64,000 nt of DNA from Eledone cirrhosa (Eukaryota): contig OZ024740.1 in the NCBI GenBank assembly GCA_964016885.1, positions 252,154,001-252,218,000 on the forward strand, in the 5' to 3' direction. Numbering within the stretch: the stretch's first letter is position 1; each line of letters starts with the position of its first letter. Of the stretch, positions 1-64,000 are shown piece by piece. The notes under the pieces are model-generated. The model had not been told where the DNA came from. It did not search any database and was given only the letters and a program-made list of their open reading frames with translations. The translations under genes and the position numbers were made by a program.

Positions 1-3000
1 CCAGCTGGAAATTATCTCCCCTAAATTAAATGAAATTAAATTAAATTAAATCAAATTAATTAAATTAATTAATTAATTAATTATATTTTTTTTATTTTAT
101 TTATTTATTTTTTTTTTTTTAATTACGTTATTAATTAATTAATTAATTATGTAAATTGATTTTATTTCAATTTAATGTAATTTAATTTAATTTAATTTAC
201 TTTAATTCAATTCAATTTAATTTAATTTAATTTAATTTAATTTACTTTAATTCAATTTAATTTAATGTAATTTAATTTAATTTAATTTAATTTAATTTTA
301 TTTTATTTCATTTAAAAAACGAAACGAAACCGGTGTGCCTAAAAAAACAAAAGAAAAGAAACCGGGGAACCTAAAAAATCAAACGAAACGAAATTATCTC
401 CCCTTGGCCTGCTGGATATTATCTCCCCTTGGCCAGCTGGAAATAATCTCCCCTTGGCCGGCTGGAAATTATGTCCCCTTGGCCGGCTCGAAATTATCTC
501 CCCTAAATTAAATTAAATTATATTAAATTAAATTAAATTAAATTAAATCAAATTAATTAATTTAATTAATTAATTAATTTTATTTTTTTTATTCTAATTA
601 TTTTTATTTTTTTTTATTAATTACTTAATTAATTATGTTAATTGATTTTATTTCAATCCAATGTAATTTAATTTAATTTAATTTAATTTTATTTTATTTT
701 ATTTTATTTAAAAAACGAAATAAAATCGGGGTACCTAAAAAAACAAACGAAACGAAATTATCTCCCCTTGGTCTGCTGGAAATTATCTCCCCTTGGCCGG
801 CTGGATATTATCTCCCCTTGGCCGACTGCAAATTATCTTCTCTTGGCCGGCTGGAAATTATCTCCCTTTGGCCGGCTGGAAATTATCTCCCCTTGGCCGG
901 CTGGAAATTATCTCCCATTGGCTGGCTGGAAATTATCACCCCTAGGCCGGCTGGGAATTAACTCCACTTGGCTGGCTAGAAACTATCTTCCCTTGGCCGG
1001 CTGGATATTATCTCCCCTTGGCCGGCTAGAAATAATCTCCCCTTAGCCGGCTCGAAATTATCTCTCCTAAATTAAATTAAATTAAATTAAATTAAATTAA
1101 ATCAAATTAATTAAATTAATTAATTAATTAATTTTATTTTTTTAATTCTAATTATTTTTATTTTTTTTTATTAATTACGTTATTAATTAATTAATTATGT
1201 TAATTGATTTTATTTCAATCCAATGTAATTTAATTTAATTTAATTTAATTTAATTTAATTTTATTTTATTTTATTTTATTTTATTTAAAAAACGAAACAA
1301 AACCGTGTTACCTAAAAAAACAAACGAAAAGAAACTGGGGAACCTAAAAAATCAAACGAAACGAAATTATCTCCCCTTGGTCTGCTGGAAATTATCTTCT
1401 CTTGGCCGGCTGGAAATTATCTCCCTTTCGCCGGCTGGAAATTATCTCCCCTTGGCCGGCTGGAAATTAGCTCCCATTGGCTGGCTGGAAATTATCTCCC
1501 CTTGGCCGGCTGGAAATTATCTCCCCTTGGCCGTCTGGAAATTATCGCCCCTTGGCCGGCTGGATTTATGTCCCCTTGGCCGGCTGGATATTATCTCCCC
1601 TTGGCCAGCTGGAAATTATCTCCCCTAAATTAAATGAAATTAAATTAAATTAAATCAAATTAATTAAATTAATTAATTAATTAATTATTTTTTTATTTTA
1701 TTTATTTATTTTTTTTTTTTTAATTACGTTATTAATTAATTAATTAATTATGTAAATTGATTTTATTTCAATTTAATGTAATTTAATTTAATTTAATTTA
1801 CTTTAATTCAATTCAATTCAATTTAATTTAATTTAATTTAATTTACTTTAATTCAATTTAATTTAATGTAATTTAATTTAATTTAATTTAATTTAATTTT
1901 ATTTTATTTCATTTAAAAAACGAAACGAAACCGGTGTGCCTAAAAAAACAAAAGAAAAGAAACCGGGGAACCTAAAAAATCAAACGAAACGAAATTATCT
2001 CCCCTTGGCCTGCTGGATATTATCTCCCCTTGGCCAGCTGGAAATAATCTCCCCTTGGCCGGCTGGAAATTATGTCCCCTTGGCCGGCTCGAAATTATCT
2101 CCCCTAAATTAAATTAAATTATATTAAATTAAATTAAATTAAATTAAATCAAATTAATTAAATTAATTAATTAATTAATTTTATTTTTTTTATTCTAATT
2201 ATTTTTATTTTTTTTTATTAATTACTTAATTAATTATGTTAATTGATTTTATTTCAATCCAATGTAATTTAATTTAATTTAATTTAATTTAATTTTATTT
2301 TATTTTATTTTATTTAAAAAACGAAATAAAATCGGGGTACCTAAAAAAACAAACGAAACGAAATTATCTCCCCTTGGTCTGCTGGAAATTATCTTCTCTT
2401 GGCCGGCTGGAAATTATCTCCCCTTGGCCGGCTGGAATTTATCTCCCCTTGGCCGGCTGGATTTTATACCCCGTTGGCCGGCTGGAAATAATCTCCCCTT
2501 GCCCGGCTCGAAAATATCTCCCCTAAATTAAATTAAATTAAATCCAATTAATTAAATTAATTAATTAATTATATTTTTTTTATTTTATTTTTTTTTATTT
2601 TTTATTATTAATTACGTTATTAATTAATTAATTAATTATGTAAATTGATTTTATTTCAATTTAATGTTATTTAATTTAATTTAATTTAATTTAATTTAAT
2701 TTAATTTACTTTAAATCAATTTAATTTAATCTAATTTAATTTAAGTTAATTTTATTTTATTTTATTTCAAAAACGAAACGAAACCCGTGTACCTAAAAAA
2801 ACAAACGAAAAGAAACCGGGGAACCTAAAAAATCGAACGAAATGAAATTATCTCCCCTTGGCCTGCTGGAAATTATCTTCCCTTGGTCGGCTTGATATTA
2901 TCTCCCCTTGGCAGGCTGGAAATTATCTCCCCTTGGCCGACTGGAAATTATCTCTCCTTGGGCGGCGGGATATTATCTCCCCTTGGCCGGCTGGAAGTTA

Positions 3001-3256
3001 TCTCCCCTTGGCCAGCTGGAAATTATCTCGCCTTGGCCGGCTGGAATTTAGCTCTCCTTGGCCGGCTGGAAATATACTCCCCTTGGCCGGCTGGAAATAT
3101 ACTCCCCTTGGCCGGCTGGAAATTATCTCCTCTTGGCCGGCTGGATATTATCTCCCCTTGGCTGCTGGATATTATCTCCCCTTGGCCAGCTGGAAATTAT
3201 CTCCACTTGGCCGGCTGCAAATTATCTCCTCTTGGCCAGCTGGAAATTATCTCCCC

Positions 3257-3472
3257 TAAATTAAATTAAATTAAATCAAATTAATTAAATTAATTAATTA
3301 ATTGATTATATTTTTTTTATTTTATTTATTTTAATTTTTTTTTTAATTACGTTATTAATTAATTAATTAATTATGTAAATTGATTTTATTTTAATTTAAT
3401 GTAATTTAATTTAATTTAATTTACTTTAATTCAATTTAATTTAATTTTATTTAATTTTATTTTATTTTATTT
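3257..3472. repeat. Representative AT-rich imperfect-palindrome spacer of the satellite module
   Basis: Left arm (TAAAT)n-CAAATTAATTAAATTAATTAATTA is the approximate reverse complement of right arm TAATTAATTAATTATGTAAATTGATTT...(ATTTA)n; a T-rich loop with TACGT lies between them. Confidence 0.85.
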
Positions 3473-3548
3473 AAAAAACGAAACGAAACCGGGGCACCTA
3501 AAAAAACAAACGAAAAGAAACCGGGGAACCTAAAAAATCGAACGAAAT
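3473..3548 (+). repeat. Representative satellite leader (three degenerate ~27-32 bp subrepeats)
   Basis: AAAAAACGAAACGAAACCGGGGCACCT / AAAAAAACAAACGAAAAGAAACCGGGGAACCT / AAAAAATCGAACGAAAT, running into GAAATTATCTCCCC. Confidence 0.85.
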
Positions 3549-4161
3549 GAAATTATCTCCCCTTGGCTTGCTGGAAATTATCTCAACTCGACCGGCTGGA
3601 TACTATCTCCCCTTGGCCGGCTGGAAATTATCTCCCCTTAGCCGGCTGGAAATTATCTCCCATTGGCCGGCTGGATATTATCTCCCCTTGGCCGGCTGGA
3701 TGTTATCTCCCCTTGGCCAGCTAGAAATTATCTCCACTAGGCCGGCTGGAAATTATCTTCTCTTGGCCGGCTGGAAATTATCTCCCTTTGGCCGGCTGCA
3801 TATTATCTCCCCTTGGCCGGCTGGATATGATCTCCCCTTGGCCGGCTGGAAATTATCTCCCCTTGGCAGGTTGGAAATTATCTCCCCTTGGCCGACTGGA
3901 AATTATCTCCCCTTGGCCGGCTGGAAATAATCTCCCCTTGGCCGGCCGGAAATTATCTTCCTTTGGCCGGCTGGATATTATCTCCGCTTGGCCGGCTGGA
4001 AATTATCTCCCCTTGGCCGGCTGGATATTATCGCCCCTTGGCCGGCTGGATTTATGTCCCCTTGGCCGGCTGGATATTATCTCCCCTTGGCCAGCTGGAA
4101 ATTATCTCCACTTGGCCGGCTGCAAATTATATCCTCTTGGCCAGCTGGAAATTATCTCCCC
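3549..4161 (+). repeat. Representative 25-bp minisatellite array (~24 units)
   Basis: Direct tandem copies of the 25-mer with point variants; begins with the TTGGCTTGCTGG variant and ends at CTCCCC|TAAAT. Confidence 0.95.
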
Positions 4162-7100
4162 TAAATTAAATGAAATTAAATTAAATTAAATCAAATTAAT
4201 TAAATTAATTAATTAATTAATTATATTTTTTTTATTTTATTTATTTATTTTTTTTTTTTTTAATTACGTTATTAATTAATTAATTAATTATGTAAATTGA
4301 TTTTATTTCAATTTAATGTAATTTAATTTAATTTAATTTACTTTAATTCAATTCAATTTAATTTAATTTAATTTAATTTAATTTACTTTAATTCAATTTA
4401 ATTTAATGTAATTTAATTTAATTTAATTTTATTTTATTTTATTTTATTTCATTTAAAAAACGAAACGAAACCGGTGTGCCTAAAAAAACAAAAGAAAAGA
4501 AACCGGGGAACCTAAAAAATCAAACGAAACGAAATTATCTCCCCTTGGCCTGCTGGATATTATCTCCCCTTGGCCAGCTGGAAATAATCTCCCCTTGGCC
4601 GGCTGGAAATTATGTCCCCTTGGCCGGCTCGAAATTATCTCCCCTAAATTAAATTAAATTATATTAAATTAAATTAAATTAAATCAAATTAATTAATTTA
4701 ATTAATTAATTAATTTTATTTTTTTTATTCTAATTATTTTTATTTTTTTTTATTAATTACTTAATTAATTATGTTAATTGATTTTATTTCAATCCAATGT
4801 AATTTAATTTAATTTAATTTAATTTAATTTTATTTTATTTTATTTAAAAAACGAAATAAAATCGGGGTACCTAAAAAAACAAACGAAACGAAATTATCTC
4901 CCCTTGGTCTGCTGGAAATTATCTCCCCTTGGCCGGCTGGATATTATCTCCCCTTGGCCGACTGCAAATTATCTTCTCTTGGCCGGCTGGAAATTATCTC
5001 CCTTTGGCCGGCTGGAAATTATCTCCCCTTGGCCGGCTGGAAATTATCTCCCATTGGCTGGCTGGAAATTATCACCCCTAGGCCGGCTGGGAATTAACTC
5101 CACTTGGCTGGCTAGAAACTATCTTCCCTTGGCCGGCTGGATATTATCTCCCCTTGGCCGGCTAGAAATAATCTCCCCTTAGCCGGCTCGAAATTATCTC
5201 TCCTAAATTAAATTAAATTAAATTAAATTAAATTAAATCAAATTAATTAAATTAATTAATTAATTAATTTTATTTTTTTAATTCTAATTATTTTTTTTTT
5301 TTTTTATTAATTACGTTATTAATTAATTAATTATGTTAATTGATTTTATTTCAATCCAATGTAATTTAATTTAATTTAATTTAATTTAATTTAATTTTAT
5401 TTTATTTTATTTTATTTTATTTAAAAAACGAAACAAAACCGTGTTACCTAAAAAAACAAACGAAAAGAAACTGGGGAACCTAAAAAATCAAACGAAACGA
5501 AATTATCTCCCCTTGGTCTGCTGGAAATTATCTCCCTTTCGCCGGCTGGAAATAATCTCCCCTTGGCCGGCTGGAAATTAGCTCCCATTGGCTGGCTGGA
5601 AATTATCTCCCCTTGGCCGGCTGGAAATTATCTCCCCTTGGCCGTCTGGAAATTATCGCCCCTTGGCCGGCTGGATTTATGTCCCCTTGGCCGGCTGGAT
5701 ATTATCTCCCCTTGGCCAGCTGGAAATTATCTCCCCTAAATTAAATGAAATTAAATTAAATTAAATCAAATTAATTAAATTAATTAATTAATTAATTATT
5801 TTTTTATTTTATTTATTTATTTATTTTTTTTTAATTACGTTATTAATTAATTAATTAATTATGTAAATTGATTTTATTTCAATTTAATGTAATTTAATTT
5901 AATTTAATTTACTTTAATTCAATTCAATTCAATTTAATTTAATTTAATTTAATTTACTTTAATTCAATTTAATTTAATGTAATTTAATTTAATTTAATTT
6001 AATTTTATTTTATTTTATTTCATTTAAAAAACGAAACGAAACCGGTGTGCCTAAAAAAACAAAAGAAAAGAAACCGGGGAACCTAAAAAATCAAACTAAA
6101 CGAAATTATCTCCCCTTGGCCTGCTGGATATTATCTCCCCTTGGCCAGCTGGAAATAATCTCCCCTTGGCCGGCTGGAAATTATGTCCCCTTGGCCGGCT
6201 CGAAATTATCTCCCCTAAATTAAATTAAATTATATTAAATTAAATTAAATTAAATTAAATCAAATTAATTAAATTAATTAATTAATTAATTTTATTTTTT
6301 TTATTCTAATTATTTTTATTTTTTTTTATTAATTACTTAATTAATTATGTTAATTGATTTTATTTCAATCCAATGTAATTTAATTTAATTTAATTTAATT
6401 TAATTTAATTTTATTTTATTTTATTTAAAAAACGAAATAAAATCGGGGTACCTAAAAAAACAAACGAAACGAAATTATCTCCCCTTGGTCTGCTGGAAAT
6501 TATCTTCTCTTGGCCGGCTGGAAATTATCTCCCTTTGGCCGGCTGGAAATTATCTCCCCTTGGCCGGCTGGAAATTATCTCCCATTGGCTGGCTGGAAAT
6601 TATCGCCCCTAGGCCGGCTGGGAATTAACTCCACTTGGCTGGCTAGAAACTATCTTCCCTTGGCCGGCTGGATATTATCTCCCCTTGGCCGGCTGGATAT
6701 TATCTCCCCTTGGCCGACTGCAAATTATCTTCTCTTGGCCGGCTGGAAATTATCTCCCTTTGGCCGGCTGGAAATTATCTCCCCTTGGCCGGCTGGAAAT
6801 TATCTCCCATTGGCTGGCTGGAAATTATCGCCCCTAGGCCGGCTGGGAATTAACTCCACTTGGCTGGCTAGAAACTATCTTCCCTTGGCCGGCTGGATAT
6901 TATCTCCCCTTGGCCGGCTAGAAATAATCTCCCCTTAGCCGGCTCGAAATTATCTCCCCTAAATTAAATTAAATTAAATTAAATTAAATCAAATTAATTA
7001 AATTAATTAATTAATTTTATTTTTTTTATTCTAATTATTTTTTTTTTATTTATTAATTACGTTATTAATTAATTAATTAATTATGTTAATTGATTTTATT

Positions 7101-10100
7101 TCAATCCAATGTAATTTAATTTAATCTAATTTAATTTAATTTAATTTTATTTTATTTTATTTTATTTTATTTTATTTTATTTTATTTTATTTTATTTAAA
7201 AAACGAAACGAAACCGGGGTACCTAAAAAAACGAACGAAAAGAAACCGGGGAACCTAAAAAATCGAACGAAATGAAATTATCTACCCTTGGCTTGCTGGA
7301 AATTATCTCAACTCGGCCGGCTGGATACTATCTCCCCTTGGCCGGCTGGAAATTATCTCCCCTTAGCCGGCTGGAAATTATCTACCCTTGGCCGGCTGGA
7401 TAATATCTCCCATTGGCCGGCTGGAAATTATGTTCTCTTGGCCGGCTGGAAATTATCTCCCCTTGGCCGGCTGGAAATTATCTCCCCTTGGCCGGCTGGA
7501 TATTATCTCCCCTTGGCCGGCTGGATGTTATGTCCCCTTGGCCGGCTGGATATTATCTCCCCTTGGCCGGCAGGAAATTATATCCCCTTGGCCGGCTGGA
7601 ATTTATCTCCCCTTGGCATGCTGGAAATTATCTCAACTCGGCCGGCTGGATACTATCTCCCCTTGGCCGGCTGGATATTATCTCCCCTTAGCCGGCTGGA
7701 ATTTATCTCCCCTTGGCCGGCTGGATATTATCTCCACTTGGCCGGCTGGAAATTCTCTTCTCTTGGCCGGCTGGAAATTATCTCCCCTTGGCCGGCTGGA
7801 AATTATCTCCCCTTGGCCGGCTGGATATTATCTCCCCTTGGCCGGCTGGATATTATCTCCCCTTGGCCAGCTAGAAATTATCTCCCCTTGGCCGGCTGGA
7901 AATTATCTTCTCTAGGCCGGCTGGAAATTATATCCCTTTGGCCGGCTGGAAGTTATCTCCCCTTGGCTGGCTGGATATTATCTCCCATTGGCCCACTAAA
8001 TTAATTTTATTTTTTTTATTCTAATTATTTTTATTTTTTTTTATTAATTACTTAATTAATTATGTTAATTGATTTTATTTCAATCCAATGTAATTTAATT
8101 TAATTTAATTTAATTTAATTTTATTTTATTTTATTTTATTTAAAAAACGAAATAAAATCGGGGTACCTAAAAAAACAAACGAAACGAAATTATCTCCCCT
8201 TGGTCTGCTGGAAATTATCTCCCCTTGGCCGGCTGGATATTATCTCCCCTTGGCCGACTGCAAATTATCTTCTCTTGGCCGGCTGGAAATTATCTCCCTT
8301 TGGCCGGCTGGAAATTATCTCCCCTTGGCCGGCTGGAAATTATCTCCCATTGGCTGGCTGGAAATTATCACCCCTAGGCCGGCTGGGAATTAACTCCACT
8401 TGGCTGGCTAGAAACTATCTTCCCTTGGCCGGCTGGATATTATCTCCCCTTGGCCGGCTAGAAATAATCTCCCCTTAGCCGGCTCGAAATTATCTCCCCT
8501 AAATTAAATTAAATTAAATTAAATTAAATTAAATCAAATTAATTAAATTAATTAATTAATTAATTTTATTTTTTTTATTCTAATTTTTTTTTTTTTTTTT
8601 ATTAATTACGTTATTAATTAATTAATTAATTATGTTAATTGATTTTATTTCAATCCAATGTAATTTAATTTAACTTAATTTAATTTAATTTAATTTTATT
8701 TTATTTTATTTTATTTTATTTTATTTTATTTTATTTTATTTAAAAAACGAAACGAAACCGGGGTACCTAAAAAAACGAACGAAAAGAAACCGGGGAACCT
8801 AAAAAATCGAACGAAATGAAATTATCTACCCTTGGCTTGCTGGAAATTACCTCAACTCGGCCGGCTGGATACTATCTCCCCTTGGCCGGCTGGAAATTAT
8901 CTCCCCTTAGCCGGTGGAAATTATCTACCCTTGGCCGGCTGGATAATATCTCCCCTTGGCCGGCTGGAAATTATGTTCTCTTGGCCGGCTGGAAATTATC
9001 TCCCCTTGGCCGGCTGGAAATTATCTCCCCTTGGCCGGCTGGATATTATCTCTCCTTGGCCGGCTGGATGTTATCTCCCCTTGGCCAGCTAGAAATTATC
9101 TCCCCTTGGCCGGCTGGAAATTATCTTCCATTGGCCGGCTGGAAATTATCTCCCTTTGGCCGGCTGGATATTATCTCCCCTTGGCAGGTTGGAATTTGTC
9201 TCCCCTTGGCCGGCTGGAATTTATCTCCCCTTGGCCGGCTGGAATTTATATCCCCTTGCCCGACTCGAAAATATCTCCCCTAAATTAAATTAAATTAAAT
9301 TAAATTAAATCAAATTAATTAAATTAATTAATTAATTAATTATATTTTTTTTATTTTATTTATTTATTTTTTTTTATTACGTTATTAATTAATTAATTAA
9401 TTATGTAAATTGATTTTATTTCAATTTAATGTAATTTAATTTAATTTAATTTACTTTAATTCAATTCAATTTAATTTAATTTAATTTAATGTAATTTACT
9501 TTAATTCAATTTAATTTAATTTAATTTAATTTAATTTAATTTAATTTTATTTTATTTTATTTCATTTAAAAAACGAAACGAAACCGGTGTGCCTAAAAAA
9601 ACAAAAGAAAAGAAACCGGGGAACCTAAAAAATCAAACGAAACGAAATTATCTCCCCTTGGCCTGCTGGATATTATCTCCCCTTGGCCAGCTGGAAATAA
9701 TCTCCCCTTGGCCGGCTGGAAATTATGTCCCCTTCGCCGGCTCGAAATTATCTCCCCTAAATTAAATTAAATTAAATTAAATTAAATCAAATTAATTAAA
9801 TTAATTAATTAATTAAATTAATTAATTAATTAATTTTATTTTTTTTATTCTAATTATTTTTCTTTTTTTTATTAATTACGTTATTAATTAATAAATTAAT
9901 TATGTTAATTGATTTTATTTCAATCCAATGTAATTTAATTTAATTTAATTTTATTTTATTTTATTTTATTTTATATTATTTTATATTATTTTATTTAAAA
10001 AACGAAACAAAACCGAGGTACCTAAAAAAACAAACGAAAAGAAACCGGGGAACCTAAAAAATCAAACGAAACGAAATTATCTCCCGTTGGCCGGCTGGAT

Positions 10101-13100
10101 ATTATTTCCCCTTGGCCGACTGCAAATTATCTTCTCTAGGCCGGCTGGAAATTATCTCCCCTTGGCCGGCTGGAAATTATCTCCCTTTGGCCGGCTGGAA
10201 ATTATCTCCCCTTGGCCGGCTTGAAATTATCTCCCATTGGCTGGCTGGAAATTATCACCTCTAGGCCGGCTGGGAATTAACTCCACTTGGCTGGCTAGAA
10301 ACTATCTTCCTTTGGCCGGCTGGATATTATCTCCCCTTGGCCGGCTAGAAATAATCTCCCCTTAGCCGGCTCGAAATTATCTCCCCTAAATTAAATTAAA
10401 TTAAATTAAATTAAATTAAATCAAATTAATTAAATTAATTAATTAATTAATTTTATTTTTTTTATTCTAATTATTTTTCTTTTTTTTTATTAATTACGTT
10501 ATTAATTAATTAATTAATTATGTTAATTGATTTTATTTCAATCCAATGTAATTTAATTTAATTTAATTTAATTTTATTTTATTTTATTTTATTTTATTTT
10601 ATTTTATTTTATTTAAAAAAAGAAACGAAACCGGGGTACCTAAAAAAACGAACGAAAAGAAACCGGGGAACCTTAAAAATCGAACGAAATGAAATTATCT
10701 ACCCTTGGCTTGCTGGAAATTATCTCAACTCGGCCGGCTGGATACTATCTCCCCTTGGCCGGCTGGAAATTATCTACCCTTAGCCGGCTGGAAATTATCT
10801 ACCCTTGGCCGGCTGGATAATATCTCCCCTTGGCCGGCTGGAAATTATCTCCCCTTGGCCAGCTGGATATTATCTCCCCTTGGCCAGCTGGATATTATCT
10901 CCCCTCGGCCGGCTGGAAATTATCTCCCCTTGGCCGGCTGGAATTTATCTCCCCTTGGCCGGCTGGAATTTATATCCCCTTGCCCGGCTCGAAAATATCT
11001 CCCCTAATTAAAATTAAATTAAATTAAATTAAATCAAATAAATTAAATTAATTAATTAATTAATTATATTTTTTTTATTTTATTTATTTTTTTTTTTTTT
11101 TATTAATTACGTTATTAATTAATTAATTAATTATGTAAATTGATTTCATTTCAATTTAATGTAATTTAATTTAATTTAATTTACTTTAATTCAATTCAAT
11201 TTAATTTAATTTAATTTAATTTAATTTTATTTAAAAAACGAAACGAAACCGGGGTACCTAAAAAAACAAACGAAAAGAAACCGGGGAACCTAAAAAATCG
11301 AACGAAATGAAATTATCTCCCCTTGGCTTGCTGGAAATTATCTCAACTCGACCGGCTGGATACTATCTCCCCTTGGCCGCCTTGAAATTATCTCCCCTTA
11401 GCCGGCTGGAAATTATCTCCCATTGGCCGGCTGGATATTATCTCCCCTTGGCCGGCTGGATGTTATCTCCCCTTGGCCAGCTAGAAATTATCTCCACTTG
11501 GCCGGCTGGAAATTATCTTCTCTTGGCCGGCTGGAAATTATCTCCCTTTGGCCGGCTGCATATTATCTCCCCTTGGCCGGCTGGATATGATCGCCCCTTG
11601 GCCGGCTGGAAATTATCTCCCCTTGGCAGGTTGGAAATTATCTCCCCTTGGCCGGCTGGAAATTATCTCCCCTTGGCCGGCTGGAAATAATCTCCCCTTG
11701 GCCGGCCGGAAATTATCTCCCTTTGGCCGGCTGGATATTATCTCCGCTTGGCCGGCTGGAAATTATCTCCCCTTGGCCGGCTGGAAATTATCTCCCCTTG
11801 GCCGGCTGGAATTTATCTCCCCTTGGCCGGCTGGAATTTATATTCCCTTGGCCGGCTGGAAATAATCTCCCCTTGCCCGGCTCTAAAATATCTCCCCTAA
11901 ATTAAATTAAATTAAATTAAATTAAATCAAATTAATTAAATTAATTAATTAATTAATTATATTTTTTTTATTTTATTTTTTTTTATTTTTTTTTTATTAA
12001 TTACGTTATTAATTAATTAATTAAATATGTAAATTGATTTTATTTCAATTTAATGTAATTTAATTTAATTTAATTTAATTTAATTTACTTTAATTCAATT
12101 CAATTTAATTTAATTTAATTTAATTTAATTTTATTTAAAAAACGAAACGAAACCGGTGTACCTAAAAAAACAAACGAAAAGAAACCGGGGAACCTAAAAA
12201 ATCGAACGAAATGAAATTATCTCCCCTTGGCTTGCTGGAAATTATCTCCCCTTAGCCGGCTGGAATTTATCTCCCCTTGGCCGGCTGGATATTATGTCCC
12301 CTTAGCCGGCTGGAATTTATCTCCCCTTGGCCGGCTGGATATTATCTCCCCTTGGCCGGCTGGTAATTATCTTCTCTTGGCCGGCTGGAAATTATCTCCC
12401 CTTGGCCGGCTGGAAATTATCTCCCCTTAGCCGGCTGGAATTTATCTCCCCTTGGCCGGCTGGATATAATCTCCCCTTGGCCGGCTGGAAATTATCTTCT
12501 CTTGGCCGACTGGAAATTATCTCCCCTTGGCCGGCTGGAAATTATCTCCCCTTGGCCGGCTGGATATTATCTCCCCTTGGCCGGCTGGATATTATCTCCC
12601 CTTGGCCAGCTAGAAATTATCTCCCCTTGGCCGGCTGGAAATTATCTTCTCTAGGCCGGCTGGAAATTATCTCCCTTTGGCCGGCTGGAAGTTATCTCCC
12701 CTTGGCTGGCTGGATATTATCTCCCATTGGCCGACTGGAAATTATCTCCCCTTAACCGGCTGGAAATTATCTCCCCTTGACCGGCACGAAATTATCTCCC
12801 CTAAAGTAAATTAAATCTAATTAATTAAATTAATTAATTAATTATTTATATTTTTTTTATTTTATTTATTTTATTTTTTTTATTAATTACGTTATTAATT
12901 AATTAATTAATTATGTAAATTGATTTTATTTTAATTTAATTTAATTTAATTTACTTTAATTCAATTTAATTTAATTCAATTTAATTTAATTTTATTTTAT
13001 TTCATTTAAAAAACGAAACGAAACCGGTGTGCCTAAAAAACAAAAGAAAGAAACCGGGGAACCTAAAAAATCGAACGAATCGAAATTAACTCCCCTTGGC

Positions 13101-16100
13101 CTGCTGGAAATTATCTCCCCTTGGCCGGCTGAAAATTAGCTCCCTTTGGCCGGCTGGATACTATCTCCCCTTGGCCGGCTGTAAATTATCTCCCCTTGGG
13201 CGGCTGGAAGTTATCTCCCCTTGGCCGGCTGGATATTATCTCTCCTTGGCCAGCTAGAAATTATCTCCTCTTGGCCGGCTGGATATTATCACCCCTTGGC
13301 CAGCTGGAAATTATCTCCACTTGGCCGGCTGGAAATTATCTCCTCTTGGCCGGCTGGAAATTATCTCGCCTTGGCCGGCTGGAAATTATCTCCTCTAAAA
13401 TAAATTAAATTAAATTAAATTAAATTAAATTAAATCAAATTAATTAAATTAATTAATTAATTATTTATATTTTTTTTATTTTATTTATTTTATTTTTTTT
13501 ATTAATTACGTTATTAATTAATTAATTAATTATGTAAATTGATTTTATTTCAATTTAATGCAATTTAATTTAATTTACTTTAATTCAATTTAATTTAATT
13601 CAATTTAATTTAATTTTATTTTATTTTATTTCATTTAAAAAACGAAACGAAACCGGTGTGCCTACAAAACAAAAGAAAAGAAACCGGGGAACCTAAAAAA
13701 TCGAACGAAACGAAATTATCTCCCCTTGGCCTGCTGGAAATTATCTCCCCTTGGCCGGCTGAAAATTATCTCCCCTTGGCCGGCTGTAAATTATCTCCCC
13801 TTGGCCGGCTGGAAGTTATCTCCCCTTGGCCGGCTGGATATTATCACCCCTTGGCCAGCTGGAAATTATCTCCACTTGGCCGGCTGGAAATTATCTCCTC
13901 TTGGCCGGCTGGAAATTATCTCGCCTTGGCCGGCTGGAAATTATCTCCTCTAAATTAAATTAAATTAAATTAAATTAAATTAAATCAAATTAATTAAATT
14001 AATTAATTAATTATTTATATTTTTTTTATTTTATTTATTTTTATTTTTTTTATTAATTACGTTATTAATTAATTAATTAATTATATAAATTGATTTTATT
14101 TCAATTTAATGTAATTTAATTTAATTTAATTTACTTTAATTCAATTTAATTTAATTCAATTTAATTTAATTTAATTTTATTTTATTTTATTTAAAAAACG
14201 AAACGAAACCGGTATACCTAAAAAAACAAACGAGAAGAAACCGGGAAACCTAAAAAATCGAACGAAACGAAATTATCTCCCCTTGGCCTGCTGGAAATTA
14301 TCTCCCCTTGGCCGGCTGAAAATTATCTCCCCTTGGCTAGCTGGTAAAAATCTCCCCTTGGTCGGCTGGAAATTATCTCCCCTTGGCTGGCTGGAAATTA
14401 TCTCCCCTTGGCCGGCTGGAAATTGTCTCCCCTAGGTCGGCTGGAAATTATCTCCCCTTGGCCGGCTGGTAATAATCTCCCCTTGGTCGGCTGGAAGTTA
14501 TCTCCCATCGGCCGACTGGATATTATCTCCCCTTGGCCGGCTTGAAATTATCTCCCTTTGGCCGTCTGGATATTATCTCCCCTTGGCCGGCTGGAAATTA
14601 TCTCCCCTTGGCCGGCTGGATATTATCTCCCCTCGGCCGTCTGGATATTATCTCCCATTTGACGACTGGAATTTATCTCCCCTTGGCCGGCTGGATATTA
14701 TCTCCCCTTGGCCGACTGGAAATTATCTCCCCTTAGTCGGCTGGAAATTATCTCCCCTCGGCTGTCTGGAAATTATCTCCCATTTGACGACTGGAATTTA
14801 TCTCCCCTTGGCCGGCTGGATATTATCTCCCCTTGGCCGACTGGAAATTATCTCCCCTTAGTCGGCTGGAAATTATCTCCCCTTGGCCGGCCCGAAATTA
14901 TCTCCCCTAAAGTAAATTAAATTAAATTAAATTAAAAAACGAAACGAAACCGGTATACCTAAAAAAACAAACAAGAAACCGGGAAACCTAAAAAATCGAA
15001 CGAAACGAAATTATCTCCCCTTGGCCTGCTGGAAATTATCTCCCCTTGGCCGGCTGAAAATTATCTCCCCTTGGCTAGCTGGAAATTATCTCCCATTGGC
15101 CGGCTGAAAATTATCTCCCTTTGGCCGGCTGGATACTATCTCCCCTTGGTCAGCTAGAAATTATCTCCCCTTGGCCGGCTGGATACTATCTCCCCTTGGC
15201 CAGCTGGAAATTATCTCCACTTGGCCGGCTGGAAATTATCTCCTCTTCGCCGGCTGGAAATTATCTCGCCTTGGCCGGCTGGAAATTATCTCCTCTAAAT
15301 TAAATTAAATTAAATTAAATTAAATTAAATTAAATCAAATTAATTAAATTAATTAATTAATTAATTTTATTTTTTTTATTCTAATTATTTTTATTTTTTT
15401 TATTAATTACGTTATTAATTAATTAATTAATTATGTTAATTGATTTTATTTCAATCCAATGTAATTTAATTTAATTTAATTTAATATAATTTAATTTAAT
15501 TTAATTTAATTTAATTTTATTTAAAAAACGAAACGAAACCGGGGTACCAAAAAAACGAACGAAAAGAAACCGGGGAACCTAAAAAATCGAACGAAATGAA
15601 ATTATCTCCCCTTGGCTTGCTGGAAATTATCTCAACTCGGCCGGCTGGATACTATCTCCCCTTGGCCGGCTGGATGTTAACTCCCCTTGGCCAGCTAGAA
15701 ATTATCTCCCTTTGGCCGGCTGGATGTTATCTCCCCTTGGCCAGCTAGAAATTATCTCCCTTTGGCCGGCTGGATATTATCTCCCCTTGGTCGGCTGGAT
15801 ATGATCTCCCCTTGGCCGGCTGGAAATTATCTCCCCTTGGCCGTTGGAAATTATCTCCCCTTGGCCGGCTGGAAATTATCTCCCCTTGGCCGGCTGGAAA
15901 TTATCTCCCCTTGGCCGGCTGGAAATTATCTCCCCTTGGCCGGCGGGATATTATCTCCCCTTGGCCGGCAGGAAATTATATCCCCTTGGCCGGCTGGAAA
16001 TAATCTTCCCTTGGCCGGCCGGAAATTATCTCCCTTTGGCCGGCTGGATATTATCTCCCCTTGGCCGGCTTGAAATTATCTCCCCTTGGCCGGCTGGATA

Positions 16101-19100
16101 TTATCTCCCCTTGGCCGTCTGGAATTTATCTCCCCTTGGCCGGCTGGATATTATCTCCCCTTGGCCGGCTTGAAATTATCTCCCCTTGGCCGGCGGGATA
16201 TTATCTCCCCTTGGCCGGCTGGATATTATCTCCCCTTGGCCGACTGGAAATTATCTCCGCTTGGGCGGCGGGATATTATCTCCCCTTGGCCGGCTGGATA
16301 TTATCTCCCCTTGGCCGGCTGGAAATTATCTCGCCTTGGCCGACTGGAATTTAGCTCCCCTTGGCCGGCTGGAAATATACTCCCCTTGGCCGGCTGGAAA
16401 TATATTCCCCTTGGCCGGCTGGAAATTATCTCCTCTTGGCCGGCTGGATATTATCTCCCCTTGGCCGGCTGGATATTATCTCCCCTCGGCCGGCTGGAAA
16501 TTATCTCCCCTTGGCCGGCTGGAATTTATCTCCCCCTTGGCCGGCTGGAATTTATCTCCCCTTGGCCGGCTGGATTTTATACCCCGTTGGCCGGCTGGAA
16601 ATAATCTCCCCTTGCCCGGCTCGAAAATATCTCCCCTCAATTAAATTAAATTAAATTAAATCCAATTAATTAAATTAATTAATTAATTATATTTTTTTTA
16701 TTTTATTTTTTTTTATTTTTTTTTATTAATTACGTTATTAATTAATTAATTAATTATGTAAATTGATTTTATTTCAATTTAATGTTATTTAATTTAATTT
16801 AATTTAATTTAATTTAATTTAATTTACTTTAAATCAATTTAATTTAATCTAATTTAATTTAAGTTAATTTTATTTTATTTTATTTCAAAAACGAAACGAA
16901 ACCCGTGTACCTAAAAAAACAAACGAAAAGAAACCGGGGAACCTAAAAAATCGAACGAAACGAAATTATCTCCCCTTGGCCTGCTGGAAATTATCTTCCC
17001 TTGGTCGGCTTGATATTATCTCCCCTTGGCAGGCTGGAAATTATCTCCCCTTGGCCGACTGGAAATTATCTCTCCTTGGGCGGCGGGATATTATCTCCCC
17101 TTGGCCAGCTGGAAATTATCTCGCCTTGGCCGGCTGGAATTTAGCTCTCCTTGGCCGGCTGGAAATATACTCCCCTTGGCCGGCTGGAAATATACTCCCC
17201 TTGGCCGGCTGGAAATTATCTCCTCTTGGCCGGCTGGATATTATCTCCCCTTGGCTGCTGGATATTATCTCCCCTTGGCCAGCTGGAAATTATCTCCACT
17301 TGGCCGGCTGCAAATTATCTCCTCTTGGCCAGCTGGAAATTATCTCCCCTAAATTAAATTAAATTAAATCAAATTAATTAAATTAATTAATTAATTGATT
17401 ATATTTTTTATTTTATTTATTTTAATTTTTTTTTTAATTACGTTATTAATTAATTAATTAATTATGTAAATTGATTTTATTTTAATTTAATGTAATTTAA
17501 TTTAATTTAATTTACTTTAATTCAATTTAATTTAATTTTATTTAATTTTATTTTATTTTATTTTATTTAAAAAACGAAACGAAACCGGGGCACCTAAAAA
17601 AACAAACGAAAAGAAACCGGGGAACCTAAAAAATCGAACGAAATGAAATTATCTCCCCTTGGCTTGTTGGAAATTATCTCAACTCGACCGGCTGGATACT
17701 ATCTCCCCTTGGCCGGCTGGAAATTATCTCCCCTTAGCCGGCTGGAAATTATCTCCCATTGGCCGGCTGGATATTATCTCCCCTTGGCCGGCTGGATGTT
17801 ATCTCCCCTTGGCCAGCTAGAAATTATCTCCAGTTGGCCGGCTGGATATGATCTCCCCTTGGCCGGCTGGAAATTATCTCCCCTTGGCAGGTTGGAAATT
17901 ATCTCCCTTTGGCCGGCTGAAAATTATCTCCCTTTGGCCGGCTGGATACTATCTCCCCTTGGCCAGCTGGAAATTATCTCCACTTGGCCGGCTGGAAATT
18001 ATCTCCTCTTCGCCGGCTGGAAATTATCTCGCCTTGGCCGGCTGGAAATTATCTCCTCTAAATTAAATTAAATTAAATTAAATTAAATTAAATTAAATCA
18101 AATTAATTAAATTAATTAATTAATTAATTTTATTTTTTTTATTCTAATTATTTTTATTTTTTTTTATTAATTACGTTATTAATTAATTAATTAATTATGT
18201 TAATTGATTTTATTTCAATCCAATGTAATTTAATTTAATTTAATATAATTTAATTTAATTTAATTTAATTTTATTTTATTTAAAAAACGAAACGAAACCG
18301 GGGTACCAAAAAAACGAACGAAAAGAAACCGGGGAACCTAAAAAATCGAACGAAATGAAATTATCTCCCCTTGGCTTGCTGGAAATTATCTCAACTCGGC
18401 CGGCTGGATACTATCTCCCCTTGGCCGGCTGGAAATTATCTCCCCTTAGCCGGCTGGAAATTATCTCCCCTTGGCCGGCTGGATAATATCTCCCCTTGGC
18501 CGGCTGGAAATTATGTTCCCTTGGCCGGCTGGAAATTATCTCCTCTTGGCCGGCTGGAAATTATCTCCCCTTGGCCGGCTGGATATTATCTGCCCTTGGC
18601 CGGCTGGATGTTATCTCCCCTTGGCCAGCTAGAAATTATCTCCCTTTGGCCGGCTGGATATTATCTCCCCTTGGTCGGCTGGATATGATCTCCCCTTGGC
18701 CGGCTGGAAATTATCTCCCCTTGGCCGTTGGAAATTATCTCCCCTTGGCCGGCTGGAAATTATCTCCCCTTGGCCGGCTGGAAATTATCGCCCCTTGGCC
18801 GGCTGGATGTTATGTCCCCTTGGCCGGCTGGATATTATCTCCCCTTGGCCGGCAGGAAATTATATCCCCTTGGCCGGCTGGAAATAATCTTCCCTTGGCC
18901 GGCCGGAAATTATCTACCTTTGGCCGGCTGGATATTATCTCCCCTTGGCCGGCTTGAAATTATCTCCCCTTGGCCGGCTGGATATTATCTCCCCTCGGCC
19001 GGCTGGAAATTATCTCCCCTTGGCCGTCTGGAATTTATCTCCCCTTGGCCGGCTGGATATTATCTCCCCTTGGCCGGCTTGAAATTATCTCCCCTTGGCC

Positions 19101-22100
19101 GGCGGGATATTATCTCCCCTTGGCCGGCTGGATATTACCTCCCCTTGGCCGACTGGAAATTATCTCCGCTTGGGCGGCGGGATATTATCTCCCCTTGGCC
19201 GGCTGGATATTATCTCCCCTTGGCCGGCTGGAAATTATCTCGCCTTGGCCGACTGGAATTTAGCTCCCCTTGGCCGGCTGGAAATATACTCCCCTTGGCC
19301 GGCTGGAAATATATTCCCCTTGGCCGGCTGGAAATTATCTCCTCTTGGCCGGCTGGATGTTATCTCCCCTTGGCCGGCTGGATATTATCTCCCCTCGGCC
19401 GGCTGGAAATTATCTCCCCTTGGCCGGCTGGAATTTATCTCCCCTTGGCCGGCTGGATTTTATACCCCGTTGGCCGGCTGGAAATAATCTCCCCTTGCCC
19501 GGCTCGAAAATATCTCCCCTAAATTAAATTAAATTAAATTAAATCCAATTAATTAAATTAATTAATTAATTATATTTTTTTTATTTTATTTTTTTTTATT
19601 TTTTTTATTAATTACGTTATTAATTAATTAATTAATTATGTAAATTGATTTTATTTCAATTTAATGTTATTTAATTTAATTTAATTTAATTTAATTTAAT
19701 TTACTTTAAATCAATTTAATTTAATCTAATTTAATTTAAGTTAATTTTATTTTATTTTATTTCAAAAATGAAACGAAACCCGTGTACCTAAAAAAACAAA
19801 CGAAAAGAAACCGGGGAACCTAAAAAATCGAACGAAACGAAATTATCTCCCCTTGGCCTGCTGGAAATTATCTTCCCTTGGTCGGCTTGATATTATCTCC
19901 CCTTGGCAGGCTGGAAATTATCTCCCCTTGGCCGACTGGAAATTATCTCTCCTTGGGCGGCGGGATATTATCTCCCCTTGGCCGGCTGGAAGTTATCTCC
20001 CCTTGGCCAGCTGGAAATTATCTCGCCTTGGCCGGCTGGAATTTAGCTCTCCTTGGCCGGCTGGAAATATACTCCCCTTGGCCGGCTGGAAATATACTCC
20101 CCTTGGCCGGCTGGAAATTATCTCCTCTTGGCCGGCTGGATATTATCTCCCCTTGGCTGCTGGATATTATCTCCCCTTGGCCAGCTGGAAATTATCTCCA
20201 CTTGGCCGGCTGCAAATTATCTCCTCTTGGCCAGCTGGAAATTATCTCCCCTAAATTAAATTAAATTAAATCAAATTAATTAAATTAATTAATTAATTGA
20301 TTATATTTTTTTTATTTTATTTATTTTAATTTTTTTTTTAATTACGTTATTAATTAATTAATTAATTATGTAAATTGATTTTATTTTAATTTAATGTAAT
20401 TTAATTTAATTTAATTTACTTTAATTCAATTTAATTTAATTTTATTTAATTTTATTTTATTTTATTTAAAAAACGAAACGAAACCGGGGCACCTAAAAAA
20501 ACAAACGAAAAGAAACCGGGGAACCTAAAAAATCGAACGAAATGAAATTATCTCCCCTTGGCTTGCTGGAAATTATCTCAACTCGACCGGCTGGATACTA
20601 TCTCCCCTTGGCCGGCTGGAAATTATCTCCCCTTAGCCGGCTGGAAATTATCTCCCATTGGCCGGCTGGATATTATCTCCCCTTGGCCGGCTGGATGTTA
20701 TCTCCCCTTGGCCAGCTAGAAATTATCTCCACTTGGCCGGCTGGAAATTATCTTCTCTTGGCCGGCTGGAAATTATCTCCCTTTGGCCGGCTGCATATTA
20801 TCTCCCCTTGGCCGGCTGGATATGATCGCCCCTTGGCCGGCTGGAAATTATCTCCCCTTGGCAGGTTGGAAATTATCTCCCCTTGGCCGGCTGGAAATTA
20901 TCTCCCCTTGGCCGGCTGGAAATAATCTCCCCTTGGCCGGCCGGAAATTATCTTCCTTTGGCCGGCTGGATATTATCTCCGCTTGGCCGGCTGGAAATTA
21001 TCTCCCCTTGGCCGGCTGGATATTATCTCCCCTCGGCCGGCTGGAAATTATCTCCCCTTGGCCGGCTGGAATTTATCTCCCCTTGGCCGGCTGGAATTTA
21101 TATCCCCTTGCCCGGCTCGAAAATATCTCCCCTAATTAAAATTAAATTAAATTAAATTAAATCAAATAAATTAAATTAATTAATTAATTAATTATATTTT
21201 TTTTATTTTATTTATTTTTTTTTTTTTTTATTAATTACGTTATTAATTAATTAATTAATTATGTAAATTGATTTCATTTCAATTTAATGTAATTTAATTT
21301 AATTTAATTTACTTTAATTCAATTCAATTTAATTTAATTTAATTTAATTTAATTTTATTTAAAAAACGAAACGAAACCGGGGTACCTAAAAAAACAAACG
21401 AAAAGAAACCGGGGAACCTAAAAAATCGAACGAAATGAAATTATCTCCCCTTGGCTTGCTGGAAATTATCTCAACTCGACCGGCTGGATACTATCTCCCC
21501 TTGGCCGGCTTGAAATTATCTCCCCTTAGCCGGCTGGAAATTATCTCCCATTGGCCGGCTGGATATTATCTCCCCTTGGCCGGCTGGATGTTATCTCCCC
21601 TTGGCCAGCTAGAAATTATCTCCACTTGGCCGGCTGGAAATTATCTTCTCTTGGCCGGCTGGAAATTATCTCCCTTTGGCCGGCTGCATATTATCTCCCC
21701 TTGGCCGGCTGGATATGATCGCCCCTTGGCCGGCTGGAAATTATCTCCCCTTGGCAGGTTGGAAATTATCTCCCCTTGGCCGGCTGGAAATTATCTCCCC
21801 TTGGCCGGCTGGAAATAATCTCCCCTTGGCCGGCCGGAAATTATCTCCCTTTGGCCGGCTGGATATTATCTCCGCTTGGCCGGCTGGAAATTATCTCCCC
21901 TTGGCCGGCTGGATATTATCTCCCCTCGGCCGGCTGGAAATTATCTCCCCTTGGCCGGCTGGAATTTATCTCCCCTTGGCCGGCTGGAATTTATATCCCC
22001 TTGCCGGCTCGAAAATATCTCCCCTAAATAAAATAAAATTAAATTAAATTAAATCAAATAAATTAAATTAATTAATTAATTAATTATATTTTTTTTATTT

Positions 22101-23119
22101 TATTTATTTTTATTTTTTTTTATTAATTACGTTATTAATTAATTAATTAATTATGTAAATTGATTTCATTTCAATTTAATGTAATTTAATTTAATTTAAT
22201 TTACTTTAATTCAATTCAATTTAATTTAATTTAATTTAATTTAATTTTATTTAAAAAACGAAACGAAACCGGGGTACCTGAAAAAACAAACGAAAAGAAA
22301 CCGGGGAACCTAAAAAATCGAACGAAATGAAATTATCTCCCCTTGGCTTGCTGGAAATTATCTCAACTCGGCCGGCTGGATACTATCTCCACTTGGCCGG
22401 CTGGAAATTCTCTTCTCTTGGCCGGCTGGAAATTATCTCCCCTTGGCCGGCTGGAAATTATCTCCCCTTGGCCGGCTGGATATTATCTCCCCTTGGCCGG
22501 CTGGATATTATCTCCCCTTGGCCAGCTAGAAATTATATCCCTTTGGCCGGCTGGAAGTTATCTCCCCTTGGCTGGCTGGATATTATCTCCCATTGGCCCA
22601 CTGGAAATAATCTCCCCTTAACCGGCTGGAAACTATCTCCCCTTGACCGGCACGAAATTATCTCCCCTAAAGTAAATTAAATCAAATTAATTAAATTAAT
22701 TATTTATATTTTTTTTATTTTATTTATTTTATTTTTTTTATTAATTACGTTATTAATTAATTAATTAATTATGTAAATTGATTTTATTTCAATTTAATGT
22801 AATTTAATTTAATTTAATTTACTTTAATTCAATTTAATTTAATTCAATTTAATTTAATTTAATTTTATTTTATTTTATTTCATTTAAAAAACGAAACGAA
22901 ACCGGTATACCTAAAAAAACAAAACGAAAAGAAACCGGGGAACCTAAAAAATCGAACGAAACGAAATTATCTCCCCTTGGCCTGCTGGAAATTATCTCCC
23001 CTTGGCCGACTGGAAATTATCTCCCCTTGGCCGGCTCGAAATTATCTCCCATTAGCTGGCTGGAAATTATCTCCCCTTGGCCGGCTGGAAATTATCTCCC
23101 CTTGGCCGGCTGGAAATTA

Positions 23120-26100
23120 TCGCCCCTTGGCCGGCTGGATTTATGTCCCCTTGGCCGGCTGGATATTATCTCCCCTTGGCCAGCTGGAAATTATCTCCAC
23201 TTGGCCGGCTGCAAATTATATCCTCTTGGCCAGCTGGAAATTATCTCCCCTAAATTAAATGAAATTAAATTAAATTAAATCAAATTAATTAAATTAATTA
23301 ATTAATTAATTATATTTTTTTTATTTTATTTATTTATTTTTTTTTTTTTTAATTACGTTATTAATTAATTAATTAATTATGTAAATTGATTTTATTTCAA
23401 TTTAATGTAATTTAATTTAATTTAATTTACTTTAATTCAATTCAATTTAATTTAATTTAATTTAATTTAATTTACTTTAATTCAATTTAATTTAATGTAA
23501 TTTAATTTAATTTAATTTAATTTTATTTTATTTTATTTCATTTAAAAAACGAAACGAAACCGGTGTGCCTAAAAAAACAAAAGAAAAGAAACCGGGGAAC
23601 CTAAAAAATCAAACGAAACGAAATTATCTCCCCTTGGCCTGCTGGATATTATCTCCCCTTGGCCAGCTGGAAATAATCTCCCCTTGGCCGGCTGGAAATT
23701 ATGTCCCCTTGGCCGGCTCGAAATTATCTCCCCTAAATTAAATTAAATTATATTAAATTAAATTAAATTAAATTAAATCAAATTAATTAATTTAATTAAT
23801 TAATTAATTTTATTTTTTTTATTCTAATTATTTTTATTTTTTTTTATTAATTACTTAATTAATTATGTTAATTGATTTTATTTCAATCCAATGTAATTTA
23901 ATTTAATTTAATTTAATTTAATTTTATTTTATTTTATTTAAAAAACGAAATAAAATCGGGGTACCTAAAAAAACAAACGAAACGAAATTATCTCCCCTTG
24001 GTCTGCTGGAAATTATCTCCCCTTGGCCGGCTGGATATTATCTCCCCTTGGCCGACTGCAAATTATCTTCTCTTGGCCGGCTGGAAATTATCTCCCTTTG
24101 GCCGGCTGGAAATTATCTCCCCTTGGCCGGCTGGAAATTATCTCCCATTGGCTGGCTGGAAATTATCACCCCTAGGCCGGCTGGGAATTAACTCCACTTG
24201 GCTGGCTAGAAACTATCTTCCCTTGGCCGGCTGGATATTATCTCCCCTTGGCCGGCTAGAAATAATCTCCCCTTAGCCGGCTCGAAATTATCTCTCCTAA
24301 ATTAAATTAAATTAAATTAAATTAAATTAAATCAAATTAATTAAATTAATTAATTAATTAATTTTATTTTTTTAATTCTAATTATTTTTTTTTTTTTTTA
24401 TTAATTACGTTATTAATTAATTAATTATGTTAATTGATTTTATTTCAATCCAATGTAATTTAATTTAATTTAATTTAATTTAATTTTATTTTATTTTATT
24501 TTATTTTATTTTATTTAAAAAACGAAACAAAACCGTGTTACCTAAAAAAACAAACGAAAAGAAACTGGGGAACCTAAAAAATCAAACGAAACGAAATTAT
24601 CTCCCCTTGGTCTGCTGGAAATTATCTCCCTTTCGCCGGCTGGAAATAATCTCCCCTTGGCCGGCTGGAAATTAGCTCCCATTGGCTGGCTGGAAATTAT
24701 CTCCCCTTGGCCGGCTGGAAATTATCTCCCCTTGGCCGTCTGGAAATTATCGCCCCTTGGCCGGCTGGATTTATGTCCCCTTGGCCGGCTGGATATTATC
24801 TCCCCTTGGCCAGCTGGAAATTATCTCCCCTAAATTAAATGAAATTAAATTAAATTAAATCAAATTAATTAAATTAATTAATTAATTAATTATTTTTTTA
24901 TTTTATTTATTTATTTATTTTTTTTTAATTACGTTATTAATTAATTAATTAATTATGTAAATTGATTTTATTTCAATTTAATGTAATTTAATTTAATTTA
25001 ATTTACTTTAATTCAATTCAATTCAATTTAATTTAATTTAATTTAATTTACTTTAATTCAATTTAATTTAATGTAATTTAATTTAATTTAATTTAATTTT
25101 ATTTTATTTTATTTCATTTAAAAAACGAAACGAAACCGGTGTGCCTAAAAAAACAAAAGAAAAGAAACCGGGGAACCTAAAAAATCAAACTAAACGAAAT
25201 TATCTCCCCTTGGCCTGCTGGATATTATCTCCCCTTGGCCAGCTGGAAATAATCTCCCCTTGGCCGGCTGGAAATTATGTCCCCTTGGCCGGCTCGAAAT
25301 TATCTCCCCTAAATTAAATTAAATTATATTAAATTAAATTAAATTAAATTAAATCAAATTAATTAAATTAATTAATTAATTAATTTTATTTTTTTTATTC
25401 TAATTATTTTTATTTTTTTTTATTAATTACTTAATTAATTATGTTAATTGATTTTATTTCAATCCAATGTAATTTAATTTAATTTAATTTAATTTAATTT
25501 AATTTTATTTTATTTTATTTAAAAAACGAAATAAAATCGGGGTACCTAAAAAAACAAACGAAACGAAATTATCTCCCCTTGGTCTGCTGGAAATTATCTT
25601 CTCTTGGCCGGCTGGAAATTATCTCCCTTTGGCCGGCTGGAAATTATCTCCCCTTGGCCGGCTGGAAATTATCTCCCATTGGCTGGCTGGAAATTATCGC
25701 CCCTAGGCCGGCTGGGAATTAACTCCACTTGGCTGGCTAGAAACTATCTTCCCTTGGCCGGCTGGATATTATCTCCCCTTGGCCGGCTGGATATTATCTC
25801 CCCTTGGCCGACTGCAAATTATCTTCTCTTGGCCGGCTGGAAATTATCTCCCTTTGGCCGGCTGGAAATTATCTCCCCTTGGCCGGCTGGAAATTATCTC
25901 CCATTGGCTGGCTGGAAATTATCGCCCCTAGGCCGGCTGGGAATTAACTCCACTTGGCTGGCTAGAAACTATCTTCCCTTGGCCGGCTGGATATTATCTC
26001 CCCTTGGCCGGCTAGAAATAATCTCCCCTTAGCCGGCTCGAAATTATCTCCCCTAAATTAAATTAAATTAAATTAAATTAAATCAAATTAATTAAATTAA

Positions 26101-29100
26101 TTAATTAATTTTATTTTTTTTATTCTAATTATTTTTTTTTTATTTATTAATTACGTTATTAATTAATTAATTAATTATGTTAATTGATTTTATTTCAATC
26201 CAATGTAATTTAATTTAATCTAATTTAATTTAATTTAATTTTATTTTATTTTATTTTATTTAATTTTATTTTATTTTATTTTATTTTATTTTATTTTATT
26301 TTATTTTATTTTATTTAAAAAACGAAACGAAACCGGGGTACCTAAAAAAACGAACGAAAAGAAACCGGGGAACCTAAAAAATCGAACGAAATGAAATTAT
26401 CTACCCTTGGCTTGCTGGAAATTATCTCAACTCGGCCGGCTGGATACTATCTCCCCTTGGCCGGCTGGAAATTATCTCCCCTTAGCCGGCTGGAAATTAT
26501 CTACCCTTGGCCGGCTGGATAATATCTCCCATTGGCCGGCTGGAAATTATGTTCTCTTGGCCGGCTGGAAATTATCTCCCCTTGGCCGGCTGGAAATTAT
26601 CTCCCCTTGGCCGGCTGGATATTATCTCCCCTTGGCCGGCTGGATGTTATGTCCCCTTGGCCGGCTGGATATTATCTCCCCTTGGCCGGCAGGAAATTAT
26701 ATCCCCTTGGCCGGCTGGAATTTATCTCCCCTTGGCTTGCTGGAAATTATCTCAACTCGGCCGGCTGGATACTATCTCCCCTTGGCCGGCTGGATATTAT
26801 CTCCCCTTAGCCGGCTGGAATTTATCTCCCCTTGGCCGGCTGGATATTATCTCCACTTGGCCGGCTGGAAATTCTCTTCTCTTGGCCGGCTGGAAATTAT
26901 CTCCCCTTGGCCGGCTGGAAATTATCTCCCCTTGGCCGGCTGGATATTATCTCCCCTTGGCCGGCTGGATATTATCTCCCCTTGGCCAGCTAGAAATTAT
27001 CTCCCCTTGGCCGGCTGGAAATTATCTTCTCTAGGCCGGCTGGAAATTATATCCCTTTGGCCGGCTGGAAGTTATCTCCCCTTGGCTGGCTGGATATTAT
27101 CTCCCATTGGCCCACTAAATTAATTTTATTTTTTTTATTCTAATTATTTTTATTTTTTTTTATTAATTACTTAATTAATTATGTTAATTGATTTTATTTC
27201 AATCCAATGTAATTTAATTTAATTTAATTTAATTTAATTTTATTTTATTTTATTTTATTTAAAAAACGAAATAAAATCGGGGTACCTAAAAAAACAAACG
27301 AAACGAAATTATCTCCCCTTGGTCTGCTGGAAATTATCTCCCCTTGGCCGGCTGGATATTATCTCCCCTTGGCCGACTGCAAATTATCTTCTCTTGGCCG
27401 GCTGGAAATTATCTCCCTTTGGCCGGCTGGAAATTATCTCCCCTTGGCCGGCTGGAAATTATCTCCCATTGGCTGGCTGGAAATTATCACCCCTAGGCCG
27501 GCTGGGAATTAACTCCACTTGGCTGGCTAGAAACTATCTTCCCTTGGCCGGCTGGATATTATCTCCCCTTGGCCGGCTAGAAATAATCTCCCCTTAGCCG
27601 GCTCGAAATTATCTCCCCTAAATTAAATTAAATTAAATTAAATTAAATTAAATCAAATTAATTAAATTAATTAATTAATTAATTTTATTTTTTTTATTCT
27701 AATTTTTTTTTTTTTTTTTATTAATTACGTTATTAATTAATTAATTAATTATGTTAATTGATTTTATTTCAATCCAATGTAATTTAATTTAACTTAATTT
27801 AATTTAATTTAATTTTATTTTATTTTATTTTATTTTATTTTATTTTATTTTATTTTATTGAAAAAAACGAAACGAAACCGGGGTACCTAAAAAAACGAAC
27901 GAAAAGAAACCGGGGAACCTAAAAAATCGAACGAAATGAAATTATCTACCCTTGGCTTGCTGGAAATTACCTCAACTCGGCCGGCTGGATACTATCTCCC
28001 CTTGGCCGGCTGGAAATTATCTCCCCTTAGCCGGTGGAAATTATCTACCCTTGGCCGGCTGGATAATATCTCCCCTTGGCCGGCTGGAAATTATGTTCTC
28101 TTGGCCGGCTGGAAATTATCTCCCCTTGGCCGGCTGGAAATTATCTCCCCTTGGCCGGCTGGATATTATCTCTCCTTGGCCGGCTGGATGTTATCTCCCC
28201 TTGGCCAGCTAGAAATTATCTCCCCTTGGCCGGCTGGAAATTATCTTCCATTGGCCGGCTGGAAATTATCTCCCTTTGGCCGGCTGGATATTATCTCCCC
28301 TTGGCAGGTTGGAATTTGTCTCCCCTTGGCCGGCTGGAATTTATCTCCCCTTGGCCGGCTGGAATTTATATCCCCTTGCCCGACTCGAAAATATCTCCCC
28401 TAAATTAAATTAAATTAAATTAAATTAAATCAAATTAATTAAATTAATTAATTAATTAATTATATTTTTTTTATTTTATTTATTTATTTTTTTTTATTAC
28501 GTTATTAATTAATTAATTAATTATGTAAATTGATTTTATTTCAATTTAATGTAATTTAATTTAATTTAATTTACTTTAATTCAATTCAATTTAATTTAAT
28601 TTAATTTAATGTAATTTACTTTAATTCAATTTAATTTAATTTAATTTAATTTAATTTAATTTAATTTTATTTTATTTTATTTCATTTAAAAAACGAAACG
28701 AAACCGGTGTGCCTAAAAAAACAAAAGAAAAGAAACCGGGGAACCTAAAAAATCAAACGAAACGAAATTATCTCCCCTTGGCCTGCTGGATATTATCTCC
28801 CCTTGGCCAGCTGGAAATAATCTCCCCTTGGCCGGCTGGAAATTATGTCCCCTTCGCCGGCTCGAAATTATCTCCCCTAAATTAAATTAAATTAAATTAA
28901 ATTAAATCAAATTAATTAAATTAATTAATTAATTAAATTAATTAATTAATTAATTTTATTTTTTTTATTCTAATTATTTTTATTTTTTTTATTAATTACG
29001 TTATTAATTAATAAATTAATTATGTTAATTGATTTTATTTCAATCCAATGTAATTTAATTTAATTTTATTTTATTTTATTTTATTTTATTTTATATTATT

Positions 29101-29110
29101 TTATTTTATT
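23120..29110 (+). repeat. ~6-kb higher-order duplicate of ~4031-9990 (offset ~19.1 kb)
   Basis: Same ordered series of variant arrays; ORF-track peptides are identical or nearly so at 4904/23998, 6510/25604, 7288/26407, 8200/27319 and 8816/27936. Boundaries approximate. Confidence 0.9.
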
Positions 29111-32100
29111 TTATTTAAAAAAAGAAACGAAACCGGGGTACCTAAAAAAACGAACGAAAAGAAACCGGGGAACCTTAAAAATCGAACGAAATGAAATTAT
29201 CTACCCTTGGCTTGCTGGAAATTATCTCAACTCGGCCGGCTGGATACTATCTCCCCTTGGCCGGCTGGAAATTATCTACCCTTAGCCGGCTGGAAATTAT
29301 CTACCCTTGGCCGGCTGGATAATATCTCCCCTTGGCCGGCTGGAAATTATCTCCCCTTGGCCGACTGGAAATTATCTCCCCTTGGCCGGCTGGATATTAT
29401 CTCCCCTTGGCCGGATGGATGTTATCTCCCCTTGGCCAGCTAGAAATTATCTCCCCTTGGCCGGCTGGAAATTATCTTCCCTTGGCCGGCTGGAAATTAT
29501 CTCCCTTTGGCCGGCTGGATATTATCTCCCCTTGGCCGGCTGGATGTTATGTCCCCTTGGCCGGCTGGATATTATCTCCCCTTGGCCGGCAGGAAATTAT
29601 ATCCCCTTGGCCGGCTGGAATTTATCTCCCCTTGGCCGGCTGGAATTTATCTCCCCTTGGCCGGCTGGAATTTATATCCCCTTGCCCGGCTCGAAAATAT
29701 CTCCCTTTGGCCGGCTGGATATTATCTCCCCTTGGCCGGCTGGATGTTATGTCCCCTTGGCCGGCTGGATATTATCTCCCCTTGGCCGGCAGGAAATTAT
29801 ATCCCCTTGGCCGGCTGGAATTTATCTCCCCTTGGCCGGCTGGATAATATCTCCCCTTGGCCGGCTGGAAATTATGTTCTCTTGGCCGGCTGGAAATTAT
29901 CTCCCCATGGCCGGCTGGAAATTATCTCCCCTTGGCCGGGTGGATATTATCTCCCCTTGGCCGGCTGGATGTTATCTCCCCTTGTCCAGCTAGAAATTAT
30001 CTCCCCTTGGCCGGCTGGAAATTATCTTCTCTTGGCCGACTGGAAATTATCTCCCTTTGGCCGGCTGGATATTATCTCCCCTTGGCCGGCTGGATATGAT
30101 CTCCCCTTGGCCGGCTGGAAATTATCTCCCCTTGGCCGGTTGGAAATTATCTCCCCTTGGCCGGCTGTAAATTATCTCCCCTTGGCCGGCTGGAAATTAT
30201 CGCCCCTTGGCCGGCTGGATGTTATGTCCCCTTGGCCGGCTGGATATTATCTCCCCTGGGCCGGCAGGAAATTATATCCCCTTGGCCGGCTGGAAATAAT
30301 CTCCCCTTGGCCGGCTGGAAATTATCTCCCCTAAATTAAATTAAATTAAATCAAATTAATTAAATTAATTAATTAATTGATTATATTTTTTTTATTTTAT
30401 TTATTTTAATTTTTTTTTAATTACGTTATTAATTAATTAATTAATTAATTATGTAAATTGATTTTATTTTAATTTAATGTAATTTAATTTAATTTAATTT
30501 ACTTCAATTCAATTTAATTTAATTTTATTTTATTTTATTTTATTTTATTTAAAAAACGAAACGAAACCGGGGCACCTAAAAAAACAAACGAAAAGAAACC
30601 GGGGAACCTAAAAAATCGAACGAAATGAAATTATCTCCCCTTGGCTTGCTGGAAATTATCTCAACTCGACCGGCTGGATACTATCTCCCCTTGGCCGACT
30701 GGAAATTATCTCCCCTTAGCCGGCTGGAAATTATCTCCCATTGGCCGGCTGGATATTATCTCCCCTTGGCCGGCTGGATGTTATCTCCCCTTGGCCAGCT
30801 AGAAATTATCTCCACTTGGCCGGCTGGAAATTATCTTCTCTTGGCCGGCTGGAAATTATCTCCCTTTGGCCGGCTGCATATTATCTCCCCTTGGCCGGCT
30901 GGATATGATCTCCCCTTGGCCGGCTGGAAATTATCTCCCCTTGGCCGGCTGGAAATAATCTCCCCTTGGCCGGCCGGAAATTATCTCCCTTTGGCCGGCT
31001 GGATATTATCTCCGCTTGGCCGGCTGGAAATTATCTCCCCTTGGCCGGCTGGATATTATCTCCCCTCGGCCGGCTGGAAATTATCTCCCCTTGGCCGGCC
31101 GGAATTTATCTCCGCTTGGCCGGCTGGAATATATAACCCCTTGCCCGGCTCGAAAATATCTCCCCTAAATAAAATAAAATTAAATTAAATTAAATCAAAT
31201 AAATTAAATTAATTAATTAATTAATTATATTTTTTTTATTTTATTTATTTTTATTTTTTTTTATTAATTACGTTATTAATTAATTAATTAATTATGTAAA
31301 TTGATTTCATTTCAATTTAATGTAATTTAATTTAATTTAATTTACTTTAATTCAATTCAATTTAATTTAATTTAATTTAATTTAATTTTATTTAAAAAAC
31401 GAAACGAAACCGGGGTACCTAAAAAAACAAACGAAAAGAAACCGGGGAACCTAAAAAATCGAACGAAATGAAATTATCTCCCCTTGGCTTGCTGGAAATT
31501 ATCTCAACTCGGCCGGCTGGATACTATCTCCCCTTGGCCGGCTGGATATTATCTCCCCTTAGCCGGCTGGAAATAATCTCCCCTTGGCCGGCTGGAAATT
31601 ATGTCCTCTTGGCCGGCTCGAAATTATCTCCTCTAAATTAAATTAAATTATATTAAATTAAATTAAATTAAATTAAATCAAATTAATTAATTTAATTAAT
31701 TAATTAATTTTATTTTTTTTATTCTAATTATTTTTATTTTTTTTTATTAATTACTTAATTAATTATGTTAATTGATTTTATTTCAATCCAATGTAATTTA
31801 ATTTAATTTAATTTAATTTTATTTTATTTTATTTTATTTAAAAAACGAAATAAAATCGGGGTACCTAAAAAAACAAACGAAACGAAATTATCTCCCCTTG
31901 GTCTGCTGGAAATTATCTCCCCTTGGCCGGCTGGATATTATCTCCCCTTGGCCGACTGCAAATAATCTTCTCTTGGCCGGCTGGAAATTATCTCCCTTTG
32001 GCCGGCTGGAAATTATCTCCCCTTGGCCGGCTGGAAATCATCACCCCTAGGCCGGCTGGGAATTAACTCCACTTGGCTGGCTAGAAACTATCTTCCCTTG

Positions 32101-33239
32101 GCCGGCTGGATATTATCTCCCCTTGGCCGGCTAGAAATAATCTCCCCTTAGCCGGCTCGAAATTATCTCTCCTAAATTAAATTAAATTAAATTAAATTAA
32201 ATTAAATCAAATTAATTAAATTAATTAATTAATTAATTTTATTTTTTTAATTCTAATTATTTTTATTTTTTTTTATTAATTACGTTATTAATTAATTAAT
32301 TATGTTAATTGATTTTATTTCAATCCAATGTAATTTAATTTAATTTAATTTAATTTAATTTAATTTAATTTAATTTAATTTTATTTTATTTAAAAAACGA
32401 AACAAAACCGTGTTACCTAAAAAAACAAACGAAAAGAAACTGGGGAACCTAAAAAATCAAACGAAACGAAATTATCTCCCCTTGGTCTGCTGGAAATTAT
32501 CTCCCCTTGGCCGGCTGGATATTATCTCCCCTTGGCCGACTGCAAATTATCTTCTCTTGGCCGGCTGGAAATTATCTCCCTTTGGCCGGCTGGAAATTAT
32601 CTCCCCTTGGCCGGCTGGAAATTATCTCCCATTGGCTGGCTGGAAATTATCACCCCTAGGCCGGCTGGGAATTAACTCCACTTGGCTGGCTAGAAACTAT
32701 CTTCCCTTGGCCGGCTGGATATTATCTCCCCTTGGCGGCTGGAAATAATCTCCCCTTGGCCGGCTGGAAATTATGTCCCCTTAGCCGGCTCGAAATTAAC
32801 TCCCCTAAATTAAATTAAATTAATTAAATTAAATCAAATTAATTAAATTAATTAATTAATTATTTTATTTTTTTTATTCTAATCATTTTTATTTTTTTTT
32901 TATTAATTACGTTATTAATTAATTAATTAATTATGTTAATTGATTTTATTTCAATCCAATGTAATTTAATTTAATTTAATTTAATTTAATTTTATTTTAT
33001 TTTATTTTATTTAAAAAACGAAACGAAACCGGGGTACCTAAAAAAACGAACGAAAAGAAACCGGGGTACCTAAAAAACGAACGAAAAGAAACCGGGGAAC
33101 CTAAAAAATCGAACGAAATGAAATTATCTCCCCTTGGCTTGCTGGAAATTATCTCAACTCGGCAGGCTGGATACTATCTCCCCTTGGCCGGCTGGAAATT
33201 ATCTCCCCTTAGCCGGCTGGAAATTATCTCCCCTTGGCC

Positions 33240-36200
33240 GGCTGGATAATATCTCCCCTTGGCCGGCTGGAAATTATGTTCTCTTGGCCGGCTGGAAATT
33301 ATCTCCCCATGGCCGGCTGGAAATTATCTCCCCTTGGCCGGGTGGATATTATCTCCCCTTGGCCGGCTGGATGTTATCTCCCCTTGGCCAGCTAGAAACT
33401 ATCTCCCCTTGGCCGGCTGGAAATTATCTTCTCTTGGCCGGCTGGAAATTATCTCCCTTTGGCCGGCTGGATATTATCTCCCCTTGGCCGGCTGGATATG
33501 ATCTCCCCTTGGCCGGCTGGAAATTATCTCCCCTTGGCCGGTTGGAAATTATCTCCCCTTGGCCGGCTGTAAATTATCTCCCCTTGGCCGGCTGGAAATT
33601 ATCGCCCCTTGGCCGGCTGGAATTTATATCCCTTTGCCCGGCTCGAAAATATCTCCCCTAAATTAAATTAAATTAAATTAAATTAAATCAAATTAATTAA
33701 ATTAATTAATTAATTAATTATGTAAATTGATTTTATTTCAATTTAATGTAATGTAATTTAATTTAATTTACTTTAATTCAATTCAATTTAATTTAATTTA
33801 ATTTAATTTAATTTACTTTAATTCAATTTAATTTAATTTAATTTAATTTAATTTAATTTAATTTTATTTTATTTTATTTCATTTAAAAAACGGAACGAAA
33901 CCGGTGTGCCTAAAAAAACAAAAGAAAAGAAACCGGGGAACCTTAAAAGTCAAACGAAACGAAATTATCTCCCCTTGGCCTGCTGGATATTATCTCCCCT
34001 TGGCCAGCTGGAAATAATCTCCCCTTGGCCGGCTGGAAATTATGTCCCCTTGGCCGGCTCGAAATTATCTCCCCTGAATTAAATTAAATTAAATTAAATC
34101 AAATTAATTAAATCAATTAATTAATTAATTTTATTTTTTTTATTCTAATTATTTTTATTTTTTTTTATTAATTACGTTATTAATTAATTAATTAATTATG
34201 TTAATTGATTTTATTTCAATCCAATGTAATTTAATTTAATTTAATTTAATTTAATTTTATTTTATTTTATTTAAAAAACGAAACAAAACCGGGGTACCTA
34301 AAAAACAAACGAAAATAAACAGGGGAACCTAAAAAATCAAACGAAATGAAATTATCTCCCCTTGGTCTGCTGGAAATTATCTCCCCTTGGCCGGCTGGAT
34401 ATTTTCTCCCCTTGGCCGACTGCAAATTATCTTCTCTTGGCCGGCTGGAAATTATCTCCCTTTGGCCGGCTGGAAATTATCTCCCCTTGGCCGGCTGGAT
34501 ATTATCTCCCCTTGGCTGGCTGGATGTTATCTCCCCTTGGCCAGCTAGAAATTATCTCCCCTTGGCCGGCTGGAAATTATCTTCTCTTGGCCGGCTGGAA
34601 ATTATCTCCCTTTGGCCGACTGGATATTATCTCCCCTTGGCCGGCTGGATATGATCTCCCCTTGGCCGGCAGGAAATTATATCCCCTTGGCCGGCTGGAA
34701 ATAATCTCCCCTTGGCCGGCCGGAATTTATCTCCCTTTGGCCGGCTGGATATTATCTCCCCTTGGCCGGCTGGAATTTATATCCCCTTGGCCGGCTGGAA
34801 ATAATCTCCCCTTGCCCGGCTCGAAAATATCTCCCCTAAATTAAATTAAATTAAATTAAATCAAATTAAATCAAATTAATTAAATTAATTAATTAATTAA
34901 TTATATTTTTTTTATTTTATTTATTTTCATTTTTTTATTAATTACGTTATTAATTAATTAATTAATTATGTAAATTGATTTTATTTCAATTGAATGTAAT
35001 TTAATTTAATTTAATTTAATTTCATTTACTTTAATTCAATTTAATTTAATTTAATTGAAGTTAATTTTATTTTATTTTATTGAAAAAACGAAACGAAACC
35101 CGTGTACCTAAAAAACAAACCAAAAGAAACGGGGGAACCTAAAAAATCGAACGAAACGAAATTATCTCCCCTTGGCCTGCTGGAAATTATCTCCCCTTGG
35201 CCTGCTGGAAATTATCTCCCCTTGGCCGGCTTGATATTATCTCCCCTTGGCAGGCTGGAAATTATCTCCCCTTGGCCGGCGGGATATTATCTCCCCTTGG
35301 CCGGCTGGATATTATTTCCCCTTGGGCGGCGGGATAATATCTCCCCTTGGCCGGCTGGATGTTATCTCCCCTTGGCCAGCTAGAAATTATCTGCCCTTGG
35401 CCGGCTGGAAATTATCTTCTCTTGGCCGGCTGGAAATTATCCCCCTTTGGCCGACTGGATATTATCTCCCCTTGGCCGGCTGGATATGATCTCCCCTTGG
35501 CCGGCAGGAAATTATATCCCCTTGGCCGGCTGGAAATAATCTCCCCTTGGCCGGCCGGAATTTATCTCCCTTTGGCCGGCTGGATATTATCTCCCCTTGG
35601 CCGGCTGGAAATTATCTCGCCTTGGCCGGCTGGAATCTAGCTCACCTTGGCCGGCTGGAAATATACTCCCCTTGGCCGGCTGGAAATATACTCCCCTTGG
35701 CCGGCTGGAAATTATCTCCCCTTAGCCGGCTGGATATTATCTCCCCTCGGCCGACTGGAAATTATCTCCCTTTGGCCGGCTGGAAATAATCTCCCCTTGC
35801 CCGGCTCGAAATTATCTCCCCTAAATTAAATTAAATTAAATTAAATTAAATTAAATCAAATTAATTAAATTAATTAATTAATTAATTATATTTTTTTTAT
35901 TTTATTTATTTTTATTTTTTTTTATTAATTACGTTATTAATTAATTAATTAAATATGTAAATTGATTTTATTTCAATTTAATGTAATTTAATTTAATTTA
36001 ATTTAATTTAATTTAATTTAATTTAATTTACTTTAATTCAATTCAATTTAATTTAATTTAATTTAATTTAATTTAATTTTATTTAAAAAACGAAACGAAA
36101 CTGGGGTACCTAAAAAAACAAACGAAAAGAAACCGGGGAACCTAAAAAATCGAACGAAATGAAATTATCTCCCCTTGGCTTGCTGGAAATTATCTCCCCT

Positions 36201-39200
36201 TAGCCGGCTGGAATTTATCTCCCCTTGGCCGGCTGGATATTATGTCCCCTTAGCCGGCTGGAATTTATCTCCCCTTGGCCGGCTGGATATTATCTCCCCT
36301 TGGCCGGCTGGAAATTATCTTCTCTTGGCCGGCTGGAAATTATCTCCCCTTGGCCGGCTGGAAATTATCTCCCCTTAGCCGGCTGGAATTTATCTCCCCT
36401 TGGCCGGCTGGATAATATCTCCCCTTGGCCGGCTGGAAATTATGTTCTCTTGGCCGGCTGGAAATTATCTCCCCATGGCCGGCTGGAAATTATCTCCCCT
36501 TGGCCGGGTGGATATTATCTCCCCTTGGCCGGCTGGATGTTATCTCCCCTTGGCCAGCTAGAAACTATCTCCCCTTGGCCGGCTGGAAATTATCTTCTCT
36601 TGGCCGGCTGGAAATTATCTCCCTTTGGCCGGCTGGATATTATCTCCCCTTGGCCGGCTGGATATGATCTCCCCTTGGCCGGCTGGAAATTATCTCCCCT
36701 TGGCCGGTTGGAAATTATCTCCCCTTGGCCGGCTGTAAATTATCTCCCCTTGGCCGGCTGGAAATTATCGCCCCTTGGCCGGCTGGAATTTATATCCCTT
36801 TACCCGGCTCGAAAATATCTCCCCTAAATTAAATTAAATTAAATTAAATTAAATTAAATCAAATTAATTAAATTAATTAATTAATTAATTATGTAAATTG
36901 ATTTTATTTCAATTTAATGTAATTTAATTTAATTTACTTTAATTCAATTCAATTTAATTTAATTTAATTTAATTTAATTTAATTTACTTTAATTCAATTT
37001 AATTTAATTTAATTTAATTTTATTTAATTTAATTTTATTTTATTTCATTTAAAAAACGGAACGAAACCGGTGTGCCTAAAAAAACAAAAGAAAAGAAACC
37101 GGGGAACCTAAAAAATCAAACGAAACGAAATTATCTCCCCTTGGCCTGCTGGATATTATCTCCCCTTGGCCAGCTGGAAATAATCTCCCCTTGGCCGGCT
37201 CGAAATTATCTCCCCTGAATTAAATTAAATTAAATTAAATCAAATTAATTAAATTAATTAATTAATTAATTTTATTTTTTTTATTCTAATTATTTTTATT
37301 TTTTTTTATTAATTACGTTATTAATTAATTAATTAATTATGTTAATTGATTTTATTTCAATCCAATGTAATTTAATTTAATTTAATTTAATTTAATTTAA
37401 TTTTATTTTATTTTATTTAAAAAACGAAACAAAACCGGGGTACCTAAAAAACAAACGAAAATAAACAGGGGAACCTAAAAAATCAAACGAAATGAAATTA
37501 TCTCCCCTTGGTCTGCTGGAAATTATCTCCCCTTGGCCGGCTGGATATTTTCTCCCCTTGGCCGACTGCAAATTATCTTCTCTTGGCCGGCTGGAAATTA
37601 TCTCCCTTTGGCCGGCTGGAAATTATCTCCCCTTGGCCGGCTGGATATTATCTCCCCTTGGCCGGCTGGATGTTATCTCCCCTTGGCCAGCTAGAAATTA
37701 TCTCCCCTTGGCCGGCTGGAAATTATCTTCTCTTGGCCGGCTGGAAATTATCTCCCTTTGGCCGACTGGATATTATCTCCTCTTGGCCGGCTGGATATGA
37801 TCTCCCCTTGGCCGGCAGGAAATTATATCCCCTTGGCCGGCTGGAAATAATCTCCCCTTGGCCGGCCGGAATTTATCTCCCTTTGGCCGGCTGGATATTA
37901 TCTCCCCTTGGCCGGCTGGAATTTATATCCCCTTGGCCGGCTGGAAATAATCTCCCCTTGCCCGGCTCGAAAATATCTCCCCTAAATTAAATTAAATTAA
38001 ATTAAATCAAATTAAATCAAATTAATTAAATTAATTAATTAATTAATTATATTTTTTTTATTTTATTTATTTTCATTTTTTTTATTAATTACGTTATTAA
38101 TTAATTAATTAATTATGTAAATTGATTTTATTTCAATTTAATGTAATTTAATTTAATTTAATTTAATTTAATTTACTTTAATTCAATTTAATTTAATTTA
38201 ATTGAAGTTAATTTTATTTTATTTTATTGAAAAAACGAAACGAAACCCGTGTACCTAAAAAACAAACCAAAAGAAACGGGGGAACCTAAAAAATCGAACG
38301 AAACGAAATTATCTCCCCTTGGCCTGCTGGAAATTATCTCCCCTTGGCCTGCTGGAAATTATCTCCCCTTGGCCGGCTTGATATTATCTCCCCTTGGCAG
38401 GCTGGAAATTATCTCCCCTTGGCCGGCGGGATATTATCTCCCCTTGGCCGGCTGGATATTATTTCCCCTTGGGCGGCGGGATAATATCTCCCCTTGGCCG
38501 GCTGGATGTTATCTCCCCTTGGCCAGCTAGAAATTATCTGCCCTTGGCCGGCTGGAAATTATCTTCTCTTGGCCGGCTGGAAATTATCTCCCTTTGGCCG
38601 ACTGGATATTATCTCCCCTTGGCCGGCTGGATATGATCTCCCCTTGGCCGGCAGGAAATTATATCCCCTTGGCCGGCTGGAAATAATCTCCCCTTGGCCG
38701 GCCGGAATTTATCTCCCTTTGGCCGGGTGGATATTATCTCCCCTTGGCCGGCTGGAAATTATCTCGCCTTGGCCGGCTGGAATCTAGCTCACCTTGGCCG
38801 GCTGGAAATATACTCCCCTTGGCCGGCTGGAAATATACTCCCCTTGGCCGGCTGGAAATTATCTCCCCTTAGCCGGCTGGATATTATCTCCCCTCGGCCG
38901 ACTGGAAATTATCTCCCTTTGGCCGGCTGGAATTTATCTCCCCTTGGCCGGCTGGAATTTATATTCCCTTGGCCGGCTGGAAATAATCTCCCCTTGCCCG
39001 GCTCGAAAATATCTCCCCTAAATTAAATTAAATTAAATTAAATCAAATTAATTAAATTAATTAATTAATTAATTATATTTTTTTTATTTTATTTTTTTTT
39101 ATTTTTTTTTATTAATTACGTTATTAATTAATTAATTAAATATGTAAATTGATTTTATTTCAATTTAATGTAATTTAATTTAATTTAATTTAATTTAATT

Positions 39201-39670
39201 TAATTTAATTTAATTTACTTTAATTCAATTCAATTTAATTTAATTTAATTTAATTTAATTTACTTTAATTCAATTCAATTTAATTTAATTTAATTTAATT
39301 TAATTTACTTTAATTCAATTCAATTTAATTTAATTTAATTTAATTTAATTTTATTTTATTTAAAAAACGAAACGAAACTGGGGTACCTAAAAAAACAAAC
39401 GAAAAGAAACCGGGGAACCTAAAAAATCGAACGAAATGAAATTATCTCCCCTTGGCTTGCTGGAAATTATCTCCCCTTAGCCGGCTGGAATTTATCTCCC
39501 CTTGGCCGGCTGGATATTATGTCCCCTTAGCCGGCTGGAATTTATCTCCCCTTGGCCGGCTGGATATTATCTCCCCTTGGCCGGCTGGAAATTATCTTCT
39601 CTTGGCCGGCTGGAAATTATCTCCCCTTGGCCGGCTGGAAATTATCTCCCCTTAGCCCGCTGGAATTTAT
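33240..39670 (+). repeat. ~3.15-kb tandem higher-order duplication (about 33240-36400 and 36400-39670)
   Basis: Matching variant series at 33259/36425, 34346/37492, 35102/38249 and 36175/39452; both copies share a loop-deleted spacer. Boundaries approximate. Confidence 0.85.
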
Positions 39671-42600
39671 CTCCCCTTGGCCGGCTGGATATTATCTCCC
39701 CTTGGCCGGCTGGAAATTATCTTCTCTTGGCCGGCTGGAAATTATCTCCCCTTGGCCGGTTGGAAATTATCTCCCCTTGGCCGGCTGGATATTATCTCCA
39801 CTTGGCCGGCTGGATATTATCTCCCCTTGAGCAGCTCGAAATTATCTCCCCTTGGCCGGATGGAAATTATCTTCTCTAGGCCGGCTGGAAATTATCTCCC
39901 TTTGGCCGGCTGGAAGTTATCTCCCCTTGGCTGGCTGGATATTATCTCCCATTGACCGACTGGAAATTATCTCCCCTTAACCGGCTGGAAATTATCTCCC
40001 CTTGACCGGCACGAAATTATCTCCCCTAAAGTAAATTAAATCTAATTAATTAAATTAATTAATTAATTATTTATATTTTTTTTATTTTATTTAATTTATT
40101 TTTTTTATTAATTACGTTATTAATTAATTAATTATGTAAATTGATTTTATTTTAATTTAATTTAATTTACTTTAATTCAATTTAATTTAATTCAATTTAA
40201 TTTAATTTTATTTTATTTCATTTAAAAAACGAAACGAAACCGGTGTGCCTAAAAAACAAAAGAAAAGAAACCGGGGAACCTAAAAAATCGAACGAAACGA
40301 AATTATTTCCCCTTGGCCTGCTGGAAATTATCTCCCCTTGGCCGGCTGAAAATTATCTCCCTTTGGCCGGCTGGATACTATCTCCCCTTGGCCGGCTGTA
40401 AATTATCTCCCCTTGGCCGGCTGGAAGTTATCTCCCCTTGGCCGGCTGGATATTATCTCCCCTTGGCCGGCTGGATATTATCTCTCCTTGGCCAGCTGGA
40501 AATTATCTCCACTTGGCCGGCTGGAAATGATCTCCTCTTGGCCGGCTGGAAATTATCTCGCCTTGGCCGGCTGGAAATTATCTCCTCTAAATTAAATTAA
40601 ATTAAATTAAATCAAATTAATTAAATTAATTAATTAATTATTTATATTTTTTTAATTTTATTTATTTTATTTTTTTTATTAATTACGTTATTAATTAATT
40701 AATTAATTATGTAAATTGATTTTATTTCAATTTAATGCAATTTAATTTAATTTAATTTACTTTAATTCAATTTAATTTAATTCAATTTAATTTAATTTTA
40801 TTTTATTTTATTTCATTTAAAAAACGAAACGAAACCGGTGTGCCTAAAAAACAAAAGAAAAGAAACCGGGGAACCTAAAAAATCGAACGAAACGAAATTA
40901 TCTCCCCTTGGCCTGCTGGAAATTATCTCCCCTTGGCCGGCTGAAAATTATCTCTTTTTGGCCGGCTGGATACTATCTCCCCTTGGCCGGCTGTAAATTA
41001 TCTCCCCTTGGCGGGCTGGAAGTTATCTCCCCTTGGCCGGCTGGATATTATCTCACCTTGGCCGGCTGGATATTATCTCTCCTTGGCCAGCTAGAAATTA
41101 TCTTCCCTTGGCCGGCTGGATATTATCACCCCTTGGCCAGCTGGAAATTATCTCCACTTGGCCGGCTGGAAATTATCTCCTCTTGGCCGGCTGGAAATTA
41201 TCTCGCCTTGGCCGGCTGGAAATTATCTCCTCTAAATTAAATTAAATTAAATTAAATTAAATTAAATCAAATTAATTAAATTAATTAATTAATTATTTAT
41301 ATTTTTTATTAATTACGTTATTAATTAATTAATTAATAATGTAAATTGATTTTATTTCAATTTAATGTAATTTAATTTAATTTAATTTACTTTAATTCAA
41401 TTTAATTTAATTCAATTTAATTTTATTTTATTTTATTTTATTTTATTTAAAAAACGAAACGAAACCGGTATACCTAAAAAAACAAACGAGAAGAAACCGG
41501 GAAACCTAAAAAATCGAACGAAACGAAATTATCTCCCCTTGGCCTGCTGGAAATTATCTCCCCTTGGCCGGCTGAAAATTATCTCCCCTTGGCTAGCTGG
41601 TCATAATCTCCCCTTGGTCGGCTGGAAATTATCTCCCCTTGGCTGGCTGGAAATTATCTCCCCTTGGCCGGCTGGAAATTATCTCCCCTAGGCCGACTGG
41701 AAATTATCTCCCCTTGGCCGGCTGGTAATAATCTCCCCTTGGTCGGCTGGAAATTATCTCCCATCGGCCGACTGGATATTATCTCCTCTTGGCCGGCTGG
41801 AAATTATCTCCCTTTGGCCGTCTGGATATTATCTCCCCTTGGCCGGCTGGAAATTATCTCCCCTTGGCCGGCTGGATATTATCTCCCCTCGGCCGTCTGG
41901 AAATTATCTCCCATTTGACGACTGGAATTTATCTCCCCTTGGCCGGCTGGATATTATCTCCCCTTGGCCGACTGGAAATGATCTCCCCTTAGTCGGCTGG
42001 AAATTATCTCCCCTCGGCTGTCTGGAAATTATCTCCCATTTGACGACTGGAATTTATCTCCCCTTGGCCGGCTGGATATTATCTCTCCTTGGCCGACTGG
42101 AAATTATCTCCCCTTAGTCGGCTGGAAATTATCTCCCCTTGGCCGGCCCGAAATTATCTCCCCTAAAATAAATTAAATTAAATTAAATTAAAAAACGAAA
42201 CGAAACCGGTATACCTAAAAAAACAAACGAGAAGAAACCGGGAAACCTAAAAAATCGAACGAAACGAAATTATCTCCCCTTGGCCTGCTGGAAATTATCT
42301 CCCCTTGGCCGGCTGAAAATTATCTCCCCTTGGCTAGCTGGAAATTATCTCCCCTTGGCCGGCTGAAAATTATCTCCCTTTGGCCGGCTGGATACTATCT
42401 CCCCTTGGCCGGCTGTAAATTATCTCCCCTTGGCCGGCTGGAAGTTATCTCCCCTTGGCCGGCTGGATATTATCTCCCCTTGGCCGGCTGGATACTATCT
42501 CCCCTTGGCCAGCTGGAAATTATCTCCACTTGGCCGGCTGGAAATTATCTCCTCTTCGCCGGTTGGAAATTATCTCGCCTTGGCCGGCTGGAAATTATCT

Positions 42601-45600
42601 CCTCTTCGCCGGTTGGAAATTATCTCGCCTTGGCCGGCTGGAAATTATCTCCTCTAAATTAAATTAAATTAAATTAAATTAAATTAAATTAAATTAAATC
42701 AAATTAATTAAATTAATTAATTAATTAATTTTATTTTTTTTATTCTAATTATTTTTTTTTTTTTTTATTAATTACGTTATTAATTAATTAATTAATTATG
42801 TTAATTGATTTTATTTCAATCCAATGTAATTTAATTTAATTTAATTTAATTTAATATAATTTAATTTAATTTAATTTAATTTTATTTTATTTTATTTTAT
42901 TTTATTTTATTTTATTTAAAAAACGAAACGAAACCGGGGTACCAAAAAAAACGAACGAAAAGAAACCGGGGAACCTAAAAAATCGAACGAAATGAAATTA
43001 TCTCCCCTTGGCTTGCTGGAAATTATCTCAACTCGGCCGGCTGGAAATTATCTCCCCTTAGCCGGCTGGAAATTATCTCCCCTTGGCCGGCTGGATAATA
43101 TCTCCCCTTGGCCGGCTGGAAATTATGTTCTCTTGGCCGGCTGGAAATTATCTCCCCTTGGCCGGCTGGAAATTATCTCCCCTTGGCCGGCTGGATATTA
43201 TCTGCCCTTGGCCGGCTGGATGTTATCTCCCCTTGGCCAGCTAGAAATTATCTCCCTTTGGCCGGCTGGAAATTATCTTCTCTTGGCCGGCTGGAAATTA
43301 TCTCCCTTTGGCCGGCTGGATATTATCTCCCCTTGGTCGGCTGGATATGATCTCCCCTTGGCCGGCTGGAAATTATCTCCCCTTGGCCGTTGGAAATTAT
43401 CTGCCCTTGGCCGGCTGGAAATTATCTCCCCTTGGCCGGCTGGAAATTATCGCCCCTTGGCCGGCTGGATGTTATGTCCCCTTGGCCGGCTGGATATTAT
43501 CTCCCCTTGGCCGGCAGGAAATTATATCCCCTTGGCCGGCTGGAAATAATCTCCCCTTGGCCGGCCGGAAATTATCTCCCTTTGGCCGGCTGGATATTAT
43601 CTCCTCTTGGCCGGCTTGAAATTATCTCCCCTTGGCCGACTGGATATTATCTCCCCTCGGCTGGCTGGAAATTATCTCCCCTTGGCCGTCTGGAATTTAT
43701 CTCCCCTTGGCCGGCTGGATATTATCTCCCCTTGGCCGGCTTGAAATTATCTCCCCTTGGCCGGCGGGATATTATCTCCCCTTGGCCGGCTGGATATTAT
43801 CTCCCCTTGGCCGACTGGAAATTATCTCCGCTTGGGCGGCGGGATATTATCTCCCCTTGGCCGGCTGGAAGTTATCTCCCCTTGGCCGGCTGGAAATTAT
43901 CTCGCCTTGGCCGGCTGGAATTTAGCTCCCCTTGGCCGGCTGGAAATATACTCCCCTTGGCCGGCTGGATATTATCTCCCCTCGGTCGGCTGGAAATTAT
44001 CTCCCCTTGGCCGGCTGGAATTTATCTCCCCTTGGCCGGCTGGAAATAATCTCCCCTTGCCCGGCTCGAAAATATCTCCCCTAAATTAAATTAAATTAAA
44101 TTAAATCCAATTAATTAAATTAATTAATTATATTTTTTTATTTTATTTTTTTTTATTTTTTTTTATTAATTACGTTATTAATTAATTAATTAATTATGTA
44201 AATTGATTTTATTTCAATCCAATGTAATTTAATTTAATTAAATTTAATATAATTTAATTTAATTTAATTTAATTTTATTTTATTTTATTTTATTTTATTT
44301 TATTTAAAAAACGAAACGAAACCGGGGTACCAAAAAAAACGAACGAAAAGAAACCGGGGATCCTAAAAAATCGAACGAAATGAAATTATCTCCCCTTGGC
44401 TTGCTGGAAATTATCTCAACTCGGCCGGCTGGACACTATCTCCCCTTGGCCGGCTGGAAATTATCTCCCCTTAGCCGGCTGGAAATTATCTCCCCTTGGC
44501 CGGCTGGGTAATATCTCCCCTTGGCCGGCTGGAAATTATGTTCTCTTGGCCGGCTGGAAATTATCTCCCCTTGGCCGGCTGGAAATTATCTCCCCTTGGC
44601 CGGCTGGATATTATCTGCCCTTGGCCGGCTGGATGTTATCTCCCCTTGGCCAGCTAGAAATTATCTCCCTTTGGCCGGCTGGAAATTATCTTCTCTTGGC
44701 CGGCTGGAAATTATCTCCCTTTGGCTGGCTGGATATTATCTCCCCTTGGCCGGCTGGATATGATCTCCCCTTGGCCGGCTGGAAATTATCTCCCCTTGGC
44801 CGTTGGAAATTATCTCCCCTTGGCCGGCTGGATGTTATGTCCCCTTGGCCGGCTGGATATTATCTCCCCTTGGCCGGCAGGAAATTATATCCCCTTGGCC
44901 GGCTGGAAATAATCTCCCCTTGGCCGACCGGAAATTATCTCCCTTTGGCCGGCTGGATATTATCTCCCCTTGGCCGGCTTGAAATTATCTCCCCTTGGCC
45001 GGCTGGATATTATCTCCCCTCGACCGGCTGGAAATTATCTCCCCTTGGCCGTCTGGAATTTATCTCCCCTTGGCCGGCTGGATATTATCTCCCCTTGGCC
45101 GGCTTGAAATTAACTCCCCTTGGCCGGCGCGATATTATCTCCCCTTGGCCGGCTGGATATTATCTCCCCTTGGCCGACTGGAAATTATCTCCAATTGGGC
45201 GGCGGGATATCATCTCCCCTTGGCCGACTGGAAGTTATCTCCCCTTGGCCGGCTGGAAATTATCTCGCCTTGGCCGGCTGGAATTTAGCTCCCCTTGGCC
45301 GGCTGGAAATATACTCCCCTTGGCCGGCTGGAAATATACTCCCCTTGGCCGGCTGGAAATTATCTCCTCTTGGCCGGCTGGATATTATCTCCCCTTGGCC
45401 GGCTGGATATTATCTCCCCTCGGCCGGCTGGAAATTATCTCCCCTTGGCCGGCTGGAATTTATCTCCCCTTGGCCGGCTGGATTTTATATCCCGTTGGCC
45501 GGCTGGAAATAATCTCCCCTTGCCCGGCTCGAAAATATCTCCCCTAAATTAAATTAAATTAAATTAAATCCAATTAATTAAATTCATTAATTAATTATAT

Positions 45601-48600
45601 TTTTTTTATTTTATTTTTTTTTATTTTTTTTTATTAATTACGTTATTAATTAATTAATTAATTATGTAAATTGATTTTATTTCAATTTAATGTTATTTAA
45701 TTTAATTTAATTTAATTTAATTTAATTTAATTTACTTTAAATCAATTTAATTTAATCTAATTTAATTTAAGTTAATTTTATTTTATTTTATTTCAAAAAC
45801 GAAACGAAACCCGTGTACCTAAAAAAACAAACGAAAAGAAACCGGGGAACCTAAAAAATCGAACGAAACGAAATTATCTCCCCTTGGCCTGCTGGAAATT
45901 ATCTTCCCTTGGCCGGCTTGATATTATCTCCCCTTGGCAGGCTGGAAATTATCTCCCCTTGGCCGACTGGAAATTATCTCCCCTTGGGCGGCGGGATATT
46001 CTCTCCCCTTGGCCGGCTGGAAGTTATCTCCCCTTGGCCAGCTGGAAATTATCTCGCCTTGGCCGGCTGGAATTTAGCTCTCCTTGGCCGGCTGGAAATA
46101 TACTCCCCTTGGCCGGCTGGAAATATACTCCCCTTGGCCGGCTGGAAATTATCTCCTCTTGGCCGGCTGGATATTATCTCCCCTTGGCTGCTGGATATTA
46201 TCTCCCCTTGGCCAGCTGGAAATTATCTCCACTTGGCCGGCTGCAAATTATCTCCTCTTGGCCAGCTGGAAATTATCTCCCCTAAATTAAATTAAATCAA
46301 ATTAATTAAATTAATTAATTAATTAATTATATTTTTTTTATTTTATTTATTTTAATTTTTTTTTAATTACGTTATTAATTAATTAATTAATTAATTATGT
46401 AAATTGATTTTATTTTAATTTAATGTAATTTAATTTAATTTACTTTAATTCAATTTAATTTAATTTTATTTAATTTTATTTTATTTTATTTTATTTAAAA
46501 AACGAAACGAAACCGGGGCACCTAAAAAAACAAACGAAAAGAAACCGGGGAACCTAAAAAATCGAACGAAATGAAATTAACTCCCCTTGGCCAGCTGGAA
46601 ATTATCTCGCCTTGGCCGGCTGGAATTTAGCTCTCCTTGGCCGGCTGGAAATATACTCCCCTTGGCCGGCTGGAAATATACTCCCCTTGGCCGGCTGGAA
46701 ATTATCTCCTCTTGGCCGGCTGGATATTATCTCCCCTTGGCTGCTGGATATTATCTCCCCTTGGCCAGCTGGAAATTATCTCCACTTGGCCGGCTGCAAA
46801 TTATCTCCTCTTGGCCAGCTGGAAATTATCTCCCCTAAATTAAATTAAATCAAATTAATTAAATTAATTAATTAATTAATTATATTTTTTTTATTTTATT
46901 TATTTTAATTTTTTTTTAATTACGTTATTAATTAATTAATTAATTAATTATGTAAATTGATTTTATTTTAATTTAATGTAATTTAATTTAATTTACTTTA
47001 ATTCAATTTAATTTAATTTTATTTAATTTTATTTTATTTTATTTTATTTAAAAAACGAAACGAAACCGGGGCACCTAAAAAAACAAACGAAAAGAAACCG
47101 GGGAACCTAAAAAATCGAACGAAATGAAATTAACTCCCCTTGGCTTGCTGGAAATTATCTCAACTCGGCCGGCTGGATACTATCTCCCCTTGGCCGGCTG
47201 GAAATTATCTCCCCTTAGCCGGCTGGAAATTATCTCCCATTGGCCGGCTGGATTATATCTCCCCTTGGTCGTATGGAAATTATCTTCTCTTGGCCGGCTG
47301 GAAATTATCTCCCCTTGGCCGGCTGGAAATTATCTCCCCTTGGTCGGCTGGATATTATCTACCCTTGGCCGGCTGGATGTTATCTCCCTTGGCCAGCTAG
47401 AAATTATCTCCACTTGGCCGGCTGGAAATGATCTTCTCTTGGCCGGCTGGAAATTATCTCTCTTTGGCCGGCTGCATATTATCTCCCCTTGGCCGGCTGG
47501 ATATGATCTCCCCTTGGCCGGCTGGAAATTATCTCCCCTTGGTCGGTTGGAAATAATCTCCCCTTGGCCGGCTGGAAATTATCTCCCCTTGGCCGGCTGG
47601 AAATAATCTCCTCTTGGCCGACCGGAAATTATCTCCCTTTGGCCGGCTGGATATTATCTCCGCTTGGCCGGCTGGAAATTATCTCCCCTTGGCCGGCTGG
47701 ATATTATCTCCCCTCGGCCGGCTAGAAATTATCTCCCCTTGGCCGGCTGGAATTTATCTCCTCTTGGCCGGCTGGAATTTATATCCCCTTGCCCGGCTCG
47801 AAAATATCTCCCCTAAATTAAATTAAATTAAATTAAATTAAATCAAATAAATTAAATTAATTAATTAATTAATTATATTTTTTTTATTTTATTTATTTTT
47901 ATTTTTTTTTATTAATTACGTTATTAATTAATTAATTAATTATGTAAATTGATTTCATTTCAATTTAATGTAATTTAATTTAATTTAATTTACTTTAATT
48001 CAATTCAATTTAATTTAATTTAATTTAATTTAATTTTATTTAAAAAACGAAACGAAACCGGGGTACCTAAAAAAACAAACGAAAAGAAACCGGGGAACCT
48101 AAAAAATCGAACGAAATGAAATTATCTCCCCTTGGCTTGCTGGAAATTATCTCAACTCGGCCGGCTGGATACTATCTCCCCTTGGCCGGCTGGATATTAT
48201 CTCCCCTTAGCCGGCTGGAAATTATCGCCCTTTGGCCGGCTGGATATTATCTCCCCTTGGCCGGCTTGAAATTATCTCCCCTTGGCCGGCTGGATATTAT
48301 CTCCCCTCGGCCGGCTGGAACTTATCTCCCCTTGGCCGGCTGGAATCTATCTCCCCTTGGCCGGCTGGAATTTATATCCCCTTGGCCGGCTGGAAATAAT
48401 CTCCCCTTGCCCGGCTCGAAAATATCTCCCCTAAATTAAATTAAATTAAATTAAATTAAATCAAATTAATTAAATTAATTAATTAATTAATTATATTTTT
48501 TTAATTTTATTTATTTTTATTTTTTTTTATTAATTACGTTATTAATTAATTAATTAATTATGTAAATTGATTTTATTTCAAATTAATGTAATTTAATTTA

Positions 48601-51254
48601 ATTTAATTTAATTTAATTTACGTTAATTCAATTTAATTTAATTTAATTTAATTTAAGTTAATTTTATTTTATTTTATTTAAAAAACGAAACGAAACCCGT
48701 GTACCTAAAAAAACAAACGAAAAGAAACCAGGGAACCTAAAAAATCGAACGAAACGAAATTATCTCCCCTTGGCATGCTGGAAATCATCTCCCCTTGGCC
48801 GGCTTGATATTATCTCCCCTTGGCAGGCTGGAAATTATCTCCCCTTGGCCGGCGGGATATTATCTCCTCTTGGCCGGCGGGATATTATCTCCTCTTGGCC
48901 GGCTGGATATTATCTCCCTTTGGCCGACTGGAAATTATCTCCCCTTGGGCGGCGGGATATTATCTCCCCTTGGCCGGCTGGAAGTTATCTCCCCTGGGCC
49001 GACTGGAAATTATCTCGCCTTGGCCGGCTGGAAATTAGCTCCCCTTGGCCGGCTGGAAATATACTCCCCTTGGCCGGCTGGAAATATACTCCCCTTGGCC
49101 GGCTGGAAATTATCTCCTCTTGGCCGGCTGGATATTATCTCCCCTTGGCTGGCGGGATATTATCTCCCCTTGGCCAGCTGGAAATTATCTCCACTTGGCC
49201 GGCTGCAAATTATCTCCTCTTGGCCAGCTGGAAATTATCTCCCCTAAATTAAATTAAATTAAATTAAATCAAATTAATTACATTAATTAATTAATTAATT
49301 ATATTTTTTTAATTTTATTTATTTTAATTTTTTTTTAATTACGTTATTAATTAATTAATTAATTATGTAAATTGATTTTATTTTAATTTAATGTAATTTA
49401 ATTTAATTTAATTTACTTTAATTCAATTTAATTTAATTTAATTTAATTTAATTTTATTTTATTTTATTTAAAAAACGAAACGAAACCGGAGCACCTAAAA
49501 AAACAAACGAAAAGAAACCGGGGAACCTCAAAAATCGAACGAAATGAAATTATCTCCCCTTGGCTTGCTGGAAATTATCTCAACTCGGCCGGCTGGATAC
49601 TATCTCCCCTTGGCCGGCTGGAAATTATCTCCCCTTAGCCGGCTGGAAATTATCTGCCCTTGGCCGGCCCGAAATTATCTCCGCTAAAGTAAATTAAATT
49701 AAATTAAATTAAATTAAATCAAGTTAATTAAATTAATTAATTAGTTATATTTTTTTAATTTTATTTATTTTAATTTTTCTTATTAATTACGTTATTACTT
49801 ATTTAATGAATTATGTAAATTGATTTTATTTCAATTTAATGTAATTTAATTTAATTTAATTTAATTTAATTTAATTTAATTTAATTTAATTTACTTTAAT
49901 TCAATTTAATTTAATTTAATTTAATTTAATTTAATTTAATTTAGTTTTATTTTATTTCATTTAAAAAACGAAACGAAACCGGTGTGCCTAAAAAACAAAA
50001 GAAAAGAAACCGGGGAACCTAAAAAATCAAACGAAACGAAATTATCTCCCCCTTGGCCAGCTGGATATTATCTCCCCTTGGCCGTCTGGAAATTATCTCG
50101 CCTTGGCCGGCTGGAAATTATCTCCCCTTGGCCGGCTGGAAATTATCTCCCCTTGGCCGGTTGGAAATTATCTCGCCTTGGCCGGCTGGAAATTATCTCC
50201 CTTTGGCCGGCTGGATATTATCTCCCCTTGGCCAGCTGGAAATTATCTCCACTTGGCCGGCTGCAAATTATCTCCTCTTGGCCAGCTAGAAATTATCTCC
50301 CCTAAATTAAATTAAATTAAATTAAATTAAATTAAATTAAATCAAATTAATTAAATTAATTAATTAATTAATTATATTTTTTTTATTTTATTTATTTATT
50401 TTTTTTTTTTAAATTACGTCATTAATTAATTAATTAATTATGTAAATTGATTTTATTTCAATTTAATGTAATTTAATTTAATTTAATTTACTTTAATTCA
50501 ATTTAATTTAATTTAATTTTATTTTATTTAAAAAACGAAACGAAACCGGGGTACCTAAAAAACAAACGAAAAGAAACCGGGGAACCTAAAAAATCGAACG
50601 AAATGAAATTATCTCCCCTTGGCTTGCTGGAAATTATCTCAACTCGGCCGGCTGGATACTATCTCCCCTTGGCCGGCTGGATATTATCTCCCCTTAGCCG
50701 GCTGGAAATTATCTCCCCTTGGCCGGCTGGATATTATCTACCCTTGGCCGGCTGGAAATTATCTTCTCTTGGCCGGCTGGAAATTATCTCCCCTTGGCCG
50801 GCTGGAAATTATCTCCCCTTGGCCGGCTGGATATTATCTCCCCTTGGCCGGCTGGATATTATCTCCCCTTGGCCAGCTAGAAATTATCTCCCCATGGCCG
50901 GCTGGAAATTATCTTCTCTTGGCCGGCTGGAAATTATCTCCCTTTGGCCGGCTGGAAGTTATCTCCCCTTGGCTGGCTGGATATTATCTCCCATTGGCCG
51001 ACTGGAAATTATCTCCCCTTAACCGGCTGGAAATTATCTCCCCTTGACCGGCACGAAATTATCTCCCCTAAAGTAAATTAAATCAAATTAATTAAATTAA
51101 TTAATTAATTATTTATATTTTTTTATTTTATTTATTTTATTTTTTTTATTAATTACGTTATTAATTAATTAATTAATTATGTAATTTGATTTCATTTCAA
51201 TTTAATGTAATTTAATTTAATTTAATTTACTTTAATTCAATTTAATTTAATTCA

Positions 51255-51286
<32 letters not shown>

Positions 51287-53113
51287 TTAAAAAACGAAAC
51301 GAAACCGGTATACCTAAAAAAACAAACGAAAAGAAACCGGGGAACCTAAAAAATCGAACGAAACGAAATTATCTCCCCTTGGCCTGCTGGAAATTATCTC
51401 CCCTTGGCCGGCTGGAAATAATCTCCCCTTGGTCGGCTGGAAATTATTTCCCATTGGCCGACTGGATATTATCTCCCCTTGGCCGGCTGGAAATTATCTC
51501 CCTTTGGCCGGCTGGATATTATCTCCCCTTGGCCGGCTGGAAATTATCTCCCCTTGGCCGGCTGGATATTATCTCCCCTCGGCCGTCTGGAAATTATCTC
51601 CCATTTTACGACTGGAATTTATCTCCCCTTGGCCGGCTGGATATTATCTCCCCTTGGCCGACTGGAAATTATCTCCCCTTAGTCGGCTGGAAATTATCTC
51701 CCCTTGGCCGACCCGAAATTATCTCCCCTAAAGTAAATTAAATTAAATTAAATTAAATTAAATCAAGTTAATTAAATTAATTAATTAGTTATATTTTTTT
51801 ATTTTTATTTATTTTAATTTTTTTTATTAATTACGTTATTACTTAATTAATTAATTATGTAAATTGATTTTATTTCAATTTAATGTAATTTAATTTAATT
51901 TAATTTAATTTAATTTAATTTACTTTAATTCAATTTAATTTAATTTAATTTAATTTAATTTAATTTAATTTTATTTTATTTCATTTAAAAAACGAAACGA
52001 AACCGGTGTGCCTAAAAAAACAAAAGAAAAGAAACCGGGGAAACTAAAAAATCAAACGAAACGAAATTATCTCCCCTTGGCCTGCTGGAAATTATCTCCC
52101 CTTGGCCAGCTGGATATTATCTCCCCTTGGCCGGCTGGAAATTATCTCGCCTTGGCCGGCTGGAAATTATCTCCCCTTGGCCGGCTGGAAATTATCTCCC
52201 CTTGGCCGGTTGGAAATTATCTCGCCTTGGCCGGCTGGAAATTATCTCCCCTTGGCCGGCTGGAAATATACTCCCCTTGGCCGGCTGGAAATATACTCCC
52301 CTTGGCCGGCTGGAAATTATCTCCTCTTGGCCGGCTGGATATTATCTCCCCTTGGCCGGCTGGATATTATCTCCCCTTGGCCAGCTGGAAATTATCTCCA
52401 CTTGGCCGGCTGCAAATTATCTCCTCTTGGCCAGCTGGAAATTATCTCCCCTAAATTAAATTAAATTAAATTAAATTAAATCAAATTAATTAAATTAATT
52501 AATTAATTATATTTTTTTTAATTTATTTTATTTATTTATTTTTTTTAATTACGTTATTAATTAATTAATTAATTATGTAAATTGATTTTATTTCAATTTA
52601 ATGTAATTTAATTTAATTTAATTTACTTTAATTCAATTTAATTTAATTTAATTTAATTTTATTTTATTTAAAAAACGAAACGAAACCGGGGTACCTAAAA
52701 AAACAAACGAAAAGAAACCGGGGAACCTAAAAAATCGAACGAAGTGAAATTATCTCCCCTTGGCTTGCTGGAAATTATCTCAACTGGGCCGGCTGGATAC
52801 TATCTCCCCTTGGCCGGCTGGAAATTATCTACCCTTAGCCGGCTGGAAATTATACCCCCTTGGCCGGCTGGATAATATCTCCCCTTGGCCGGCTGGAAAT
52901 TATCTTCTCTTGGCCAGCTGGAAATTATCTCTCCTTGGCCGGCTGGATATTATCTCTCCTTGGCCGGCTACGTCTGTATACATGTATGTATGTACGTATA
53001 CATACATACTTACAATTAAGTAAGTGCCGTACTAAGAGTGAGAAATGAAATTTCGTTTCATTATATTACAACTTATCGTTTTCGGTACGCCTGGCCGACT
53101 GAACTCACTCGAT

Positions 53114-53161
53114 ATGCAAATTAGGCTGCTCAGCCGTTAATTTTCATAAGGAAAGTATATA
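53114..53161 (+). promoter_or_regulatory. Putative snRNA-type promoter cassette (octamer, PSE-like box, TATA-like box), copy A1
   Basis: ATGCAAAT 53114-53121, TAATTTTCATA 53138-53148, TATATA 53156-53161. Motifs and spacing are conserved in the diverged family B. Promoter function is inferred. Confidence 0.5.
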
Positions 53162-53170
53162 CTTTCGAAT

Positions 53171-53257
53171 GTTCAACTATCTGGCAGAAGGGTATACGGT
53201 GCTGATGATAGCTAACAAGCTTGAAACTAGTACATCGTTCCTGTGTCAGTGTTGAAC
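53171..53257 (+). ncRNA. Type I hammerhead ribozyme A1 (predicted cleavage after GUA, 53232)
   Basis: Stem I ACGGTG/CATCGT; core CTGATGA 53202-53208; stem II AGCT-AACA-AGCT with a U.U at its base; GAAA 53223-53226; palindromic ACTAGT stem III. Stem I extends through AGGG/TCCT, CTGGCA/TGTCAG and GTTCAAC/GTTGAAC. Confidence 0.88.
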
Positions 53258-53389
53258 AAAAAGGTGACGTGGTTGCCTTAACACCGTATGGCATAAATCA
53301 GGCTGTTCGCTTGTTTACAAACGAACAAAGCGGGCGTTATAATAAACGTTCGCTAAACTGATACGTACATATATATATGTGTACCTGTA

Positions 53390-53437
<48 letters not shown>

Positions 53438-53590
53438 TGCTACTGTACGTCTGTATACATGTATGTATGTACGTATACATACATACTTACATTTAAGTAA
53501 GTGCCGTACTAAGAGTGAGAAATGAAATTTTGTTTCATTATATTACAACTTATCGTTTTCGGTACGCCTGGCCGACTGAACTCACTCGAT

Positions 53591-53638
53591 ATGCAAATTA
53601 GGCTGCTCAGCCGTTAATTTTCATAAGGAAAGTATATA
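53591..53638 (+). promoter_or_regulatory. Putative snRNA-type promoter cassette, copy A2
   Basis: Identical to 53114-53161 at offset +477. Confidence 0.5.
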
Positions 53639-53647
53639 CTTTCGAAC

Positions 53648-53734
53648 GTTCAACTATCTGGCAGAAGGGTATACGGTGCTGATGATAGCTAACAAGCTTG
53701 AAACTAGTACATAGTTCCTGTGTCAGTGTTGAAC
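53648..53734 (+). ncRNA. Type I hammerhead ribozyme A2 (predicted cleavage after 53709)
   Basis: Same as A1: CTGATGA 53679-53685, GAAA 53700-53703; one stem I mismatch (CATAGT instead of CATCGT). Confidence 0.85.
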
Positions 53735-53866
53735 AAAAAGGTGACGTGGTTGCCTTAACACCGTATGGCATAAATCAGGCTGTTCGCTTGTTTACAAACG
53801 AACAAAGCGGGCGTTATAATAAACGTTCGCTAAACTGATACGTACATATAGATATGTGTACCTGTA

Positions 53867-53911
<45 letters not shown>

Positions 53912-54278
53912 TATTCTGTATGTAAACACACAGACAAACCGGTTTTTAGAGTCATCAACAACGAAACTAGTTCAATATTCCTTGTCTGGCTTTCTGGAGA
54001 ATAGAGGGAAGGTGTTCCCCCGAAAACCAGTATGACTCTAAAAACCGGTTTGTCTGTGTGTTTACACAGACAAACCGGTTTTTGTTACACCTACATATGT
54101 ATACGTGTGTGTATTCATATACACACTAGTATTTCAGTATGCATATGTAGATGTACATTTTTGACTTAATTGTTTAAGCGTCAGTCATACAAAAGTGAGT
54201 TACAAACGAAACGAAATTTAATTTCGTTTCGTTATTTGTTTTTATCGTCTCCGCTGAACCGGTGCGTACTCACACTCT

Positions 54279-54326
54279 ATGCAAATTAGTCTGCCCACTA
54301 ATAATTTTCATAGAAAAAGCATATAA
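54279..54326 (+). promoter_or_regulatory. Putative snRNA-type promoter cassette, family B
   Basis: ATGCAAAT 54279-54286, TAATTTTCATA 54302-54312, TATAA 54322-54326. Octamer-to-box start spacing is 23 bp versus 24 bp in family A. Confidence 0.5.
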
Positions 54327-54343
54327 CGATATGTGCTTTTACA

Positions 54344-54439
54344 ATTCTCCAGAAGGGCCGGTAGATAGGTAAATATTGCTGATGAGTTGTAACAACAGCG
54401 AAACTAGTTCAATATTCCTTGTCTGGCTTTCTGGAGAAT
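54344..54439 (+). ncRNA. Type I hammerhead ribozyme B (predicted cleavage after GUU, 54409)
   Basis: Stem I AATATTG/CAATATT; CTGATGA 54379-54385; stem II GTTGT-AACA-ACAGC; GAAA 54400-54403; ACTAGT stem III. Stem I extends through AGG/CCT and ATTCTCCAGAAGGGCCGG/CTGGCTTTCTGGAGAAT. Confidence 0.88.
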
Positions 54440-54660
54440 AGAGGGAAGGTGTTCCCCCGAAAACCAGTATGACTCTAAAAACCGGTTTGTCTGTGTGTTT
54501 ACATACAGAATAGCTGGGTTGCTCACAGTAAAGCAACCAGTGAAAGACTTGTTACACCTACATATGTATACGTGTGTGTATTCATATACACACTAGTATT
54601 TCAGTATGCATATGTAGATGTACATTTTTGACTTAATTGTTTATATATATATATATATGT

Positions 54661-54721
54661 GCATGCTACTGTACGTCTGTATACATGTATGTATGTACGT
54701 ATACATACATACTTACATTTA
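54661..54721 (+). repeat. Short fragment of the family A unit between (TA)n tracts
   Basis: GCATGCTACTGTACGTCTGTATACATG...CTTACATTTA matches 53435-53495. Confidence 0.9.
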
Positions 54722-54735
54722 TATATATATATATA

Positions 54736-55502
54736 TACGATATTAAACAAATGGAAACTATATTTATAAAACCATATTTATTTCATTATATATATTTCAG
54801 GGATATCATATTAAAAATATGGTATCATATTAAAAATATGGTATACCTTCCTCACAAAATACAATATATAAACCGTTTTATAAATAAATTTGACATACCT
54901 TAAACATTACAACTTCCATTTAAAAAGTTGATTTGGTAGTGAAAATGTTAAGGACAGTTAGAAAGAAAGACGAAGAGAAAAAAGAAGGAAAGTGTATAGT
55001 GTTAAGGACGAAGAGAAGAAGAAAGAAAGTGTATAGTGCTAAGGATAGTTAGAGAGGAAGACGAAGAAGATGAAGAGATGTATGTACAGAAAAAACAGAG
55101 CGAGATAGAGAGAGAAAGAGATATGGGAGAGAGAAATATATTGAGGAAGTGAAAAATGATAGGCAGCTTGGGCACAGATGATCAACGTACAAATGAGAGA
55201 TTAAGGAGGGAAGAGGGTACTGTAATTATTTATTTATTTATTTATTTAGTTATAGTGTTAAGGATACGGAGAGAAATAAAAATAAAAATAAAAATAAATA
55301 AAGAGAGGTAGAGAGAGATATAGGTGGCGGGAGAAAAGAGGTAGATCGAGTAATATCTATCATACGAGGTGGGAGAGATACAGTTAAATCAGCCGATACA
55401 TAAATCCCGTCAAGTGTAGAGGGAAGAGGAGAAGAAATAGATATATTCAGAAAGAAAGATGATAGATTTAAAATATTATGTTTCATCCATTTGAATTATC
55501 AA
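54736..55502 (-). repeat. Left arm of long inverted repeat (inverted copy of 57485-58234)
   Basis: Reverse complement of the right arm with few substitutions, an extra 19-bp duplication (TATCATATTAAAAATATGG) and a 2-bp deletion. Confidence 0.95.
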
Positions 55503-56615
55503 AATAATAACTCTGAACTAAATAGAAAAACAAAACAAATTATACAATTTTTTAATTACCTTAATCTAAAAATAGAAATTGAGAATAACCATAGAATAGT
55601 CAATTTCCTAGATATAACATTAAATCTCAACACATGTCTTCACTATCCATTTCACAAGTTAAATGAAAACTTGAATTATGTCAGTTTTAGCTCTAATCAC
55701 CCCAGATCTGTCAAAAATACTATAGTGAACTCTGTTCAAAAACGTATCTCTAGAATCTCATCTAATAAAAATATTTTCGACGAAAAAGCCCAGTATTACA
55801 ATGAAGCGTTAGCTAGAGCAGGATATAGTGATAAAATTATGTACATCGATAATAGACAAACTAACCAAAATAACAACAATTTTAATTACGGTAACAACTT
55901 TAACAACTATAATAGAAAGCATTACAATAATTCCCAAAACCAGAAAAGAAATAGAACTAGAAATATAATATGGTTTGCCCCCTCTTTCTCACTAAACATT
56001 AAAACCCACATCGCTAAACTATTTTTTAATGCTCTTGACAAATGCTTCCCTAGAACACATAAGTATCACTCAATTTTCAATAGACATACTATAAAATTAA
56101 CATACTCGTCCACCAAAAATTTAGCACAAAATATTAATAGAATAAATAATAGGAATCTAAAACCTAGCCAAAATACCGAAAATAGCCTAAACAATATTCA
56201 AGTAAACAACTGTAACTGTAGAGATAGATCTAAATGTCCGCTAAATAACAATTGCTTAGTTAAAAATATAATATACAACTGTAATGTTAAAACTGATTTA
56301 AATTCTTTTAATTATGTTGGTTCCACCTCGACAGAATTTAAACTTCGCTATAATAATCACAAGAATTCTTTTACGGATCCAAACAAAAAATCTTCAACAT
56401 CACTATCAGGCTTACTCTGGCAACTTAAACATGATAACGTTGGATATTCGATGGTTTGGAATATAGTCTCAAAAGGGATTCCTTTTAATTCCTCTTCTGA
56501 GACATTCTTTATACTAAAATATAAAAATGCCCTTAATTTACGGACCAATTTATTCAGCTGCTGTAGACATAGATTGAACTCAACTTTTAAATATAAATAT
56601 AAATTTAAAATGTAG
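55503..56615 (+). pseudogene. Penelope-like polyprotein remnant: RT C-terminal/thumb region, CxCx5Cx5C linker and GIY-YIG endonuclease (Naiad-like by inference)
   Basis: Motifs VNFLDITL, SNHP, ALARAGY, RNIIWF, IFNRHTIKLTYS, CNCRDRSKCPLNNNC, NIIY...YVGST..FKLRYNNHKNSF, CRHR. The catalytic YxDD region is absent; the called TTG start at 55491 lies inside the inverted arm. Confidence 0.9.
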
Positions 56616-57484
56616 TATATTTACTTAAGATATTTAACTATTTATGAAACTTGGCGATAAATCTTTCGATTCCTTCAATTTTTTAAAACCTTCTTCATGA
56701 GTATATAATTAATGAGATTAATTAAACTACCCTAAAATGGTGATGCTCCCAATCTATTGAATACATTTTTAAGCTAGATAAACTTCTATAATAAATATAA
56801 GAGCATTGTAGAACAACTGGGTATCCATAAATTTTTTTGAATGATTTCTGCTAAATAAGTTTTGTTGAATAATTTTGGTTTTGTTTGCTTTTGATTCTGA
56901 TTGCTTCTAATGAACTTGACAATATATTGTCAAATAAATTGGAAGGGTGGTTTTCTGTGGTTGATATGCGTGGCATACTATGCTTTCTTACGTCCCTAGA
57001 TACTCTGGGGAGTGATGAAAATATTCTTGGCGTTTTTAATATATTGATATCTGTTGTCTATTCTATGCTTGAACGATAATCATGTAAGTGAGGGCAAGAA
57101 TATTATTATTAATATTAATGTATATTTTATGTCTATATATATATGTATGTACATATATGTATGGTGGAATCTTTTGTAACGCAATGAAGATTTTCATGAA
57201 AAATAAGAATTTACAGAGCCGATCACGTAAATTCACATGTGTGTCTATAATTGTCAACTTGAATTTGAGATAACCTTCTCTTTTCTCTTTTTCTTTTTTC
57301 ATGAAAATACATATATACTTATGTATTTCAGTATTTTTGAAGTTTTATCTCAGATTTTGATTATAAACCTAAGAATTTTTAAACTAAACATAGGGTCATT
57401 ATTTTTTCATTTTTTCACACATTATTGATATGTGTCTCATTCATGAATATTGATATTTACATTATAATACCTAATTCATATGAA

Positions 57485-58234
57485 TTGATAATTCAAATGG
57501 ATGAAACATAATATTTTAAATCTATCATCTTTCTTTCTGAATATATCTATTTCTTCTCCTCTTCCCTCTACACTTGACGGGATTTATGTATCGGCTGATT
57601 TAACTGTATCTCTCCCACTTCGTATGATAGATATTACTCGATCTACCTCTTTTCTCCCACCACCTATATCTCTCTCTACCTCTCTTTATTTATTTTTATT
57701 TTTATTTTTATTTCTCTCCGTATCCTTAACACTATAACTAAATAAATAAATAAATAAATAATTACAGTACCCCCTTCCCTCCTTAATCTCTCATTTGTAC
57801 GTTGATCATCTGTGCCCAAGCTGCCTATCATTTTTCACTTCCTCAATATATTTCTCTCTCCCATTTCTCTTTCTCTCTCTATCTCGCTCTGTTTTTTCTT
57901 TACATACATCTCTTCATCTTCTTCGTCTTCCTCTCTAACTGTCCTTAGCACTATACACTTTCTTTCTTCTTCTCTTCGTCCTTAGCACTATACACTTTCC
58001 TTCTTTTTTCTCTTAGTCTTTCTTTCTAACTGTCCTTAACATTCTCACTACCAAATCAACTTTTTAAATGGAAGTTGTAATGTTTAAGGTATGTCAAATT
58101 TATTTATAAAACGGTTTATATATTGTATTTTGTCTGAGGAAGGCATACCATATTTTTAATATGATATCCCTGAAATATATATAATGAAATAAATATGGTT
58201 TTATAAATATAGTTTCCATTTGTTTAATATCGTA
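57485..58234 (+). repeat. Right arm of long inverted repeat (putative sense pseudo-LTR/3' region of the PLE)
   Basis: 750-bp reverse complement of 54736-55502; CT-rich with internal short direct repeats. Confidence 0.93.
58126..58190 (+). ncRNA. Possible degenerate PLE hammerhead motif
   Basis: CTGAGGA 58134-58140, stem II-like AGG..CATATT-TTT-AATATG..CCT, GAAA 58172-58175, palindromic ATATAT; stem I pairs poorly. Confidence 0.35.
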
Positions 58235-58325
58235 AATCTACTCCAAAACTTGTTGAGTGCTTTTATATCAGTTATAACATATTTACTCGTTGTAACCCAA
58301 CAATTTTAAATAAAACTTTTGCAGA

Positions 58326-58587
<262 letters not shown>

Positions 58588-58996
58588 TACATACACACTG
58601 TTTGATGTCACCAGAAATGTTTTTAAGGAGACGAGAACATTATATAATGTCAATCATTTCTTAGGATCAAATTATGAATAATGCAGCACGGAGAGGGAAG
58701 CAATTTATTGCTGTGGGAGGTAGAAACACAGATATTAACGAGTGTTTTGTCGCTGTATTGCGTTTAAAGTCTCCTAGATACAAAGCTAATGAAATAATTG
58801 TCGTTTAGCTCTATCAGGCAAATTTATGCCCAACGACTGTCTAGCTAGCCCCACTTCAATGTATCACGAACTCCATTATCTAATGTCTCCTTATTTAAGT
58901 TCATATAGGAAATAGATAGAAGTCCTTGTAGTACGAACAACTACAGCATCTATTAAATCAACCCTTTTCTTCTCCCACATAGACTAACCCCTGGCA

Positions 58997-59141
58997 TTCT
59001 TCTTCTTCTTCTTCTTCTTCTTCTTCTTCTTCTTTCTTCTTCTTCTTCTTCTTCTTCTTCTTCTTCTTCTTCTTCTTCTTCTTCTTCTTCTTCTTCTTCT
59101 TCTTCTTCTTCTTCTTCTTCTTCTTCTTCTTCTTCTTCTTC
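58997..59141. repeat. (TTC)n / (GAA)n microsatellite, ~48 units
   Basis: Nearly pure TTC run with a single 1-base interruption near 59033. Confidence 0.97.
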
Positions 59142-59808
59142 TCTTCTCACTTATACCTGAGATAGGCGTGGTAGCAGAGTCCTCAGACACGCCTTCCTTG
59201 GAGTGTCTAATTATCTATCTATTTATTTACTTGTTTGTTTATTTATTTAGTCTCTCTCTCTCTAACACCCCATCCTTCCTTACTCCACAACAAAATTACC
59301 ACAAGAGCAGGAAAGTTTCGCTTGAAAATATCATTGGAAGAAAGTTTTTACGAAAAGGCGTTTCTCGTGGAACAAACACAACTTGTTGCTTTCATAAATA
59401 TCTTTGGTCTTAACATAAACCAGTTTTAAACAGACAGATGCTTTATGACCAAGAAGATATATGCAAATCTTGGCAAACAGAATCCAAATAGAAAATGAAG
59501 ACAAGTGAAGACAAAAGCTAAAATCAAATATAATACCTCGAATAAGCGTATAATAATGAATTGAAATAAGTTTGCTTGTCAACATGGAAGATTCAGGAAA
59601 AAAATAAAAAATAAAAAGATGGTGGTCTTTCCGAATTAATTTTGACCATATGTTGCCGGTATTTTATCCCGTATTAACAATGGAGATTTACATTCGTTAT
59701 TTGTGATTTTCTATATATGTAGGAGTAAGAGTAAATGTGTATATATGTTGTGTGTAAATATACGTCTAAATGAGTGTGTATACAAATGCATACTTACGCG
59801 TGCTTAAA

Positions 59809-59821
59809 ATATATATATATG

Positions 59822-59901
<80 letters not shown>
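59809..59901. repeat. (TA)n microsatellite
   Basis: Direct reading. Confidence 0.95.
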
Positions 59902-59902
<1 letters not shown>

Positions 59903-60168
59903 AGATCAAAAGATGGTTAAAGGAGTTCAATATATTTTATTATGCGCATTTCAAGAACAAACATCATCAAACAATAATATTTGTGTTTTCATCAGATAAA
60001 ACAGGAGAACATGATATGAAGGCTAAAAAAACACTTGTTGATAGTGCAGTTTTAAATCAACATATGTTTTAAATCAGTATATTATGCATACTCCAGTCCC
60101 ACAAACTGTAGAGTGCTTCTTATCCGATATCTGCATTGCTTTATTGTACTACAATAAAACTCACCTCC

Positions 60169-60171
<3 letters not shown>

Positions 60172-60209
<38 letters not shown>

Positions 60210-60555
60210 ATCTATCTGTGTATGTATGTATGTTTATGTATGTATATGTGTGTGTATGTGTGTATGTATGTGTGCATGTATGTATGTATATATGTATATA
60301 TGTATGCATGTATGTATGCATACATATATACATATATACATACATGCACATGTATGTATGTATGTATGTATGTATGTATGTATGTATGTATGTATGTATG
60401 CCTGTACATATGTATTTATGTATGTATGTATGCATGTATGTATGTATGCATGTATGTATGCATATATGTATGTATATGGTTCATGTATGTATATGTGTAT
60501 GTATGCATGTATGTATGCATACACCTTGTATATCCACATGCATTGCTGTAATATT

Positions 60556-60616
<61 letters not shown>
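60172..60616. repeat. Compound microsatellite (TA)n-(TATG)n-(TA)n
   Basis: Degenerate TATG/TGTA tetramers at about 60218-60520 between TA tracts. Confidence 0.95.
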
Positions 60617-60618
<2 letters not shown>

Positions 60619-60889
60619 ACAAACCACAAATCAACACAGGCTGCAGTAATTCAAGAATGTCTAATCATCTGACTATATTAACCAAGTGTTTCAAATCTAG
60701 CTGTCGTCTGTTCTACAGTGTGGATGTAATTCACTTCGCGCAGAAGTTTTGTTCAAATTTATTGCGGAAATTTTGTGAGTTCAAATTTAATTTTGATACT
60801 ATTGTGTAGCTTGACCCCCCGTCTGAACTGTCAGGCGGAGGGTCAGCTCATCTTTACCCCTCCTAGAGGTGAAAAACCTGTTTTAAAAA

Positions 60890-62835
60890 ATGTTGTGGCA
60901 AAATAATTTCAATCGTCTGACAGAAATGTTAAACGAAGCGAACGAAAATAGTGGTGGGGGGACAGCGGTAAGAGTTGTAAGCTTGCACGCTTTAGTCCCC
61001 CCTTCCTTCCCAACTAACGTCATAGAGAAGGAAGGAAAAAATAAAATAAAAACAGACGAATCTGCGGAGAAAAATGACGAAAACACAAATCTGGACATGG
61101 ATTCCAACAACGAAAAAAAAAATTTTGAAAAATTGCATGACAATATTAATACCACAAACAAAGACACAACAAACACAAAAAAAACATTTGAAAACAACAT
61201 CATAACAGAAAGCAAAGCAGACGACATAGTCAACAAGATTTCATTTGCACAAACAACAAAGAAATCTTTGACATATATACCCGAAAATATTTCAGATGTG
61301 GCACGAAGAATCACAGACGCCAAACAATACATAAGTGAAGGAGAGAATGGTATTTTATCGGCAAAAATACCTCAAGAACTCACCAAAGACATTGAAAGTC
61401 GAACGGTCGAGTTCCGCACCATCAACAACACTTCAAAATACCTGAACAGCTTTCTCAAGCAAATATCAAAACAGTACTCACAGAAGTACTTAATGAAACC
61501 ACTTTCATAAGAAAAGACAGACTGTATGGAAGCCTAGCAATTATCATGAAGAACGAATCGGCGGCAAAAAAATGTGCTTTGTCACCGATTCGTTCGAAAA
61601 TTGTTTACCTTTTATCCATCTTATATGGGTAAAAGAACTCAACGCATATGGCTGGATGCAATGATGCCAGATGTGGACTACTGCTGGCTCATAGCTGGCT
61701 TCATCGATCCAGTGAATGACAACGTGATTTCCATTGGGAAAACCACAGGCAATGCGTTCAGTGGAACAGGTATAGAGCTGGTAGTGCAAATGAAGCCTGA
61801 ACGCATCGCCCAAATACCCGACAGAATCCTATTAGAGGGCCACGGGTATATAAACATTAGCGTGGAGGGGAGAAGGCCGTCCTGTCATATCTGTGCAGGC
61901 AGAGGGCACCTGAAGGCCGCTTGTCCCCAACTCAACAAAAAGAAAACCCTGCTACCAACACCAGCTCCACCACCACCACCACCACAACAGATAAACAAAC
62001 AACAAAACTCAGTCCCACCCAACCCGTCCCTCAGTAAAACTACACCACCACCACAACACAAACAGTCACAACACATTACCCCAAAACAAAATACAGGCCC
62101 ACCCAACCCCTCACTCAATAAAACAACACAACCACCGCAGACACAACACACAACACAGTCTAACATAGTGACATCCATCTCCCCCACAAAGAAAACCAAC
62201 ACGGAAACATAACCAGCAAACATACCTCTTCCCTCCAACACTGAAGATAACCCAACGAATTCGGAGGAAGAAACGGAGTCCTTCAGACAGATTAAAAGGA
62301 AAAAAAGAAAACATGTGCAAAACACACAAGGCCAAACAACCCCCACCCAAATCTCAACGCAATCCAACAAAACAGAAAACACCCCTCCAGCAACAAACAA
62401 AACCAAACCTGCCTCTCCCCTCTTCGAAACACTCACACCATCCGAAAAAAAAAAACATTACACTATACTTACATCAACAGAAACAATAATAAATTAAATG
62501 AACTCATAAACAATAATCCTTCGGTACAAACCGAAGGTGTAAACTTTGTTTCTTCAGAAAACTACCCACATTTAAAATTAATAAAGATCCCAATGAACCT
62601 CTACCAAAAACTAAAAAAGGATTTTAAGGAGGACGTAGGACCACCCTCTGTCAAACCCATAAACCGCGTCCTACTAAAAAGCTTTCCCCCTCCCCTTCCC
62701 CTCCCCAACACAACTCCAAACACCCCAACCCCACCACACACTGACGACCCCACACCACCACAAGACACCCCTTCACCCAACACCCCCGACCCCATGGAAG
62801 TCGTGCGACCCGAACCCCGGGAAGCGGAAAGGTAG
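60890..62835 (+). pseudogene. LINE ORF1 (gag-like, zinc knuckle), disrupted
   Basis: Fragments 60890-61510, 61574-62212, 62315-62497 and 62593-62835; CHICAGRGHLKAAC (CX2CX4HX4C) followed by a Pro/Thr/Gln-rich tail; stops and frameshifts between fragments. Confidence 0.78.
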
Positions 62836-62868
62836 GTCTCTACACTCTCCTTTGGCTCTGCCGCCCAC

Positions 62869-64000
62869 ATGGATGTGTTAAGAGTAGGATGTTTGAATGC
62901 ACGTGGCCTGGGCTCAACTTGGAAGCAAGCAAAGCTTCTAAATGACCTCAGGTCATGTGGCATAAATGTAATGGTTATCTGTGAGACTCGGATCAGCGTC
63001 GTGCGGCAGCTGGCCCCTACCTTCGATGACTTTGAGGTGCATGCATCTCTCTGTCAACCTGGAGGTGGGGGTGGGGTTGTCGTACTGCTGCAAAAACACC
63101 TGGGTCTTGCCGTACAGGTTGTGCACTCGGACCCGGAGGGTCGTTTGTTGGTGCTAGACGTTGGCAGTAGTGAAGGTGCGGCCTTAAGACTGGTCGCCGT
63201 CTACTCCCCTTTCGGAGCTGAACGGCCCGACTTCTTCCAGCGTTTAGAGACTTTTCTGGGAACGTTGCGTTCCCTGCTTCTAGCGGGGGATTGGAATGAC
63301 ATCCTAGATGCACGTTGGGACTATGCAGGAGCATGTCCTAATAGAGGGGGTGTAACAGCCTCAAGGGGTTACTCGACCGTTTTAACTTGGTCGATAGATA
63401 TCGTCTAGATTTTCCAACTGTGCCTACCTGGACTTGGAGAAACCACAGTGGTCAATCTAGATCGTACTTAGATAGATTCTTAGTTAGAAGTAAGGATAGG
63501 GACATATTAAGCTGTCCAGAAATGCGCACGGTTGGCTACACGGATAACAAATTAGTGACCTGCGTAGTCAATCTCGAGAAAACACATAAACAGGGTCCCG
63601 GTTACTGGAAACTTAATTTGTCTTTACCGGCAAAAGAGACTTACAGAAACCGGATTAGCAGATTAGTTAAGGAGAGGTTGACGGGTGCAATCGTCAACAA
63701 CCGATGGTGGGCATCTCTCAAAAGAGAGATTAGAACAGAATCAATAAGTTATAGCAAGATGTTATCTGCCGATAGGAATAGAAACGAGAAAGAATTAACA
63801 GGTAAATTAGAAGAGGCAATCAAGAGCGAAGATGTGGCCAGAGTGCTGGCATCGAGGACGGCCTTGAACCAGTTTTTCGATGCAAAGCACGAAGGCTGCG
63901 TCATTCGAAGTAAAATACGTGCTCTAGGTAATGAGGGGGCCAAAGCCGTTGGCTGGGCCCGCGTGACAGAAGCTAAGAGTGGAAATCGATCCACCATCCG
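62869..64000 (+). pseudogene. LINE ORF2 N-terminus: apurinic-like endonuclease plus linker, frameshifted near 63350
   Basis: VGCLNARGL, ICETR, VAVYSP, LLAGDWN; then in another frame TWTW..SRSYLDRFLV..GYTDNK..GPGYWKLNLSL, open to the window end. The usual SDH motif reads TDN (catalytic His lost). Confidence 0.88.

Follow-up and report, generated by a model that had tools for sequence, protein, structure and literature searches.

The window, a 64,000-nucleotide stretch of the 3.0-Gb Eledone cirrhosa genome, contains two short hammerhead-bearing repeats, A and B, next to a Penelope-like element (PLE). The initial annotation proposed that they are non-LTR retrozymes. According to the available text of PMC7229834 and PMC7761336, the transcription of animal retrozymes and the enzyme that mobilises them were left open in 2020. 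How, then, are A and B transcribed, which RNA is copied and which protein inserts it?

Nested units and their hammerhead ribozymes

Bases 1-52968 of the window are a compound satellite of 25-bp repeats, which is followed by A and B:

52969-53439, forward strand: A unit 1, beginning where the 25-bp satellite stops
53440-53909, forward strand: A unit 2, terminating in its own (TA)n tract, the insertion point of B
53233-53709, forward strand: predicted 477-nt monomer, from cut to cut
53910-54081, no strand assigned: rearranged 5' end of B, with an inverted piece (53910-53955) and a truncated piece (53956-54066)
54082-54548, forward strand: complete 467-bp B unit
54549-54643, forward strand: terminal partial B unit, which stops at site 1 (see below) and is followed by (TA)n
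54666-54721, forward strand: terminal partial A unit, which stops at site 1 and is followed by (TA)n

The initial annotation assigned one hammerhead to each unit of two tandem repeats. This is accurate for A, a true 477-bp dimer. B has one complete hammerhead here, and its 467-bp period is present only as a 95-bp terminal repeat; the truncated piece at 53956-54066 contains the 3' half of the motif without CUGAUGA. Arrays of B with the 467-bp period are found elsewhere in the genome. As B has a single complete ribozyme in the window, a monomer could be released in cis from A only, and the 477-nt monomer proposed earlier is correctly derived from the two predicted cut sites. The two families were also thought to lie side by side. 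Instead, B is nested inside the internal (TA)n of A unit 2, and the last 56 bases of A follow at 54666-54721. The PLE occupies the next (TA)n after this remnant. LINE-like elements are also present in the window.

Both repeats are non-coding, with just short low-complexity frames, a GC content of 35-37% and no LTR. Among the open frames of the window, none in A or B combines RT and GIY-YIG, and they are thus not autonomous PLEs. Their paralogy is borne out by 218 identical bases among 314 aligned. Three complete ribozyme motifs were located where they had been reported, with the same cores and predicted cuts:

53171-53257, forward strand: type I hammerhead A1, GUA triplet, predicted cut after 53232
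53648-53734, forward strand: type I hammerhead A2, predicted cut after 53709, single stem I mismatch
54344-54439, forward strand: type I hammerhead B, GUU triplet, predicted cut after 54409

The cores have the form CUGAUGA-N14-GAAACUAGUH (53202-53232, 53679-53709 and 54379-54409). They contain the type I elements CUGANGA, GAAA and NUH, with stems I-III in type I order, and the extended stem I and stem II are recovered by local folding. Stem III consists of 2 bp and a 2-nt palindromic loop (ACUAGU). A U.U pair is located at the base of stem II in A1, and the A2 mismatch results from a C>A change at 53713. Rfam gave no match in the whole window at the gathering threshold (52 bits). Below it, Hammerhead_HH9 (RF02275) matches B with 37.3 bits (E 2e-8) and A with 17.6 bits (E 0.04). 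HH9 resembles A and B in its type I topology, bulged stem I and short loop 2; A and B differ in scoring below gathering and in a stem III of just 2 bp.

Differences in stems I and II between the families had been read as covariation. An alignment of 22 variants, hand-picked from 86 and representing few independent events, agrees with this: 92.5% of the cells pair, both sides are changed in 11 of 17 pairs, and 0 of 500 shuffles are equally high. Four of the 11 double-changed pairs depend on the single row of family C, leaving 7 without it. This third family (310 bp) has a ribozyme geometry like that of A and B. The sequence of stem III varies yet stays palindromic, with ACUAGU in A and B, ACGCGU in C and AUGCAU in D. 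The covariation of the ribozyme stems across subfamilies and families makes cleavage appear selected. Both monomers are highly self-paired, with circular MFE z-scores of -10.0 for A, whose AU tract inflates the value, and -8.7 for B (60 shuffles each). When folded, the 477-nt A monomer is predicted to form a stable branched circle.

The non-LTR retrozyme reading fits these observations. In the available text of PMC7229834, metazoan members are, like A and B, short non-coding tandem units with a GC content below 50%, one type I hammerhead each, a weak palindromic stem III, a self-paired monomer and PLE co-occurrence; their units measure 150-450 bp, compared with 467-477 bp in A and B. The same text describes a U.U at the base of stem II in axolotl HHR_Amex2, as in A, and ties it to weak monomer cleavage. 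While the element class is already known, A and B are set apart by the unusual clarity of their PLE insertion signature and by what is likely an internal promoter of the snRNA type. The literature covered, mostly open-access papers, yielded no cephalopod retrozymes, no PLE-tail retrozyme ends and no conserved retrozyme promoter except the newt and schistosome cases. Families A and B were not found described in it, and the supplements of PMC7229834 and of a frog preprint (bioRxiv 10.64898/2026.07.22.740005) may list relatives. For the giant squid, the available text of PMC6962438 counts 235 hammerhead loci and does not characterise them.

Insertion ends and the mobilising enzyme

Genome-wide, the core pattern gave 23,681 exact matches and its reversed control 0. 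The strand of A located 3' of the cut gave 21,010 matches (control 20) and the B core 9,411 (control 0); many older A copies contain CUGACGA instead of CUGAUGA. A and B alone amount to about 30,000 hammerhead copies, a sizeable unannotated fraction of the genome that Rfam overlooks at its threshold. The copies, 98-99% identical, are spread over many contigs; their 3' ends are fixed and their 5' ends vary, and they form tandem arrays of up to about 31 units elsewhere. The sequences support A and B as dispersed, young, retroposed non-LTR retrozyme families. This dispersal and the PLE-type ends, the nesting of B in A and a promoter-like block had been missed initially.

The 3' ends of the copies fall on two homologous fixed points, 58 nt (A) or 69 nt (B) apart, which abut (TA)n. 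The segment between them constitutes the tail:

53496-53553, forward strand: A tail with a hairpin, between site 1 (53495) and site 2 (53553)
54177-54245, forward strand: B tail, between site 1 (54176) and site 2 (54245)

A loose (AT)n end is also seen at 54245, site 2, in a contig set of unclear kind that is possibly the source organism itself.

We mapped 150 loci, a non-random sample of top search hits and first places on the window's contig, and obtained 137 non-redundant complete segments. Two-armed inverted insertions number 71. Site 1 is paired with site 2 in all 53 that could be classified (34 A, 19 B); the other 18 have one end unclassified. Single-armed copies (n=52) stop at site 1 in 19 cases and at site 2 in 27, with 6 unclassified. 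Since single arms take either site, an independent choice would produce mixed pairs about half the time. (TA)4+ is found at 162 of the 172 classified ends, versus 9% of random positions.

Dual fixed 3' ends with an optional tail, an inverted arm and a microsatellite target make up a PLE-type footprint. The dual 3' ends are those of the PLE 'tail' signature, pointing to a PLE reverse transcriptase as the mover of A and B. The available text of PMC11167929 and PMC8557442 describes two internal RT starts that give rise to an optional tail in Poseidon_Ac, a PLE with a C-terminal GIY-YIG. A tail often at one end (described for PLEs in PMC8557442), an inverted 5'-truncated arm, AT-rich or (TA)n targets and a type I hammerhead are further features that these elements have in common with A and B. 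In contrast, A and B encode no protein, and their tail is 58-69 nt long rather than 30-40. With purified PLE protein, two internal starts define the tail; the protein, a predicted dimer, nicks both strands and extends them (PMC11167929, available text).

The PLE adjacent to A and B has the following parts:

54737-58325, forward strand: 5'-truncated PLE, with its tail at 58235-58325
54737-55502: inverted, tail-less arm of the PLE
55503-56501: PLE frame, RT thumb and GIY-YIG-like
58134-58183: hammerhead of the PLE itself

Its family is young, and many copies retain open frames of 700-785 codons. Pfam detected neither an RT nor a GIY-YIG domain in the frame. Homologues of the frame match PF26215 and, in one case, PF00078, and the profile weakly matches a retron RT (E 0.001); the only named homologues are from Argonauta hians, with 36-42% identity. 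The end pattern and the targets of the family are like those of A and B. All 16 outward-facing end pairs combine site 1 with site 2, with a single ambiguous end; the pairs were drawn from 24 stretches, many of them picked for an inverted arm. From this shared end pairing and the two-site starts of purified PLE protein, we infer that A and B are mobilised by a PLE protein, with one start per target strand. The genome itself would thereby record the reaction, as a strict one-tail/one-no-tail rule common to A, B and a PLE.

It could be argued that A and B spread at the DNA level as satellites, given the block duplications of two and four units in long arrays, or that they are SINEs moved by LINEs of the kind present in the window, through ordinary twin priming. 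The two-site end rule contradicts this reading. Both arms begin at fixed internal sites and overlap on the template, and either arm may be the longer one. LINE twin priming does not match such a footprint of fixed internal starts and overlapping arms. A poly(A) end is absent, the targets are (TA)n and the footprint resembles PLE insertions. We therefore regard satellite or SINE spread as extremely improbable.

A different relationship to PLEs would make A and B detached terminal repeats (pLTRs) of an unseen autonomous PLE, expressed by read-through only. In the available text of the frog preprint (bioRxiv 10.64898/2026.07.22.740005), 24 of 57 retrozyme families match known elements, nearly all of them PLE termini, and our survey of host PLEs is small (about ten families). 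The preprint concludes that frog retrozymes are non-autonomous PLE dependants, as we propose for A and B. The argument there is built from vertebrate data on co-occurrence and pLTR homology, whereas A and B provide an invertebrate insertion footprint without pLTR homology. The adjacent PLE has no sequence homology to A or B, which excludes it as their parent and leaves it as a candidate trans partner only. None of about ten other PLE families or fragments, found by a profile search of the examined loci, shares 3' sequence with A or B or is otherwise linked to them, and in no copy examined does A or B serve as the terminal repeat of an adjoining PLE frame. The position of the ribozyme also differs: it lies about 60 nt at most from the 3' end in the host PLEs examined, versus 234-263 nt in A and B.

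The template of reverse transcription

The 5' breakpoints of A and B are spread evenly. Only 4 of 151 are within 5 nt of the hammerhead cut, where about 4 are expected from a uniform distribution, and a cleaved linear monomer was rejected as the template on these grounds. The lack of an excess at the cut implies a template without an end there, either a circle or an uncleaved multimer.

Where the two arms overlap sufficiently (45 insertions), they are in every case closer to each other than to the median other copy, and in 18 cases closest of all. In the young subfamilies, 17 A insertions have 4 private variants common to both arms and 14 B insertions have 5 (two of them adjacent), against 0.043 per unrelated pair. 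A further 84 (37 A, 47 B) are confined to one arm. The similarity of the arms leans towards a single template serving both. Fold-back copying of the first cDNA was discarded, because the longer arm may be either one.

The PLE protein could instead copy an uncleaved linear read-through multimer, in which case the hammerhead would be slow or gated by a protein, and circles would be absent or form only as a side product. Such a template fits the absence of breakpoints at the cut equally well. A circle is not favoured by the periodicity of the arrays either: DNA-level duplication accounts for the alternating units of five arrays, in which the alternating variants differ between blocks, with a period of four in one array, and periodicity was set aside as proof of circles. 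In the lizard, hammerhead cleavage is dispensable for PLE insertion and uncleaved RNA is the main substrate, according to the available text of PMC11167929, and of nine retrozyme dimers predicted in frogs, eight failed to cleave in vitro (bioRxiv 10.64898/2026.07.22.740005, available text). However, the covarying stems suggest that cleavage is selected in these elements. Arms often exceed one unit, and young arrays with identical units exist, with five units at one locus (L230) and three at another (L167). Circles are also the main RNA form of coral, mussel and axolotl retrozymes in the available text of PMC7229834. On balance, we consider the uncleaved multimer unlikely.

A promoter-like block and the proposed cycle

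Each A and B unit contains a 12-mer, TATGCAAATTAG, and a TATA-like box just 5' of the ribozyme:

53113-53162, forward strand: putative promoter block of A unit 1, with TATGCAAATTAG at 53113-53124, TCAGC at 53130-53134 and TATA at 53156
53590-53639, forward strand: promoter-like block of A unit 2, with the 12-mer at 53590-53601 and TATA at 53633
54278-54328, forward strand: putative promoter block of B, with the 12-mer at 54278-54289 and a TATA-like box at 54322

Transcription starts are predicted near 53186 (A) and near 54352 (B). The chance rate of the 12-mer in shuffled units is 14 and 6 in 20,000. Three distinct U6 promoters of the host, corresponding to 4 of the 9 U6 loci examined, contain TATGCAAATTAG at -77 to -79; it is displaced by an insertion in three of the remaining loci and missing there in two. 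It occupies the same position in the best U6atac locus among 8, and is absent from the U1, U2 and U4 promoters examined. YCAS is located at -56 to -58 in all but one of the 11 distinct promoters of the latter group, a set that excludes one U4 copy without YCAS and one duplicate. YCAS precedes TATA by 26-27 nt in 7 of 11 repeat promoters and in 10 of the 11 distinct U1/U2/U4 promoters, compared with 0 of 4 of the U6 type. The distance, 26 in A and 27 in B, thus matches the spacing of host U1/U2/U4 Pol II snRNA promoters, although the motif is short and its activity only predicted. The 12-mer is 43-44 nt from TATA in 8 of 11 repeat promoters versus 47-49 nt in U6, i.e. 4-5 nt closer.

This arrangement suggests that the 12-mer and TATA form an internal snRNA-type promoter. 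Pol II appears a better guess than Pol III for A and B, since the units contain T5-T6 runs (internal T4-T5; T5 in B, T6 in family D). In insect snRNA promoters, the 3' half of the element decides the polymerase (available text of PMC1761439). One comparable case is newt satellite 2, a hammerhead repeat whose internal snRNA-type promoter is used by Pol II, as cited in the available text of PMC2220036. It belongs to a different lineage and resembles A and B by description only, and PLE-type ends are not mentioned in that text.

The pLTR reading would keep the 12-mer as RNA structure rather than as a promoter. The 12-mer is indeed one arm of a conserved RNA hairpin, so structure might account for part of its conservation, and the 2020 review, in its available text, found retrozymes without promoters or a partner-indicating motif (PMC7761336), in contrast to the fixed dual 3' ends and promoter-like block of A and B. 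However, the 12-mer arm is nearly invariant between families while its partner drifts, and it matches the upstream elements of host U6 and U6atac. Taken with the partner search above, a pLTR origin seems quite improbable to us.

We consider it probable that A and B combine their own snRNA-type promoter with a hammerhead-cut unit RNA, probably circularised, which a PLE reverse transcriptase acting in trans copies into (TA)n. There are good reasons to expect that the 12-mer, YCAS and TATA block would start transcription 15-30 nt before the catalytic core. In tandem units the promoter of the next unit would be transcribed too, so that the copies inherit it. Very probably, the 2-bp palindromic stem III would act as a double hammerhead, freeing the monomer. 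Host ligase would then close it, a somewhat less secure step, with the circle serving as template. We are most confident of the next step, in which the PLE protein would nick both (TA)n strands, priming at site 1 on one strand and at site 2 on its partner. Synthesis of both cDNAs would stop randomly, and they would be joined into an inverted two-armed copy, or a single arm would survive. Long arrays would grow further at the DNA level after insertion.

More tentatively, this cycle may extend to at least seven retrozyme families forming one superfamily, in which transcription starts inside stem I from a self-renewing hybrid snRNA promoter (U6-type 12-mer, U1/U2-type YCAS, TATA) and a dimeric PLE enzyme uses two fixed sites, one per (TA)n strand, to copy a single circular RNA. 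If true, the model would identify what drives the transcription of animal retrozymes as well as what mobilises them, and the PLE tail would be accounted for by a separate start site for each strand of the target. A and B give exact predicted RT starts and a predicted start of transcription, and the same genome contains PLE families whose frames are intact, so that trans-mobilisation and the proposed PLE dimer can readily be assayed.

The block is not universal, as the 12-mer is absent from family C despite its A/B-like ribozyme geometry. A metagenome scan for the 12-mer with a hammerhead core gave 29 matches; convincing hammerhead stems were lacking in all of them, and they were taken as chance. 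In the genome, the pattern of 12-mer and TATA has 23,440 matches versus 669 and revealed about five further hammerhead repeat families. Twenty non-A loci were selected for the 12-mer and TATA, 10 of them from one family and the families being related; an intact core is located about 90-106 nt downstream in 11, a core decayed as judged by eye in 8 and none in 1.

Hammerheads and other sequence in the window

Hammerheads in the window are also carried by Penelope-like elements (PLEs). The features concerned, together with the remaining sequence, are the following.

Features of the window
1-52968, compound satellite: a 25-bp GC-rich unit in runs, between which lie AT-rich spacers and a 32-bp motif
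~54790-54850, inverted, damaged copy of the neighbouring PLE's hammerhead
58134-58183, + strand, type I hammerhead whose stem II is long, in the neighbouring PLE's 3' end
59941-59995, - strand, fifth hammerhead of the window, within the element at ~59900-60150
60887-64000, broken LINE-like element; one of its frames has a zinc knuckle and another resembles an AP endonuclease

The element at ~59900-60150 is a short inverted 3' fragment from a PLE family other than the neighbouring one. It is flanked by (TA)n tracts, and one arm bears its tail, the stretch between the two fixed 3' end sites. The neighbouring PLE's own hammerhead was absent from the initial annotation.

In the neighbouring PLE, a similar short CTCCA...GTTGAG hairpin motif follows each of the two start sites of reverse transcription (window 58235-58325; L135:270-410), and L265 and L266, from a second PLE family, have a related motif after site 1. 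The motif may serve to position the enzyme.

Further hammerhead families and array growth

Family C is a 310-bp tandem repeat (L231:4400-6001). Its hammerhead, with a U.U base of stem II and ACGCGU as stem III, has the geometry seen in families A and B; it lacks the promoter-like 12-mer. About five additional repeat families, at L239-L258, combine the 12-mer, TATA and a hammerhead, with decayed cores in the older ones. At least 12 other hammerhead sequence types were found within ~0.6 Mb of loci examined, mostly in (TA)n at the 3' ends of PLEs. Long arrays (L158, L223-L226, L231) have expanded in blocks of two or four units, not unit by unit.

Host snRNA promoters

The snRNA promoters of the host (L091-L129, L215, L275-L288) are of unusual make-up. 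Those of U1, U2 and U4 carry the short YCAS motif at -57 and, in most, a TATA-like box, while an octamer-like element is located at -78 in the U6 and U6atac promoters.
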